A stretch of 64,000 nt of DNA, from the NCBI GenBank assembly GCA_951406725.2, contig OX597831.1:75144001-75208000 (forward strand), read 5' to 3'. This document shows, piece by piece, positions 1 to 64,000 of this stretch. The notes under the pieces are model-generated. The model was not told the DNA's origin, did not search any database, and was given only the letters and a program-made list of their open reading frames with translations. The stretch comes from Octopus vulgaris (lineage: Eukaryota). Positions within the stretch are counted from its first letter, which is position 1; each line of letters begins with the position of its first letter. The translations under genes and the position numbers were made by a program.

Positions 1-390
1 TTATCATCATCATCATCTCATGTCCATTTTCTATGCTGGCATGGGTTGGACAGTTCGACAGGTGCTTGTAAGGGCCAGGAGCCACACCGGGTTCCCCTGT
101 CTGTTTCCACAGCTGGATGCTTTTCCCGATGCCAACCTCTTTACAGAGTGGCACTGGGCACTTTTTCTGTGGCACCAGGACTTTTTACATGGCACAGAAA
201 TAACACGAACCCTTTCCCTCTCCTTATACATGCAGAAAAATACATCAATGCTTAAAAAGAAGGAGAGTGAGAGAGAAGAAAGGAATGAAAGAAACATCAA
301 AATGTTGAATGCCAAATAAATCAGCATCAAATAAATGATGCCAAATAGGCAGTGGCGCCAAAACATCTCATGTGTTAATTAATGACTTAC

Positions 391-455
391 CTGTTCAGGT
401 AATCAGTCTGTATCCTTGAAGATTCTATTGACAAACACTGTCTACGTTTTGCAGC
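391..455 (-). CDS. CFAP69: CFAP69 exon 18: AAKRRQCLSIESSRIQTDYLN
   Basis: ttccag acceptor, GTAAGT donor; 65 nt, phase 0 to 2; gene continues beyond the window start. Confidence 0.82.
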
Positions 456-1165
456 CTGGAAAAAAGAATTTATTTGCTGAATATCTCGACATTTACCAAA
501 AAAATATTTCATCTTTTAAAATATTTCAAGCATAATTTCTTTCTCCTCCAAGTGTTTTAAAACATCCACTTTTTTTTTTTTTTTACATCTTAACATCTGC
601 ACAGTTCACTTGAATAATCTTGCCATTTTAGGGTATTGCTACACAATGTGTTGGAACAGGAGTCTATGCTTGTTTATGCGGAGGTGTGTGTATGTGAGTT
701 TATATGTCTGTATATACTCTTTTACATGTTTCAGTTTCCGTCTACCAAATCCACTCACAAGGCATTGGTCGGCTCGGGGCTATAGCAGAAGACACTTGCC
801 CAAGATGCCATGCAGTGGGACTGAACCCGGAACCATGAGGTTGGTTAGCAAGCTACTTACCACACAGCCACTCCGTGTTTTTATGCCTGTGTATGTGTGT
901 ATGCATATGCCTGTGTATATGTGTGTATGTATGGCTTCACCAGATTGTGAATTCAATTTCCAAATCAAGAAGCATGTTGTGTTCTTGAGCAAGTTGCTCC
1001 AGTCCACTTGGCTGTATATGGGTAACCTGCCAATCAGGAGGAATATTGGTCTGCTTACCTGGCCACAGCAGGCTGACATTATTTGAATGCTAAAACAGTG
1101 CAAAGTACATTGTGACCAGCAATGTATAACAATATCCTACAGTCTGGTCAATCACATGAAATAGA

Positions 1166-1216
<51 letters not shown>

Positions 1217-1230
1217 GTAAAAAGAAGTTT

Positions 1231-1744
1231 GAAAACGCCACTATATAAGATAAATTTTAATTTTCTTAGAAATTTTACATGTTTCGGTTCTTCTTGAAAT
1301 GACGAACCTTATCAAAAATATTTTTAAAGTTAAGTGTAATAAAAGTTCATAATTGTTTCTTACTAGTCTCAACAGAGTCCACGTGGTGGTTTTTGTGAGG
1401 GGAGCATAATAGCTGTTTTGTGTGTTGACTAGATTCGTTGGCTATAATTGTGAAAATGAACGGTGGCCAAAATAGCAGTACACTGCTACTACTGCTATTT
1501 TAGCCACTGGTCATTTAGCCAACTAAAGCCAATGAATCTAGTCAACACACAAGACAGCTATTATGCTCCCCCTCACAAAAAACCACCACGTGGACTCTGT
1601 TGAGACTAATAAGAAACAATTATGAACTTTTTTATTACACTTAACTTTTAAAAATATTTTTGATAAGGTTCGTCATTTCAAGAAGAACCGAAACATGTAA
1701 AATTTCTAAGAAAATTAAAATTTATCTTATATAGTGGCGTTTTC
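1231..1744. repeat. Fold-back element: ~215-bp inverted arms (1231-1443 / 1527-1744), each with a hammerhead core, set in (TG)n(TA)n
   Basis: Arms are near-exact reverse complements with a few mismatches by eye; the spacer holds a second small hairpin. Confidence 0.9.
1656..1703 (+). ncRNA. Minimal type-I hammerhead ribozyme, U3-A8 core variant (mirror copy on the minus strand at 1272-1319)
   Basis: ATTT-TTGATAA-GGTTC(13 nt)GAACC-GAAACATGTA-AAAT; palindromic stem III ACAUGU; GUA site. Confidence 0.65.
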
Positions 1745-1747
1745 TTT

Positions 1748-1789
<42 letters not shown>

Positions 1790-1790
<1 letters not shown>

Positions 1791-2042
1791 CAGAGTAAGC
1801 ACATAAATGTGAAACAAGGTGGGAAAAAGAGTACTCAAATACCAGAGGTAGAGTAATATGCTTTATTAAAAAGCAGCAAAAATATCACAAAAACTGTTAC
1901 TTAGAGTTTCATGTTCCCATTTGGCAGTTTTGTTTAGAATGGAACAAAAATAAGGTTATAAGCAAAAGTATACAATTGACTTGGAGAAAGTGAAACTCTG
2001 AGTAACAGATTTTGTGATATCTTTGCTGCTTTTTAATAAAGT
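1790..2042. mobile_element. Short non-autonomous element with internal inverted repeat (same family as 51508-51722; ribozyme core decayed here)
   Basis: accagagtaagcacataaatgtgaaacaa start shared with 51508; arms 1861-1911 / 1991-2041. Confidence 0.7.
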
Positions 2043-2338
2043 ATGTGTGTATATATATGACCAGGCTGCATGTTGTGTTCTTGAGCAAGACACTTTATTT
2101 CACATTGCTCCAGTTCACTCAGCTGTAGAAATGGGTTGCGACGTCACAGGTGCCAAGCTGTATCGACCTTTGTCTTTCCCTTGGATAACACTGGTGGCGT
2201 GGAGAGGGAAGGCCAGTATGCATGGGTGACTACTGGTCTTCCATAAAAACAACCTTGCCCAGACTTGTGCCTCAGAGGGTAACTCTCTAGGTGCAAACCC
2301 ATGGTCACTCATGACCGAAGGGGGTCTTTATCCTTACC

Positions 2339-2389
<51 letters not shown>

Positions 2390-2673
2390 TCATGATTGAC
2401 TTAGGACAAGAAACAACAACAGAGATAATAACTGAATAAAGAATCTTATAAATAGTTGCTTAATCTGCTAGAAATAGCAGCCAAATCTGCCTCTGATCAC
2501 ACTATTTTGAAATCTGGGCACATTGGATAATGTAGTTGTAGACAGCATGACTGGAATACCATTGATCATGAGTCTGTCTTTTGGATCAGGATTGACCTGG
2601 GGCTAAACAACATTACTTGTGCCATCATTAACCAATATCATCCAAACATCTAAAGACTGCATACGTGACTTAC

Positions 2674-2760
2674 CTGAAGTAACGAATATTGTGATGTTCT
2701 TGACACAAACTGGACCCAGAGGTTATCCTCCATTTCTTTTTGTTCATAATTCTTTCTCAT
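2674..2760 (-). CDS. CFAP69: CFAP69 exon 17: MRKNYEQKEMEDNLWVQFVSRTSQYSLLQ
   Basis: tttcag acceptor, GTAAGT donor; 87 nt, phase 0 to 0. Confidence 0.88.
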
Positions 2761-3834
2761 CTGAAATACAAATACATATAGTGTTGAAACCACAATGACT
2801 TCCAAAGGAACAACTGATGATGGGATGCCTGCGTTTGTTCAGATTACTCTTAATTGTGTATATGTGGAGGCTTACACGTTTACAACACACTAGAATGGCC
2901 TACCAGTAAAAGCTCATTTCTCCAACCTGATTATTTACTTACCTGTATTTGGAAAGACTTATTCTTTGTAAGTCCAGTACTTATTCTATTGGTCTCTTTT
3001 GCCAAACCGCTAAGTGACGGGGACGTAAACACACCAGCATCGGTTGTCAAGCAATGCTAGGGGGACAAACACAGACACACAAACATACACACACATATAT
3101 ATATATATATACATATATACGACGGGCTTCTTTCAGTTTCCGTCTACTAAATCCACTCACAAGGCTTTGGTCGGCCAGAGGCTATAGTAGAAGACACTTG
3201 CCCAAGATGCCACGCAGTGGGACTGAACCCGGAACCATGTGGTTGGTAAACAAGCTACTTACCACACAGCCACTCCTGCGCCTATATATACATATATATG
3301 TAGGTATATACATATATGTATGTATATATGCATATATTTATATATTATTTATATTATTATACACACACACACACACTCTCTCTCTCTCTAGTGTGAAGAT
3401 GCTATCTTTAAGATAGCATGTTTTACATCGGTTTGATATCATTATATCATATATTCCGATAGTGTATATCCATGAGTATACAAATGGGATGCATGTGGGA
3501 AGAATGCTGGCAAAATATGCCACATGAAGGAAGCTCAAACGTCAAAAGCGGAAAAGACAAAACAGAGCTACAAGATGAAATGCAATTATGGTCAAAGAAC
3601 ATGCATTTAGAAAACGATAAAAAATTACTCTTTTACTAGTTTCAAGTCATTTGACTGTGGCCATGCTGGAGCACCGCCTTTAGTCGAGCAAATCGACCCT
3701 AGGACTTATTCTTTGTAACTCTAGTACTTATTCTATCGGTCTCTTTTTGCCAAACCGCTAAGTTATGGGGATGTAAACACACCAGCATCGGTTGTCAAGC
3801 AATGTTAGGGGGACAAACACAGACACACAAACAT

Positions 3835-3867
<33 letters not shown>

Positions 3868-4063
3868 CTCATACACGACGAGCTTCTTTCAGTTTCCGTC
3901 TACCAAATCCACTCACAAGGCTTTGGTCAGCCCGAGGCTATAGTACAAGATACTTGCCCAAGGTGCCGCGCAGTGGGACTGAACCCGGAACCATGTGGTT
4001 TGTAAGCAAGCTACTTATCACACAGCCACTCATCTAACTACCATAAATAAATTTTAGTATATA

Positions 4064-7009
4064 TAGTGACTTTAGGATCAGAGTGACTTTAGGATCAGGA
4101 CTAGGAGGACAACCAGAAGACGACAAATATGGAGAAGAAGGATCTGGAAGCTTAAAGATCCTGCAAATGGACAGAGATTTAGGGACATATTACTTGAAGC
4201 CTCTGACGAAGTAGAAGGGGATAGAGCATCACAGGGGGTAGAAGACAGCTGGACGTTTCTAAGGGACAACCTGCTGAGAGCCACTGACCAGATCTGTGGC
4301 TGGTGCAAAGTCCCCTCTCGACCTAGAATAACGTGGTGGTGGAACAATATTGTAGACAGGGCTATTAGAGAAAAGAGACAGGCTTGGAAGGTCTGGAAAA
4401 ATGGGGGTAGCAGGGGATTGTATCAGACTGCCAAAAGAGAAGCTAGGAGACAGGTTTATTTAGCCAGAGGGGAAGCAGATAAGAAAAAATTTGCCAATGT
4501 TCTGCGCCGTGAGGACCAAAGACTGGAGGTGTTTCGTGTTGCAAGACAGTGTGTGAGAGAGAATCGTGATGTGGTAGGAGAGAAGTGTGTTCGCATGGAA
4601 GATGGTTCACTTGCGCTAAATGAGGATGCAAAGAGAGAGGTTTGGAGATGCCACTATGAAAGGTTGCTGAATGAAGAAAATGAATGGGATAAAGAGAGTC
4701 TGCCGAATGTTGACCCAACAGAGGGACCAGCTATCCGAGTTGATAGTTCCGTGGTAGCTAAGGCAATTAGAAGCATGAAGACAGGGAAAGCCCCAGGCCC
4801 ATCAGGAATCACTGCAGAGATGCTCAAAATGTCTGGTAGTGTCGGCTATAGCCTAGTCACCCGTATAGTTAATCAGGTGATACACAAAGGGGTCATACCC
4901 AATGACTGGTGTAGCAGTATAATAGTCAACTGCTACAAAGGTAAAGGTGATGCCCTAGATACAAATAACTACAGAGGTATCAAGCTGTTGGACCAGGTGA
5001 TGAAGGTTACGGAGAGGGTCATAGCCCAACTAATTAGAGAGAGAGTTAGTTTAGATGAGATGCAGTTTGGGTTTGTGCCAGGGAAAAGTACTACTGATGC
5101 TATATTCCTGGTAAGGCAGCTGCAGGAGAAATACCTAGCCAAAGATAAGCCCCTGTACCTGGCTTTTGTTGACATGGAGAAAGCCTTCGACAGGGTCCCC
5201 CGATCCCTTATCTGGTGGGCAATGAGGAAACTAGGGATAGATGAATGGTTAGTGAGCGCTGTGCGGGCCATGTATAGGGACGCCGCTAGTAGGGTGAGGG
5301 TTGGAAATGTGTACAGTGAAGAATTCCGGGTAGAGGTAGGAGTCCACCAAGGCTCAGTACTCAGCCCCCTCCTATTTATCATAGTCCTCCAGGCAATAAC
5401 GGAGGAATTCAAGACAGGATGCCCTTGGGAGCTCCTCTATGCTGATGACCTTGCTCTAATTGCTGAGTCGCTATCAGAACTGGAGGAGAAGTTTCAGGTG
5501 TGGAAACAAGGATTAGAATCGAAGGGCCTCAGAGTCAATCTAGCTAAAACCAAAGTCGTAATCAGTAGGAAGGTAGACAAATCACAAACACCTTCAGGTA
5601 GATGGCCCTGCTCGATCTGTAGAAAAGGTGTAGGTAGAAACTCTATAAGATGCACCAAGTGTAAGCTATGGACACATAAGAGATGCAGCAATGTCAAAGG
5701 AAGGCTAACTAGGAAGATGGTTTTTGTATGTGGCAGATGCTCAGGAACAATAAACACTGAAAATGCTCTGAGACCAACTTCCGTCACTTTCCAGGGAGAA
5801 AAACTAGAAATAGTTGATAGTTTCCGTTACCTAGGTGACCAAGTCAGCAGCGGGGGCGGGTGTGCTGAAAGTGTAACTGCTAGAGTAAGAATAGCTTGGG
5901 CAAAGTTCAGAGAGCTCTTACCTTTGCTGGTGACAAAAGGCCTCTCGCACAGAGTGAAAGGCAGACTGTATGATGCGTGTGTACGAACAGCCATGCTACA
6001 TGGCAGTGAAACATGGGCCGTGACTGCTGAGGATATGCGTAAGCTCGCTAGAAATGAAGCCAGTATGCTCCGATGGATGTGTAATGCCGGTACTCACACT
6101 CGGCAGAGTGTAAGTACCTTGAGAGAAAAGCTGGACCTAAGAAGCATCAGTTGTGGTGTGCAAGAGAGACGTTTGCGCTGGTATGGTCATGTGGCGAGAA
6201 TGGATGAAGATAGTTGTGTGAAAAAGTGCCACACCCTAGCAGTTGAGGGAACCTGTGGAAGAGGCAGACCCAGGAAAACCTGGGACGAGGTGGTGAAGCA
6301 CGACCTTCGAACTTTAGGTCTCACTGAGGAAATGACTAGAGACCGAGACCTCTGGAAGTGTGCTGTGCGCGAGAAGACCCAGCAGGACAAGTGAGTCCAT
6401 AACCCGTGGCCTTCTACATGGGATGGAGCCAGCCTACGTATGCATACCTTCCCTTCTTGGGACACAAAACTCTACTTGTGAAGACGTGTTGAGGCAAGTG
6501 AGGATCAGAATCGAAATCTATCAATGGAAATTGCGGATGTGCTACCAGTGCCGGTGGCATGTCAAAACTCTGCTTGTGAAGACCCGTTGAGGCAAGTGAG
6601 GATCAGAATCGAAATCGATCAATGAAAATCGATCAATGGAAATTGCAGATGTGTTACCAGTGCCGGTGGCATGTAAGAGAACTTTCCGTTTCACGACCGT
6701 TGCAAGCACCGCCCCGTTTCGTGTCCGTTGCCAGCCTCGCCTGGCCCTCGTGCCGGTGGCACATAAAAAGCACCATCCGTTCGTGGCCGTTTGCCAGCTC
6801 TGTCTGGCACCAGTGCGGGTGGCACGTAAAAAGCACCCACTAAACACACGGAGTGGTTGGCGTTAGGAAGGGCATCCAGCCGTAGAAACACTGCCAGATT
6901 TGACTGGGCCTGATGAAGCCTTCTGGCTTCACAGACCCCAGTAGAACCGTCCAACCCATGCTAGCATGGAAAACGGACGCTAAACGATGATGATGATGAT
7001 GATGATGAT
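4064..7009 (+). mobile_element. RTE-clade LINE, 5'-truncated, with repetitive 3' UTR and (GAT)n tail
   Basis: Open frame from ~4082 to 6394 with RT motifs (KAPGPSG, NYRGIKLL, QFGF, FVDMEKAFD, GVHQGSVLSP, LLYADD, FRYLG) and an RTE-type C-terminus (RLRWYGHV, RGRPRKTW); most of the APE domain is missing; 5' junction has a 17-bp tandem duplication. Confidence 0.95.
4418..6394 (+). CDS. RTE reverse transcriptase ORF (uninterrupted) with an embedded PHD-type zinc finger
   Basis: 658-aa ORF in the track; YADD motif; C4HC3 pattern CSIC..CTKC..H..C..CGRC at 5609-5740. Confidence 0.93.
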   Translation: MYQTAKREARRQVYLARGEADKKKFANVLRREDQRLEVFRVARQCVRENRDVVGEKCVRMEDGSLALNEDAKREVWRCHYERLLNEENEWDKESLPNVDPTEGPAIRVDSSVVAKAIRSMKTGKAPGPSGITAEMLKMSGSVGYSLVTRIVNQVIHKGVIPNDWCSSIIVNCYKGKGDALDTNNYRGIKLLDQVMKVTERVIAQLIRERVSLDEMQFGFVPGKSTTDAIFLVRQLQEKYLAKDKPLYLAFVDMEKAFDRVPRSLIWWAMRKLGIDEWLVSAVRAMYRDAASRVRVGNVYSEEFRVEVGVHQGSVLSPLLFIIVLQAITEEFKTGCPWELLYADDLALIAESLSELEEKFQVWKQGLESKGLRVNLAKTKVVISRKVDKSQTPSGRWPCSICRKGVGRNSIRCTKCKLWTHKRCSNVKGRLTRKMVFVCGRCSGTINTENALRPTSVTFQGEKLEIVDSFRYLGDQVSSGGGCAESVTARVRIAWAKFRELLPLLVTKGLSHRVKGRLYDACVRTAMLHGSETWAVTAEDMRKLARNEASMLRWMCNAGTHTRQSVSTLREKLDLRSISCGVQERRLRWYGHVARMDEDSCVKKCHTLAVEGTCGRGRPRKTWDEVVKHDLRTLGLTEEMTRDRDLWKCAVREKTQQDK

Positions 7010-7368
7010 ATCTATTTACACATACTATGGATGCATTTTTAATGTTGTTAGTATTCATCACTAAACACACTAAACACTATTTATGTTTATGTGTAGTGAA
7101 AAACTGAGCCCATCTCATTCACATTATTGTCACCCTTTTGATGCAAACTGAATGAAAGAAGTATATTATTTGTGTATATATAATATGCAGTTATGTAATT
7201 ATATATAAAATAAAATGAGAGTGAAGTAAAGCAAGCTGACATGGAGATATATAATCTTAGTATTATTTATGTTGAAGCAATGGGCATACATACACAAATG
7301 TGCCCCACTGACTTTGTTTCCTCATAACTTCCAGAAAAATATTTTTTTAATGAAATTTTTAACAAATG

Positions 7369-7539
7369 GGTGCAGGAGTGGCTGTGTGGTAAGTAGCTTG
7401 TTTACCAACCACATGGTTCCAGGTTGAGTCCCAATGCGTGGCACCTTGGCCAAGTGTCTTCTACTATAGTCTCGGGCCGACCAAAGCCTTGTGAGTGGAT
7501 TTGGTAGACGTAAACTGAAAGAAGCCCGTCGTATATATG

Positions 7540-7576
<37 letters not shown>

Positions 7577-7780
7577 TTGTGTGTCTGTGTTTGTCCCCCT
7601 AGCATTGCTTGACAACCGATGCTGGTGTGTTTACGTCCCCATCACTTAGCGGTTCGGCAAAGACCGATAGAATAAGTACTGGACTTACAAAAAGAATAAG
7701 TACCGGGGTCAAGTTGCTCGATTAAAGGCGGTGCTCCAGCATGGCCGCAGTCAAATGACTAAAACAAGTAAAAGAGTAAA
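7369..7780 (+). mobile_element. tRNA-headed SINE family A (~410 bp, internal (TA)n(TG)n, AAAGAGTA tail); representative full copy
   Basis: A-box TGGCTGTGTGG, B-box-like GGTTCAGTCCC in other copies, CORE-like CCTTGGGCAAGT. Other copies (approximate): 716-873(-), 2956-3283(-), 3626-4032(-), 15822-16236(-), 23007-23473(-), 23497-24053(-), 24783-25312(-), 25827-26233(+), 28454-28817(-), 47959-48311(-), 49695-50062(-), 55667-56000(+), 59862-60125(-), 61412-61738(-). Confidence 0.9.
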
Positions 7781-7993
7781 TACACTTCAGATGATGTAGA
7801 TTCCAATTATATCAGAATTTGTAATGAGAAAAAAATATTTTTCAGGGGAGTATCAAGTAGGGAAAGAGAGAGAGAGAGAAGGTGAGTGGGTGGTAAGTTC
7901 ATAAGACTGTGATGGGAGAATGGGTTTTGTGTGTGTTTTTTTTTTAAATAATATATAAAGTGAAGAAATTATTAGCCAAACTATATTCCTTAC

Positions 7994-8191
7994 TTCAGCG
8001 TAACACTCTTGTTCATCAAGAGCTTCGGTCTTTTCATATGATGCCATCAATTCTAGCTGGGCATTTCTTGTTATTTGGCCCCACGAGTGACACCGTGCCA
8101 AAATAGCATTGCATATCTGTTGATCGTGCTCTATCATGGCCACATTCTCCTTTTCAAGTTCCTCTATCACCTCCACCCATACTTCACCAGT
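7994..8191 (-). CDS. CFAP69: CFAP69 exon 16: TGEVWVEVIEELEKENV...EALDEQECYAE
   Basis: tgccag acceptor, GTAAGG donor; 198 nt, phase 0 to 0. Confidence 0.9.
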
Positions 8192-8531
8192 CTGGCAAGT
8201 GGAGAAGGAAAACAAAAAAGAAAAAGATAAAAAAAAGAAACAAACAAAATTATTTAATTAAACCCATTCAATTAATTTTTTTCTTTCTGAATTGTTTGCA
8301 AGATATTTTGTGATTTATTTTTCACGAAATTGGTTTTAGTTGGCAGAGGGCCTTCCGAACTGACTCGACAAAATAGCTTTTATTGACATCACGGATTGGA
8401 AAGATTGGTCAGAGAGAGAAAGAAAGAAAGAAGTGGAGTTTTTTCAAACCAATATCATAGTTTTTCAGGAAAATCAATGTTTACAGCAAAAATAGAGCTT
8501 CTATAAAAAGGGGAAGGGGCCTTTTTTTTAA

Positions 8532-8751
8532 CCCTTTAACATTCAGATTTCTCTGCCAAAATATAAGTTTTATTACTCACATTGTTCTGAATTAATCCTG
8601 TATTACCTCATAGCTTTGAGATTTCATTAATGTGACTGTGTATTTTTAGAGTGACATTGTAGGGTTGGTGTGAGAGGTTGGATCTAACCAGTTTGAACAT
8701 AAAGCAGAAACAATATTTTGGCTGGATATAGGCAGATTAAATGCTAAGGAG
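8532..8751. mobile_element. piggyBac-type MITE (related copies at ~24640-24770 and ~36401-36617)
   Basis: TTAA on both sides; termini CCCTTTAACATT...AATGCTAAGGAG; body repeated three times in the window. Confidence 0.65.
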
Positions 8752-8881
8752 TTAAACGTATCACTGATAATGAGAAATTAGCAGAATTCTGCTTTACACA
8801 CCCTATAATCCTTCGCGACTTTCATTTTTTGGAACTTTCAGAAAATTTCTGCAAATTTGTGTTGTACACATGGGAATTCAT

Positions 8882-9200
8882 ATCATCATCATCATCATCA
8901 TCGTTTAACGTCCGCTTTCCATGCTAGCATGGGTTGGACGGTTCAACTGGGGTCTGGGAAGCCAGAAGGCTGCACCAGGCTCCAGTCTGATCTGGCAGTG
9001 TTTCTACAGCTGGATGCCCTTCCTAACGCCAACAACTCCGTGAGTGTAGTGGGTGCTTTTTACGTGCCACTGGCACAGGTGCCAGACGAGGCTGGTAAAC
9101 GGCCACAATCGGATGGTACTTTTTATGTGCCACCGACACAGAGACCAGACGAAGCTGGCAACGGCCACGGTCGGATGGTGCCCTTTACGTGCCAATGCAG
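8882..9200 (-). mobile_element. RTE 3'-UTR-derived short retroposon, representative copy
   Basis: Matches the 3' end of the RTE (6770-7009) including the (ATC)n tail. Others at ~1-200(-), 10680-10828(+), 11760-12040(+), 17285-17612(+), 21130-21330(+), 31300-31623(+), 33990-34235(-), 51735-51950(-), 54548-54870(-), 59312-59600(-). Confidence 0.85.
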
Positions 9201-10126
9201 CAATAAACGGCTGATGCTACAATAAACATGGATATGTCACCCAAATAGTTGCATACCAAGCTATACACACTCTAACAATAACCAATTAAATGTGAAGCCT
9301 GAGAAATAGAACTTTGAGCGATTCATCATCATCTCATCCTCATCATCTTAATGCTTGCTTTTCCAGGTTTGCATGAGTCAGACACAGTTTATTGAGGCAG
9401 ATTTTCTCTAGCCAGATGCCCTTCACCTGTTTCCAGGTAAGGCAATATTTCCCCATGACCAGACATATTTTCACAGAAGATTGGAACAAAGGACACTGCC
9501 TGAAAACACACACATAATGAGGAGTGCTGGTGCTATGGAAAAAAACACCCAGTACACTCTGAACTATGCAAAAAGCAAAAAAAAAAAAGGAAATTTTCAT
9601 GTGATTTAAGGGGTATTTAGATGTTATTATTAGCACATCTCATGCCCTCCTTGTTTGTCACTCTGACGTATTGATGCTTTTCAATATTTTTCTCTCCATA
9701 AACACGCTTAATGGCCTATTACTGGGATTTTAGCTGCCTGTATTTTAAACTGATCTAAAAAAAAAAAAAATCTAAAAATTCTAAAAAAACTTTTTAAAGA
9801 ATTTCAAGAAATTGAAAAAAAATTTTTTTTTTTGCATAGTTGTATGAATTCTCATGTGTAGAATTCAAATTCTACAAAAATTTTCTGAAAAGTCCAAAAA
9901 AATTTTTTAAAGTTATGAAGGGTTATATGCCATGCACAAAGCAGAATTCCATTGAGAAAATGTTATTACAAGAGTAAACAGGGCAGAGAACAGGCAGAAT
10001 CATTAGACCACTGGACAAAATGTCTTGGACTATTTCTTCCAGCTCTTCACGTTCTGAGTTCAAATCCTGTCAACTTTGCCTTTCATTTTTTTGAGGTTGC
10101 TAAAAGTACCAGTCATATCTGTAGAT

Positions 10127-10345
10127 CAGTGGTTTTCAACCAGGGTTCCGCGGAACCTTAGGGTTCCACCAGTACAGTCCAGGGGTTCCGCAAGAAGTTA
10201 CAAAACTGCTAAATTTGGCAGTAATTTTTAATTCTCCTGTGCAGATATGTGTGCATAAGACAATTAAATTATTGCACAGGGGTTCCCCGAGCCAGTGGAA
10301 TGTTTCCTTGGGGTTCCGCTCCAGCAAAAAGTTTGAAAGGCACTG
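10127..10345. mobile_element. hAT-type MITE
   Basis: TIRs CAGTGGTTTTCAA / TTGAAAGGCACTG; exact 8-bp TSD CTGTAGAT (10119-10126, 10346-10353). Confidence 0.9.
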
Positions 10346-11377
10346 CTGTAGATGAATGCTGCAGCACACTGTATTGGGGTTAAAAACTTGGCTAAAAATG
10401 TATGATTTTAATCATTTAGATTCTTCTTCTTCCGAAGGAGCTGGTTACTAACAAAGATACAAAGCACCGTCTTTGGAATGTAGAAAATAAAAACAATGCC
10501 ACATTTGAAACTGTTTTACCGTTCCACTTACAAATTCCATCTGTAATGTGCAAGTCTGTTGGTTGGTTTCTGTTTCTGATAATCCAAGCTTATCCAGATT
10601 GAAAGTTTGGCATTTACTCATAAAATCAAGGGCTCCAATTATTATTGGTATAAATGTGGATTTCTAATCCTGTATGTATGTGGTTGGTGTCAGGAAGGGC
10701 CTCCAGCCATAGCAACCATGCCAAAACAGACAACAGAGCCTGGGATGGTCCTTCCTGGCATTGTCAGCTCCTGTCCAACCATCCAACCAATGCCAGCACC
10801 GAAAGCAGATGTTAAATGACGATGATGAAAGAAAAAGAAGCAAAGTTGACTCAGGCAGGATTTGAACCCAGGACACTTACCACCAGGTATTCTATCCAAT
10901 ACTTTAGAGATTCTGCCAATTTGCTACCATGTATAGTGAAGCCATGTGGCCAAACACACATGAAGTAGTGGTGTTGATGGTATCAGATGCATGGAATGTA
11001 AGGTCAAAAGTTTAACTCACAGACTGAGAAATGCAATGTGATCTTGGGCAAGTCACTTCATTTCATATCACTCCGGTCCCACTCAGCTGAAAATAAGTAC
11101 CATCCACATCAGGCGGGGAGGGCAGTGACCCTACATCACACTGGTGTCCCACACACAATCGTGGGGAACCAACCCTACATCAGATTCAATGATGGTGGTT
11201 GGGGGGGGAGGGGCCAGTCAGCCTGCATCACTCGTATCCTATTGAGCATGAAGGCGGGGGGGGGGGACACAGCATTTTCACTCAAGCATACACTATGGAG
11301 CCAAGGATAATCTCTGGATTAACAAGCTAGAGATTATCCCAGAATTTGTAACATACCCAAGACCAAAAACATAAGAT

Positions 11378-11734
11378 ATCTTCTTTATATATATAAAAGT
11401 GAAGTTGTGTGTCTGTCTCCTACGATTTAGATTCCTAACTACTCCCACATAGTCATGATTCATATCGAGCTCTTCTGGGTATTAGCATGAGTCTACGATT
11501 TAAAAAAAAATTTACCATCATTTTTTTCCATTTTAATGCATTTTTCGCTATTATATAAGGGAAGTAACTCTCTAAAAATGTCTACGATGAGTCAACGATT
11601 TAAAAAAAAATTTACCATCATTTTTTTTCCCATTTTTAATGCATTTTTTGCTATTTTTTGGCTATTACTCTCTAAAAATGCTTATATAATTATTTCCCTT
11701 ACAAACCCGAGCAACGCCGGGCGATACTGCTAGT
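11378..11734 (+). mobile_element. Non-autonomous Helitron-like element (related: ~19170-19538, ~56530-56840; more distant: ~35275, ~44820-45180(-), ~52700)
   Basis: 5' TC..TATATATAAAA start; 3' GC-rich hairpin CCCGAGCAACGCCGGG followed by CTAGT; no TSD; internal tandem duplication. Confidence 0.7.
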
Positions 11735-12411
11735 ATATATATATATATATATTATATAGTGCTACCTAACTGGCTCCCGTGCCAGTGGCACATAAAAAGC
11801 ACCATCCGAATGTGATCGATGCTAGGCCTGCCTGACTGGCCCCTGTGCTGGGAGCACATAAAAAGCACCCACTGCACTCTCAAAGTGGTTGGCGTTAGGA
11901 AGGGCATCCAGCTGTAGAAACACTGCCAGATCAGATTGGAGCCTGGTGCAGCCATCTGGCTTTCCAGACCTCAGTCAAACCGTCTGACCCATGCCTGCAT
12001 GGAAAGCAGACGTTAAATGATGATGATGATGATGATGATATCATGTGATCAACCAGACTATCAGATTTTGTTATACAACGCTGGTCACAATGCGCTTTGC
12101 ATCATTTCAGCTTTTTCAAATGATGCCAGCCTGCTCGTTAGGCAAGCAGGCCAACATTCCCCCCGGATCAAAGAGATAGTTCATCACAGGGTTAGCCATT
12201 TACAGCTGAGTGGACTGAGGCAACATGAAATGAAGTGTTTTGCTCAAGGGCCCAGTCTGGGAATGAAACCCACAATCTTGCAATCATTAGTTGTTCAACA
12301 CCCCTAACTACCAGCCACACACGTGTGTGTGTGTGTGTGCAGTAATATAGGTAAACATGGTGACAGGACTAAGTCAAAGAAGATGTATAACAATGAAAAA
12401 GGTTGACAAAC

Positions 12412-12488
12412 CTTAAAATCCATGTAATTTTCAATGAGAATCAGAGTGACATGATCAAGAATCGTGAGTCCAGGCAAGTTACTAAAAC
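12412..12488 (-). CDS. CFAP69: CFAP69 exon 15: GFSNLPGLTILDHVTLILIENYMDFK
   Basis: ttgtag acceptor, GTTTGT donor; 77 nt, phase 1 to 0. Confidence 0.9.
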
Positions 12489-13601
12489 CTACAAAGAAAT
12501 ATTAGAACAATTATGGGTTTTTTAGGGGTTTTTTTGGAATTTCCTGGTTCAGTGAATGACCTAGAATTGTGGAACCAATATTGAAAGGCAAACAATTTAG
12601 ATATTATGAAGTCTTTTTGGATTTAGGTTTATAAAGTTAGGCACAAGTGTGAGTAGGGGGTTAGGAGGTCTGCTTCATAATTGGGTGGTCTGGGGTTTGT
12701 TAATCACATGGCACCTTGGGCATGCGTTTTCTACCACAGGCCCAAACTGACCAAAGACTTTGAGTGGAATTGGTAGGCAGAAACTAAGAATCTTAAGAAT
12801 CAGAAACTGTAAGGCGGGGGGGGGGGGGCGCTGGCAGAAACGTTAGCACGCCCGGCGAAATGCAGTATTTCGTATGCCATTACGTTCTGAGTTCAAATTC
12901 TGCCGAGGTCGACTTTGCTTTTCGTCCTTTCGGGGTCGATAAATTAAGTACCAGTTACGCACTGGAGTTGTTTGTCCTTGTTTGTCCCCTCTGTGTTTAG
13001 CCCCTTGTGGGTAGTAAAGAAATAAAAAATAAGAAACTGTAAGAATCTTGTTGTGCATGCATGTGAGTGTAATTAGAAAAGGGGGGGGGGCACAGTGTAG
13101 TGAGACAGGCAACCAAGAGTGGACTCAGTTGTGGGTTCCATACTCCACTCCAGCATACAGTGTAGCATGACATGGGGCATACACTCAGGTCAGGTTGAAG
13201 TGTGGAACCCTAACCAAAAAATAAGAAAAAATATCAATAAAAAACAGGTGTGGTTTTCTAGAACATACACATGTTTCATCAAAATACCACATTAATTATA
13301 TAACAATGGTGCAAACATGGTGCAATCATGCATTTCCCTCTGTTTTGCTTCCATTTGTTCAGACACCAGCTTATCCTTGGCAAGGCTAAAGAAGAGGCTG
13401 GAAGTAAGAAAGTGCCAAGCAAGTACAGAACCAGAGTGATTGGAGCTTAAGGGCAATACATGAAGAAAAAAAAAATGAAAAACCTGTAATGAATCGAAGA
13501 TTATAATTTATTTTTTAGTTTTACTTAAGACCAGATTAAAACAAAAAATAACAAGGAAAGTTTGTTTGAAAGAAAATTCCATTCAAGGAATTTCTACTTA
13601 C

Positions 13602-13739
13602 CTAGTTTGGTAAAAAGACAATAAATTTTGGCCCTCATGTTTTCGGTTACATCCACAATAGCAGGACTGGCACAAAAGGCAGGTTGGAGCACAATACCTT
13701 GCTCTCTTTGGGTCAGACCAGCTAAAGGATTTTTCACAG
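13602..13739 (-). CDS. CFAP69: CFAP69 exon 14: VKNPLAGLTQREQGIVLQPAFCASPAIVDVTENMRAKIYCLFTKL
   Basis: ttttag acceptor, GTAAGT donor; 138 nt, phase 1 to 1. Confidence 0.92.
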
Positions 13740-13792
13740 CTAAAAGGAACAGAAATTATAATAAATATCTTTCCATAGATATGAGGTGCATA

Positions 13793-14196
13793 GGTGCAGG
13801 AGTGGCTGTGTGGTAAGTAGCTTGCTAACCAACCACATGGTTCCGGGTTCAGTCCCACTGCGTGGCATCTTGGGCAAGTGTCTTCTGCTATAGCCCCGGG
13901 CTGACCAATGCCTTGTGAGTGGATTTGGTAGACGGAAACTGAAAGAAGCCTGTCGTATATATGTATATATATATGTGTGTGTTTGTGTGTCTGTGTTTGT
14001 CCCTCTAGCATTGCTTGACAACCGATGCTGGTGTGTTTACGTCCCCGTCACTTAGCGGTTCGGCAAAAGAGACCGATAGAATAAGTACTAGGCTTACAAA
14101 GAATAAGTCCCAGGGTCGATTTGCTCGACTAAAGGCGGTGCTCTAGCATGGCCGCAGTCAAAACGACTGAAACAAGTAAAAGAGAGTAAAGAGAGT
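13793..14196 (+). mobile_element. SINE family A copy, starting 54 nt from the exon 14 acceptor end
   Basis: Near-identical to 7369-7780. Confidence 0.9.
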
Positions 14197-14338
14197 TCCC
14201 TTCTCAACAACATGGGATTGGGTTTCAGTCCCAGTGGGTGGCACCTTGGACAAGGGTAGTTCAGGGTCAACCAAAACCTTGTGAGTGGATATGATAGATG
14301 GAAACTGAAAAGAAGCTCATCATCCATCTCCATATATG

Positions 14339-14673
14339 CGGGGCCATCTTAGCAATGATATGGGGGCCCCAGGTAAATCAGTGCTCTGGGCACTTTACTG
14401 TTTATTTGCTGACAGCAAGCCACAACAAACATAGATCAGAATTGAGCCCCCAGGACCATGAGGTCAAGCATATCAAAACACTGGGCCCTTTAGCATGTAC
14501 CGACAGCAAGCCATGACATAGACTAGAAATGTCCCCATAGACTTATATGTCCTCCGGGCCAATCAGTTCGCTGGGTCCTTTGTTATTTATTTATTGAAAC
14601 CAAGCCATGGGACCCTTAACCCATGTAACTGCAGAGCAACTACCCAGGGTGCCTCTGCCTTAAGATGGCACTG
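14339..14673. mobile_element. Probable older hAT MITE
   Basis: Termini CGGGGCCATCTTA / TAAGATGGCACTG; flanks CATATATG vs CATTTGTG (6 of 8 match). Confidence 0.5.
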
Positions 14674-16025
14674 CATTTGTGTGTGTGTGTGTGTCTTTTT
14701 AAATTTTAGTTTTATGAAAATCCCCTCCTACAAGCTGTGTTGTTAATTTTGTCACCAAATCATCTGATCAGTTCATGCCATCAAAGACACGTGACATAAA
14801 AGAGTTCTGGTTTCAAAAACAGGTAAGAGATACTAACAGTAAGGGCATACAGCTATAAAACAATGCCTCAATAAAATGTATTCATCTAACCCATGCTAGC
14901 ATAGAAAAACAAAGGTAAAAACAAATGGACGAACCTGGTTCATCCAGTTGATACTCATCAGTTTGTGAACTGCTGCACTGGCTCAGACCATGGACTTGAG
15001 ATTTATTGTTTATTCAACACAGAGAGAAGCAAGCACAATTGGTCAGGGTCCCTGCCTTTGAAATATGCTTGGTCAGATTCAAAACTTCACGCAATGAAGA
15101 CCCTAAAAGCCTACATCCCCTAGATAGCTCCCGGGATCCAAGTAACTCCTTCCTTTTCAGCTGATCATTATCAGATTATCATTAATGCCCAAGACATACC
15201 CAAAAATGTTAACTCATTAACTGCAAAATTAAATTTCCTGATTATTCTAGAAATGAGGCGGAATATTTGTATGCGTGGGTGTGTCTTCATGTCTATGTCT
15301 GTCCCCATCATACTTGACAACCGGTGTTGGTTTGGTGATGTTTCTGTAACTTAGCAGTTCGGCAAAAGACACTAACGGAATAAGTATCAGGCTGAACAAA
15401 AAATAAGTTGTGGAGTCAATTCATTCGATTAGAATTCCTCAAGGCAGTGCCCCAGTATGGCCGTAGTCTAATGACTGAAATAATTAAAAGATAAACCAAG
15501 AATTAGGATTGGTATTTTCTGAAAGTCATGGCACTGGGTTTTCCAGTTGATCCAATCAACAGAACAGCCTGCTCGTGAAATTAACATACAAGTGGCTGAG
15601 TACTCCACAGACACACATACCCTTCACGTAGTCCTCAGGGAGATTCAGTGCGACACAGAATGTGACAAGGCCGGCCCCTCTTGAATTGCAGGTACAGCAG
15701 ACATTTTTGCCAGCTGGAGCAACGTGAAATAAAGTGTCTTGCTCAAGGATGTACCAGATATCAAACTCACAACACTACAATTGTGAGCCAAATACCCCGA
15801 ACCACTAGGCCATGTACATTCTTTTATTTGGTTCAGTCACTTGACTGTGGCCATGCAGGAGCACCACCTTCAGTTGAATAAATCGACCTCAGGACTTATT
15901 CTTTGTAAGCCTAGTACTATTCTATCAGTCTCTTCTGCTGAACTTCTAAGTTACGGAGGACATAAACACACCAACATCAGTTGTCAAGCAATGGTAGGGG
16001 GACAAACACAGACACACAAACATAT

Positions 16026-16076
<51 letters not shown>

Positions 16077-16489
16077 GACGGGCTTCTTTCAGTTTTCGTT
16101 GACTAAATCCACTCACAAGGCTTTGGTCAGCCCAAGGCTATAGTAGAAGACACTTGGCCAAGGTGTCATGCAGTGGAACTGAACCCAGAACCATGTAATT
16201 GGTAAGCAAGCTACTTACCACACAGCCACTCCTATGTCTATATCAATAAAAAATAATTTCAAACAGGACATTCCTTGTGACAGATAGGTTGAGATATGAA
16301 ATTGCTTTCTGCAGTCAAAGATATGAAATTTTGAGAGGTCAACGTCTGATTTCCACAGTAAAAAGTGTTAAGTTAACACAAACAAGATACAAATGATAGA
16401 TTAACACTCATCTCCTATTCAACATGGTTCACTGCTCCTCTGAGTATCGACTATAAGAGTTAAAAAAGGGTAAGAATTCTGCGATTTAC

Positions 16490-16688
16490 CTGAAATTAAT
16501 CCCATTGAATCTTTTATCACCTCCATTTCTTTTTCTTCTTCCTGCCAGATTCTACAGAAGAGGTGAGGAGCGGTGATGCTGTGTCTGGAACCTCTCCAAA
16601 TAAGGATGTGTCGTATTGTCTTCTGGTTTGTGTGGCATAGGTCGACCAGAAAGCTTAGGATGGTGCTTCGCATGTTGTGAGGCAAGAT
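16490..16688 (-). CDS. CFAP69: CFAP69 exon 13: ILPHNMRSTILSFLVDLC...WRGSRHSITAPHLFCRIWQEEEKEMEV...GLIS
   Basis: ttgaag acceptor (AAG, weaker), GTAAA donor; 199 nt, phase 0 to 1. Confidence 0.87.
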
Positions 16689-16734
16689 CTTCAAAGGAAG
16701 AATCATTTTATACGTAGGTAAGTAGGTCAGCCAG

Positions 16735-16867
16735 ATATAGATGGACAAAGAAAGAGAGAGAGAGAGAAGGGGGAGAAGTATGGAGGGATGGATGGAGATA
16801 GACAGACAGATAAACAGACAGATAGACAGACAGACAGACATATAGATAAACAGATAGATAGATAAAC

Positions 16868-16898
<31 letters not shown>

Positions 16899-17055
16899 CA
16901 GACACACAGACAGACAGACAGACAGATATAGATAGATAGATAGATAAACAAGTAGATGGATAAAGACACACAGATCAATAATTAGACATAGATAAGTAGG
17001 TAGAGATAGACAGACTGAAAGATAGACACCTAGGTAGAGATAGATAGATACAAAT
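16735..17055. repeat. (GATA)n/(GACA)n compound microsatellite
   Basis: Directly visible; lies just upstream of the exon 13 acceptor in the transcript. Confidence 0.9.
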
Positions 17056-17907
17056 ATAGTCACAAAACCCTGCCAAAACTGACAGAGTAGCCTCGGCTAT
17101 TGTTCTACTTGTCTGGCTCCTGTCAAACAGTCCAATCCATATTGACAATGATACAGACCGACAGGCATACGTACAGACAGACAGACACACGTTCAGACGT
17201 AGGGACAGATACAGAGAGATCGATGGAGATTGAGAGACAGGCAGAGAGAAATAACTGGATATTTTTTATTCAAAAGAGAAGGCTTCTGTGCCGGTGGCAC
17301 ATAAAAAGCACCATCCGAACATGGCAGATGCTAGCGCCGCCTTGGCTGGCTTCCATGCCGGTGGCACGTTAAAAGCACCAACCGATCGTGGCCGATGCCG
17401 GACTCCTCTGGCACCTGTACAGGTGGCATGTAAAAAGCACCCACTACACTCGCGGAGTGGTTGGCGTTAGGAAGGGCATCCAGCTGTAGAAACACTGCCA
17501 GATCAGACTGGAGCCTGGTGCAGCCCCTGGCTTACCAGACCCCGGTTGAACCGTCCAACCCGTGCTAGCGCAGAAAACGGATGTTAAACGATGATGATGA
17601 TGATGATGATGAAGGCAGTGCCCATGACACTTTACAAAGTCTTCAAGGCTGGAAAGATGAAAGAAAGAAAGAAAGAAAGTGGGGAAGTTGTCTTTGAATA
17701 TTATAAAGAAAAGAATTCCTAAAAAAGAATGGATTCTGTTAAAGACAACCAAAGGTACCAAGAGGTGATTTCAAACCAGGTGACAGATTAAGCCCACCAC
17801 TAATCTAAGCCATAGCAGGATTTGAACTTAAAACACTAAGTGTTGGAACAAAAACCACAAGGCATCTGGTTTGATATTCTTCCATTTACATTAATTCACT
17901 GCCCTAA

Positions 17908-18305
17908 GGCGGCAAGCTGGCAGAATCATTAGCACGCCGGGCGAAATACATAGCCGTATTTCGTCTGCCGTTACGTTCTGAGTTCAAATTCCGCCGAGGT
18001 CGACTTTGCCTTTCATCCTTTCGGGGTCGATAGATCAAGTACCAGTTACGCACTGAGGTCGATGTAATCGACTTAATCCATTTGTCTGTCCTTGTTTGTC
18101 CTCTCTGTGTTTAGCCCCTTGTGCGTAGTAAAGAAATAGGTATTTCGTCTGCCATTACGTTCTGAGTTCAAATTCTGCCAAGGTTGACTTTGCCTTTCAT
18201 CCTTTTGGGGTCGATTAAATAAGTTCCAGTTACGCACTGGGGTCGATATAATCGACTTAGTCCCTTCCCCCAAAATCTGAGGCCTTGTGCTTCCAGTAGA
18301 AAGAA
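17908..18305 (+). mobile_element. tRNA-headed SINE family B, tandem dimer (other copies ~12828-13024, 20220-20465, 22704-22932(-), 38722-38937(-), 55008-55240)
   Basis: GGCGGCGAGCTGGCAGAA head, GAGTTCAAATTCC B-box, shared CCTTTCATCCTTTCGGGGTCGATAAATTAAGTACC body; the 22704 copy has a 12-bp TSD CCTAATGATTGT. Confidence 0.85.
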
Positions 18306-18644
18306 CTAATTCACTGTTCTGGGTTGGTACTTTTTTTCCAACCACAAAGGATGGAAAGTAAAGCTGATTTCAACAAGATTTGAACTTAGGACAAACATAT
18401 GAACAAACACACACATATATGTGGGGCTTCCCCATAGTTTCCATCTACCAAATCCACTCTCAAGGCTTTGGTTGGTATGGGACTAGAAGGATGCTATACA
18501 GTAGGACTTGAACCCAAAAGCAAGCTTTTTAACCACACAGCCATGTCTGTGTGTATACAAGTGTGTGTGTGCGTGTGTGAATGTGTGTGTGCATGCACCC
18601 GTGCATGTATGTTTAGCCTTGCATTACTATCAAACTTGACTTAC

Positions 18645-18726
18645 CTCCAAAAGGTCCAAAAGTAGGAAACAGCCTTCATTCTCTAGGAAATGGTTCTCCA
18701 AGAGACTGGAACCAACAACTGCACAC
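18645..18726 (-). CDS. CFAP69: CFAP69 exon 12: CAVVGSSLLENHFLENEGCFLLLDLLE
   Basis: tttcag acceptor, GTAAGT donor; 82 nt, phase 2 to 0. Confidence 0.92.
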
Positions 18727-19794
18727 CTGAAATTCAATATATATATATATATATATATATATGCAAGCATATATACATACACATATGTACATACCTCTAC
18801 ATATTTATGTGTATATATACATGCATATATGGGTACAGGGCGTCAAAAAACCTGAACGAAATGAAAAATGAGAACATAAAAAAACAAAAATATGGAAAAC
18901 AAACTTTTTCTTGAACAACGAAAGAAACAAATCAAGAAATGAGACAGGCAACATAAGGAACAATCCCTTCATCAGTTGTCCCTTCTTTTATCTACTCTGC
19001 ATTTCGAACGTTGGGATAAGACGCAACTTCTTTAAAACAGTCATTCCCGCAAAGTAAATTAAATAAAATTTGAGATTTGCGGAGGGTTGAAGTGGTAACA
19101 AAAACAGAACAGCAGGAACAAAACAGTAAAAACAAATGGTAAGGGCTATTGATATATATATATATATATATATATATAAACGGCAGTTTGTCTGTGTGTG
19201 TTTCTGTGTGTCTGTTAGGTTGTACCCTCACCCTGACCACGGCTTTCAACCGATTCTGATGAAACTTGACACACACATAGCCCAATGTCATAATTCAAAA
19301 CTAACGCAGCGAAAATTTTGAAAAGTTCCCCCAGTTCTGAAAAAAATCGATAAATTCGACATGGGGTCGAGAATCAGAAACACAAACCACAGACTGTCTA
19401 GGGGACGCAACTCGACCTTTTTAACTAAAAAAAAAATTTACCATCATTTTTTTTCCATTTTTTGGCTATAACTCTCTAAAAATGCTTTATAGTTATTTCC
19501 CTTACAAACCCGAGCAACGCTGGGCGATACTGCTAGTATATATATATATTAGAAAACAAACCACCTTTTATCAATTCAATAATGAAAATTTAAATTATAC
19601 CATTTAGAAAAATTACATATTATAGAAAGATTAAATATAAGTTAAAACATATAACAATGATTAAGTAATATATATATACACATACACACGTTTATACAGA
19701 TACACATACATATGAACACATCCTATTCAGTTTAAATAGAAAACAGAGGGAGAGGTTTCAATTCACAGCACTACAAACTTCACCCTGTTAATAT

Positions 19795-20640
19795 AACGGG
19801 TTGACCAAAATGTTCATTTGCTTCATTAACTTGAAAATAAGTCACAGGATTTAAACATAAAGCAATTTATTCAGTCAATGATATAATTGCCATTTAATTT
19901 CACAATCTTTTGCCATCTTTGGAAAGACCCACTATTCCCTGCTCAAATAAATTTCTTCTCTTTACAAATGAAGAACTCTCCCAAATGAATTTTCACAACC
20001 TCTTCACAGCTGAAAGTCTTTCCATTTGAAGAATTTTGAAGAGACCACAATAAGCAGAAATCTGAAGACATGAGCTTGGGCGAATAGAGAGGCTGCAACA
20101 AAACTTCCCAGTTAAGCCCCAAAGGATGTGTGTGATCTACCATTGTTGTGATGAAAGACAATGCCCCAATAGTTAGCAAGTGCTGGACACTTCTGCCTTG
20201 GGGCAGGGAAACAAATTGAAGGTGACAACAGTAGAACCGTTAGCACGCGGGGCGAAATGCGTAGCCATATTTCGTCTGTCGTTATGAGTTCAAATTCTGC
20301 CGAGGTCAACTTTGCCTTTCATCCTTTCGGGGTCGATAAATTAAGTACCAGTTACGCACTGGGGTTGATGTAATCGACTTAATCCTTTTGTCTGTCCTTG
20401 TTTGTCCCCTCTGTGTTTAGCCCCTTGTGGGTAGTAAAGAAAAAATAATAATAATAATAATAATAATATCCTGCTAATCCAACCAAAATGGAAGCATAAC
20501 CTTCTTTGGAGGTTGTTTGTGGTACTTGGCCATGCTTCCTCCATGATTGTTTAAATTTCATGTTATAGACGATCCACTTTTCCTCCCATCACCATTCTCT
20601 TAAAAAAAGGATTGTTTTCTTCATACATCAGCCACACACA
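19795..20640 (-). pseudogene. Decayed mariner transposase remnant interrupted by a family B SINE
   Basis: LYSPKLMSSDFCLLWSLQNSSNGKTF resembles the mariner YSPDLAPSDYHLF motif; frameshifted. Confidence 0.65.
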
Positions 20641-22256
20641 CACACACACATATACATGCGTGTATATGTATGTGAAACCTCTGACCCAGAAATTCTGAAT
20701 CTAAAACTGGAAACTCAATCAATGGTAGACATCAACAACCAAAAATTAATCAAAATAAAACTGATTAAGATTGCTCAGACAAGTGGAATAAATCTTTGAG
20801 ATGTCTAAGGAAATGGTAAAAATATATCATTCAGTACAAAGCCATTTCATTTCTGTTTCCAAAATCCACCCCTCTACATCATGACAATTCAGCCTCACCC
20901 TTCCAATCACTTCTGTATGTCAAACCCTTTCTTGCTGTTGGTCAAAGACAGACAACACCCCACCACCACCACCATTTTTTGGTCAACAAACATTAGTTCT
21001 TCACTATCTTTCAATTTCCTTCTACTTCTTGCTTCCATTTTCTTTAGAACTACTTCAGTTTGTTTGTTTTGATGTTCATCTTTCCATCCATTGGACAAGA
21101 ATATATTTTGAAGCAGGATTTTAAGGCCAGATCCAGCCATCTGTACGGTGCCGCGTAAAAAGCCCTTGGCCCACTTTGTAAAGTGGTTGGCATTAGGAAG
21201 GGCATCCAGCCATAGAAACCATGCCAAAACAGACAACTGGGGCCTGGTGCCACTCTCCAGCTTGTCAGCTCCTGTCAAACCATCCAACCCATGCCAGCAT
21301 GAAAAACCGACGTTAAATGATGATGATTTGTCAGGTCTTTGAGAAGTAGAGAGAAACTGGTCACAGCACCAACAACATCATCATCATCATCATTACCATT
21401 TTAATATTCAATTCTCCATACTTGCATGGCTCAGATGGAATTTGTTGTAGCAGATAACAAATGGCCAGGGGTCCCATCAAGGCACCAACCCACACCTGTT
21501 TCTAATTAAGTTCATTTCCCCCTCCCCCATGGTTGCAAATGTTTTCGAGTTTGGGAATGAAAGACATTGCTTCTGTGACGATTGGTGATGCTCGTTTACA
21601 ACAGTCATGCAATGCCAAGACAAGGAGACACCAACCCACACGTACACACACACACACAAACATGTGTATACACGGTGGGCTTCTTTCAGTTTCCATCTAC
21701 CAAATCCACTCAGAAGACTTTGGTTGGCCCAGGGATATTATAGAAAATACTTGCCCAAGATACCACATGCCAGGGACTGAACCTGGAAAAAAGTGGTTAG
21801 GAAGCGTCCATGTGCATTTAATATATAAGTACTAAAAATTTAATGAGAAATAAATGTGGAAAGGAGAAAAGAGACAATATTAGTTGATGTATCCATTTTT
21901 CAGATAACTCCAGTCATGTTTTGGTTTTATTCTGACCTCATCATTGAAAATTAATTTATCTATTTCATTAACTTCTTTGATTGCTTTATTGTCCAAATTT
22001 GGACTGGTTGGGTGGCGTCTTAATTCTGCAAAGTTCCAATTCTTCAAATTTGGTTATTAATACTTTTGATATCAACCAGCCTGAGATCAATCCTAGTTCT
22101 TGTTCTAAAGTGATCTAAGTTAACCAGGATTTGAAACCAGACTGCAAAGAATCAGAACAAATATGGTGAGACGTTTCTAGTCCTCTACGAACTTGCTACC
22201 ATCATGTAATGAAGTAAAAATTTGAAAATGCAATCAAATAAGAAAATGATTCTTAC

Positions 22257-22375
22257 CAAACGCAGTCAATGGTGGCCAATATCAAAATATGGTAACCGAG
22301 GCCTGAGCTCAGCACTGACAGATCGCATCTTAAGAAACACATTAAGATGTCCAAACCATTGGTGCCAAGTAATTC
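22257..22375 (-). CDS. CFAP69: CFAP69 exon 11: ELLGTNGLDILMCFLRCDLSVLSSGLGYHILILATIDCVW
   Basis: cttcag acceptor, GTAAG donor; 119 nt, phase 0 to 2. Confidence 0.92.
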
Positions 22376-22554
22376 CTGAAGAACAGAATCAAAGACAAAG
22401 ACTTTAACAGAATAAAAGAAAAATGTGTTTCGGTGTCTGCTTTTCCATTCTTACATGGACAGGATGGCGTGTGTATGGTATGATCAGCAAAAAAGTACTC
22501 CATCTGGTGAGAGATAAATATTATTTAATAGGCACAATGTATGTTTTTATGTGC

Positions 22555-23007
22555 TACTATTAGTTTCATGTGATGAGAGCATGCCAGGCAGTATTTTTTA
22601 ACATGTCTAGTGCCCTTGCACAATCATCAAGCACTGCTCACATGGCATAAAAAAACTAAAAAAAACAATTTGTTATGCCATGTGGGCAGTGCCTAATGAT
22701 TGTTAGTTCCTTACTACCCACAAGGGGCTAAACACAGAGGGGAAAAACAAGGACAGACAAAGGGATTAAGTTGATTACATTGACCCCAGTGTGTAACTGG
22801 TACTTAATTTATCGACCCCGAAAGGATGAAAGGCAAAGTCGACCTCAGCGGAATTGGAACTCAGAACATAGCAGCAGATGAAATACTGCCAAGTATTTCG
22901 ACCGGCGTGCTAACGTTTCTGCCAGCTCGCCACCTAATGATTGTGCTACGGCACCAGACATGCTAAAAAGTAGTCTGGCATGCTCTCATTACATGAAACT
23001 AATAGTA
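22555..23007. mobile_element. Fully palindromic MITE split by a family B SINE
   Basis: TACTATTAGTTTCATGT...ACATGAAACTAATAGTA; the arms resume across the SINE TSD. Confidence 0.75.
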
Positions 23008-23755
23008 TTCTTTTATTTGTTACAGTCATTTTGAGTGCAGCCATGCTGGAGCACCACCTTTAGTCGAACAAATCAACCCCAGGTCTTATTCTTTGTAAGC
23101 CTAGTTCTTATTCTATCAGTCTCTTTTGCCGAACCACTAAGTTACTGGGAGGTAAACACCAGCATTGTTTGTCAAGCGATGGTGGGGGGGACAAACACAC
23201 ATACAACAATACACACACACACATGTATGTATATATACACACATATACATATATATACACAGATATATATACACACATATATACACATACACACACACAT
23301 ATATATACATGACGGGCTTCTTTCAGTTTCCGTCTACCAAATCCACTCACAAGGCTTTGGTCGGTCCGAGGCTATTGTAGAAGATATTTGCCCAAGATGC
23401 CATGCAGTGGGACTGAACCCGGAACCATGTGGTTGGAAAGGAAGCCTCTTACCACACAGCCACTCCTGCACCTATTAGCACATAAAAAAATAATATATGA
23501 CCCCAGGACTTATTCTTTGTTAGCCTAGTACTTATTCTATCAGTCTCTTTTGCCGAGTCACTAAGTTACCAGGACATAAACACACCAACACCGGTTGTCA
23601 AGCGATGGTGAGGGGACAAGCAAAACACACACACACGCATATATACATATATATATAGTTAATCCAAACAAGAAAGCACAAAAAAACACAACAATGCGAG
23701 GACGTGGAACAAATATAATATTATTGGACGCTCAGGAAAGAAGGAATGAAGGAGG

Positions 23756-23790
23756 GTTTAACGTTTCGAGCGGAGCTCTTCGTCGGAAAC
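23756..23790 (-). ncRNA. Minimal type-I hammerhead-like motif (U4C core variant) in a ~200-bp element nested in the (TA)n of a SINE
   Basis: Minus strand: GTTT-CCGACGA-A-GAGC(TCC)GCTC-GAAACGTT-AAAC. Confidence 0.6.
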
Positions 23791-23860
23791 ATGGAAGGAA
23801 AAATCCAGAGAAGGGAAGACGGAGGAAAAAAAATCGCCAACGGTACACACGAGGTCACAT

Positions 23861-23898
<38 letters not shown>

Positions 23899-26488
23899 CG
23901 ACAGGCTTCTTTTAGTTTCCATCTACCAAATCCACTCACGAGGCTTTGGTTGGCCCGAGGCTATAGTAGAAGAGACTTGCCCAAGGTGCCATGCAGTGGG
24001 ACTGAACCCAGAACCATGTGGTTAAGAAGCAAGCGTCTTACCACACAGCCACACATGATTAATTCAGAGCAATGTGAATAGGTTTAAGCCATACATTTGA
24101 CAGAGTAAATCTGTGTTGTAAAGGGCTGGTCCTTTTATTGTACACTAACAGAAAAAACAGTGTGGCCTCCTGTTCTTTTGCCTTGTTTCAGTCATTGGGT
24201 CATGCTGGATCACTGCCTTGAATACACTCCATGTGACCCTCCCACTCCCTCCAACCCCCTATCATTTATTTGTTTCAATGTCGGGAACATATTCTGGTTA
24301 CTTTACACTGGGGGATGTAAACAAACTAACACCAAGTGTCGAGTGATGGGAGACAAATGCACACATACACACACACACACACAGAGAGGATCAGACATGG
24401 CTGTGTGGTTAAGAAGCAACGCCGGGCGATACTGCTAGTATATATATATATTTATATGTGTGTGTGTGTTTGTCCCCTCACCATCGCTCGGCAACCAGTG
24501 TTAGAGTGTTTACGTACCTGTAATTTAGCAGTTCAGCTTACAAAGAATAAGTCTTGGGTCAATTTCTTTGAGCAAAACCCTTTAAGGTGACGCTCCAGCT
24601 AGGCCACAGTCAACTGACTGAAACAAGTAAAAGAATAACTCATAGCTTTGAGATTTCAACGACGTGGTTATTTTTAGAAATGACATTGTCAGGTAGGTGT
24701 GAGAGGCTGGACCTGGCTGGTTTGAACCAGAGACAGGGAGATTATCTGGGCTGGATATGTGCCTGTTTCAGCTTTTTTAGTATCTTTTACTTGTTTCAGT
24801 GATTTGACTGTGGCCATGCTGGAGCACCACCTTGAAGAATATATTGTCTAATGTATGGACCCTAGTATTTATTTCTTTTCATGAGCCTGGTTCTTATTCC
24901 ATCGGTCTCTTTTGTTGAGCTGCTAAGTTACAGGGATGTAGACACACCAACACAGTTTATCAAGTGGTGGGGTAGCGACAAACACATACACAAAGACACA
25001 CACATACATACACAAACACATACATACACAAACACATACATACACAAACACATACATACACAAACACATACATACACACACACATACACTCACACATACA
25101 TATACACACACATACTTACATACACACACACACTCACACATACTTACATACACACACACACACAAGCTTCTTTCAGTTTCCGCCTACCAAATCCACTCAC
25201 ATGGCTTTGGTCGGCCTGAGGTTAGAATAGAAGATACTTGCCCAAGATGCCACATGGCAGAACTGAACCCAGAACCATGTGGTTGGGAAGCAAGCTTCTT
25301 ACCACAAAGCCACAATATTAATCATTGAGTTCCATTGTGTTGGTAAAGAAGTGGAAAGAAAATTTATTAAATGTTTTACCTTTTATTTCAGTCATTTGAC
25401 TGTGGCCATGCTGGGGCACCACCTTGAAAGGTTTCTGTCAAACAAATCAACCTTAGTATTGTTTATTTTAAAAAATCTATCACATTTTTTGAGGAAGCTG
25501 CTACGTTAGGGAATGTAAACAAACCAACACGACTAGTCAAGTGATGCAGGGTTGGGTGGGGAGTGAAAAGACAGGCACAAAGGAATGCACACAATTATAT
25601 ATACATAATCAAAATAAGCAACAAGGATATCCGAGGTAATGTGGTACAATCGTTTCATGCTACTTCGTTTTATTAAACACTGTAAGCATTACATCAGTTT
25701 TAAAATGTCGAGCAATCTTCAGCCACCTTTAGAAATTTTCCAAACAACCGGACAATGCACATTCTTATCCCTAATTCATTTGCCAACATATGACTTAAGT
25801 ACCATATTCATCTGAATCTAAATTTTGCTGTGTGGTAAGTAGCTTGCTTACCAACCACATGGTTCCGGGTTCAGTCCCACTGCGTGGCATCTTGGGCAAG
25901 TGTCTTCTGCTATAGCCCCAGGCCGACCAATGCCTTGTGAGTGGATTTGGTAGACGGAAACTGAAAGAAGCCTGTCGTATATATGTATATATATATATAT
26001 ATATATAAGTGTGTGTGTATGTGTTTGTGTGTCTGTGTTTGTCCCCCTCAGCATTGCTTGACAACCGATGCTGGTGTGTTTACGTCCCCATCACTTAGCG
26101 GTTCGGCAAAAGAGACCGATAGAATAAGTACTGGGATCACAAAGAATAAGTCCCAGGGTCGATTTGCTTGACTAAAGGTGGTGCTCCAGCATGGCCACAG
26201 TCAAATGACTGAAACAAGTAAAAGAGTAAAGAGTATATATATATATATATATATATACATATATATACACACACAACAGGTTTCCACACAGTCTCTGTCT
26301 AACAAATTGCTCGCCCTTATCCAAGGTGAAGTGTTGTGCTGTGGGACTAAGCCCCAAGACTATTGGCTGGTAATATGAGTTTCCTAATCACAAAGCCATG
26401 CCTGCTGGCAGAGAAGAAATTCCAAGAAATGTTTTAGATATATTTTCCAAAAAAAAAAATTTTTTTTGTCATTATTATTCCTCCTTAC

Positions 26489-26604
26489 CTTTCGATGAAC
26501 ATCAGTTTCGCAGAGAATCGATATAATCAACAAGATGGTCGACTTCATTTCATTGGTTATAGTGATGCTGGGACCTATCTCCATCAGGGATAAAGCCAGC
26601 ATGG
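26489..26604 (-). CDS. CFAP69: CFAP69 exon 10: MLALSLMEIGPSITITNEMKSTILLIISILCETDVHRK
   Basis: caatag acceptor, GTAAGG donor; 116 nt, phase 1 to 0. Confidence 0.87.
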
Positions 26605-27335
26605 CTATTGAAATACAAGTACAGACAACAACAGACATAATGAAAATGAAGTGATTTCATTTCAGGTATTACAGGATTTTCATCAAATAAACGGATTACA
26701 CACGTCACCCTGAAACAGCTCCACATCACCACCAGGACCACCATTTTAATGTCTCCTTTTCGGCATCCCCAGGGGTCAAAGGGAATTTGTTGAGACAGAT
26801 TTTTCTACAACTGGATGCCCTTCCTGTCACTAATCCTAACCTTGCTTCCAAGCAAGGTAATATTTCCCTGTGCCCAGACATTTCCACAAAAGAGTGGAAA
26901 AGGAAGGACATTGCCTGTGTGATGGTGATACATGTTAACAACTGTCATGTGATGTCATGGCAACAAGACACTATCTCTCTCACACACACATACATACATA
27001 CATATATTTACAATGGGCTTCTTACCATTTCTGTCAGCCTGAGGCTAAAGAAGAAGACATTTACCTAAGTGGGAATGAACCTTAAACCATGAGGTTAAGA
27101 AGCAAACTTGCCTATCAACCTCAGTCTCACTACAGCCCTTCATCATCTGACACAAGATCACCTCCTCACAAATGACTTTTATCTTGGTGACCCTCTCAGT
27201 GCAGGTGTCACTAAAAAAAGCATCCAGTCCACACTGTAAAGTGGTTGGCATTAGGCAGGGCATCCAGCTGTAAAAATCCTACCAAAACAGTCACAGAAAA
27301 CTGGTTCAGGCTTCTGCATGACCATCTCCTGGCAA

Positions 27336-27570
27336 TTCTAAGGTAGAAGAGTCCAGTTTGCTGGACATTGGTTGTAGAGCTGAAAACGAGGTAATTTCTA
27401 CTCTTCTCCTCTGGAAGCCATCTGCTCACGATACCAGAGGGCACACACTCTCCTACCCAGATGTAATCTCCAGGGATACAGGCATCCAGCAACGGGAACT
27501 CCGTAATGCTATGATGGACCGTGAAGTCTGGCGTAACATAGTAAATTCCATTGTCTCGACCACGGTTGAA
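27336..27570 (+). mobile_element. 3' fragment of a second RTE-like LINE inserted into an RTE-UTR retroposon
   Basis: Encodes ..LLLWKP..RELRNAMMDREVWRNIV (LINE C-terminus); 8-bp TSD CCTGGCAA (27328-27335, 27571-27578). Confidence 0.7.
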
Positions 27571-27904
27571 CCTGGCAAACTGTCCCACCCAAGCCAGTAT
27601 GGAAGGCAGATATTAAAAGATTATGATTGACTGATTGATGGATGTATGTATGCATGCATGTATGTTCGTTCGTTCAGTTTCTCTCTACCAAATCCACTCA
27701 CAAGGCTTTGGCTGGCCCGATGCTACAGTAGAAGACACTTGCCCAAGGTGCCACACAGTGGGACTGAACCCAGAACCCTGTGAATGGGAAACAAACTTCT
27801 TACCACACAGCCATGCTTTCCTTAACTCAAAAACCAAAATGGAATAAATAAGGTTCCATCAATGGAACCATTTTGGTGCTTCCAAACTTACATGAGATAC
27901 TTAC

Positions 27905-28069
27905 AGACTATCAGGTTGATAATTCCTTGGTCTACAAACTCTCTCAAAATCTCTTTCTCTCTCGTAGCTATCATATTAAATATCAGTCTTAAACAGAGTC
28001 TCGTTTGGGCAACCTTAGTACCACGGCTTCCTTCTCCAAGATAACTGTTGCCATGTCCCTTAAAATTAC
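27905..28069 (-). CDS. CFAP69: CFAP69 exon 9: NFKGHGNSYLGEGSRGTKVAQTRLCLRL...DQGIINLIV
   Basis: tttcag acceptor, GTAAGT donor; 165 nt, phase 1 to 1. Confidence 0.92.
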
Positions 28070-29354
28070 CTGAAATGAAAAGAAAACATTTAAATAAAAA
28101 TGACGGCTCTGCTCCCATGCTCCACCTCCATCAGAAGTTGGAAATGGCAAACAAGCCCAAAACCCTAATATTTTGTGGGATACAAAACAATGGCAAATAG
28201 AGTGTAAACATTGAAACATCATCACGATCTTTCCAAATCCTGTTCCATTTCAGAGAATTATTGGCACTCCAAAGTTGTCTTAATGTACAAGTTGACCTAC
28301 TATTTTGGGTTGCAAATTTTGGTCTAAAAATTCGATTTCTGCCAGAAAATTTGTTGGCTTTTTTTTTTTTTCTTATTTTTTTTTTGGCTTGCTTTATTCA
28401 TTGCATCCGTAATTATGAGAATGCAAGAAAATTCCAGCAGAATATTCTTTTAGTCTTTTGTTTCAGTCATCTGACTGTGGCCATGCTGGAGCACTGCCTT
28501 TAGTCGAGCAAATCGACCCCAGGACTTATTCTTTGTAAGCCTAGTACTTATTCTATCAGTCTCTTTTGCCGAACCGCTAAGTTACGGGGACATAAACACA
28601 CCAGCATCAGTTGTCAAGCGATGTTGGGCAGACAAACACAGACACACAAACGTATATACACACATGCATATATATATATATATATATACGATGGGCTTCT
28701 TTCAGTTTCCGTCTACCGAATCCACTCTACTCACAAGGCTTTGGTCAGCCCGAGGCTATAGTAGAAGACACATGCCCAAGGTGTCATGCAGTAGGACTGA
28801 ACCCGGAAACATGTGGTAATTTACTGTGTAATGCAACAAATGGCAATCAAATATCATGCCATGTTACATGCAACAGCTAAATGTGCAACTTAACATGTAG
28901 CAGTTAAATGGGTTGCATCACATGTGGCAACTAAAATATACCACCTCACATGTCAAACATTACACCTTTCATGCAGCAATCAAGCATGTTACACATAGAT
29001 GCCAAACATGTTGCCACACATGTAGCAATGGCACTAGCCATTTAACATGTGGCAACCAGGTATGAACACTACAAACACACATGCAGCTGTCAAATCTATG
29101 CCAAACCTGGTTTGATACCAAACATGTTACATGTAGCAACAAAACCAGTTGCTTAACATGTAGCAATCAGATATGCACCCATTAAATATTCAGTAGTCAA
29201 ACCATTTACCTTACATGTGACAAATCAGTCATCTAATGTATGAGAAACATGCCATCTAACCTGTGGCTGTTATGTGAAATGCTACATGTGATATCTAACA
29301 TGTGAAATACATCTGTGGCAAGAGTGAGTCTAAGAAATGTGAGGTAATACTTAC

Positions 29355-29574
29355 TTTTAGTGATACACCATTCCAACAATAACAAAATCCGAGTGGTCCC
29401 ACTGTAAGCCATGAAGCTGTCCAAGAGGAGGGGGCACACAATACACATGCAAGACAGAACATGGAGCTGCATCTCTTCATATTCCGAAGGTGACCATCCC
29501 ATATCAGATGTATCAGTCTCAATGTTGTGGATATAGAAAAACAGGCCACGAAGCAAGTGACCACAACAGAGAAG
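29355..29574 (-). CDS. CFAP69: CFAP69 exon 8: LLCCGHLLRGLFFYI...WSPSEYEEMQLHVL...GTTRILLLLEWCITK
   Basis: ccgtag acceptor, GTAAGT donor; 220 nt, phase 0 to 1. Confidence 0.92.
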
Positions 29575-30584
29575 CTACGGAGAAAATAAGGAATTTGTGA
29601 TTGAAAAATAAATCATAAATTGACACAAATTACAAATTCCCCTTCTGACTCACAGGAATTGACCAGCAGCTGTTCAAAATAAACCTCGGCCTGACCAGTC
29701 TTGGCGTGATTGGTGAAAGTGATAAACACACACACAGTCACTGCCTCAAGAGCAAGAATCATAAAAAATAAATGCCAGAACCTAAACACCATTTCAAAGT
29801 TGATGCCTTTCGTCTCTTCCAATCAACACCCTTCATGCAACTTCACATCAGATAAACATGCAAAAATGTAATTTCTCACCAAGGTTTCAAACAATGAAGA
29901 GGGTACCTGAAGACAAGGATTAGTAAGATTATTTTGGATTTCAAATTGAGATCCGATCCCTGTGGAGATGTCTGCTGTGGAAACTGAAACTAATTGACAA
30001 TCTCCACATCAAATGTCTGTGATAACCCAACACGGTTAGCTTCTGTTCTCAATAACATGGGATCTTCACTGACTGCAACTAACTCAATTCATCAGAGAAA
30101 AATGTTGGCACTGGTACAAGTACATATCTACTGCTGTTGTTGTTGTTGTTAAACAACAAGACGGGTAAGGGTGATTAGGTGATGGTCTAGGGCTTAGGGG
30201 CAGGAGACCCCAGACCTTGGAAAAAAAACAACTTTGGTCATCTTGTTGTAGTCGAGGGCTCTTTGTTGATGCCCAACACCACTGGGAGGTGGCCCTCGAA
30301 GTCGCTGGAAATGGAGATCTCCAGGTCCAAATTCTTGGATGGCTACTGCTGGACTGTCTGGTCCCTTCAACAAATGAGGGTTCACCAAGATATAGTTTGC
30401 TGGCATCAGAAATGTGGGAATTTTAAGTGCAATTCTGCCAACACAAAACCATCTTCAAAAAAGAACTTTCACTTTGACCAAGTTATGGAGGTACGTGCTT
30501 GATTAACAGGAAGTGAGCCATTCTCAACCATACAATAATATCAACAACATTGGTCAGCAGATTCAAAAGATTGGTTCCACTTAC

Positions 30585-30706
30585 CGGTAATGATGCCGAT
30601 TCTTGACTAAGAGAACACAGAATGCAATAAAGAAGTTTCTTCATCTCAAAATCTTCATAACATTTCGTTAACTTGATATCTTTAGCAAAAGGAGAAAGCG
30701 TTTTCA
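30585..30706 (-). CDS. CFAP69: CFAP69 exon 7: VKTLSPFAKDIKLTKCYEDFEMKKLLYCILCSLSQESASLP
   Basis: cttcag acceptor, GTAAGT donor; 122 nt, phase 1 to 0. Confidence 0.92.
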
Positions 30707-31103
30707 CTGAAGAAAGAAAAAAAGGAGAAGGATGGACAAAGAAACAACAAGTTAAATAAAAAAATTTTAAAAAAAGACTGATACTCAGTCAGATATGGTA
30801 ATCCAAGTTGATCCGATCAATGGAACAGCCAGCTCGTGAAATTAATGTGCAAGTGGCTGAGTATTCCTGATGCACATACCTTTGACGTAGTTCTCAGGGA
30901 GACTCAGTGACACAGAACATGACAATACTGGCCCCCTTTGAGTTACTGGTACAGCTCATTTTTGCCAGCTGAGTGGGTTGGAGCAATAAAGTGAAATAGA
31001 GTGCCTTGCTCAAGGACACACTGTACCCCTGGGAATTGATCCTATGACCATGAATTAAGTATCCCAACCACAAAGAATAAAAGGAAGAGCAAAGCAACTT
31101 TAC

Positions 31104-31279
31104 CTTCTGGATGAATTGCAAAGGCAACGAGTTGTCGCAGGAATCCGGTCTCTATGAATGGAGCGTTTGGGTTGCGGGATGCGATGAGAGAGATGATGAA
31201 GAGAATGTCGTTTCGAAGCTGCCGCTCAGCATGTGTATAACCTTCCTTCAACAGACACACAAACGTATCCTTCAGCTTG
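31104..31279 (-). CDS. CFAP69: CFAP69 exon 6: KLKDTFVCLLKEGYTHAERQLRNDILF...PFIETGFLRQLVAFAIHPE
   Basis: tttcag acceptor, GTAAAG donor; 176 nt, phase 2 to 1. Confidence 0.92.
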
Positions 31280-32150
31280 CTGAAATAACATTAACAAATA
31301 CTAAGCCAAGTGAAATCGCAGCCGTGGCTGATGCCAAGTGGCACCCGTGCCAGTGGCACGTGAAAAGCATCATTCGAACGTTGAGCCTCGTGGAGGCAGT
31401 GACAGGTGGCCGAGATCTTTGGTCAAGCCAAGTGAGATTGCAATTGTGGTCGATGCCAGTGTTACATTACTGGCACCCACTCCACTCTTGGAGTGGTTGG
31501 CATCCGGCTGTAGAAAGCAAGCCAAATCAGATTGGAACCTGGTGTAGCTCCCCAGTTTACCAGTTCTATCAAATCATCCAACCCATGCCAGCATGAAAAA
31601 CGGATGTTACATGATGATGATGAAAAAATAAAAGGGGTTATACACTATCACATATAAAGGGCTTCTTACAGTTTCCATCTACCTAATTTACTGACAAGGC
31701 ACTGATGGGCCCAAAGCTATGGCAGAAGATACTTGCACAAGGTGCCACATCTCAAGGAAGGCAGGGTCAGATAGACAAGACAATCTTGCTTGCAAACTAA
31801 ATTTAGATGTAGAGCCAAGCCAAAGAGAGAAATCTTACGTTTGGCTGCAACACCTGTTCCTGCGTTTAAGTGAATAAATGATGTACCAGAGACCAGAGGA
31901 ATAAAAGAGTCCTGAACATTCTTCCTCAAGGGATATACTAAACACACATATACAAAGGGATACTGGAAAGTTCCTGGTTTTAAGGGTGTTGTGAAAGACC
32001 TGGTTGAAAGCCCAACCTTCTGAGTTCTTTTACAGGGCTTAGAAAAACTGAAGGACTGCTGCAATAAGTGTGTGTATCCAGCTTTATGAAACTCACAACA
32101 AAGGGTTTTGATAGAGTTTCAGTTAATAAGGTCGTGACTTAACTCTAATG

Positions 32151-32369
32151 CAGTGGTTTTCAACCAGGGTTCCACGGAACCTTAGGGTTCCACAAGTACA
32201 GTCCAGGGGTTCCGCAAGAAGTTACAAAAATGCTAAAATCGACAGTAATTTTTAATTCTCTTGTGCAGATATGTGTGCATAAGACAATTAAATTATTGCA
32301 CAGGGGTTCCTCGAGCCAGTGGAATGTTTCCTTGGGGTTCCACTCCAGTAAAAAGGTTGAAAAGCACTG
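32151..32369. mobile_element. hAT-type MITE, second copy
   Basis: Same sequence as 10127-10345; exact 8-bp TSD CTCTAATG (32143-32150, 32370-32377). Confidence 0.9.
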
Positions 32370-32377
32370 CTCTAATG

Positions 32378-32640
32378 TTTTATTTAATGCTGTAGTTTGA
32401 TGGTTTTTAGACACAATACATTTTATCATTCTGTGGTACCTCTCTGTCAGCTTTGCTGTCTGTCTAGAATTATGCTTGTCAAAGCTGGTTTTATTGTGGT
32501 TTTGGAATGCAAACATGATTTTAGAGACTGTACCTTTTGAAACATTAAACAATTCAACAGTTTTAGTGACTGAAGATCCAACCATCTGTGCTCCAACAGT
32601 TTGTCCTCTTTGGAAATCAGAAAAATCATGCATTTCAAAT
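32378..32640 (-). pseudogene. Tc1 transposase N-terminal (HTH) remnant
   Basis: DFSDFQRGQTVGAQMVGSSVTKTVELFNVSKGTVSKI is typical of the Tc1 paired-like HTH. Confidence 0.75.
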
Positions 32641-32735
32641 TATTTAAATATAAATATCATCAAAAAAAGGAACAAAAAAGACAGAGAGAGCTATGCCATG
32701 AAGTACAAGGCTTACATAATGCATATGAATACATA

Positions 32736-33948
32736 CAGGGTGCGTAAGGTAATTTGAGGACATAACCCTTTTGGGGTCATTGCTGCATTTTGGGGTCATT
32801 GCTGCATTTTGGGGTAACCCTGTGTAATCTTTGGTTCAGAAAATGATAATGGCAGACACTCAGCTTGCTCAAGAAATGAAGAGGCATGCTGTTATTGTGG
32901 TTATAAAGGCTGAGCATAGTGATTTAGAAATATCTCAATTTTTTTAAAGTTGCTAAATCTTTCGTCTACAAAGAAAAAGCATTCTAAACACTCTGAAGTC
33001 ATCAGAACACCTGAATTTATCCAGCAAGTTCAACAGACCACTGATTACAATCCAAGAAAGTCCATGGAGTCAATTGCAAAAGATCTCCATGTGTCAGATG
33101 GAACAGTCAGAAATGTTGTCCACGAAGACATCAGATATAAGTCTTATATGATGAGGAAGGGTCAATTTGTCAGAAAAAGCAAAAGAATATCACTACATCA
33201 GATCTAAAAGGCTCTTAAACAAACTGAAAAATCCAGGAGAAGATTTCATTTGGTTTTTCTCAAAGAAGAAAAACTTTGACTAAGGTCAAAAATTTAACAA
33301 AAGAAATAATAGATGGTTATGTGTAGACCCTTCTAAAGTTCCAAGTGTTATGCATACAAAATTTTCTGCAATTATCATGGTTTTAGAGGTTGTCAGCAAT
33401 GAAGGACATGTGATGCCTCCTTACTTCTTTCCACAAGGCCTTAGGGTTAACTCTGCCGCCTACATTGAGGTCCTGGAAATAACTGTTAAGCCCTGGATAC
33501 ACAGTGTATGCAATAGAAGGCCACATGTGTTTCAGTAAGACTCTGCACTATCACACATGGCTCTAGTAACACAGGAATGGATGGCTGAAAGTTTTCATGA
33601 TCCCATAACCCCTAATATTTGGCCTCCTAATTCCCCAGATCTCAATCCAGTGGAGCGTTGTTGAGAGAGCAGTCAATGAATACGTCCATAACACCAAAGA
33701 TTCTTTGAAAGCAGCCATAATCAGAGTAATGTCCAAAATGAACCAGGACCATTTGATTCGAACATGTAGATGATTTAGATCTCATACAGAAGCAATTGTT
33801 GAAGCTGAAGGTGGCTTTATTGAATAACATTATAGAAAAGAAGGTTTATTTTTATCCTCATAGCTGTTTTTTGATAAATAAAGTTATCTGTTATTACATA
33901 TCTCTTTTTTTATAAACATAAATCTGTCCTCATATATCTTAAACACCT
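32736..33948 (+). mobile_element. Tc1/mariner element (probably DD37D/maT type), full length but decayed
   Basis: TA|CAGGGTGCGTAAG..GAGGACA / TGTCCTC..CTTAAACACC TIRs; fragments MVLEVVSNEGHVMPPYFFPQGLRVN, VFQ*DSA, WPPNSPDLNP with stops and frameshifts. Confidence 0.8.
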
Positions 33949-34318
33949 AGAACAGTTTTGAATTTGTCATATTGTTACAAAAAAAATATATCATCATCAT
34001 CATCATCATCGTTTAACGTCCGTTTTTCATGCTAGCATGGGTTGGACGGTTCAACCGGGGTCTGGCAAGCCAGGAAGCTGCACCAGGCTCCAGCCTGATC
34101 TGGCAGTGTTTCTACAACTGGATGCCCTTCCTAACGCCAACCACTCCATGAGTGTAGTGGGTGCTTTTTAGGTGCCAGGGGAGGCTGAATGCGGCCATGA
34201 TCGGTTGGTGCTATTTACGTGCCACCAACACGTAGTGTTTCTTTTATTTGGTCCAAACCCTGTATGAGTGTGCAATTGTGAGTGGTTATAAATCCCATGA
34301 GTAAATTCCTCTTATGTG

Positions 34319-34361
<43 letters not shown>

Positions 34362-34362
34362 T

Positions 34363-35241
34363 CAGGGTGGTGGAAAGTAACTAGGCATTAGAAATTGCTT
34401 ATAGAATTTTTAGTATCACTGAAGTCATGATACAAAGATTTTTTAAACAGACAAAACTAATGGGGATTTCTTATTTTCTTATTGTCTTATTTCTTATTTT
34501 CCCGATGGCCGGTCACTTGACTGTTCAGGAGTGAGCTAAGATAGCAGCACGCTATGAAGTGTGGAATTCCATTGTTTTGGTTCAGAGATTGTGGCATGAA
34601 AGGAAAGGTAAGCATGCAACACTACGTCCGGATGCAGTAAAAAAGTTGTCATGCTAAGCTGATGATCACTGGCTCTGTGAAGGACGCAAGAAGTGGCCTT
34701 CCATCCACATCCCAATCAGCGGAGAACGTGGCAACAGTGCAGGGAATGTTTAATCGCAACCTGCAAAAAAAACAACAGTTCAAGCAGCAAAGGAATGTGA
34801 ACTAACAAGACACACAGTACGTATGGTGTTGCATAAAGAATTGAATTTTCGACTGTGGAAACCCCATTATGTGCAGGAGCTAAAACCTGATGGGGTGACG
34901 CTGACCTCATTAATGGCCTCCAAGAAGTCAGATCTCCCTTCATGTGACTTTTACCAGTGGGGTTACACAAAAGATGTGCACAAGACAAAATCTTGCACAC
35001 TGGAGGACTTGGAGACCCGCATTCAGGAGGTTCTCTATGATATTCCAGACGACATCCTTCAGAAGATTGTTCATTCCATCCCTGACCGTTTGAGGAAACT
35101 GGTTGATGCCACCAGTGCTTACGTTGAAATATGGAGATTTACTTTCATTTTCCCATGTCATAAAGAACATGTATCATTTGATTCAATAAATTTGTTAAAG
35201 GAATATAGATTCTATTACCAATCTTTTCACCCACCCTCTGT
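34363..35241 (+). mobile_element. Internally deleted Tc1/mariner remnant
   Basis: CAGGGTGG..CCACCCTCTGTA termini; DLPSCDFYQWGYTK and LEDLETRI transposase C-terminal motifs. Confidence 0.6.
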
Positions 35242-35911
35242 ATGTATGTATGTATATATATATGTATATATATATATATAAAACTGAGAATGTGTGTCTG
35301 TCTGTCTGTGTGTTTCCTAAAACCTGAGAACTACACAACCAATTTCATTCAAATTTTACACATGCCTTACTTAGGGTCCATGTAGTTTCATGGGCAAAAA
35401 AATGTTCAACTTCTTGCCTAGGGCGAGCCCATAGCAATATCATATCTTCTCCACTATTGCAGTATTACGTGTTAAAAGTGAAACAAAAACATTCTCTATT
35501 TTATGTCAGATACTTTCACTTTAACAATAAAAATTAGAGATAATAATAACAATTGAATTATATGTAGTAAGTAATAATTAAAATCAAACTAAAGTATAAT
35601 ATAATCGTAACATAACAAAAGTAAAAATAGCAATTGGTATAAAATTGCATCAATGATTTGAACTTGAATAAGTGGTTTCACATGAATGGGAATAAATTAA
35701 AAATAAAATTAGCATGCAGAAATGGAATAGTCCTACAATTCCAGTCTGTTATATATTTTCAGTATTGTTATCACTAGCGATATCAAGATATAACTTTGTA
35801 TTTTGTATTTTATGTGTAGATGTATATATATATATATAGATGTACATGTAATATGTACACATATATACATGCACTAGCACTATGACCCGTCAAAGACGGG
35901 TCATAATGCCA

Positions 35912-35954
<43 letters not shown>

Positions 35955-36999
35955 AAATATATACGTTTTTATTATTATTTTGCAATTTACTTAAATCATC
36001 GGTATATTATTGTTATTTTATATCTAATATTTCTATTATACGTAATTTTCTGGATGGTGTAACTGAATTGCTCATTTTGAATTGATAAAAGGTGGTTTTT
36101 GTAATTTATATATATAGATATAATATTTTGTGAAATTTGATTTAGTATTTCTAAATTGAATTTTTCCCTGTAAGTTAGGAATAATATTCCCTCAAATAAT
36201 TATTATATATATATATATATGCATTTGCGTTTATGTACATACATGCATGCATGTGTATGTCTCCCTGCTTGACAACTGATGCTGGACTGTTTATGGCCTT
36301 GTAACTTAGCAGTTTCCTCAAAAGGAACTGATATAATAAGGATACAGAGACTGGTAGAATAGGGCCCACTGAGGTCAATTTGAGGGACAAACCTCTTTGA
36401 CCCTTCACCATTCAGATTATTCTGTCAAATGTAATGCTTAATCATTTTGCATTGATCCTGCATTATCTCATAGCCTCGAGATTTTGATGATGTCATTGCA
36501 TATTTTTAGAATGACATTGTAGGGTAGGTGTGAGAGGCTGGATCTGGCTGGATTGAACATAAAACAGGTTGAATATTTTGGGCCGGATATGGTCAGTTGA
36601 AATGCTAAAAGATTAGGGGAGCACTCCAGCATGGGCACAGTCTGATGATTGAAACAAGCAAGAGAAACACAAAAAAAAGAAAGAAAAAATATTAACGTAA
36701 AAGGCGAAGCTGTGTGGTCAAGAAGATCGCTTTGCAATTTCATGGTTTGGGGTTCAGTCCCACTGTATGGTACCACGAACAAGTAGTCTCTACTATAGCC
36801 CTTGGCTGACCGATGCATCGAAAATGAATAAGGTGCACAGTGCATGTGCGCACGCCCACGTCTGGATGCATGCATATATCTTTGTATTTGTCTCTCGCTG
36901 CTCGATAAATCAATATGGTTTATTCATTTTAAAGTTTATAGATTTTCAATAAAATTCAGAACCGACACCGAAAGTTATGACAAATACATCCATGTAAAC

Positions 37000-37683
37000 A
37001 ATACAATCAGACAAGCTGAAGAATCTGTGCGGCAGAGAGTTGTATTTAGATATGAATGGAGGCACCCGAGTAAAGCGCTGGAGGGCCACGAGGAAGAGAA
37101 GGGACCCGCTTGTGTGAAAATAGGGGAGGAAGTCTGGGTTAAGCCACCAAAGGCGCGCTGTGCGTCTCAATGGAGCAGAGGAACGGTGACAGCGGTCAAT
37201 TCCAGAAACAACGTCTCCATGGATGGAATGCCGTGACACGTCTTGGACCTTCGCAGGATTGTCGCTTCGTTGGATGATGATTGTGGAGAGTGGGAGAATG
37301 AGGTGCTTGGCTTGAGAAGATCTCGATGTGCAAGGCGCCCTCCCGGTTGGATGGTGGACTATGACATGGAGCGGAGAGATTGTGATCTTTAAGATCAGGG
37401 TGGCATGTGGGATGACGTCAGCAGCTAGGGAGCTGACCGGAACTTGGGGCTGACCATAAGGGGCAGAAGGGACGCGCACGCAGGTAGGGCGGGATTCTGC
37501 CTTTTCGATCAAGGTCGCTGAGCGAGTAAGACGGGACAGTGCGTTGTTAAGGTAGGGGCAAAGCAGCTGCTATTTCTAGTGTTCAGGTCGGGCTGTGTTG
37601 AAGGATCCATTACCGCTGAAAGGTCTCCGTCTGAGCGAAGAGAAGGTAGGTGCCCTTATTCCGAATCTCTCGCATACACCACA
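37000..37683 (+). mobile_element. Ty3/gypsy-type LTR retrotransposon 3' part: integrase C-terminus, purine-rich tract and 3' LTR (37406-37683)
   Basis: IGEEVWVKPP..W..GTV integrase-end motif with a stop; LTR TGTGGG...CACCACA of 278 bp. Confidence 0.85.
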
Positions 37684-38051
37684 ATTTTAATTATTAAATA
37701 TTAATTTAATGATAAAAAAAAACAAAAAAAAAAACAAATAGGTAATGAGTTCTCACTCTTTCATCAATGCCGCATCCGACCCATTAACCCTACCTGAACA
37801 CATTTTGCTTAAATCCCAACAAAGTTTAGTGGTGTAACACAACTGGAGAGACCAATTAATATACTAAATAAATTCCTGGTACCTACAGCCCTACGACTTA
37901 ACAGTTTGACAAAGAGCGACCAATAGAATAAGGACCAGACTTGAAAATAAGGACTCAAGTGAATTTGATCAACTAAAAAGAAGGCAGTGCTCCAGCATAG
38001 CCACAGTGAAACCAGTGAAAGTATCCCAACATGACCCCCCAATCAACTCAC

Positions 38052-38232
38052 TTGATACACTCCAAATGGCTAAGTTGTACAATACAGAGATCCACATCAT
38101 CGGCTTTATCCAGAATATTCCACAAAATCTCCACTGTGCGAAGTAAAGGGTGTCCACCTGTGTCGTTGGGTGTGATCTGTGAGCAAAGGGTATAGGGCAG
38201 GTTTCCTTCCAGCATCTGATCACAGCAAGGCG
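38052..38232 (-). CDS. CFAP69: CFAP69 exon 5: PCCDQMLEGNLPYTLCSQ...LLRTVEILWNILDKADD...QLSHLECI
   Basis: tttcag acceptor, GTGAGT donor; 181 nt, phase 1 to 2. Confidence 0.9.
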
Positions 38233-38319
38233 CTGAAAATAAGCAGCAGAGAAATTATAAGGGAAGAGTAGAAAATTACTATTTTTAAATCTCACAACGA
38301 GAGACATTCAGCAACAGTA

Positions 38320-38705
38320 CTTTGTAGTAAAGATTGTTTGCCAACATAACATGGCAGTCCTGGTTTAGGACGAATGTTACTGTAATTTAGCCCCAGGAGA
38401 CATCGTCTCCAGTTGGCTATATGACACGACCTGTGTCCTTATATTTTCAAACAAGGCAATCTAGTACCCCACCCAGCTCAAAACAATTATTCTGTGCTGA
38501 TGAAGGGAAATAACCCAGAAATCGTGATACACAGATATTGTTTTGAGCTGAGTGAGGGTGCTAGATTCCCTTGTTCAAAAATGTAAAGACACAGATTGTG
38601 TCGTATAGCCAACTGGAGACGATGTCTCCTGAGGCTAAATTACAGCAACAATAGTCCTAAACCAGGACTGCCATGTTATGTTGGCAAACAATCTTTACTA
38701 TAAAG
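38320..38705. repeat. Fold-back element with ~170-bp arms and a hammerhead core at the apex
   Basis: Arms 38320-38487 / 38537-38705 are reverse complements with scattered mismatches. Confidence 0.9.
38491..38535 (+). ncRNA. Type-I hammerhead-like ribozyme whose stem I continues as the long hairpin
   Basis: TCTGTG-CTGATGA-AGGG(AAATAA)CCCA-GAAATCGTGATA-CACAGA; A.A mismatch at the base of stem II. Confidence 0.6.
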
Positions 38706-39227
38706 GAAGACAGCTTAGATATTCTTTTCTACTCTAGGCAGAAGGCTCGAAATTTTGTGGGAGGAGGCCAGTCAATTAGATCGACCCCAGTATGCAACTG
38801 GTACTTAATTTATTGACCCCAAAAGGATGAAAGGCAAAGTCGACCTCAGCAGAATTTGAACTCAGAAAGGAAAAAACAGACGAAATACCACTAAGCATTT
38901 CACCCAGCATGCTAACATTTCTGCCAGCTCACCGCCTTCAGTTAGATGAAATATTGTAAAACAGAGGTTATCAGTTGATTTTTTGTGGAGCTGTGGTGCA
39001 TTGGAAGTTAAAATATTGATGGTGTGGTTTGCATGAGAAGTTAAAATCATTGGAGTACTCGGCATGGGGAGATGAGAGTCAGATCAAAATACTGGGTCTG
39101 ATGATCCATCAGATGGCTTTGGGAAGCCGTATTTTTAACACAAAAGTCTCTTTGGGATGTTTCTCAGAGACAGACTATTATAGCCAGTGCTGTTCCATGT
39201 GTGTAAAACATCTTATAAATGTGTATA

Positions 39228-39630
39228 GGCGCAGGAGTGGCTGTGTGGTAAGTAGCTTGCTTACCAACCACATGGTTCTGGGTTCAGTCCCACTGCGTGG
39301 CATCTTGGGCAAGTGTCTTCTGCTATAGCCCCGGACCGACCAATGCCTTGTGAGTGGATTTGGTGGACGGAAACTGAAAGAAGCCTGTCGTATATATGTA
39401 TATATATATATATATGTGTGTGTGGTTGTGTGTCTGTGTTTGTCCCCCTAGCATTGCTTGACAATCGATGCTGGTGTGTTTATGTCCCCATCACTTAGCG
39501 GTTCAGCAAAAGAGACCAATAGAATAAGTACTGAGCTTACAAAGAATAAGTCCCGGAGTCAATTTGCTCGACTAAAGGCGGTGCTCCAGCATGGCCACAG
39601 TCAAATGACTGAAACAAGTAAAGAGAGTAA
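39228..39630 (+). mobile_element. SINE family A copy
   Basis: Near-identical to 7369-7780. Confidence 0.9.
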
Positions 39631-40161
39631 CACAGGTATTCTAATCTATTGCAGCTTTTTCAAGTGCGGCTAGGTCCTATGCATGTTCAGCTTTTCCAAC
39701 ATTCTAAACGACCTGGGAGGGCTTGTACCCTCTGTTGCAGCCATTAAGTAGATGACTAGATTTGTGACGGATACTAGAGTGGTTTCCTATTGTCTTCTCC
39801 AGGCAGGTGGGATTTGAACTTAGAATGTAGAAAGCTGGAAGATATACTGTAAAACATTTCTCCTGGAAATCAAAAACCTCTGATTTAATTTTCACCTGAC
39901 TAGCTTTTGTACAAATCAGTAAATGTTAAGTTTACTGATTTCTATAACAGAACAAACATTTTCAGCTTAGCTCAGAATATCTGCAATATTCATCACTGAA
40001 GGGACCAAATCATTTCAAAACACTGTGTCTGGTAGTCCACCAGTGTTCTGAGAAAAGCCCTTGTTTATTTGACACAAAAGAGCTTCAACAAGTTTCTCTC
40101 AAACAAAATATTATGGCTACTACAGTTTCACATTTCTATGCTCTATTCTGGGTTTTTCATC

Positions 40162-40550
40162 CGGTGCAGGAGTGGCTGTATGGTAAATAGCTTGCTTACT
40201 AACCACATGGTTCTGGGTTCAGTCCCACTGTGTGGCACCTTGGACAAGTGTCTTCTACTATAGCCTCGAGCCAACCAAAGCCTTGTGAGTGGATTTGGTA
40301 GACGGAAACTGAAAGAAGCCCATTGTATATATGTATATATATATGTGTGTGTGTGTTTATTTGTCTGTGTTTGTCCCCTCACCATCGCTTGACAACTGAT
40401 GCTGGTGTGTTTACGTCCCCGTAACTTAGCGGTTCAGCAAAAGAGACTGATGGAATAAGTACTAGGCTTACAAAGAATAAGACCTAGGCTCAACTAAAGG
40501 CAGTGCTCCAGCATGGCCACAGTCAAATGACTGAAACAAGTAAAAGAGTA
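40162..40550 (+). mobile_element. SINE family A copy
   Basis: Near-identical to 7369-7780. Confidence 0.9.
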
Positions 40551-40715
40551 GCTACAATGATGAGTGTTTCAGTTGATTCAATCAACAGAACAGTCTACTC
40601 ATGAAGGTAACATAGTTCTCAGGTAATTACACCAAATATAACGAGGCTGACCCATTGAAATACAGGTGCTCTTTATTTTTGCCAGCTGAGTGAAATGGAG
40701 CAACATAAAATAAGG

Positions 40716-40866
40716 TACATTATTTACATTATTTACATTTGACAGATATTTGTCCTCATCTTGTTTGTTGTTAACACAACGTTTCGGCTGATATACCCTC
40801 CAGCCTTCATCAGGTGTCTTGGGCAAATTTCGAAATCCGAATTCTCATTCCTAAGGTATTTTTCGA

Positions 40867-40900
<34 letters not shown>

Positions 40901-41260
40901 ATTATTATTATTCATGTCACTGCCTGGAATCGAACTCAGAATCTTGGGGTTAGTAGCCCATGCTCTTAATCACTACGCCATATGCCCATGGGCATATGGC
41001 GTAGTGATTAAGAGCATGGGCTACTAACCCCAAGATTCCAAGTTCAATTCCAGGCAGTGACATGAATAATAATAATAATATCAAAAAATACCTTAGGAAT
41101 GAGAACCCAGATTCGAAATTTCCCCAAGACACCTGATGAAGGCTGGAGGGTATATCAGCTGAAATGTTGTGTTAACAACAAACAAGATGAGGACAAATAT
41201 CCATCAAATGTAAATTATGTAAATAATTTACATAATTCCTCGTCTTTTAAATATAAAACT
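40716..41260. mobile_element. Head-to-head palindromic dimer of a tRNA-headed, hammerhead-bearing SINE, inserted in another SINE
   Basis: Loop-less centre TATGCCCA|TGGGCATA at 40988/40989; 11-bp TSD ATAAAATAAGG (40705-40715, 41261-41271); the host SINE resumes after the TSD. Confidence 0.85.
40773..40818 (-). ncRNA. Minimal type-I hammerhead ribozyme (partner copy on + at 41128-41173)
   Basis: Minus strand: GACAC-CTGATGA-A-GGCTG(10 nt)CAGCC-GAAACGTT-GTGTT; palindromic stem III ACGU. Confidence 0.7.
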
Positions 41261-41728
41261 ATAAAATAAGGCGCCTTGCTCAAGGACATAAACTGCCGGG
41301 GATTGAAATCCTGACCTTACAATCATGAGCCGAATACACTAACCACTAAGGCATGTGCCTTCACATATTCTTTATAAATGTATATATAATACATGGGTAT
41401 TTTAAAGGTCATTTTTGTGGGATGACGTCAGCAGCTGGGGAGCTGACCGGAACTTGGGGCTGACCGGAAGGGGCAGGAGGGACACGCGTGCAGGTAGGGC
41501 AGGATTCTGCCTTTTCAATCGAGGTCACCGAGCGAGTAAGACGGGACAGCATGTTCTTAAGGTAAGGGCGAAGCAGCTGCTATTTCTAGTGTTCGGGTTG
41601 GGCTGTGTTGAAGGATCCATTACTGCTGAAGGGTCTCCATCTGAGCGAAGAGAAGGTAGGTGCCTTTATTTCGAATCTCTCGCATACACCACAAGCTATT
41701 TCGGCTCTCCATATAAGACGTCACCACG

Positions 41729-42490
41729 ATGGCAGCGAAAATTAGGATCGCCAGCAACATTATCAGACCCTTTAATGGTGAAGGCGATGTAGTAGCCTGG
41801 ATTCGTAAAATCAGGCTGGTGGCAAGACTGCAAGGTATAAGCGATGTGGCAAGTCTTATGGCGCTGTATTTGGAAGGGAGTGCGTTGATGCTATACCTTG
41901 AGATGGACGAGGAAGAACGTCTGAGCGAGGAAAAGATAGAGCAACGTCTGCGGGATGCTTACACCGAGTGTGAGTATACAGCTTTTGCTAAGCTGGGTAC
42001 GATTAGATGGACGGGAGGACAGGTGGACGAATACGCGGCAGAAGTTCGAAGGTTAGCAACGCTGGCTGGGTTTACAGAAGGGCTGGAGAGAGCAGCGCGA
42101 CTGGCATTCGTAAATGGGTTCCCCGACGATGTAGGGATTCACCTACAAAAATTGCCTGGGAATAAAAAGATGGTGCTGAGCGAACTTGTGACTCAAGCCC
42201 GCGTGTTGACGCGACACGCTGGGCGGAAGGCGACAGCGATGGCAGTGACGGAGGTGCGTAAAGATGGCCGACGGCTGGAGAAAGACGTTCAGAAGCCTGC
42301 CGTGCAACGACGGCGGCCATTCTCAGGTCGGTGTTTTAGATGTCAGGGGTCGCACATGGCGAGGGAGTGTACACTACCGGGACCCGTTTCCTATCGATGC
42401 AGGCAGGCAGGGCACATCGCCCGTGATTGCGACCAGGGTAACGACCGTGGGGAAGTTGCTGCATCTCAAACTTTCCCTGCAAACGATTAG
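41729..42490 (+). CDS. gag: Retrotransposon Gag with CCHC zinc knuckles
   Basis: 253-aa ORF; PFNGEGDVVAW N-terminus; CFRCQGSHMAREC and a degenerate YRCRQAGHIARDC. Confidence 0.85.
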   Translation: MAAKIRIASNIIRPFNGEGDVVAWIRKIRLVARLQGISDVASLMALYLEGSALMLYLEMDEEERLSEEKIEQRLRDAYTECEYTAFAKLGTIRWTGGQVDEYAAEVRRLATLAGFTEGLERAARLAFVNGFPDDVGIHLQKLPGNKKMVLSELVTQARVLTRHAGRKATAMAVTEVRKDGRRLEKDVQKPAVQRRRPFSGRCFRCQGSHMARECTLPGPVSYRCRQAGHIARDCDQGNDRGEVAASQTFPAND

Positions 42491-42498
42491 AGGCGATT

Positions 42499-43050
42499 TT
42501 GGAGAAGCTGCCATTAATTGATGTCGAGGCCGAGGGGAAGACGTTCGAGGCCCTCGTAGATACGGGCTGCACGACGACACTTGTGACTTCAAGGGTGATG
42601 AAGAAATGGAATGGGGCAAGTAGCGTCCGGGTGGTCGACGGCAGCAAAATCCATTGCAAAGGCAGCAGCAAGGTAGAGATAGTGGTGCGAGGCACAACGC
42701 TAAGGCTGCAGGTAATTGTGGCTGAATGCGTGGTGATGGGGATGGACGCCATCAACCACCTCAGTGGCGTCAGTATTGTGGGAGATGAGGTCACATTCGG
42801 AAGTGTGGGGGCGTCGTGCTCTGCAAGTCAGGATCGCCAGAGAGAGCAGAGCCCCGCGAAGGACTGCGCTGCTTACACCATCGAGGACAAAGACTTTCAG
42901 GCGGCGTTCGATGGTCAGCGGTGGACGATAGAGTGGCGATGGAAGGACAAGTCCCCGAAGCTGAAAAACAGAGTGAGCTGCTACCAGCATACCCTGAAAG
43001 GCCACGCCAGGGTCGTGTTTGAAGACGAGGTGGAGACGTTTCAGCAGTAA
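42499..43050 (+). pseudogene. Retroviral-type aspartic protease and start of pol, truncated
   Basis: ALVDTGC active site and VMGMD; in the -1 frame to gag; ends at the inversion junction. Confidence 0.85.
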
Positions 43051-43587
43051 TGGATCCTTCAACACAGCCTGACCCGAACACTAGAAATAGCAGCTGCTTC
43101 ACCCTTACCTTAACAACGCGCTGTCCCGTCTTACTCACTCGGAGACCTCAATCGAAAAGGCAGAATCCTGCCCTACCAGCGCGCGTCCCTCCTACTCATT
43201 AGAGCAACATGAAACAAAGTGTTTTGCTGCTGACTAGTCTGGGGATTGAACCCACAATCTAATCATTGTGAATGCAACACACTAACCACTAATTTATATT
43301 CTTAAAAATCAGCAACACACCTACAAATTCATTCTATGTAACCATTTGAGGACCAGTGGTGTAGAGAAAACTGTGGTGGTGGTCAGGTGAAAGAAGTGGC
43401 ACAAACAGCCAGGTCATGAGTTCACGTCTCACTACAGACACTGTCACACTGAATCGGTGTTCTTGTTTAGTTTACATGTTAACATTGATTAAGCAAATCT
43501 AAGATTAAAGACTGTACCAATTCCACAGATTTCTCTGGAACTCTACCATCCACTGTAAATATTGATTTAATAAAAAAAATTAAATCA

Positions 43588-43865
43588 ATATTTTGTTGTG
43601 TCTGAAGAAGGTAATTCTGTTTAAATACCTTATTGATTAACACACTCACCAGCTTGATTTCCACTCATTTACTTATTTATTTTTTGGTTTATCATCTCAA
43701 ACATAAAGAACGCAGCTCCAATAATGGGCAGAGTCAACAACTATCGAAGAAGCTGCAAGAAGCAATGAAAATTTTAGAAAAATAATAAATGAGTGGAAAT
43801 TGAACCAGTGAGTGTGTTAATAAGATATTAAAACAGAATGACCCTCCCTAGACACAACAAAATAT
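43588..43865. repeat. Old inverted repeat (~90-bp arms) with a decayed hammerhead-like remnant
   Basis: 43588-43681 vs 43778-43865; GTGT-CTGAAGA-AGGTA..TACCT but no GAAA. Confidence 0.6.
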
Positions 43866-43971
43866 GCTTCAACACACCAACTCACATAAAGAATCTTGCA
43901 AACCAAATACAAAAACTAAGGGAATCAATGTTCCTGTCTATAATTTCAAAATAATTTCCAAAATTTCTTAC

Positions 43972-44053
43972 CAGAATGATGTGAATATTTTTGCAGCACT
44001 TTCAATAGCAGCAGCTTATAATTCTGGTTGGATCCATCTTCCAACTGATAGCA
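43972..44053 (-). CDS. CFAP69: CFAP69 exon 4: CYQLEDGSNQNYKLLLLKVLQKYSHHS
   Basis: ttccag acceptor, GTAAG donor; 82 nt, phase 0 to 1; LKVLQ motif. Confidence 0.8.
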
Positions 44054-44429
44054 CTGGAATATGAAGAGAAAGTAAGGATTATTTTCCTAATCAGGTATAA
44101 TTCTTTCATTTGACTCACCCTCTCAACTGTTCACTGTAAAGCACAGCCTGGGTCACAAAGGACGGGGACAGCATTCAATCTGTTTATATTCAAACCCTTA
44201 TTTTACTGCTCTCCCATCATGATGCCTGTGCAACGAGGGGACAACATTCAATCTGTTTATATTTAATCCTCCTTATTACTCGACCCCTCACCTGCCATGA
44301 CACCCATGAAAAGAGGGATTGCACCAGATGAATCTATACTTCACACACACACACACTACATTCACCCTTCTGTTCTGATAGCCATCATTCCCCACCCCCT
44401 TCTCCAGGGCACTCATTACAGACATCTAT

Positions 44430-44463
<34 letters not shown>

Positions 44464-44640
44464 CCATTACCCATCTCTATTACCATCCATCACTCTCTCT
44501 TTCACACAAGCAAACATATAGCTGCCATTTCTGTTTCCCTTCTTTTGCCCCTCCTCAACCAGCATTTTATCCCAATCCTTCCTTTCTGCCATCATCCTCT
44601 CTTTTCTTTCACTCTTTTGCCCTGATTCTTCTATCATCCT

Positions 44641-44681
<41 letters not shown>

Positions 44682-46093
44682 CCTCTCTCTCCCTCTCTCT
44701 CTCTCTCTCTCCCCCTCTCTCTCCCTCTCTCTCTCTCTTCTGCCAGACCATTTGGTCACATTACCTTGAACAAACAAAGAAAAACCAGAGCAGTGAAGAA
44801 GCTTTATCTTTTAAAGTAAACTAGCACTATGAACCGGCGTTGCTGGGTCATAGTGCTTGTGCATGCATATACAGCTGGGTGCATGCACACATACACGTGA
44901 GTACTGTCCAAATCTCCGACCAATCACATACAGCTAGCTGGCATTCAATTGGCGTATCAAGTTTCGGGCATTTTGATTGGATTTTGGATAGAAAATTCAC
45001 AAAAAAGTCACTTCTATTGATTTTTTAATGGCTTTGCAGGGTGACTGGGGAAATGTAAAGATGTGTATGACCACCCTTGGACGGTTTTCAATGACCATAG
45101 AAAATTCGAGCCCTCTAACTAAAAGATTGTGGATTTGTATAAAGGACATACAGACAGACATTTTGCCATTTATATATATAGAGATGCCAATCTCATTATC
45201 ATCATTGTTCACCATCTGTTTTCCAGGCTGGCATGGTTGGACAGGTTGATAAGTTCCTGCACTGAGCCCTTATGTCAGCTTTGGTTTGATTTCTATAGCT
45301 GGATGCCCTTCCAAATGCCAATCCCCTTACAGTGTGTTCCAGGCACTTTTTCTGTGTCACCAGAACTAGTCGGGTCATCAAGTCAGTTGTAGAACATAAA
45401 AGAACTGAAAAAGGTAAAATGTCCCCACAACCGGGGGGGGGGGTTTAGGATGGAGAGTATTAGCAAGAGGAGTGTAGCTTTATACCAGGGGCTGAGAATC
45501 TGAAAATTTGACAGAGAGAGACAGGCATATGTATCATGCTTTCACAGCTACCCAACATTATATAAGGGTTATTAGTATATATCTCCTAATATAATAATGA
45601 GTGCAATGTTTTTATATATTTGTGTGTGTATGTATGTATGTATGTATATATATATATATATATATATAGGCGCAGGAGTGGCTGTGTGGTAAGTAGCTTG
45701 TTTACCAACCACATGGTTCTGGTTAGGTATCCCAAACATTTTGAAAAGAAAATCCTTCTCTGTTAAAATAATTAATTACATTATCCAAACTAACCAATTA
45801 GGGGACTGCTACCATAATTACATTATCCAAAGTAACCACTCAGCACACTGATTTTTAAAAATTTAGCAGCAAAGTCCTATGCAGTAGTCTTTTAATGTTT
45901 CGTAACCATTTTGCCATGCTAACCTGGTTTGCCAGTTCCTGTCACACTATCCAACCCATGCCAGCAGGGAAAGCAAACTTCAAATGTCAATGTTCAAAAT
46001 CTTTACCCCATGGTAGGTCCTCGACACTCTGCACTCGGGGTTTTATACAGTTCTGTCTTTGGAAACAAGAACACAAGAGAACGGTTTGCTTAC

Positions 46094-46167
46094 CTTCACA
46101 ATCGTTAACATCATGTCACTAAGATCGATCAGTTTTACAAGATATTCTTTACTACACGGTTGGTATT
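46094..46167 (-). CDS. CFAP69: CFAP69 exon 3: KYQPCSKEYLVKLIDLSDMMLTIVK
   Basis: cacag acceptor, GTAAG donor; 74 nt, phase 1 to 0. Confidence 0.8.
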
Positions 46168-48923
46168 CTGTGAGGAATTAAGACAACAGAAAGAATATCA
46201 GAAATAAATAAAAGTTGACTTTTAAAAGTGAAATTCACCTACAAAGAAAGGATTTTTTTTGGTTGCTGTCACAGATTTGGAAATTTTAAAATTAAGTGAA
46301 AAATTTTCAAATTTGGTATGTTGATGGAATTTTTCACACTGAACCTGAATTTGGGATTTGTTTATTCCAGAAAAAGATTCAGAAATACATTACAGAGCTT
46401 CAAGTCTGATCATTTTTAACCAATCAGAAAGCAAGGAATCAAAAGCTGGCATGTACAGCATCCTTGTTACAATGAAAACAGGGCAGATAACAGCTTCGAT
46501 CGTTACTATGGAAACAGACACCAATGTGAGATTTACAGTCGTGAATAATGGTAGCTTTTGGTTGGCTAAAATTACCCCAAATTTGAAAACTTTAAAAGCT
46601 ATTAAATTTTTTTATTTATAAACTCATGGCAAAAATGAATTTCGTTTTCATAATTAGCATACAAGACTAAATCAGTATAACCCAATTAAAAAAGCATTGG
46701 AACGAAATTGGGGAAAAAAACTGAATCTTACAGCAACCAAAGAGATTCAACAAATCATACAACACAACCAGGTGAGTTCCCAAAACCCTTATTTTCCCAA
46801 ACCTGTTCATAGTCTCAGATCATGAGATTAGATATGAAAGCAAAATCACTAGACATGGCAAAACTGTCTTCTTTCACTCTTTCCTCCTCGCTTCCTCTGT
46901 CATCTCTCTCTCTCTCCCCTACTAATCCTTTTGGTTACACTGCATCAAAGACAAAAAATAGTTGAGAAGACCCTTTAGTCTTGTGAGGTACATGGTAAGC
47001 TCTTTAGTACTGATTCCGTAATGAAAAACTCCCAATTATCCAAAATGCCATGCAAATTATCGCAGAAGAACAATCTTTACAATGGAATCTGCCAAGAGCC
47101 ACACTTGACCAAAAGTTATAACAGCTGGTTAACAAAATAATAATAATTCTTTCTACTAAAGGCACAAGGCCAGCAATTTTGAGGGGAGGGTTTTGTTGAC
47201 CCCCAGATTTTGTTAAATACTTTATTTTATTGACCCTCTATTTTTTCTTTTTTTTTTGTTGTTGTAGGGAAAGTAGAAGTAATTAACTAAAGTAGAATTA
47301 ATTAACTAAACTACAGTAATTGACTGGTATTTTAAGACCCTATCTTCAGAAAAATGACAATCGAAATCAAGGGACTTGAATTAATAACCATGTTGAATAT
47401 GTTGAAGTTCAGTTCATAAAATATTTTCTTGTGAAGAAACAGCAATTTTTGTTTATTCTTCAAATGCAAACAGCAACAACATTTTCAATTAATAATATCA
47501 AATTTATATCATTTTGGTAGCAATAGAAAATATTTTCATTATAATTTTAATGTCCACTCATCCATGCTTCCAATGGATCCGACAGAATTCACTGAGGCAG
47601 ATTTTCAATAGTTGGATGCCCTCCCTGTCACCAACCTTCAACTGCTTCCAAGTAAGGTAATACATCCCCATAATCAGACAGGATTATATGGAAGATTGGA
47701 AACAAACACTACTGATGCACGTCTACAGCTATCAGGCAATGCGAAGACAGGAGGAACACACACACACACACAAGATGGGTTTCTCAGCTTCCATCAACCA
47801 AATTCACTCACAAAGCTTTGGTTGGTCCAGCGCTATAGAAGACACTTGTCCAAGGGACCACACAGTGGGATTGACCCCAGAACCACGTGGTTAGGAGGCT
47901 GACTTGTTAACCACCCAACATCTTCATGGCATAAAAAATTAGAAAATGATTAAAGGGATACTCTTTACTCTTTTTTACTTGTTTCAGTCATTTGACTGCA
48001 GCCATGCTGGAGCACCGCCTTTCAGTCGAGTAACTCGACCCCGGGACTTATTCTTTTTGTAAGCCCAGTACTTATTCTATCGGTCTCTTTTTGCCAAACC
48101 GCTAAGTGACGGGGACATAAACACACCAGCATCGGTTGTCAAGCAATGCTAGGGGAACAAACACACACACACAAACACACATACATACATACATATATAT
48201 ATATATATACATATATACGACAGGCTTCTTTCAGTTTCCGTCTACCAAATCCACTCACAAGGCATTGGTCGGCCCGGGGCTATAGCAGAAGACACTTGCC
48301 CAAGGTGCCACAGGAAATTTTTTTAAATACAATTTAAATCTTTAGAAAATCCAAACTAATCCGAGTGATTTTAACTTAGTGTTAGGATTATTTTGTTAGG
48401 CACAAATATGATTGATGAAATCAGGTAAACAATAAATTTCTTCGGTGCCAATGTACGAGATTCTTAGCCCTTGAGTCACTCTGTAAGTTTTGCTGATTGT
48501 TAATAACACACACACACACACACACACGTTTTGATTTCTATTTTGTTTGCATCACCAAACCTTTTCATTTTTTACCCCCTTAAATTTTCAACTTAGGTTT
48601 TCTTTTTTAAATTTCCCATGAGAAGTTCGTCAATAATTTTTTGCCTGTGTATGCGAAATGTGTCAATAAAATCTGTGGTTTAATCTCCAGAGCACCGCGA
48701 AGTCGAAAACATTGACAACTGTAAATTCTTCAACCAAATTATTTTATTAATTCGATGTTGTTTAAGACTATCAGTGCCAGAGTTATTCCCCTTAGATCAA
48801 CAATCCAAGTCGCAGCTCAGTTATCCAACTTTGAAATTGTTCAGAGTGAATGAATTTTTATTTCAATTACGTCGGCCGAAAATACAGCTTAAAGTTGCTG
48901 GGAAACTGAAATATCAATTACAG

Positions 48924-49017
48924 TGAAATAATTGTATACAGTGCTCAAGTGCACCACAACTTTATACGCATTTTTGACAAGTTGTGGTGCACCTAAGCAC
49001 TGTATACAATAATTTCA
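48924..49017. repeat. Short hairpin, MITE-like palindrome
   Basis: TGAAATAATTGTATACAGTGCTCAAGTGCACCACAACT / AGTTGTGGTGCACCTAAGCACTGTATACAATAATTTCA. Confidence 0.75.
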
Positions 49018-49049
49018 TTATTATTATTCAATATATATATATATATATA

Positions 49050-49342
49050 TCACCGTGATCACCGTGACCGACCAGGCTATCAGATGTTGTTACACATCGC
49101 TGGTCACAATGCGCTTCGCATTGTTTTAGCCTTCAAATGACGCCACCCGGCTGGCTAAGCGAGCAGGCCAACAGAAGAAAGAGTGAGAGAAAGTTGTGGC
49201 GAAAGAGTACAGCAGGGATCACCACCATCCCCTGCCGGAGCCTCGTGGAGCTTTAGGTGTTTTCGCTCAATAAACACTCACAACGCCCGGTCTGGGAATT
49301 GAAACCGCGATCCTACGACCGCGAGTTCGCTGCCCTAATCAC
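49050..49342 (-). mobile_element. tRNA-headed SINE family C (older relatives at ~920-1160(+) and ~12040-12150(-))
   Basis: Minus strand GGCGCAATGGCCTAGTG A-box, GGTTTCAATTCCC B-box, TCACGGTGA tandem tail; between (TA)n tracts. Confidence 0.75.
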
Positions 49343-50087
49343 TAGGCCATTGCGCCTCCACATATATATATATATAATTGTTAAACAGGGCGTCAAACAT
49401 CTCAAGTCATATACAATATTATTATAGGAAAAAATTGAAAATCTTACAGCTCTTCCTGGGACATCCCCGAGTATGGGATATTCTGTCATCAGAGACAAAT
49501 TGGGGAAAAAAATATGGAAAATGAGAATGGTGTATACCAATAAGATGGCAGCATAGGGAAAAGAAGAATAAAGCGATGGAAAGAGGGAAGAACTCTAGTA
49601 ATCCGTTACAATACTTACCTAGCGTACCTAATCGTTTAGATCACCTGTGAACTAAACCCCCATATTTTGTATGTGTGTATATATATATATATTATTTTGT
49701 TTCAGTCATTTGACTGCAGCCATGCTGGAGCAATGCCTTTAATCGAACAAATCAACCCCAAGACTTATTCTTTCTTAGCCTAGTACTTATTCTATTGGTC
49801 TCTTTTTCCGACTGCTAGGTTACGGGGACACAAACACACCGGCATCAGTTGTCAAGCGATGGTGGGAGGACAGACACACACACACACACACATATATATG
49901 ACAGGTTTCTTCCAGTTTCCGTCTGCCAAATCCCCTTACAAGCCTTTGGTTGGCCCAAGGCTATAGTAGAAGGTATTTTCCCAAGGTCCCACACAGTGGG
50001 ACTGAACCCAGAACCATGTAGTAGGGAAACAAGTTTCTTACCATATAGCCACTCCTGCACCTATATATATATATATATATATACATA

Positions 50088-50551
50088 TCAGAACTGGAGG
50101 AGAAGTTTCAGGTGTGGAAGCAAGGATTAGAATCGAAGGGCTTTAGAGTCAACCTAGCTAAAACCAAAGTCCTAATAAGTAGGAAGGTAGACAAATCACA
50201 AACACCTTCAGGTAGACGGCCCTGCTTGATCTGTAGAAAAGGTGTAGGTAGAAACTCTATAAGATGCACCAAGTGTAAGCTATGGACACATAAGAGGTGC
50301 AGCAATGTCAAAGGAAGGCTAACTGGGAAGATAGTTTTTGTATGTGGCAGATGTACCTGTGCCGGTGGCACGTAAAAAGCACCCACTACACTCACGGAGT
50401 GGTTGGCGTTAGGAAGGGCATCCAGCCGTAGAAACATTGCCAGATCAGACTGGGCCTGGTGCAGCCTTCTGGCTTCCCAGACCCCAGTTGAACCGTCCAA
50501 CCCATGCTAGCATGGAAAGCGGACGCTAAACGATGATGATGATGATGATGA
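50088..50551 (+). mobile_element. Internally deleted RTE copy: PHD-coding segment joined to the 3' UTR and (GAT)n tail
   Basis: 50088-50353 matches RTE 5472-5739; the remainder matches the RTE 3' terminus. Confidence 0.9.
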
Positions 50552-51014
50552 TACATACATATATACATACAAATATACATGCATATATATATACATACAT
50601 ATATATATACATAAATATACATACATATATATAAATGCATATACATACATATATACATACATATACATATATATATATACATACATATACATACATATAT
50701 ATAAATACATATACATACATATATACATACATATACATATATATATATACATACATATACATATATATATACATACATATACATACATATATACATACAT
50801 ATACATACATATATATACATATACATACATATATATACATATACATACATATATATACATACATACACACACATACATACATATACATACATACATACAT
50901 ACATACAAATACATACATAAATACATACATGCATACATACATACACATACATACACATACATACATTCACATACATACATACACATACATACATACATAT
51001 ACACACATACATAT

Positions 51015-51060
<46 letters not shown>
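50552..51060. repeat. ~510-bp (TA)/(CATA)n compound microsatellite
   Basis: Directly visible; source of several spurious ORFs. Confidence 0.95.
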
Positions 51061-51122
51061 CATTATTGGTGAATTGAAGAAATGGAGCTGAACGCAGATT
51101 GAACAGAAATCGTTTTATTTCA

Positions 51123-51202
51123 TTCTACACGTGTTTCGAAAGGCACAAATTACCAAAATCCGATTGAATAATGGGACCACATTGTGTCTTTCTCTTCAGG
51201 AA
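51123..51202 (-). ncRNA. Type-I hammerhead ribozyme with canonical core, in a ~270-bp element between (TA)n tracts
   Basis: Minus strand: TTC-CTGAAGA-GAAAGACACAA..TTGTGCCTTTC-GAAACACGTGTA-GAA; palindromic stem III ACACGUGU; GUA site. Confidence 0.75.
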
Positions 51203-51613
51203 GAAAATAGGAAATCCGTTGGAAAAACAAAAACAGAACAGAGGCGGAGCAAAAACAAATCGAACTATGCTCCTAAGAGCATATTAACCTTTGATTAATC
51301 TACTACAAGATTATTCATCTTTCTATTTCACATATATATATATATATATATATATATTATACTTACAAATTGAGATAGGGGTTGTAAATGCAACCCTCTA
51401 TGGGATAACGTATATCCAATATACTGCTAGTGAAGTACCCAACAAAGTTAATACATAAATGTTAATGATTGCGATGCAATCATATATATATATATACATA
51501 CATACACACCAGAGTAAAGCACATAAATGTGAAACAAAGTGGAAAAAAGAGTACTCAAATGCCAGAGGTAGAGTAATATGCTTTATTTAAAAGCAGCAGA
51601 AATATAACAAAAG

Positions 51614-51651
51614 CTGTTACTCAGAGTTTCACGTTCCCATTCGTCAGACAG
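51614..51651 (-). ncRNA. Minimal type-I hammerhead ribozyme in element 51508-51722, with an inverted partial copy at 51659-51722
   Basis: Minus strand: CTGT-CTGACGA-ATG(GGAA)CGT-GAAACTCTGAGTA-ACAG. Confidence 0.7.
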
Positions 51652-52116
51652 TTTTGTTTGTCCGACAAATGGGAAACTCTGAGTAACAGCTTTTGTTATA
51701 TTTCTGCTGCTGTTAAATAAAGTCTCTATATATCACCATCATCCTCATTATTTAACGTCTGGCATGGGTTGGACGGCTTGACCAAGGCTGGCAGGCTGGA
51801 AGTCTGCACCAGACTCCAGTTTGATTTGGCATCGTTTCTACGTCTTGATGCCCTTCCAAATGCCCACCATTCCGAGAGTGCAATGTGTGGTTTTACGTGC
51901 CACTGGCACAGGTGCCAGTTATGTGACACCATTATCTGCCACAACTACGATTACACTTGACTTCTACTCAAGCACAGCATATTGCCAAAGGTGTCGGTCA
52001 CTTGTCATTGCCTCTGTGGGGCCCAACACTCGAAAGGAGCCTTTCCACATGCCACTGCTGGCATCAGTGACTTTTTACATACCAGTTACATGACACCAGC
52101 ATCAGCCACAACTATA

Positions 52117-52697
52117 TATATCGGAATGCTCACATCAGCCATATTCCTACCGCTCTATGTCATGCTGGTGAGACCCATATTAGAGTACGGGATTCAAGCC
52201 TCTTCTCCTTATCTCCTCAAAGACATACAGCATCTCGAAAGAGTCCAGAAGCTGGCTACCCGCATGGTTCTTGGTCTCAAGCATTTGTCTTATGAAGAAA
52301 GGCTGAAGACGGTCGACCTTTATTCTCTAGAAAAACGACAACGCCGTGGTGATCTCATTCTTGCTCACAACATCATAAGCGGAAAGTGTAACCTCTCGAA
52401 AGAGCTGTTCTTCACTCCTGCTCCAGAGCATCGGCTGCGGGGTCATTCCGAAAAGCTCTATCTGCGACGATTTCATCTCAATTGAAGGAGAGGGGCTTTC
52501 TCCGTCCAGGTTGCGGATCCATAGAATAAGCTGCCAGACGAGATGATGAAGATGCCGATGACCACTCGGTTCAAAGTCTCCCTTGACCACAATTGGCCTA
52601 AACTCTTTACATGAACACCACCCTGTACATAACTCCATGTCCCCCTACATGGCCTTGCTTTTTGCTTTTTGAGCCAAAAAATTAACTAACAAACTAA
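52117..52697 (+). mobile_element. CR1-clade LINE 3' fragment
   Basis: LVRPILEYG..LERVQKLATRMV..SYEERLK..LEKRQRRGDLI..RLRGH; short CTAA-type tail. Confidence 0.85.
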
Positions 52698-54912
52698 CAT
52701 ATCTATTATATAAAATCAGTTCTGTCTGTGTGTCTTCTAGGATCTCGGGCATCCTCCATCCAATTGCGCTCAAATTTGATATGTAGATACCGATTGTATC
52801 AGAGCGTGTATAAGACTTGAAAAAATTACAAAAATCGATTCCAGGTGAGAATGCGACCGATAAAACCGTGGGAACGTGCATTTGTATGCGCAAGTACAGC
52901 TGTTGCGATCAATACTATACGTACGTGAGAAAAAGTCTTTATTTCTCTTTTTGCTGGTGTCTCAAATTTAGATTAAATCAGTGTTTCTCAAAGGGGAGGC
53001 CTATGGGACGGTTGGATAAGTTGTTTTGAGAAAATTTGGCTTAAATATATATATATATATATATAGGTATTATGATGTAAATGGGAAAACAGAACTCAAA
53101 ATATGAGTCTATGTATATCTTTATTAATATTTAACAGAATTAACAGAGTCACAAAACTCTCTGACCTTGAGTCACTGTTACTTCTGCTAAATATTAATTA
53201 TATACTAGACTACTCGTGACCTTTTGGGTCACCTGGAAAGTCAGAGTTTCCCAGCAACAGTTTTGTTTCATGGGTTCTTTTTACTTTCTTTTCCAGGTTA
53301 TTTCGCATACTTTCAATGAATGTGACATCGAAATCACGTGCAAATGGCTCCTTTCCCCAGAAAAGGAAAGATTTGGCTGCTATTTCTTGCACGCCATGAG
53401 ATACGTTGAATGCACCCAAAAAAATGTTTATAATGCTATTCCCTTGGGGTGGTCTTTCGCTTTGACTCTCAGAACTGTCATCTGGATCAGCTGGTTTTGT
53501 TCGTTAATGTCCATAAAAAATTTTTATCGACTTATTTTAAAGAGAAAAAAAGGAGAAAGTGAAAGATGTATGAACGTGCTCCAGCATGGCCGCAGTCAAA
53601 TGACTGAAACGAATAAAAGAGTAAAAGAGTATGTATATGAAATGGACATGTGAGAGAGAGAGAGAGAGTGCCACTTACACATACATGAGAACACACATAT
53701 TCACTCAATCACTCTCCTCCCTCACACACATGCACATACAAGAAAGATGTATGCATATGTATTGATGTATGTACGTATACATGACAACACACCCCTTCAC
53801 TCACTCACTCTTTCTCTCTCTCACACATCCATTTCATATACACGTACATACATCTTTCACTTTCTCCTCTCACATTAAAACAAAAGTAAATAAATAAAAA
53901 TATTTTATGGAAGTTAATAACCTGAAAAATATTTTTAAAAAAACAAATATTGTCTGTTTAAAGAAAGCTAAAATATAAGTACTTACTGTACAAACAACTT
54001 ACATTTTTGAAATCACATTCAATTAAAAATATTGCCTTAATAATTAAAATATTGTGTACATCAAAAAGTTGACATTTTTTTCCTTAGAGAGTGCAAAAAC
54101 TATGTGTGTGTAAATGTCACAAATAGCAGACGTGTTTGTGTTCACTGAAATGCCATGACATTCATTGTATGTTGACATCATAGAAGCCATATTCTTTTTT
54201 ACATCAAGAAATAACAAACAAAAATTGTGTTTACTCATTTTCATTAAATAGAAGTCCAAATGTCACAAAAATTTGTACTGTACTGCATAAGATAAGTATG
54301 AAAATAAATATGCAAAAACAATTGAGATAAAATATATTATTTCTGAGTTATTTCAGGTACACACAAACATCCCTAGAATTTTAGTATTATTAAGATATAT
54401 ATATATGTATATATATTGTTTGTTTCTATGTTTAGTTATAACAAAACCAAATTTACATTAATCTGATCTCTATAATTTTGTAGAGTACAAATTTATCGTA
54501 TGACAATGGCTTAGCTGGTTGAAAATTCGAAGTCCCTGTCAACAACATTCATCATCATCATTTAACATCCGTTTTCCATGCTGGCATGGGTTGGACGGTT
54601 TGACTGGAGACTGGCAAGCCGGTGGTTGCACCAGGCTCCAATCTGATCTGGTAATGTTTCTACAGCTGGATGCCCTTCCTAACACCAACCACTCCGAGAG
54701 TGTAGTGGGTGCTTTTTACATGTCACTGGCAAAGGAGCCAGTCCCCGTTCGGATGGTGCTTTTTACATGTCACTGGCAAAGGAGCCAGTCGAGTGGCTCT
54801 GGCAGCAACCCATGCATGAATGAATGGTGCTTATCGTGTGCCACCAGCACTGGTAACGGCCACTACTACATTTTCCATTGGATTGTGATTTGATTAGTTT
54901 ACAAATAATAAA

Positions 54913-54948
<36 letters not shown>

Positions 54949-57074
54949 CATCATCATTATTTGATGTCCGTCTTCCACGCTGGTATGGGTTGGACGGTAT
55001 GACAAAAGGCGGCGAGCCGGCAGAACCGTTAGCACGCCGGGCGAAATGCGTCGCCTTATTTCGTCTGCCGTTACGTTCTGAGTTCAAATTCCGCCGAGGT
55101 CAACTTTACCTTTCATCCTTTCGGGGTCGATAAATTAAGTACCAGTTACGCACTGGAGTCAATGTAATCGACTTAATACCTATGTCTGTCCTTGTTTGTC
55201 CCCTCTATGTTTAGCCCCTTGTGGGTAATAAAAGAAATAGGTATGACAAGAGCTAGCAAACTAGAGGACTACACTAAGCCACAGTGTCCACTTCGGCATG
55301 GCTTCTATGGCTGGACGGTCTTCGTAGCTATTGACTACGTTTCAGAATTTTTAACAATTTTATTCCATGTTTTATAGATGAATTTAGTGAAATCCTAAAA
55401 CCATTATCTCATCACTAACGATGTGCCATAAAGCAAACTCAGCCACATGCATAACAGCTTCTAATAAATTGGGTTAAAAGCCTTGAACTGAAGGTGGGGG
55501 GTGGGGAGAAAACTTCTGGTTGTTAAACAGGAATTTTCCGGATTTGTTGTTTTGAATGTTTAAATAATTCCCTGCCTCCAGAATCGCTCAGTTCAATGAG
55601 TAATGTCAGCAAAAAAAAGTAACAGCTTGTATTTTTTGAAGTTAATTGCATTAATTAATTATAATAGGCCCAGGTGTGGCTGTGTGGTAAGTAGTTTGCT
55701 TTCCAACCACATGGTCCTGGGTTCAGTCCCTCTGTGTAGCACCCTGGGCAAAGGTCTTCTACTATAGCCCTGGGTCAACTAAAGCCTTCTGAATGTATTT
55801 GGTAGATGGAAACTGAAAGAAGCCCGTCGTGTGTGTGTGTATCCATCCGTGTCTGTCCTCTACCATTGCTTGATAACCAGTTTTGGTGTTTACAGTAAAA
55901 GAGACCAATGGAATAAGTAAAAAAAATATTGGGATTGATTCCACAAGGTGGAGCTCCAGCATGGTCACGGTCTAATGACTGAAACAAGTAAAAGATAAAA
56001 GACCATTTTTGTTAATTTGCTGCAGACCTTGGAATAACCTCCCACCCGCACAGCGCCATCTCAAAGAGTGGAGGGGGGGAGTCTAATGGCATTGAATGCA
56101 ACTGAGCGGCTGTCCACCTCCAGACGAGTTTGTAATAAGGAAGAATGTCTACCTATCAACATAAAAAGAAACAAAAGACACTAAAAGTCTAACATTCACA
56201 TAATTCCGTTCTGGGTTCCGGTCCATCTTAAATGGACAAGATCTAAACAAAAACAAAAATTTAATGAAATCATTGCCGCTGGTATGGCATACAGTGCCAT
56301 TCCACATGATGTCACACAATTCTTCTATGGCACAGCACATCCTGCTACTCCAAATATACACTGGATCTTTGGGACTACCTCAGCCGAGGAGCAGGACTTC
56401 ATCTCAAATTGCATCATTAAACTTCCACTGAGACACAACAACATCAATAAGAATTGTAACTGTTTGTAACATCAGCAGGAGGTTAAAGTACCAGAGGCAG
56501 GAATATACATACACACACATATATATATTCTCATCTTTATATATAAAATTGAAGTTGTGTGTGTGAGACTCTGTCTCCTCCGATTTAGATTCCTAACTAC
56601 TCCCACATTTTGCGGTGCAGTTTAACCAAAAGCGGGTATCTTATAGTCGTCATTCATATCGAGCCCTTCTGGGTATTAGCGCGCGTCTACGATGAGTCTA
56701 CGATTTAAAAAAAAATTTACCATCATTTTTCTGCATTTTTAAAGATTTTGCTTGGGTTATATAAGGGAAGTAACTCTCTAAAAATGCCTATATAGTTATT
56801 TCCCTTACAAACCCGAGCAACGCCAGGTGATACTGCTAGTATTAATATATATATATATATATATGCATTAACACACACCCACATTAACATTTATACTCGC
56901 ACACATACATTAACATATACACACAGACACACATTCAACATGTATATACAAAGGCAGATATACATTAACATATAATATATATAGAACAAACTTACTTAGA
57001 AATGGATGCGTGTGTTCTATCGTGTAATAACAAATTAATAAATTAATAAACATATGCATATATACATACATATA

Positions 57075-57286
57075 CTCTCTTTTACTCTTTTACTTGTTTC
57101 AGTCATTTGACTGCGGCCATGCTGGAGCACCGCCTTTAGTCGAGCAAATCGACCCCGGGACTTATTCTTTGTAAGCCCAGTACTTATTCTATCGGTCTCT
57201 TTTTGCCGAACCACTAAGTGACGGGGACGTAAACACACCAGCATCGGTTGTCAAGCAATGCTAGGGGGACAAACACAGACACACAA

Positions 57287-57346
<60 letters not shown>

Positions 57347-57506
57347 GACAGGCTTGTTTCAGTTTCCGTCTACCAAATCCACTCACAAGGCATGGTCGGC
57401 CCGGGGCTATAGCAGAAGACACTTGCCCAAGATGCCACACAGTGGGACTGAACCTGGAACCATGAGGTTGGTTAGCAAGCTACTTACCACACAGCCACTC
57501 CTGCGT
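57075..57506 (-). mobile_element. SINE family A copy
   Basis: Reverse complement of 7369-7780. Confidence 0.9.
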
Positions 57507-57910
57507 ACCTACCTCTACATGTATATATACATGCATATATGGGTACAAGACACCAAAAAAACGTCGAACACAATGAGAAACGAAAACATAGACACAAAAC
57601 CAAGGAACTGGACATTTTTCTTAAACAACGAAAAAATAGAGTACAGGACAAATAAAACAAGGAAAATTCCCCTTCTTCAGTCGCCATGGTTTCATCTACT
57701 CTACGTTTCGAAGGTGAAGGCGATACGCATCTCCGATAGAAACTTTCCTTCCCACGAAAAGCAAATTAAACAAAATTTGAGATTTTTTTGCAGAGGGGTA
57801 AAACTGGTAACAAAAACAGGACAGTAACGACAGTACAAAATATAAGCAGTAAAAGACAGGACAAGGAGAATAACAGTAACACAGACAAGAAGGGCTGTTA
57901 AGCCAAACGA

Positions 57911-58289
57911 GATAAAATATTACGAATGCTATTTTTGAGAATGGCGAAGGAGCCACAGAAAATCCATTTCTAAGTAAGTTTGTTCTTAATATTAATAATG
58001 ATGCGCACTCTTAACCTTTCTGTCCCCCTCCCTTTCTCAGCCTTCCTTCTTTCTGGTTTCCTTTTCTTCTACCTTACTGTCTCTCCCTCTCTCTCATTCT
58101 TCATTCTTTCTGGTTTTCTCTACAACCATTCCCTTTTTTTTCTCTTCCCTTCCCTTTCTCTTACTTCTCCTCCCCTGTCCCGTCGCTGGTCAGCGATGAG
58201 GAAACTACTGTCTTTTCTGACCTTGCTTCACTCGAGTGTAGACAGCATTTTCTGTGGCTCCTTCACCATTCTCAAAAATAGCGTTCGTA

Positions 58290-58298
<9 letters not shown>
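57911..58298. repeat. Element with ~52-bp terminal inverted repeats and a pyrimidine-rich interior, ending in (TA)n
   Basis: 57911-57963 is the reverse complement of 58247-58298 with 2 mismatches. Confidence 0.7.
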
Positions 58299-58323
<25 letters not shown>

Positions 58324-58324
58324 C

Positions 58325-58790
58325 GGCATGTGGAAGACCCTATGTCTGGCAACAGGACTCTGCACCATGCCACACAAGCAGGAGAATCCAGTCATGGCTG
58401 TCAGACAATTTCTACGCCCACATCACCCCTAATATCTGGCCACCTAACTCCCAACACTGCAACCCCCTTGATTATTATGTGTGGGGTGCAGTTGAGCGAG
58501 AACCCAACAAAACTTTGTAACACCAAAGATGAACTTCTGAAGGCAAGGATCATTCATACTGCATCATTCACCAACATAAACAAGGAGACTGTCCTGAAGA
58601 TTTGCAAGAGATTCCAAAGTCATCTGGAAGGCCATGGTTGAAAGCAATGGAGATTTTATTGAATAAATTTACTCTTCAGCATTTCAAGGTATTTTAATGT
58701 AATTTTGGAAAATATATCTGTTAAAATGAAATGTCAGAGTTATTTTCAATTTTGCATAATTTAGATGACAATATATTCACCGCACCCGAC
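58325..58790 (+). pseudogene. Tc1/mariner (DD37D-like) transposase 3' remnant
   Basis: RPYVWQQDSAPCH..WPPNSQHCNPLDYYVWGAVERE. Confidence 0.85.
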
Positions 58791-58887
58791 ACACACACAC
58801 AAACACACGTACATAATTCTTCCTTTGTTTTTGCGGTAGTAAATGGGGGGGGGGGGGCTTGAAAAGAGGAAGAAATGTGCTACTTAC

Positions 58888-58986
58888 TGACTAAATTAGA
58901 ATTTGGGTTGTCATCAGTGTAGAGGTTCAGTAAATTGATGCAGATCTGTTTGCGGGCTTCCAAACATGGCACCCTCATCAGATAAC
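58888..58986 (-). CDS. CFAP69: CFAP69 exon 2: GYLMRVPCLEARKQICINLLNLYTDDNPNSNLV
   Basis: tgtag acceptor, GTAAGT donor; 99 nt, phase 1 to 1. Confidence 0.88.
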
Positions 58987-59503
58987 CTACAACACAAAGA
59001 AAGCAAAATAGGGGTTGAGGTCTTCAGCTTCCTTTTTTGTTTTATTGTAGTTTGTGTTCCATTTGTTTTTGTTTTCTTTTTACTGTAAACCTAGATACTT
59101 CCTGATCAAACCAAACCGGTTTCAAACAACTCTTTATGATCCACAAATCCCACCAGAGCCATCACTCAAGAGAAAGTATAACCTGGTACATGTACCATAC
59201 TTCGGCTAATCACTTTAGGTACCTACATACTAATGAGCAGATATAGACACCTGGGTATGACTATAAACTGCATCCAGGCTCTGGTTCAGGGGCTCCAGTG
59301 AATTAAGGAGTCATCATCATCATCCTCGTTTAATGTCCGCTTTCCATGCTGGCATGGGTTGGACGATTTTGACTGAGGACTGGTGAACCAGATGGCTGCA
59401 CCAGGCTCCAATCTGATCTTGCAGAGTTTCTACAGCTGGATGCCCTTCCTAACACCAACCACTCTGAGAGTGTAGTTGGGTGCTTTTAAGTGCCACCGGC
59501 ATG

Positions 59504-60447
59504 ATGGCCAATCAGGTGGTACTGGCAACAACCATGCTCAAAAGGTGTTTTTTACGTGCCACCTGCACGGGAGCCAGTCCGGTGGCACTGGCAACGACAT
59601 GGAACACTTTCCATAGGCACTAGTGTTTCCAAACCCTGGGTAGTAGCATGTATCAGGGTCCCAGTTATGGGTGAATTAACATGCAAATAGAGATTAGCTG
59701 TGAATGTAGGAATAAACAGATCCAGACCAAATTACAGGTGGCCCCTTTTCAAGGCCTAGCATTTGGTAACCACACAAGCCAGAGGTGAAATCATAAAATG
59801 CATCATGATTGTGAATTCTTTCAGCAGATGAACTCATTGAGTAAATCTTTTATGTTTTGTCTCTTACTCGTTTGTGTCATTAGACTGCGGCCATGCTGGG
59901 GCAACACCTTGAAGAATTTTTAGTCTAACGAATCAACCTAAGTACTTAATTATTCTGCTAAGCTGATACTTATTCTATCAGTTTGTTTTGCCAAACATCT
60001 AAGTTACAGGGACATAAACACACCAACACTGGTTGTCAAGCGATGGTGGGGAGACAAACACAGACACACACATATACAACGGGCTTCTTCCAGTTTCCCT
60101 CTACCAAATCTACTCACAAGGCTTTAATCCAAGTATAACCTGGTACACTGGTATAACCAAGTATAACTCTGGCTTGTGTGGTTACCAAATGCTAGGCCTT
60201 GAAAAGGGGCCATCTGTAATTTGGTCTGGATCTGTTTATTCCTACATTCACAGCCAATCTCTATTTGCATGTTAATTCACCCATAACTGGGACCCTGATA
60301 CATGCTACTACCCAGGGTTTGGAAACACTAGTGCCTATGGAAAGTGTTCCATGTCGTTGCCAGTGCCACCGGACTGGCTCCCGTGCAGGTGGCACATAAA
60401 AAACACCTTTTGAGCATGGTCGTTGCCAGTGCCACCTGAATGGCCAT
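59504..60447. repeat. Local inverted duplication, ~280-bp arms (59504-59784 / 60167-60447)
   Basis: Arms span an RTE-UTR/unique-DNA junction, with few mismatches. Confidence 0.9.
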
Positions 60448-61165
60448 TGTGTGTTGCTAAATGCTTGTAACTGTCTTATTTCCTCTAAAAGCCACAGAAT
60501 AATTCAAAGCTGGGTGAAACAAAAATCACACCAGAAACAAACAAGAAGACATACATCAATATTTTGCAGTTTTGCTTCTCATTGGTGTTGTCTAAGTGCA
60601 GCTAGATGCGTTTAACCACACACCAACATTAAGTATGTGATACTGGGCATGTTTACAGTATCAAGCTATTTTAAGACAAACTTTGAATTTTGTTCTAATT
60701 GTGCAGCACTTTTTCACATCAGCAGATAGATTTTTATGCTTCTGGTTGACAATTCAAATTCATTTCAGAAATTAAATAAGACTATGGCACTGATGAGCAG
60801 GAAATACCATGAAATATCAATATATGTTGTTCTTGTTCACTTCCAGAGCAGTCTTTTTTTTTTTTGCCTAACTTGAAGTATCCTGTGTGTTTTAACACAA
60901 TATGTTTTTAAAGGAGCCTCACTGAGACAAAATACTGCAGAGACAAGTGTTTAACAACACTCATTAAATATATCATTTTGATAAGGCTTACATTATTGAG
61001 CTGCTTCTAACACAAAATTTGGAAAATGTTTTCATATTTTTCATCTAAAAAACAAGGAAGACACTGCAAATGAAAGATGCCAACCACATCAATTTACCAA
61101 TGGCACCAAGATTGTAAAAGAAAGAACCAAACACAATCACAGGGTATAAGATGATGTTCTCTTAC

Positions 61166-61352
61166 CGATTTGACAAAACGCCATCATAGCTAGATCTTCG
61201 TGTGCTATTTCGTCTGATGTTTTCTCCTTCAAGAACGGCAAACCACACACACTCAAAATTTGCTGCAGTGGTTTTTTATAAACGTCATTTTCTTCGAATC
61301 GATCACAGCATATATTCAATATATTGACAACTTCAAGTAAATCTTTGAGGAG
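61166..61352 (-). CDS. CFAP69: CFAP69 exon (1st in window): LLKDLLEVVNILNICCDRF...CGLPFLKEKTSDEIAHEDLAMMAFCQIG
   Basis: ttttag acceptor, GTAAG donor; 187 nt, phase 0 to 1. Confidence 0.9.
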
Positions 61353-61510
61353 CTAAAATGGTTTAAGGTTTCATATCAATGTACAGAGGAACTCGGTTTA
61401 GCAATGCCTTGTTCTATCAGTCTCTTTTGCCAAATCGCTAAGTTACAGGGACATAAACACACCAACATCGGTTGTCAAGCAATGGTGGGGAGACAAACAC
61501 AGATACACAA

Positions 61511-61563
<53 letters not shown>

Positions 61564-62689
61564 CATATATATACGACAGGTTTCTTTCAGTTTCCATCCA
61601 CCAAATCCACTCACAAGGCTTTGGTCGGCTTGATGCCATAGTAGAAGACACTTGCCCAAGGTGCCACGCAGTGGGACTGAACCCGAAACCATGTGGTTGG
61701 GAAGCAAGCTTCTTACCACACAGCCACTCCTGTGCCTCCAATTTCAGCAGCACATATTTAGGGAAATGTTTTTGATGCATCAAAGCATGGAATCTAGACC
61801 CATCCTCTCATACAGAATCCAGAGAAAATTTTTTTTTTCTATTCAGACATTTTCTTAGAGAAAAATATGTATCTTATATGCCATGAAATACAGTAACTGA
61901 AAATGACAAGTGTGTAACACCGAGGTGGAATGGCCAAATGATTGACATTTGACTTGGTTCCAGAATATGAAATTATCCAAATTACTAAATAGCTATCCCA
62001 CACAGCTGATTGGTATCTAGTTTTGAAATGTGGAAAACAGGGTACCCCCATTATATAATAGGACAATGTAATACCCAGGTAGAATATTGAGGCTTGTATG
62101 TTTAACAATCTAGAAATAATTACTCATCATTTATTCTTTTAATGGTTTCAGCTATAGGGCTGCAGCCAGTTTTGTTATCCTTTTATGACTGGAGGTTGGT
62201 CTACAATCAAGTTTGCAGCAGCTGATCATCCCTGGAGTGTATCCTTGAATGATCAGCTGGTCCAGCATCACCGTTAGGGGTTTATCCTTAAATGTTTCAG
62301 GAGAGATTCCTATTTACATTTCTGATTTCTTTAAACGACAAAGCTGAACAATTAAGGAATTCTGAATATCAGACTCATACGATATAATGGGTTTTTTTCC
62401 CAAATAATATCAGACAATATTTTTGCTTTGAGTTTCTATCTACCAAATCCACCGACAAAGCTTAGTCAACCCGGGGCTGTAGAAGACATATTCCCCAAGT
62501 GACACATAATGGGACTGAACCTAAAACCATGGGGTTATGAAGTAAAAGTCTTAGCTACACCTAGAAACACCAGTACCTTATTGTGTGCATACACACACAC
62601 ACACACACACACATTCTCTTTCATTTTATTGGCCACTGTGAGCCCAACACAGAGGGGACGAACAAGGACCTACAACACAAAGTGGGGAC

Positions 62690-64000
62690 ATCATCATCAT
62701 CATCGTTTAATGTCCATTTTCTATGCTGGCATGGGTTGGATGATTTTACTGAGGTCTGACGCCCCAGATGGCTGCACCAGGCTCCAATCTTGATCTGACA
62801 GAGTTTCTACAGTTGGATGCTCTTCCTAACGCCAACCACTCAGAGAGTGTAGTGGGTGCTTTTACATGCCACCGGCATGAAGGCCAGTCAGGCGGTACTG
62901 GCAATGGCCACGCTCAAGTGGTGTCTTTTATGTGCCACCAACACAAGTGCCAGCAAGGCAACGCAGGTAACGATCACACTCGAATGGTGCTTTTTACGTG
63001 CCACCGGCATGGAGGCCAGATTTTTGCTCTGGCAACAATCACGCCTCGTATGGTACTCTTAGTGCTCTACTAGCATGGATGCTGGTCATCGAATTTGATT
63101 TTGATTTCGATTTCACTTGCTTCAACAGGTCTTCGCAAGTAGAGCTTAGTGTCCAATAAAGGAAAGGTACGCATATGAGGGCATAGGCCACAAGGTTATG
63201 GTCTCACTTGAGCTTGCTGAGTCTTCTCAAGCACAGCATATTTCCAAAGGTCCTGGTCACTAGTCATTACCTCAGTGAGGCCAAATGTTTGAAGGTCATG
63301 CTTCACCATCTCATCCCAGGTCTTCCTGGGTCTACCTCTTCCACAGGTTCCCTCAACCACTAGGGTGTGGCACTTTTTCACACAGCTATCCACATCCATT
63401 CTCTCCACATGGCCATACCAGCACAGTTGTCTCTCTTGCACACCACATCTGATGTTTCTTAGGTCCAACTTTTCTCTCAAGGTATTTACACTCTGTCGAG
63501 TATGCACACTGACATTACACATCCATCAGAGCATACTGGCTTCATTCCTTGCGAGCTTACGCATGTCCTCAGCAGTCATGGCCCATGTTTCACTGCCATG
63601 TAGCATGGCTGTTCGTACACATACGTCATACAGTCTGCCTTTTACTCTGAGCGAGAGGCCCTTTGTCACCAGCTGGGGTAAGAGCTCTCTGAACTTTGCC
63701 CAGGCTATTCTTATTCTAGCAGCCAGACTTTCAGTGCACCCTCCCCACTACTGACTTGGTCACCTAGGTAACGAAAGCTATCAATTACTTCTAGTTTTTC
63801 TCCCTGGAACATGGTAGACGTTGGTCTCTGCACATTTTCAGTGTTATTTATTGCTCCCGAGCATCTGCCACATATAAAAACTATCTTCCCAGTTAGCCTT
63901 CCTTTGATATTGCTGCACCTCTTATGTGTCCATAGCTTACACTGGGTACATCTTATAGAGTTTCTGCCTATGCCTATTCTACAGATCAAGCAGGGCCATC
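62690..64000 (-). mobile_element. Second RTE LINE copy (3' part, frameshifted), running off the window
   Basis: Reverse complement of RTE 5601-7009, including the PHD finger, FRYLG, RGRPRKTW and (ATC)n tail. Confidence 0.93.

Follow-up and report, generated by a model that had tools for sequence, protein, structure and literature searches.

A hairpin with a hammerhead motif at its tip in an octopus CFAP69 intron, read as a probable single head-to-head insertion of a 352-nt retrozyme unit

Introduction

Metazoan non-LTR retrozymes, as described by Cervera and de la Pena (2020; PMC7229834), have units of 350–390 bp in mussel and 330/350 bp in axolotl, and circular RNA and cleavage, putative in the octopus family presented here, were shown for them. 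One of their ribozymes, the axolotl HHR_Amex2, carries a U.U mismatch at the base of stem II and nevertheless cleaves, to 22% as a monomer and much better as a dimer (PMC7229834). A palindromic helix III and dimer cleavage were likewise described for the hammerheads of Penelope-like elements (PLEs; PMC4209133), whose insertions contain an inverted 5′-truncated copy and a tail at one end (PMC8557442; PMC3846280). A purified PLE protein was shown to cut and extend both target strands and to start reverse transcription at two internal sites that match the tail; it was predicted to form a dimer (PMC11167929). The origin of the tandem and inverted structure of PLEs was presented as an open mechanistic question (PMC8557442), and the steps after priming as unvalidated (PMC11167929).

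A recent preprint (bioRxiv 10.64898/2026.07.22.740005) argued from co-occurrence and phylogeny, mostly in vertebrates, that animal retrozymes are non-autonomous PLE derivatives; the same conclusion on the mobilising machinery is favoured here from insertion anatomy, and in the available text of that work the word 'tail' occurs 0 times and 'inverted' once, in a reference title. Literature searches outside older subscription articles and supplements, where such accounts may be in print, returned no description of the octopus family or of the two-ended model considered below.

The insertion in the CFAP69 intron

The window analysed here is a 64,000-nt stretch of the Octopus vulgaris contig OX597831.1, in which the initial annotation had placed a hairpin with ~170-bp arms and a ribozyme-like tip at 38320–38705. 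This hairpin is real: arms of 150 nt each (38320–38469 and 38556–38705) are 91% complementary, an additional inner pair of 21 nt joins 38467–38487 to 38537–38557, and RNA folding, which had been suggested as a check, yielded –281 kcal/mol with z = –30 against 100 shuffles. Its limits, however, are not those of the whole element, since an unpaired tail at 38269–38319 (minus strand) had been overlooked; with this tail of about 52 nt, the insertion extends from about 38269 to 38700. It is flanked by a target-site duplication read from the sequence, with a left copy at 38256–38267 (plus strand, edges ambiguous by 1–2 nt) and a right copy at 38699–38710 (plus strand), identical at 11 of 12 positions.

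A BLAST search with the natural repeat unit of the family matched 38272–38487 to unit 349–133, in reverse orientation. This match covers the tail and the inverted arm at 38320–38487 (minus strand; unit 301 to 133), which is 5′-truncated and devoid of the ribozyme. The forward arm at 38481–38700 (plus strand) runs from unit 77 to about 299–301, carries the hammerhead and ends at the tail-less site, each arm of this copy being shorter than one unit. The two matches overlap at 38481–38487, a junction microhomology between the arms that derives from the complementarity of the native stem I (unit 78–84 with 133–139). We consider it probable that the hairpin arose when a 352-nt hammerhead repeat inserted once, head-to-head, into a CFAP69 intron, likely through a PLE RT-endonuclease acting in trans. 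The ~170-bp arms had been taken as part of the RNA element; they are instead the product of one head-to-head insertion event, and the junction position differs between copies.

The neighbouring exon (38051–38232, minus strand), which lies downstream of the insertion in the pre-mRNA, does belong to CFAP69 (Pfam PF21049, E 3e-15; PDB 9ijj), and the distance of 88 nt given between it and the hairpin is correct, although with the tail counted the insertion stands at about 35 nt from the acceptor AG. One contig of X1, a probable RNA run, covers 38052–38237 and then continues into other sequence, which is consistent with normal splicing of this exon. Contigs from two other species (X19 and X20), 6–7% diverged over the exon and its flank, extend into the tail by 35 and 46 nt; therefore, the insertion predates those splits. 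No empty site was seen among the contigs, X17 reaching only 27 nt, below the 31-nt bridge rule. The window copy is old, CpG-decayed and shared with two related species. At window position 38256, two other species have 8 extra bases between the pyrimidine tract of the acceptor and the insertion.

Other mobile-element remnants were observed by eye in the window. A 772-codon open frame at 4076–6394 (plus strand) resembles a LINE reverse transcriptase, and overlapping frames at 41717–43080 (plus strand) resemble an LTR-retrotransposon gag zinc knuckle and aspartic protease, with related fragments near 36830–37570.

The hammerhead and the repeat family

The predicted type I hammerhead, delimited from the sequence and the family alignment, occupies 38492–38534 on the plus strand. 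It is composed of stem I (38492–38496/38530–38534), stem II (38505–38507/38514–38516, with a base mismatch at 38504/38517), a near-palindromic stem III (38521–38528) and the core boxes CTGATGA (38497–38503) and GAAA (38518–38521), with a predicted cut after the TA that ends at 38529; boxes and cut site lie where the initial annotation had placed them. The bare hammerhead pattern has 2 matches in the 64-kb window against 0.83 expected, which is not significant, and an Rfam scan of the hairpin gave no hammerhead family match at E ≤ 5, only sub-threshold matches to miRNA hairpins, so that family data were needed to decide. Another hammerhead-like match, at 60790–60824 (plus strand), has no copy elsewhere in the window and is within chance.

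A first look in the genome yielded 3687 candidates for the hairpin, and a 28-nt motif near its outer end had 1041 exact matches, with 0 for the reversed control. In 51 family segments, each of 11 core positions carries the canonical base in 47–51 segments, and the core is fully intact in 36; the hammerhead is thus family-wide and not a chance motif in a MITE. Its reality is supported by this conservation and by a covarying sister family (see below). At the base of stem II, an A faces G in 30 segments or A in 21. In most copies, stem III forms an 8-nt palindrome; A38517 and T38525 of the window are CpG-type changes from the letters that prevail in the family. The stem II mismatch and the form of stem III, raised earlier as caveats, are thus present but do not count as defects, being family traits with precedent. 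The core is conserved among copies no better than other non-CpG positions (96.5% vs 95.6%), and this decay along with the rest of the copies is as expected for dead insertions. For the window copy, the monomeric active fold was modelled at 5.6 kcal/mol above the best fold.

The unit is a 352-nt head-to-tail repeat that contains the hammerhead, as given by copies that extend further upstream and by a 352-nt period in locus L039, and head-to-tail continuity was found in at least 16 of 85 loci. It is non-coding, with 38% GC and a longest stop-free run of 60 codons; neither an RT nor a GIY-YIG ORF is present, and tblastn with PLE proteins gave matches only outside the elements, where these were inspected. 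Among the best 30 loci (29 distinct), a 52-nt extension goes beyond the inverted repeat on one side only, flanking duplications measure 7–12 bp by eye, and the junction moves between copies.

These traits, namely the type I hammerhead, the tandem non-coding unit, the low GC content and duplications longer than 4 bp, identify the family by sequence criteria as a non-LTR retrozyme. As in the metazoan elements, the unit is about 350 nt, non-coding, tandem and low in GC, with duplications above 4 bp and a type I hammerhead with a short palindromic helix III (PMC7229834). Unlike those elements, the octopus copies are mostly one-tailed head-to-head fold-backs rather than long arrays, and the word 'inverted' is absent from the main text of PMC7229834. 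It is with endonuclease-containing PLEs that this anatomy is shared: their 5′ end carries an inverted, 5′-truncated copy, partial tandems are present and one of the two ends is tailed (PMC8557442, PMC3846280), and they have a hammerhead in the repeat and, in Adineta PLEs, duplications of 8–10 bp (PMC8557442, PMC3846280, PMC11167929, PMC4209133). The differences are that the octopus unit has no ORF and that its tail is about 52 nt, longer than the 30–40 nt described for PLEs, a discrepancy that we count against the PLE reading. The hairpin layout had been called unfamiliar among retrozymes, which holds for the retrozyme papers compared, in the parts of them considered, but not for PLEs, in which it has been described (PMC8557442, PMC3846280). 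The family is a further case of a known element kind, a non-LTR retrozyme with the PLE insertion signature.

Anatomy of unselected copies

An unselected sample was drawn from the first 100 listed places of the 28-nt motif (of 1041), which gave 85 loci, all on contigs C1–C2; 68 were head-to-head fold-backs and 17 single-armed or unclassified. One arm ends near unit 299 and the other about 52 nt further, both are independently truncated at their 5′ side and join head-to-head, and a duplication of 10–13 bp flanks the insertion. Outer ends fell at two sites, about unit 290–307 and 344–354, and 59 of the 61 fold-backs with both ends classifiable had one tailed and one tail-less end (p 8e-16 against an independent 50:50 choice); an independent choice of start site is therefore excluded. 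The tail was found at either end among copies. Duplications scoring at least 8, mostly of 9–13 bp, accompanied 50 of 68 fold-backs against 3 of 68 flank-swapped controls.

Inner ends, in turn, were spread over the whole unit. The ribozyme region was retained in one arm of 31 fold-backs, in both arms of 6 and in neither arm of 31. The tail-less arm reaches further 5′ in 30 of 54 cases (three unreliable loci dropped), hence the arms are not nested, and the window copy is among these non-nested cases. Junctions were mapped in 65 simple cases and counted in 61, four unreliable alignments and three complex loci being left out, and 36 of the 61 either contain inserted bases or lack microhomology. 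Arm ends were not enriched at the predicted cut site, bin 120–129 containing 3 of 122. Arm ends cluster at predicted hairpins, at about unit 213–222, 177–188 and 109–118, including the loop of a 6-bp hairpin near unit 218–220, which suggests, as far as the folding model is followed, RT stops at structure.

The window-type junction, with 6–7 nt of microhomology, was found in 4 of the 65 mapped cases (L061, L095, L115 and L123), and its exact sequence matches the genome 7 times, compared with 308 times for the native upstream context; the ratio is rough, the pattern used for the latter being degenerate. Among eight window-type copies, the diagnostic columns 102 and 296 vary, as does the arm that is tailed; therefore, this junction formed repeatedly. 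Microhomologies at other junctions also map to stems of the predicted RNA fold. Three pairs of insertions (L142/L143, L126/L134 and L116/L117) have the same junction in different flanks, so the loci are not fully independent; such pairs may be inherited from an earlier fold-back or mark hotspots. Re-transposition of a whole fold-back was considered for L031, L044, L052 and L058, on four contigs, and was rejected, since they share their flanks and represent one insertion carried as a passenger inside a larger dispersed repeat.

The layout with the ribozyme at the apex is an occasional outcome, a by-product of where the two halves joined. This bears on the proposal that the hairpin is a selected functional RNA, whether an siRNA or ADAR substrate, a replication intermediate or a regulator of the CFAP69 exon, which we hold to be very improbable. 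In its favour are a fold that is very stable on both strands, an intact core, an insertion retained at this position in two other species, and the native unit, which is already predicted to form an imperfect rod of about 50 bp capped by the core. Against it, only a minority of copies show this layout by both counts given above. Moreover, the two arms of the window copy resemble each other no more than is usual in the family (91.5% within copies, 90.8% between), and they depart from the prevailing family letters at 10 of 216 and 14 of 225 positions, which gives no sign of maintained pairing. The core is also, as had been recognised earlier, antisense to CFAP69, the minus strand being without a core, and the stem III dimer helix is predicted to be weakened in this copy (–3.4 vs –10.1 kcal/mol). 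The genomic copy in the window is most likely an inert, old passenger.

An ordinary MITE with a hammerhead-like motif by chance would also account for long inverted arms and a high copy number, but this reading was refuted and retains hardly any probability: the ends are asymmetric and not inverted repeats, one of them having the 52-nt tail, length and apex vary, the long duplications vary around 10–13 bp, tandem units are present, and the core is family-wide and covaries with that of the sister family.

Autonomous PLEs and related families

Intact autonomous elements with RT and GIY-YIG domains are present in the genome. A GIY-YIG scan listed 148 matches, from 150 scored of 6136 candidates, and none of the 50 GIY-YIG loci taken from it (30 short, 20 long) contained an autonomous element sharing the 352-nt unit; therefore, the link to PLEs rests on the insertion signature. 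The same fold-back was found around an ORF in at least 3 of the 20 long PLE loci (L180, L185 and L193), and L185 has in addition a one-sided tail and a hammerhead-like motif with a T.T mismatch at the base of stem II and a CCGAAGA core. With no ORF in its unit, the octopus element behaves like a PLE passenger and is not an autonomous PLE. As a separate observation, L185:2312–5492 is a 5′-truncated autonomous PLE with inverted arms of 766–775 bp at 99–100% identity.

Candidate partners were rejected. The only match from the 50 GIY-YIG loci, of 34 nt, led to a sister retrozyme family and not to a PLE, a PLE fragment 460 nt from the L034 element lies outside that element's duplication, and a young PLE family with a 781-aa product has no sequence in common with the unit. 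The copies of this young family (L178:1430–6672, L179–L184, L192 and L193) are 93–99% alike. Their RT+GIY-YIG frames, of 781 aa, are intact, and the frame upstream, of 479 aa, has no Pfam match; they also contain a 456-bp direct repeat and, after the ORF, repeats of 58–93 bp with CCAAT/TGACGTC-like motifs; a pattern search found no hammerhead in them.

The sister retrozyme family has a colinear 357-nt unit, with 203 identical aligned positions and an alignment score of 193 against 77 ± 10 for shuffled sequences. The fold is preserved in it while the sequences of stems I, II and III have changed, that is, by covariation; in its hammerhead, stem II starts with a C.A mismatch at its base and stem III is a separate 8-nt palindrome. 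This family was found at L185:6090–6312 and L198–L227, with 2521 first-look candidates, and some of its fold-backs have one short (315–321) and one long (355–357) end. A third small head-to-head element, at L191:6300–6520, has a hammerhead-like motif in both arms, with A.A at the base of stem II, and stretches 69–74% similar to it lie at 1842–2058 and 51562–51733 of the window.

A proposed two-ended model of integration

In LINE-1 twin priming, two target ends prime cDNA on one RNA and an inversion results; the second of these primers anneals internally, leaving hardly any overlap between the two parts. The octopus fold-backs are comparable in that two target ends would prime on one RNA, with inversion as the result, but both octopus cDNAs would start near the RNA 3′ region at fixed sites, so that the arms overlap as a palindrome, unlike those of LINE-1.

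In the proposed course of events, the enzyme would nick both target strands 10–13 bp apart, and each target 3′ end would prime a cDNA on the retrozyme RNA, one per start site, both within one asymmetric and probably dimeric complex. The two antisense cDNAs would then be joined end to end, often at complementarity provided by RNA stems; in the window copy, they would have met in the native stem I, leaving one core at the apex. The likely job of the hammerhead would lie in the source RNA, where tandem transcripts would be cut into monomers, probably as dimers via the palindromic stem III, and the monomers would then circularise. We lean, with some reserve, towards the view that the fold-backs record PLE integration of this form, with an asymmetric dimer, two target ends, two start sites, one small and possibly circular RNA, and joining at stems. 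We count against this explanation the many arms that run through an uncut hammerhead, the missing peak of arm ends at the predicted cut site, the ordinary conservation of the core among copies and the 17 single-armed or unclassified loci.

The principal alternative is that a palindromic intermediate is formed first, by cDNA fold-back, by self-priming on an antisense template or by transcription of an existing fold-back, and that an endonuclease then trims its ends at two sites. Self-priming was proposed in outline in PMC3846280 and a tail left by endonuclease resolution in PMC8557442, and trimming of this kind would likewise leave each insertion with a single tail. An existing junction can be copied again, as is shown by junctions that recur in different flanks and by the nested –+–+ copies (L126, L134 and L136). 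Also in its favour, variants are shared more often by the two arms of one copy (16 of 254) than between copies (426 of 17000). However, a plain fold-back predicts nested arms, which is contradicted by 30 of 54 cases, and only the version with later trimming survives; the 36 of 61 junctions with inserted bases or no microhomology offer nothing to prime a fold-back, and the two sites correspond to RT start sites in vitro (PMC11167929). We regard this alternative as unlikely, and two-ended priming as the preferred reading.

Implications

With its place established, there is nothing unusual about the hairpin itself, which is an old insertion of a known element kind, and the family is the more useful object. 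The family is short and present in high copy number, its one-tail rule is nearly strict and its arms are truncated independently of each other; this makes two-ended priming directly testable, both in the genome and in vitro. The family also lends support, from the insertions themselves, to the idea that PLE machinery carries animal retrozymes. As a side effect, such insertions scatter long hairpins across introns in a group of animals noted for extensive A-to-I editing. If the two-ended model is true, the inverted pLTR and the one-sided tail would be explained by a single mechanism, and the fold-backs would constitute direct insertion-level evidence that PLE enzymes mobilise animal retrozymes.

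Follow-up and report, generated by a model that had tools for sequence, protein, structure and literature searches.

Results

A two-armed insertion splits a SINE-type repeat

The window, that is, the whole 64,000-nucleotide stretch of Octopus vulgaris DNA analysed here (assembly GCA_951406725.2, contig OX597831.1, positions 75,144,001 to 75,208,000 of the forward strand), contains a tRNA-headed SINE-type host repeat (40651..41362, minus strand) that is split into two pieces (~40651-40715 and 41272-41362) by an insertion at 40716..41260. The insert is bordered on both sides by the 11-bp direct repeat ATAAAATAAGG (40705..40715 and 41261..41271, plus strand). Taking out the insert and one copy of this target-site duplication (TSD) restores a host repeat that runs uninterrupted through its alignments to 15 matches among the sampled loci, which bears out the proposal of an earlier sequence-only reading that the insert entered as one unit.

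The insert consists of two head-to-head arms, a tail-less left arm on the minus strand (40716..40988) and a tailed right arm on the plus strand (40989..41260), as delimited by aligning one to the other. They meet at 40988/40989, as had also been noted, in the centre of an exact palindrome of 100 bp (50+50 bp, 40939..41038). The arms agree at 228 of 242 aligned columns and differ at the remaining 14, as well as by a 1-nt indel and by 30 nt in the length of an (AAT)n spacer (41064..41081, plus strand, with its left counterpart at ~40866-40912), a tract that varies between arms and between copies. The equivalence of the two arms assumed at first does not hold, since a ~29-nt extension (41232..41260, plus strand) is present only on the right; by alignment, it is a one-sided tail of the type that the available text of PMC8557442 and PMC11167929 describes for Penelope-like elements (PLEs). 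Similarly, the motif GTTCGATTCC, which had been ascribed to each arm, is intact in the left arm only and reads GTTCAATTCC in the right one.

Each arm begins at the centre with a tRNA-like head, with an A box at +8 and a B box at ~+53. In the right head (40990..41058, plus strand), a putative Pol III promoter and RNA 5' end, the A box lies at 40997-41007 and the B box, with one CpG-type change, at 41042-41051; the left head (40919..40987, minus strand) has an A box and an intact B box (40926-40935). A profile of 83 heads found its best matches outside the family in a tRNA-like repeat head (E 2.5e-4) and in a gene for tRNA-Arg(TCG) (E 0.006); it also retrieved the heads of the genome's SINE-type repeats. 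Of the 29 distinct tRNAs that were sampled, tRNA-Arg scored highest as candidate parent. No tRNA was called in the window by Rfam, nor by ARAGORN run at its default threshold, so the term tRNA-like refers to the boxes and to the profile similarity, which together uphold the tRNA-related origin first proposed for the head. With its threshold lowered, ARAGORN made calls in 6 of 7 heads; because 7 control loci then yielded 13 spurious genes, these calls were discarded. No free SINE carrying an identical head was found in 664 kb.

Further out, the left arm carries a minimal type-I hammerhead (40773..40818, minus strand) that matches the structural descriptor, with an intact core, a bulged A after the core and a palindromic AACGTT stem III of the dimer type, features that also appear in the available text of PMC4209133. 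Its right-arm counterpart (41128..41173, plus strand, predicted cut after 41168) has two C-to-T changes at CpG sites and fails the descriptor. The earlier identification of the motif as a hammerhead was right. The descriptor gave 3 matches in a 600-kb genomic sample and none in shuffles, and Rfam called no hammerhead in the window. The core is intact in 73 of 130 arms, while 27 of the 130 agree with the strict criteria in full, and its conservation (0.948) shows no excess over the flanks (0.942). The element continues ~90 nt beyond the ribozyme cut and insertions end 60-90 nt past it, so that self-cleavage does not set the element's end, contrary to an earlier proposal that it sets an RNA 3' end near 41168. 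Another minimal hammerhead with a different stem II was seen at L101 (5077-5113, minus strand) and likely belongs to a separate PLE family.

The arm is linked to both ends of a PLE reading frame

Copies that extend upstream of the unit contain RT motifs, then the end of an ORF for a GIY-YIG-type endonuclease, then the head. The end of this ORF is followed by ~15 nt and the head in 28 of the 30 loci that have sequence upstream of the head. The RT part matched Pfam RVT_1 (E 1.6e-5, below the curated cut-off) and, weakly, telomerase RTs in PDB. Pfam GIY-YIG had no match in the linked ORF. The ORF ends in VYSIPCSC..Y.GET..H..H, which we take to be the GIY-YIG/CCHH pattern of PLEs, and a relative at 43% identity is named GIY-YIG endonuclease by its source; the endonuclease assignment thus draws on such motifs and on the name of this relative. 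Among named proteins, the nearest relative of the linked ORF comes from an octopus (69%), and other relatives are at 60-65%.

On the other side of the unit, the tail lies directly upstream of the 5' part of the ORF in 14 of 18 loci (the 18 best of 40 scored, self excluded), and ORF end, terminal repeat (pLTR) and ORF start follow each other in tandem in three of these 18 (L225, L229, L233). In the right arm, codons 1-54 of the PLE ORF (41099..41260, plus strand, with the ATG at 41099) are open through the hammerhead and the tail, and this frame continues into the PLE N-terminus in L033 and L161. L232 begins at tRNA +1. The PLE is ~2.6-2.9 kb long, and among the loci examined only broken copies and no intact full-length ORF were found.

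Because both the ORF end and the ORF start are linked to the unit, we conclude, with near certainty, that the arm is the pLTR of a PLE from the same genome, and not, as first suggested, a stand-alone SINE resembling SM-alpha. To regard the ORF-linked copies as chance nested insertions is untenable given the fixed spacing in dozens of loci. A dimer-specific subfamily was not found either, in that no diagnostic columns separate the dimers from the ORF-linked copies.

The family has the features of an EN+ PLE: a single ORF with RT and C-terminal GIY-YIG, a pLTR in partial tandem that contains the ORF start, an inverted 5'-truncated copy with a one-sided tail, and a minimal hammerhead. Its domain order and linker, read by eye, are compatible with the Penelope/Poseidon clade as delimited in the available text of PMC8557442 (C-terminal EN, no extra Zn-finger-like linker motif). 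The tRNA-related head with A and B boxes is a SINE2 feature. SINE2 elements are also independent non-autonomous units that share only their 3' end with a partner, and here the whole unit, head included, lies within a coding PLE. SM-alpha and non-LTR retrozymes are head-to-tail units delimited by ribozyme cleavage, whereas the arrangement here is head-to-head.

Two-armed copies recur across the genome

A 118-bp query spanning the junction gave 2,016 candidates; all 40 that were scored span the centre and lie at separate loci with their own flanks; the dimer with TSDs recurs genome-wide, in line with the earlier reading. Sixty evenly spaced 10-kb stretches (600 kb) contained 10 match clusters, read as 8 insertions, which scales to ~37,000 copies in the 2.8-Gb genome (Poisson range ~16,000-74,000). 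Four of these 8 insertions had two opposed arms, and no complete dimer with both heads was among the 8; when the 3' half was the sole basis of selection, 17 of 29 loci were two-armed and ~4-5 were near-complete dimers. Complete dimers being few in both samples, the complete loop-less form is a recurrent minority, and most copies are pLTR-only. Flank repeats of at least 10 bp (one mismatch allowed) were present at 31 of 39 single-tail loci, with a median of 12, vs 19 of 229 mismatched flank pairs. Divergence from the family majority is ~5% in the 3' part and ~8% in the head, much of it at CpG. Two loci 15.5 kb apart, L140 and L141 (G000:C6), are near-identical including their flanks and represent a local segmental duplication.

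The window contains further fold-back repeats (1189-1790, 38320-38705, 43588-43865, 48916-49025, 51581-51722 and 57912-58298), several of them flanked by (TA)n, which probably represent pairs of inverted pLTRs from other PLE families that lack a tRNA head. Hammerhead-core-like motifs were seen by eye in two (1189-1790 and 38320-38705), where the strict descriptor failed. A 772-codon open frame at 4076-6394 (plus strand) belongs to an RT-bearing LINE, presumably RTE-like by its motifs. Adjoining the host repeat, gag/protease-like frames of an LTR retrotransposon lie at 41717-43050 (plus strand), preceded by LTR-like sequence from ~41400.

Tails and spacers fit two separately primed cDNAs

Among 49 two-armed loci, the tail was present on one arm in 39, on both in 1 and on neither in 9, a last count that was set by a script threshold and includes some loci where a worn or displaced tail is seen by eye. 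In the 11 single-tail loci of the ORF-anchored sets, the long, ORF-bearing arm carried the tail in 6 and lacked it in 4, with 1 unscored. A tail on either the long or the short arm speaks against simple fold-back copying. Such a copy is never longer than its template, and single-tail loci with a tail-less long arm therefore require that both arms were copied from RNA. The plain fold-back cDNA initially envisaged fails on these 4 of 11 loci, where the longer arm is tail-less while the shorter arm is tailed.

The loop-less centre derives from a short palindrome that already exists in the parent. At tRNA +1, the parent PLE carries an imperfect inverted repeat, CCATA..TGCCC/GGGCATATGG, with a 2-nt AC spacer, and the family centre usually retains a 2-nt AC/GT spacer. 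The perfect AT centre of the window probably reflects CpG decay. Read toward the tailed arm, the dimer spacer was AC (the parent's direction) in 6 cases, GT (the opposite) in 4 and AT, probably again by CpG decay, in 5. Taken together, tails and spacers are better explained by two cDNAs primed separately than by self-priming.

A subfamily marker was common to both arms in 39 of 41 loci (reached in 0 of 20,000 permutations), so both arms come from the same or a sister template. Rare variants were common to both heads in 7 of 55 cases, vs 0.94 expected, and to both 3' parts in 5 of 149, vs 2.4, which suggests some conversion near the centre. A stem-loop is predicted in the RNA at 41184..41246 (plus strand; z -6.2 here, z -2.1 in L033): the tail-less end falls within its loop and the tailed end just past its stem, and the two arm end points may accordingly be RT start sites.

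Some loci depart from this scheme. L037, L048, L055, L057 and L079 form a second junction class, with GGTTA/TAACC-type microhomology at ~+17/+36 of the head, which marks either another site of annealing or a centre that was deleted later. In L053, L059 and L076, the ~9 nt upstream of +1 match the mirror arm of a dimer and not the 3' UTR of the parent, a hint that dimers are in turn used as templates. In L056 (382-1673) and L040 (1-1500), the (AAT)n tract of a copy is interrupted by a LINE 3'-end-like fragment, which we take to be of the R4/Dong type; in L056, both dimer arms flank it.

5' ends cluster at the tRNA-like head

Thirty-four arms reach the head, of which 30 stop inside it and 4 continue upstream. 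Of the 19 arms still at risk there, 15 end at -12..+6, a rate of ~0.04 per nt, and 22 of 31 arms end over 500 nt of ORF (~0.0025 per nt); the rate at the head is at least 15-fold higher, although the breakpoint samples were ranked by similarity to the query, which biases frequencies, and palindromic junctions blur positions by several bases. Positions +7..+36 hold 15 of the 34 junctions, which may be microhomology joins or later deletions. In L038, L043, L094 and L098, arms stop at +1..+5 against unrelated DNA and there is no mirror arm.

The sense strand has 32 runs of four or more T over 65 kb of aligned copies, and none is common to more than three copies over ~2.6 kb. The density of T4 runs (0.44-0.49 per kb) is below that of RTE-like (1.1) and other LINE segments (2.7), but this deficit is weak, with ~3 runs expected per 2.3 kb, P ~0.05 for the longest copy and a single lineage. 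A control labelled as another PLE proved to be the same family and was excluded from this comparison. Conservation of the A and B boxes does not exceed that of the bases next to them and, as the hammerhead core likewise shows no excess, the copies show no selection.

No pile-up of RNA starts or ends was detected, and strands were equal, in reads of a related species (~6% of two raw-read runs) and in the contigs of two runs, libraries of a kind that rarely show short Pol III RNA. At seven distant PLE loci in metagenome contigs (26-46% identity), neither an A box nor a B box was seen in the sequence that follows the match (up to 1.5 kb), and no such distant PLE loci were found in viral contigs. 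A Pol III role for the head is plausible, with indirect support from the clustering of 5' ends, and we lean somewhat towards an RNA that would be started at the head by Pol III.

Discussion

The initial observation is confirmed as a whole, and its interpretation is supported in part. We think it probable that the insert is an inverted pair of PLE pLTRs made by two-strand target-primed reverse transcription on an RNA that likely starts at the tRNA-like head and is probably made by Pol III; the participation of two separately primed cDNAs is, for its part, highly likely. Judging from the biochemistry of PAc (Poseidon of Anolis carolinensis; PMC11167929, available text), the element's RT/endonuclease would nick both strands of AT-rich target DNA with a stagger of ~11 bp. 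The template RNA would begin at the tRNA-like head; it could be the 5' end of the transcript of a full-length PLE, or else a short RNA transcribed from a dimer or pLTR copy. One strand would prime inside the RNA stem-loop and yield the tail-less arm, and the other would prime just past the stem-loop and yield the tailed arm. Both cDNAs would then extend ~240-270 nt to the RNA 5' end, where their 3' ends, self-complementary at TGCCC-NN-GGGCA, may anneal, and fill-in and repair would produce the nearly loop-less head-to-head junction. The hammerhead would simply ride along, the ends of the element not being defined by the ribozyme.

A less probable account, to which we still give appreciable weight, retains the PLE origin and treats the tRNA-like head as a passive relic. 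Long Pol II RNAs would serve as templates, and the breakpoint cluster would arise where RT stalls or snaps back, at the short palindrome and structure that the parent has near +1, through self-priming of the type proposed in the available text of PMC3846280. The imperfect repeat of the parent indeed sits exactly at the hotspot and could stop RT on a longer Pol II RNA, the same source describes other PLE pLTRs with 18-38-bp 5' palindromes and no tRNA heads, and both the boxes without extra conservation and the related-species reads without an RNA 5'-end signal are compatible with a relic. However, A and B boxes stand at tRNA-gene spacing exactly where 5' ends cluster, four loci have arms that end at +1..+5 against unrelated DNA, and the sense strand has no shared Pol III terminator-like T run. 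Moreover, a pure snap-back cannot tail the second arm when the first is tail-less.

It appears very unlikely that the insert is a stand-alone SINE resembling SM-alpha, with an RNA that is terminated by the ribozyme cut and a hairpin-primed cDNA that integrates. The combination of a tRNA-like head and a hammerhead does resemble the schistosome SINE-like repeats described in the available text of PMC6765202, and the excess of rare variants common to both arms near the centre is what fold-back or gene conversion gives. Yet the unit is the pLTR of an ORF-bearing PLE from which the dimers show no diagnostic differences, insertions end well past the cut site, and the tails and spacer orientations misfit a one-strand fold-back. 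We give hardly any credence to a MITE or a foldback DNA transposon, and as little to an artefact of assembly. A TSD and long inverted arms would suit the first two, but the asymmetric ends, variable 5' truncation and RT-linked arm would not, and the RT-linked copies refute the MITE reading outright; an artefact, though no long read spanned the locus, is at odds with 40 separate loci with their own flanks and with arms that differ in sequence and in (AAT)n length.

The reading as an inverted PLE pLTR pair is in keeping with what is known of EN+ PLEs, for which an inverted pLTR, a one-sided ~30-nt tail, a minimal hammerhead and a ~10-bp TSD are hallmarks in the available text of PMC3846280 and PMC8557442. 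Penelope/Poseidon-type elements (Adineta Pen2a/Pen2/Pen3a, PMC3846280; Drosophila virilis Penelope, PMC2377424; PMC8557442) share with the octopus family the head-to-head inverted pLTR, the optional one-sided tail of ~30 nt, an ORF start in the pLTR, a short 5' pLTR palindrome and partial tandems; in rotifer Penelopes, the tail is 31 bp, the TSDs are 8-10 bp, the ORF start again lies within the inverted pLTRs, and self-priming was proposed (PMC3846280). Their pLTR promoters, where described in these parts of the literature, are of Pol II type (TATA/Inr/DPE), as is that of Drosophila Penelope (PMC2377424), whereas here the start is a tRNA-type A/B box, most copies are pLTR-only and 5' ends cluster at pLTR +1. 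PAc, the sole PLE studied in vitro, shares a hammerhead that overlaps the beginning of the ORF, a stem-loop whose two RT start sites bracket the tail, and AT-rich targets; cutting and extension occur on both strands of the target, the RNA serves as substrate in its uncleaved form and insertion persists in ribozyme mutants (PMC11167929). The available text of that study mentions no tRNA-like head, and the joining of two cDNAs lies outside it.

The hammerhead itself has the type-I core, bulged base before stem II, palindromic stem III and opposite-strand pairing given for minimal PLE hammerheads in the available text of PMC4209133, where such pairs lie 100-700 bp apart. Animal non-LTR retrozymes, PLE derivatives according to the accessible part of a preprint (bioRxiv 10.64898/2026.07.22.740005), form head-to-tail tandem arrays, unlike the head-to-head pairs found here. 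The word 'tRNA' is absent from the main text of both sources, and the available text of the preprint, of PMC7229834 and of the octopus repeat annotation PMC13282606 mentions no such element. The TRIMp3 elements Cassandra, Helenus and Ajax (PMC10886601, available text) likewise have a Pol III-type promoter that comes from a small-RNA gene in a retroelement terminal repeat, but they are LTR elements of the non-autonomous kind, which have PBS/PPT and do not share a long LTR with a coding partner, whereas here the head is in the coding PLE's own repeat. In schistosome SM-alpha/Sj-alpha, a Pol III-type promoter is also followed by a hammerhead, but these are direct tandem repeats released by self-cleavage, for which the available text of PMC6765202 describes no inverted pair, PLE tail or linked RT ORF. 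Across the literature searched, we found no PLE with a tRNA-derived or Pol III pLTR; Repbase, Dfam, subscription journals and supplements, which lay outside this scope, may already catalogue the family.

A bolder and rather improbable extension is that a captured tRNA promoter, located in the upstream pLTR, would drive Pol III transcription of the coding PLE as a whole. Reverse transcription that starts internally, close to the RNA 5' end, would shed tens of thousands of SINE-like palindromes, each templating new ones, so that an autonomous Pol III retrotransposon would be its own SINE factory. The missing shared T4 terminator over ~2.6 kb and L232, which starts at tRNA +1 and reads into the ORF, are consistent with this idea.

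The two-armed architecture is a known PLE signature; what is new is the tRNA-headed pLTR, along with the large numbers of short palindromes that it produces. Annotation can easily mistake these palindromes for SINEs, MITEs or microRNA hairpins, and weak Rfam miRNA matches occur in the window. They are also a likely source of long double-stranded RNA in the host. The abundance of short two-armed insertions provides a genomic test of how the inverted ends and tails of PLEs form, which the available text of PMC8557442 calls still undefined. If the head is a working Pol III promoter, the family would be a Penelope counterpart of Cassandra and Helenus, with the promoter, unusually, in the coding element itself, and it would offer a route by which a SINE-like family may arise directly from a PLE terminal repeat.
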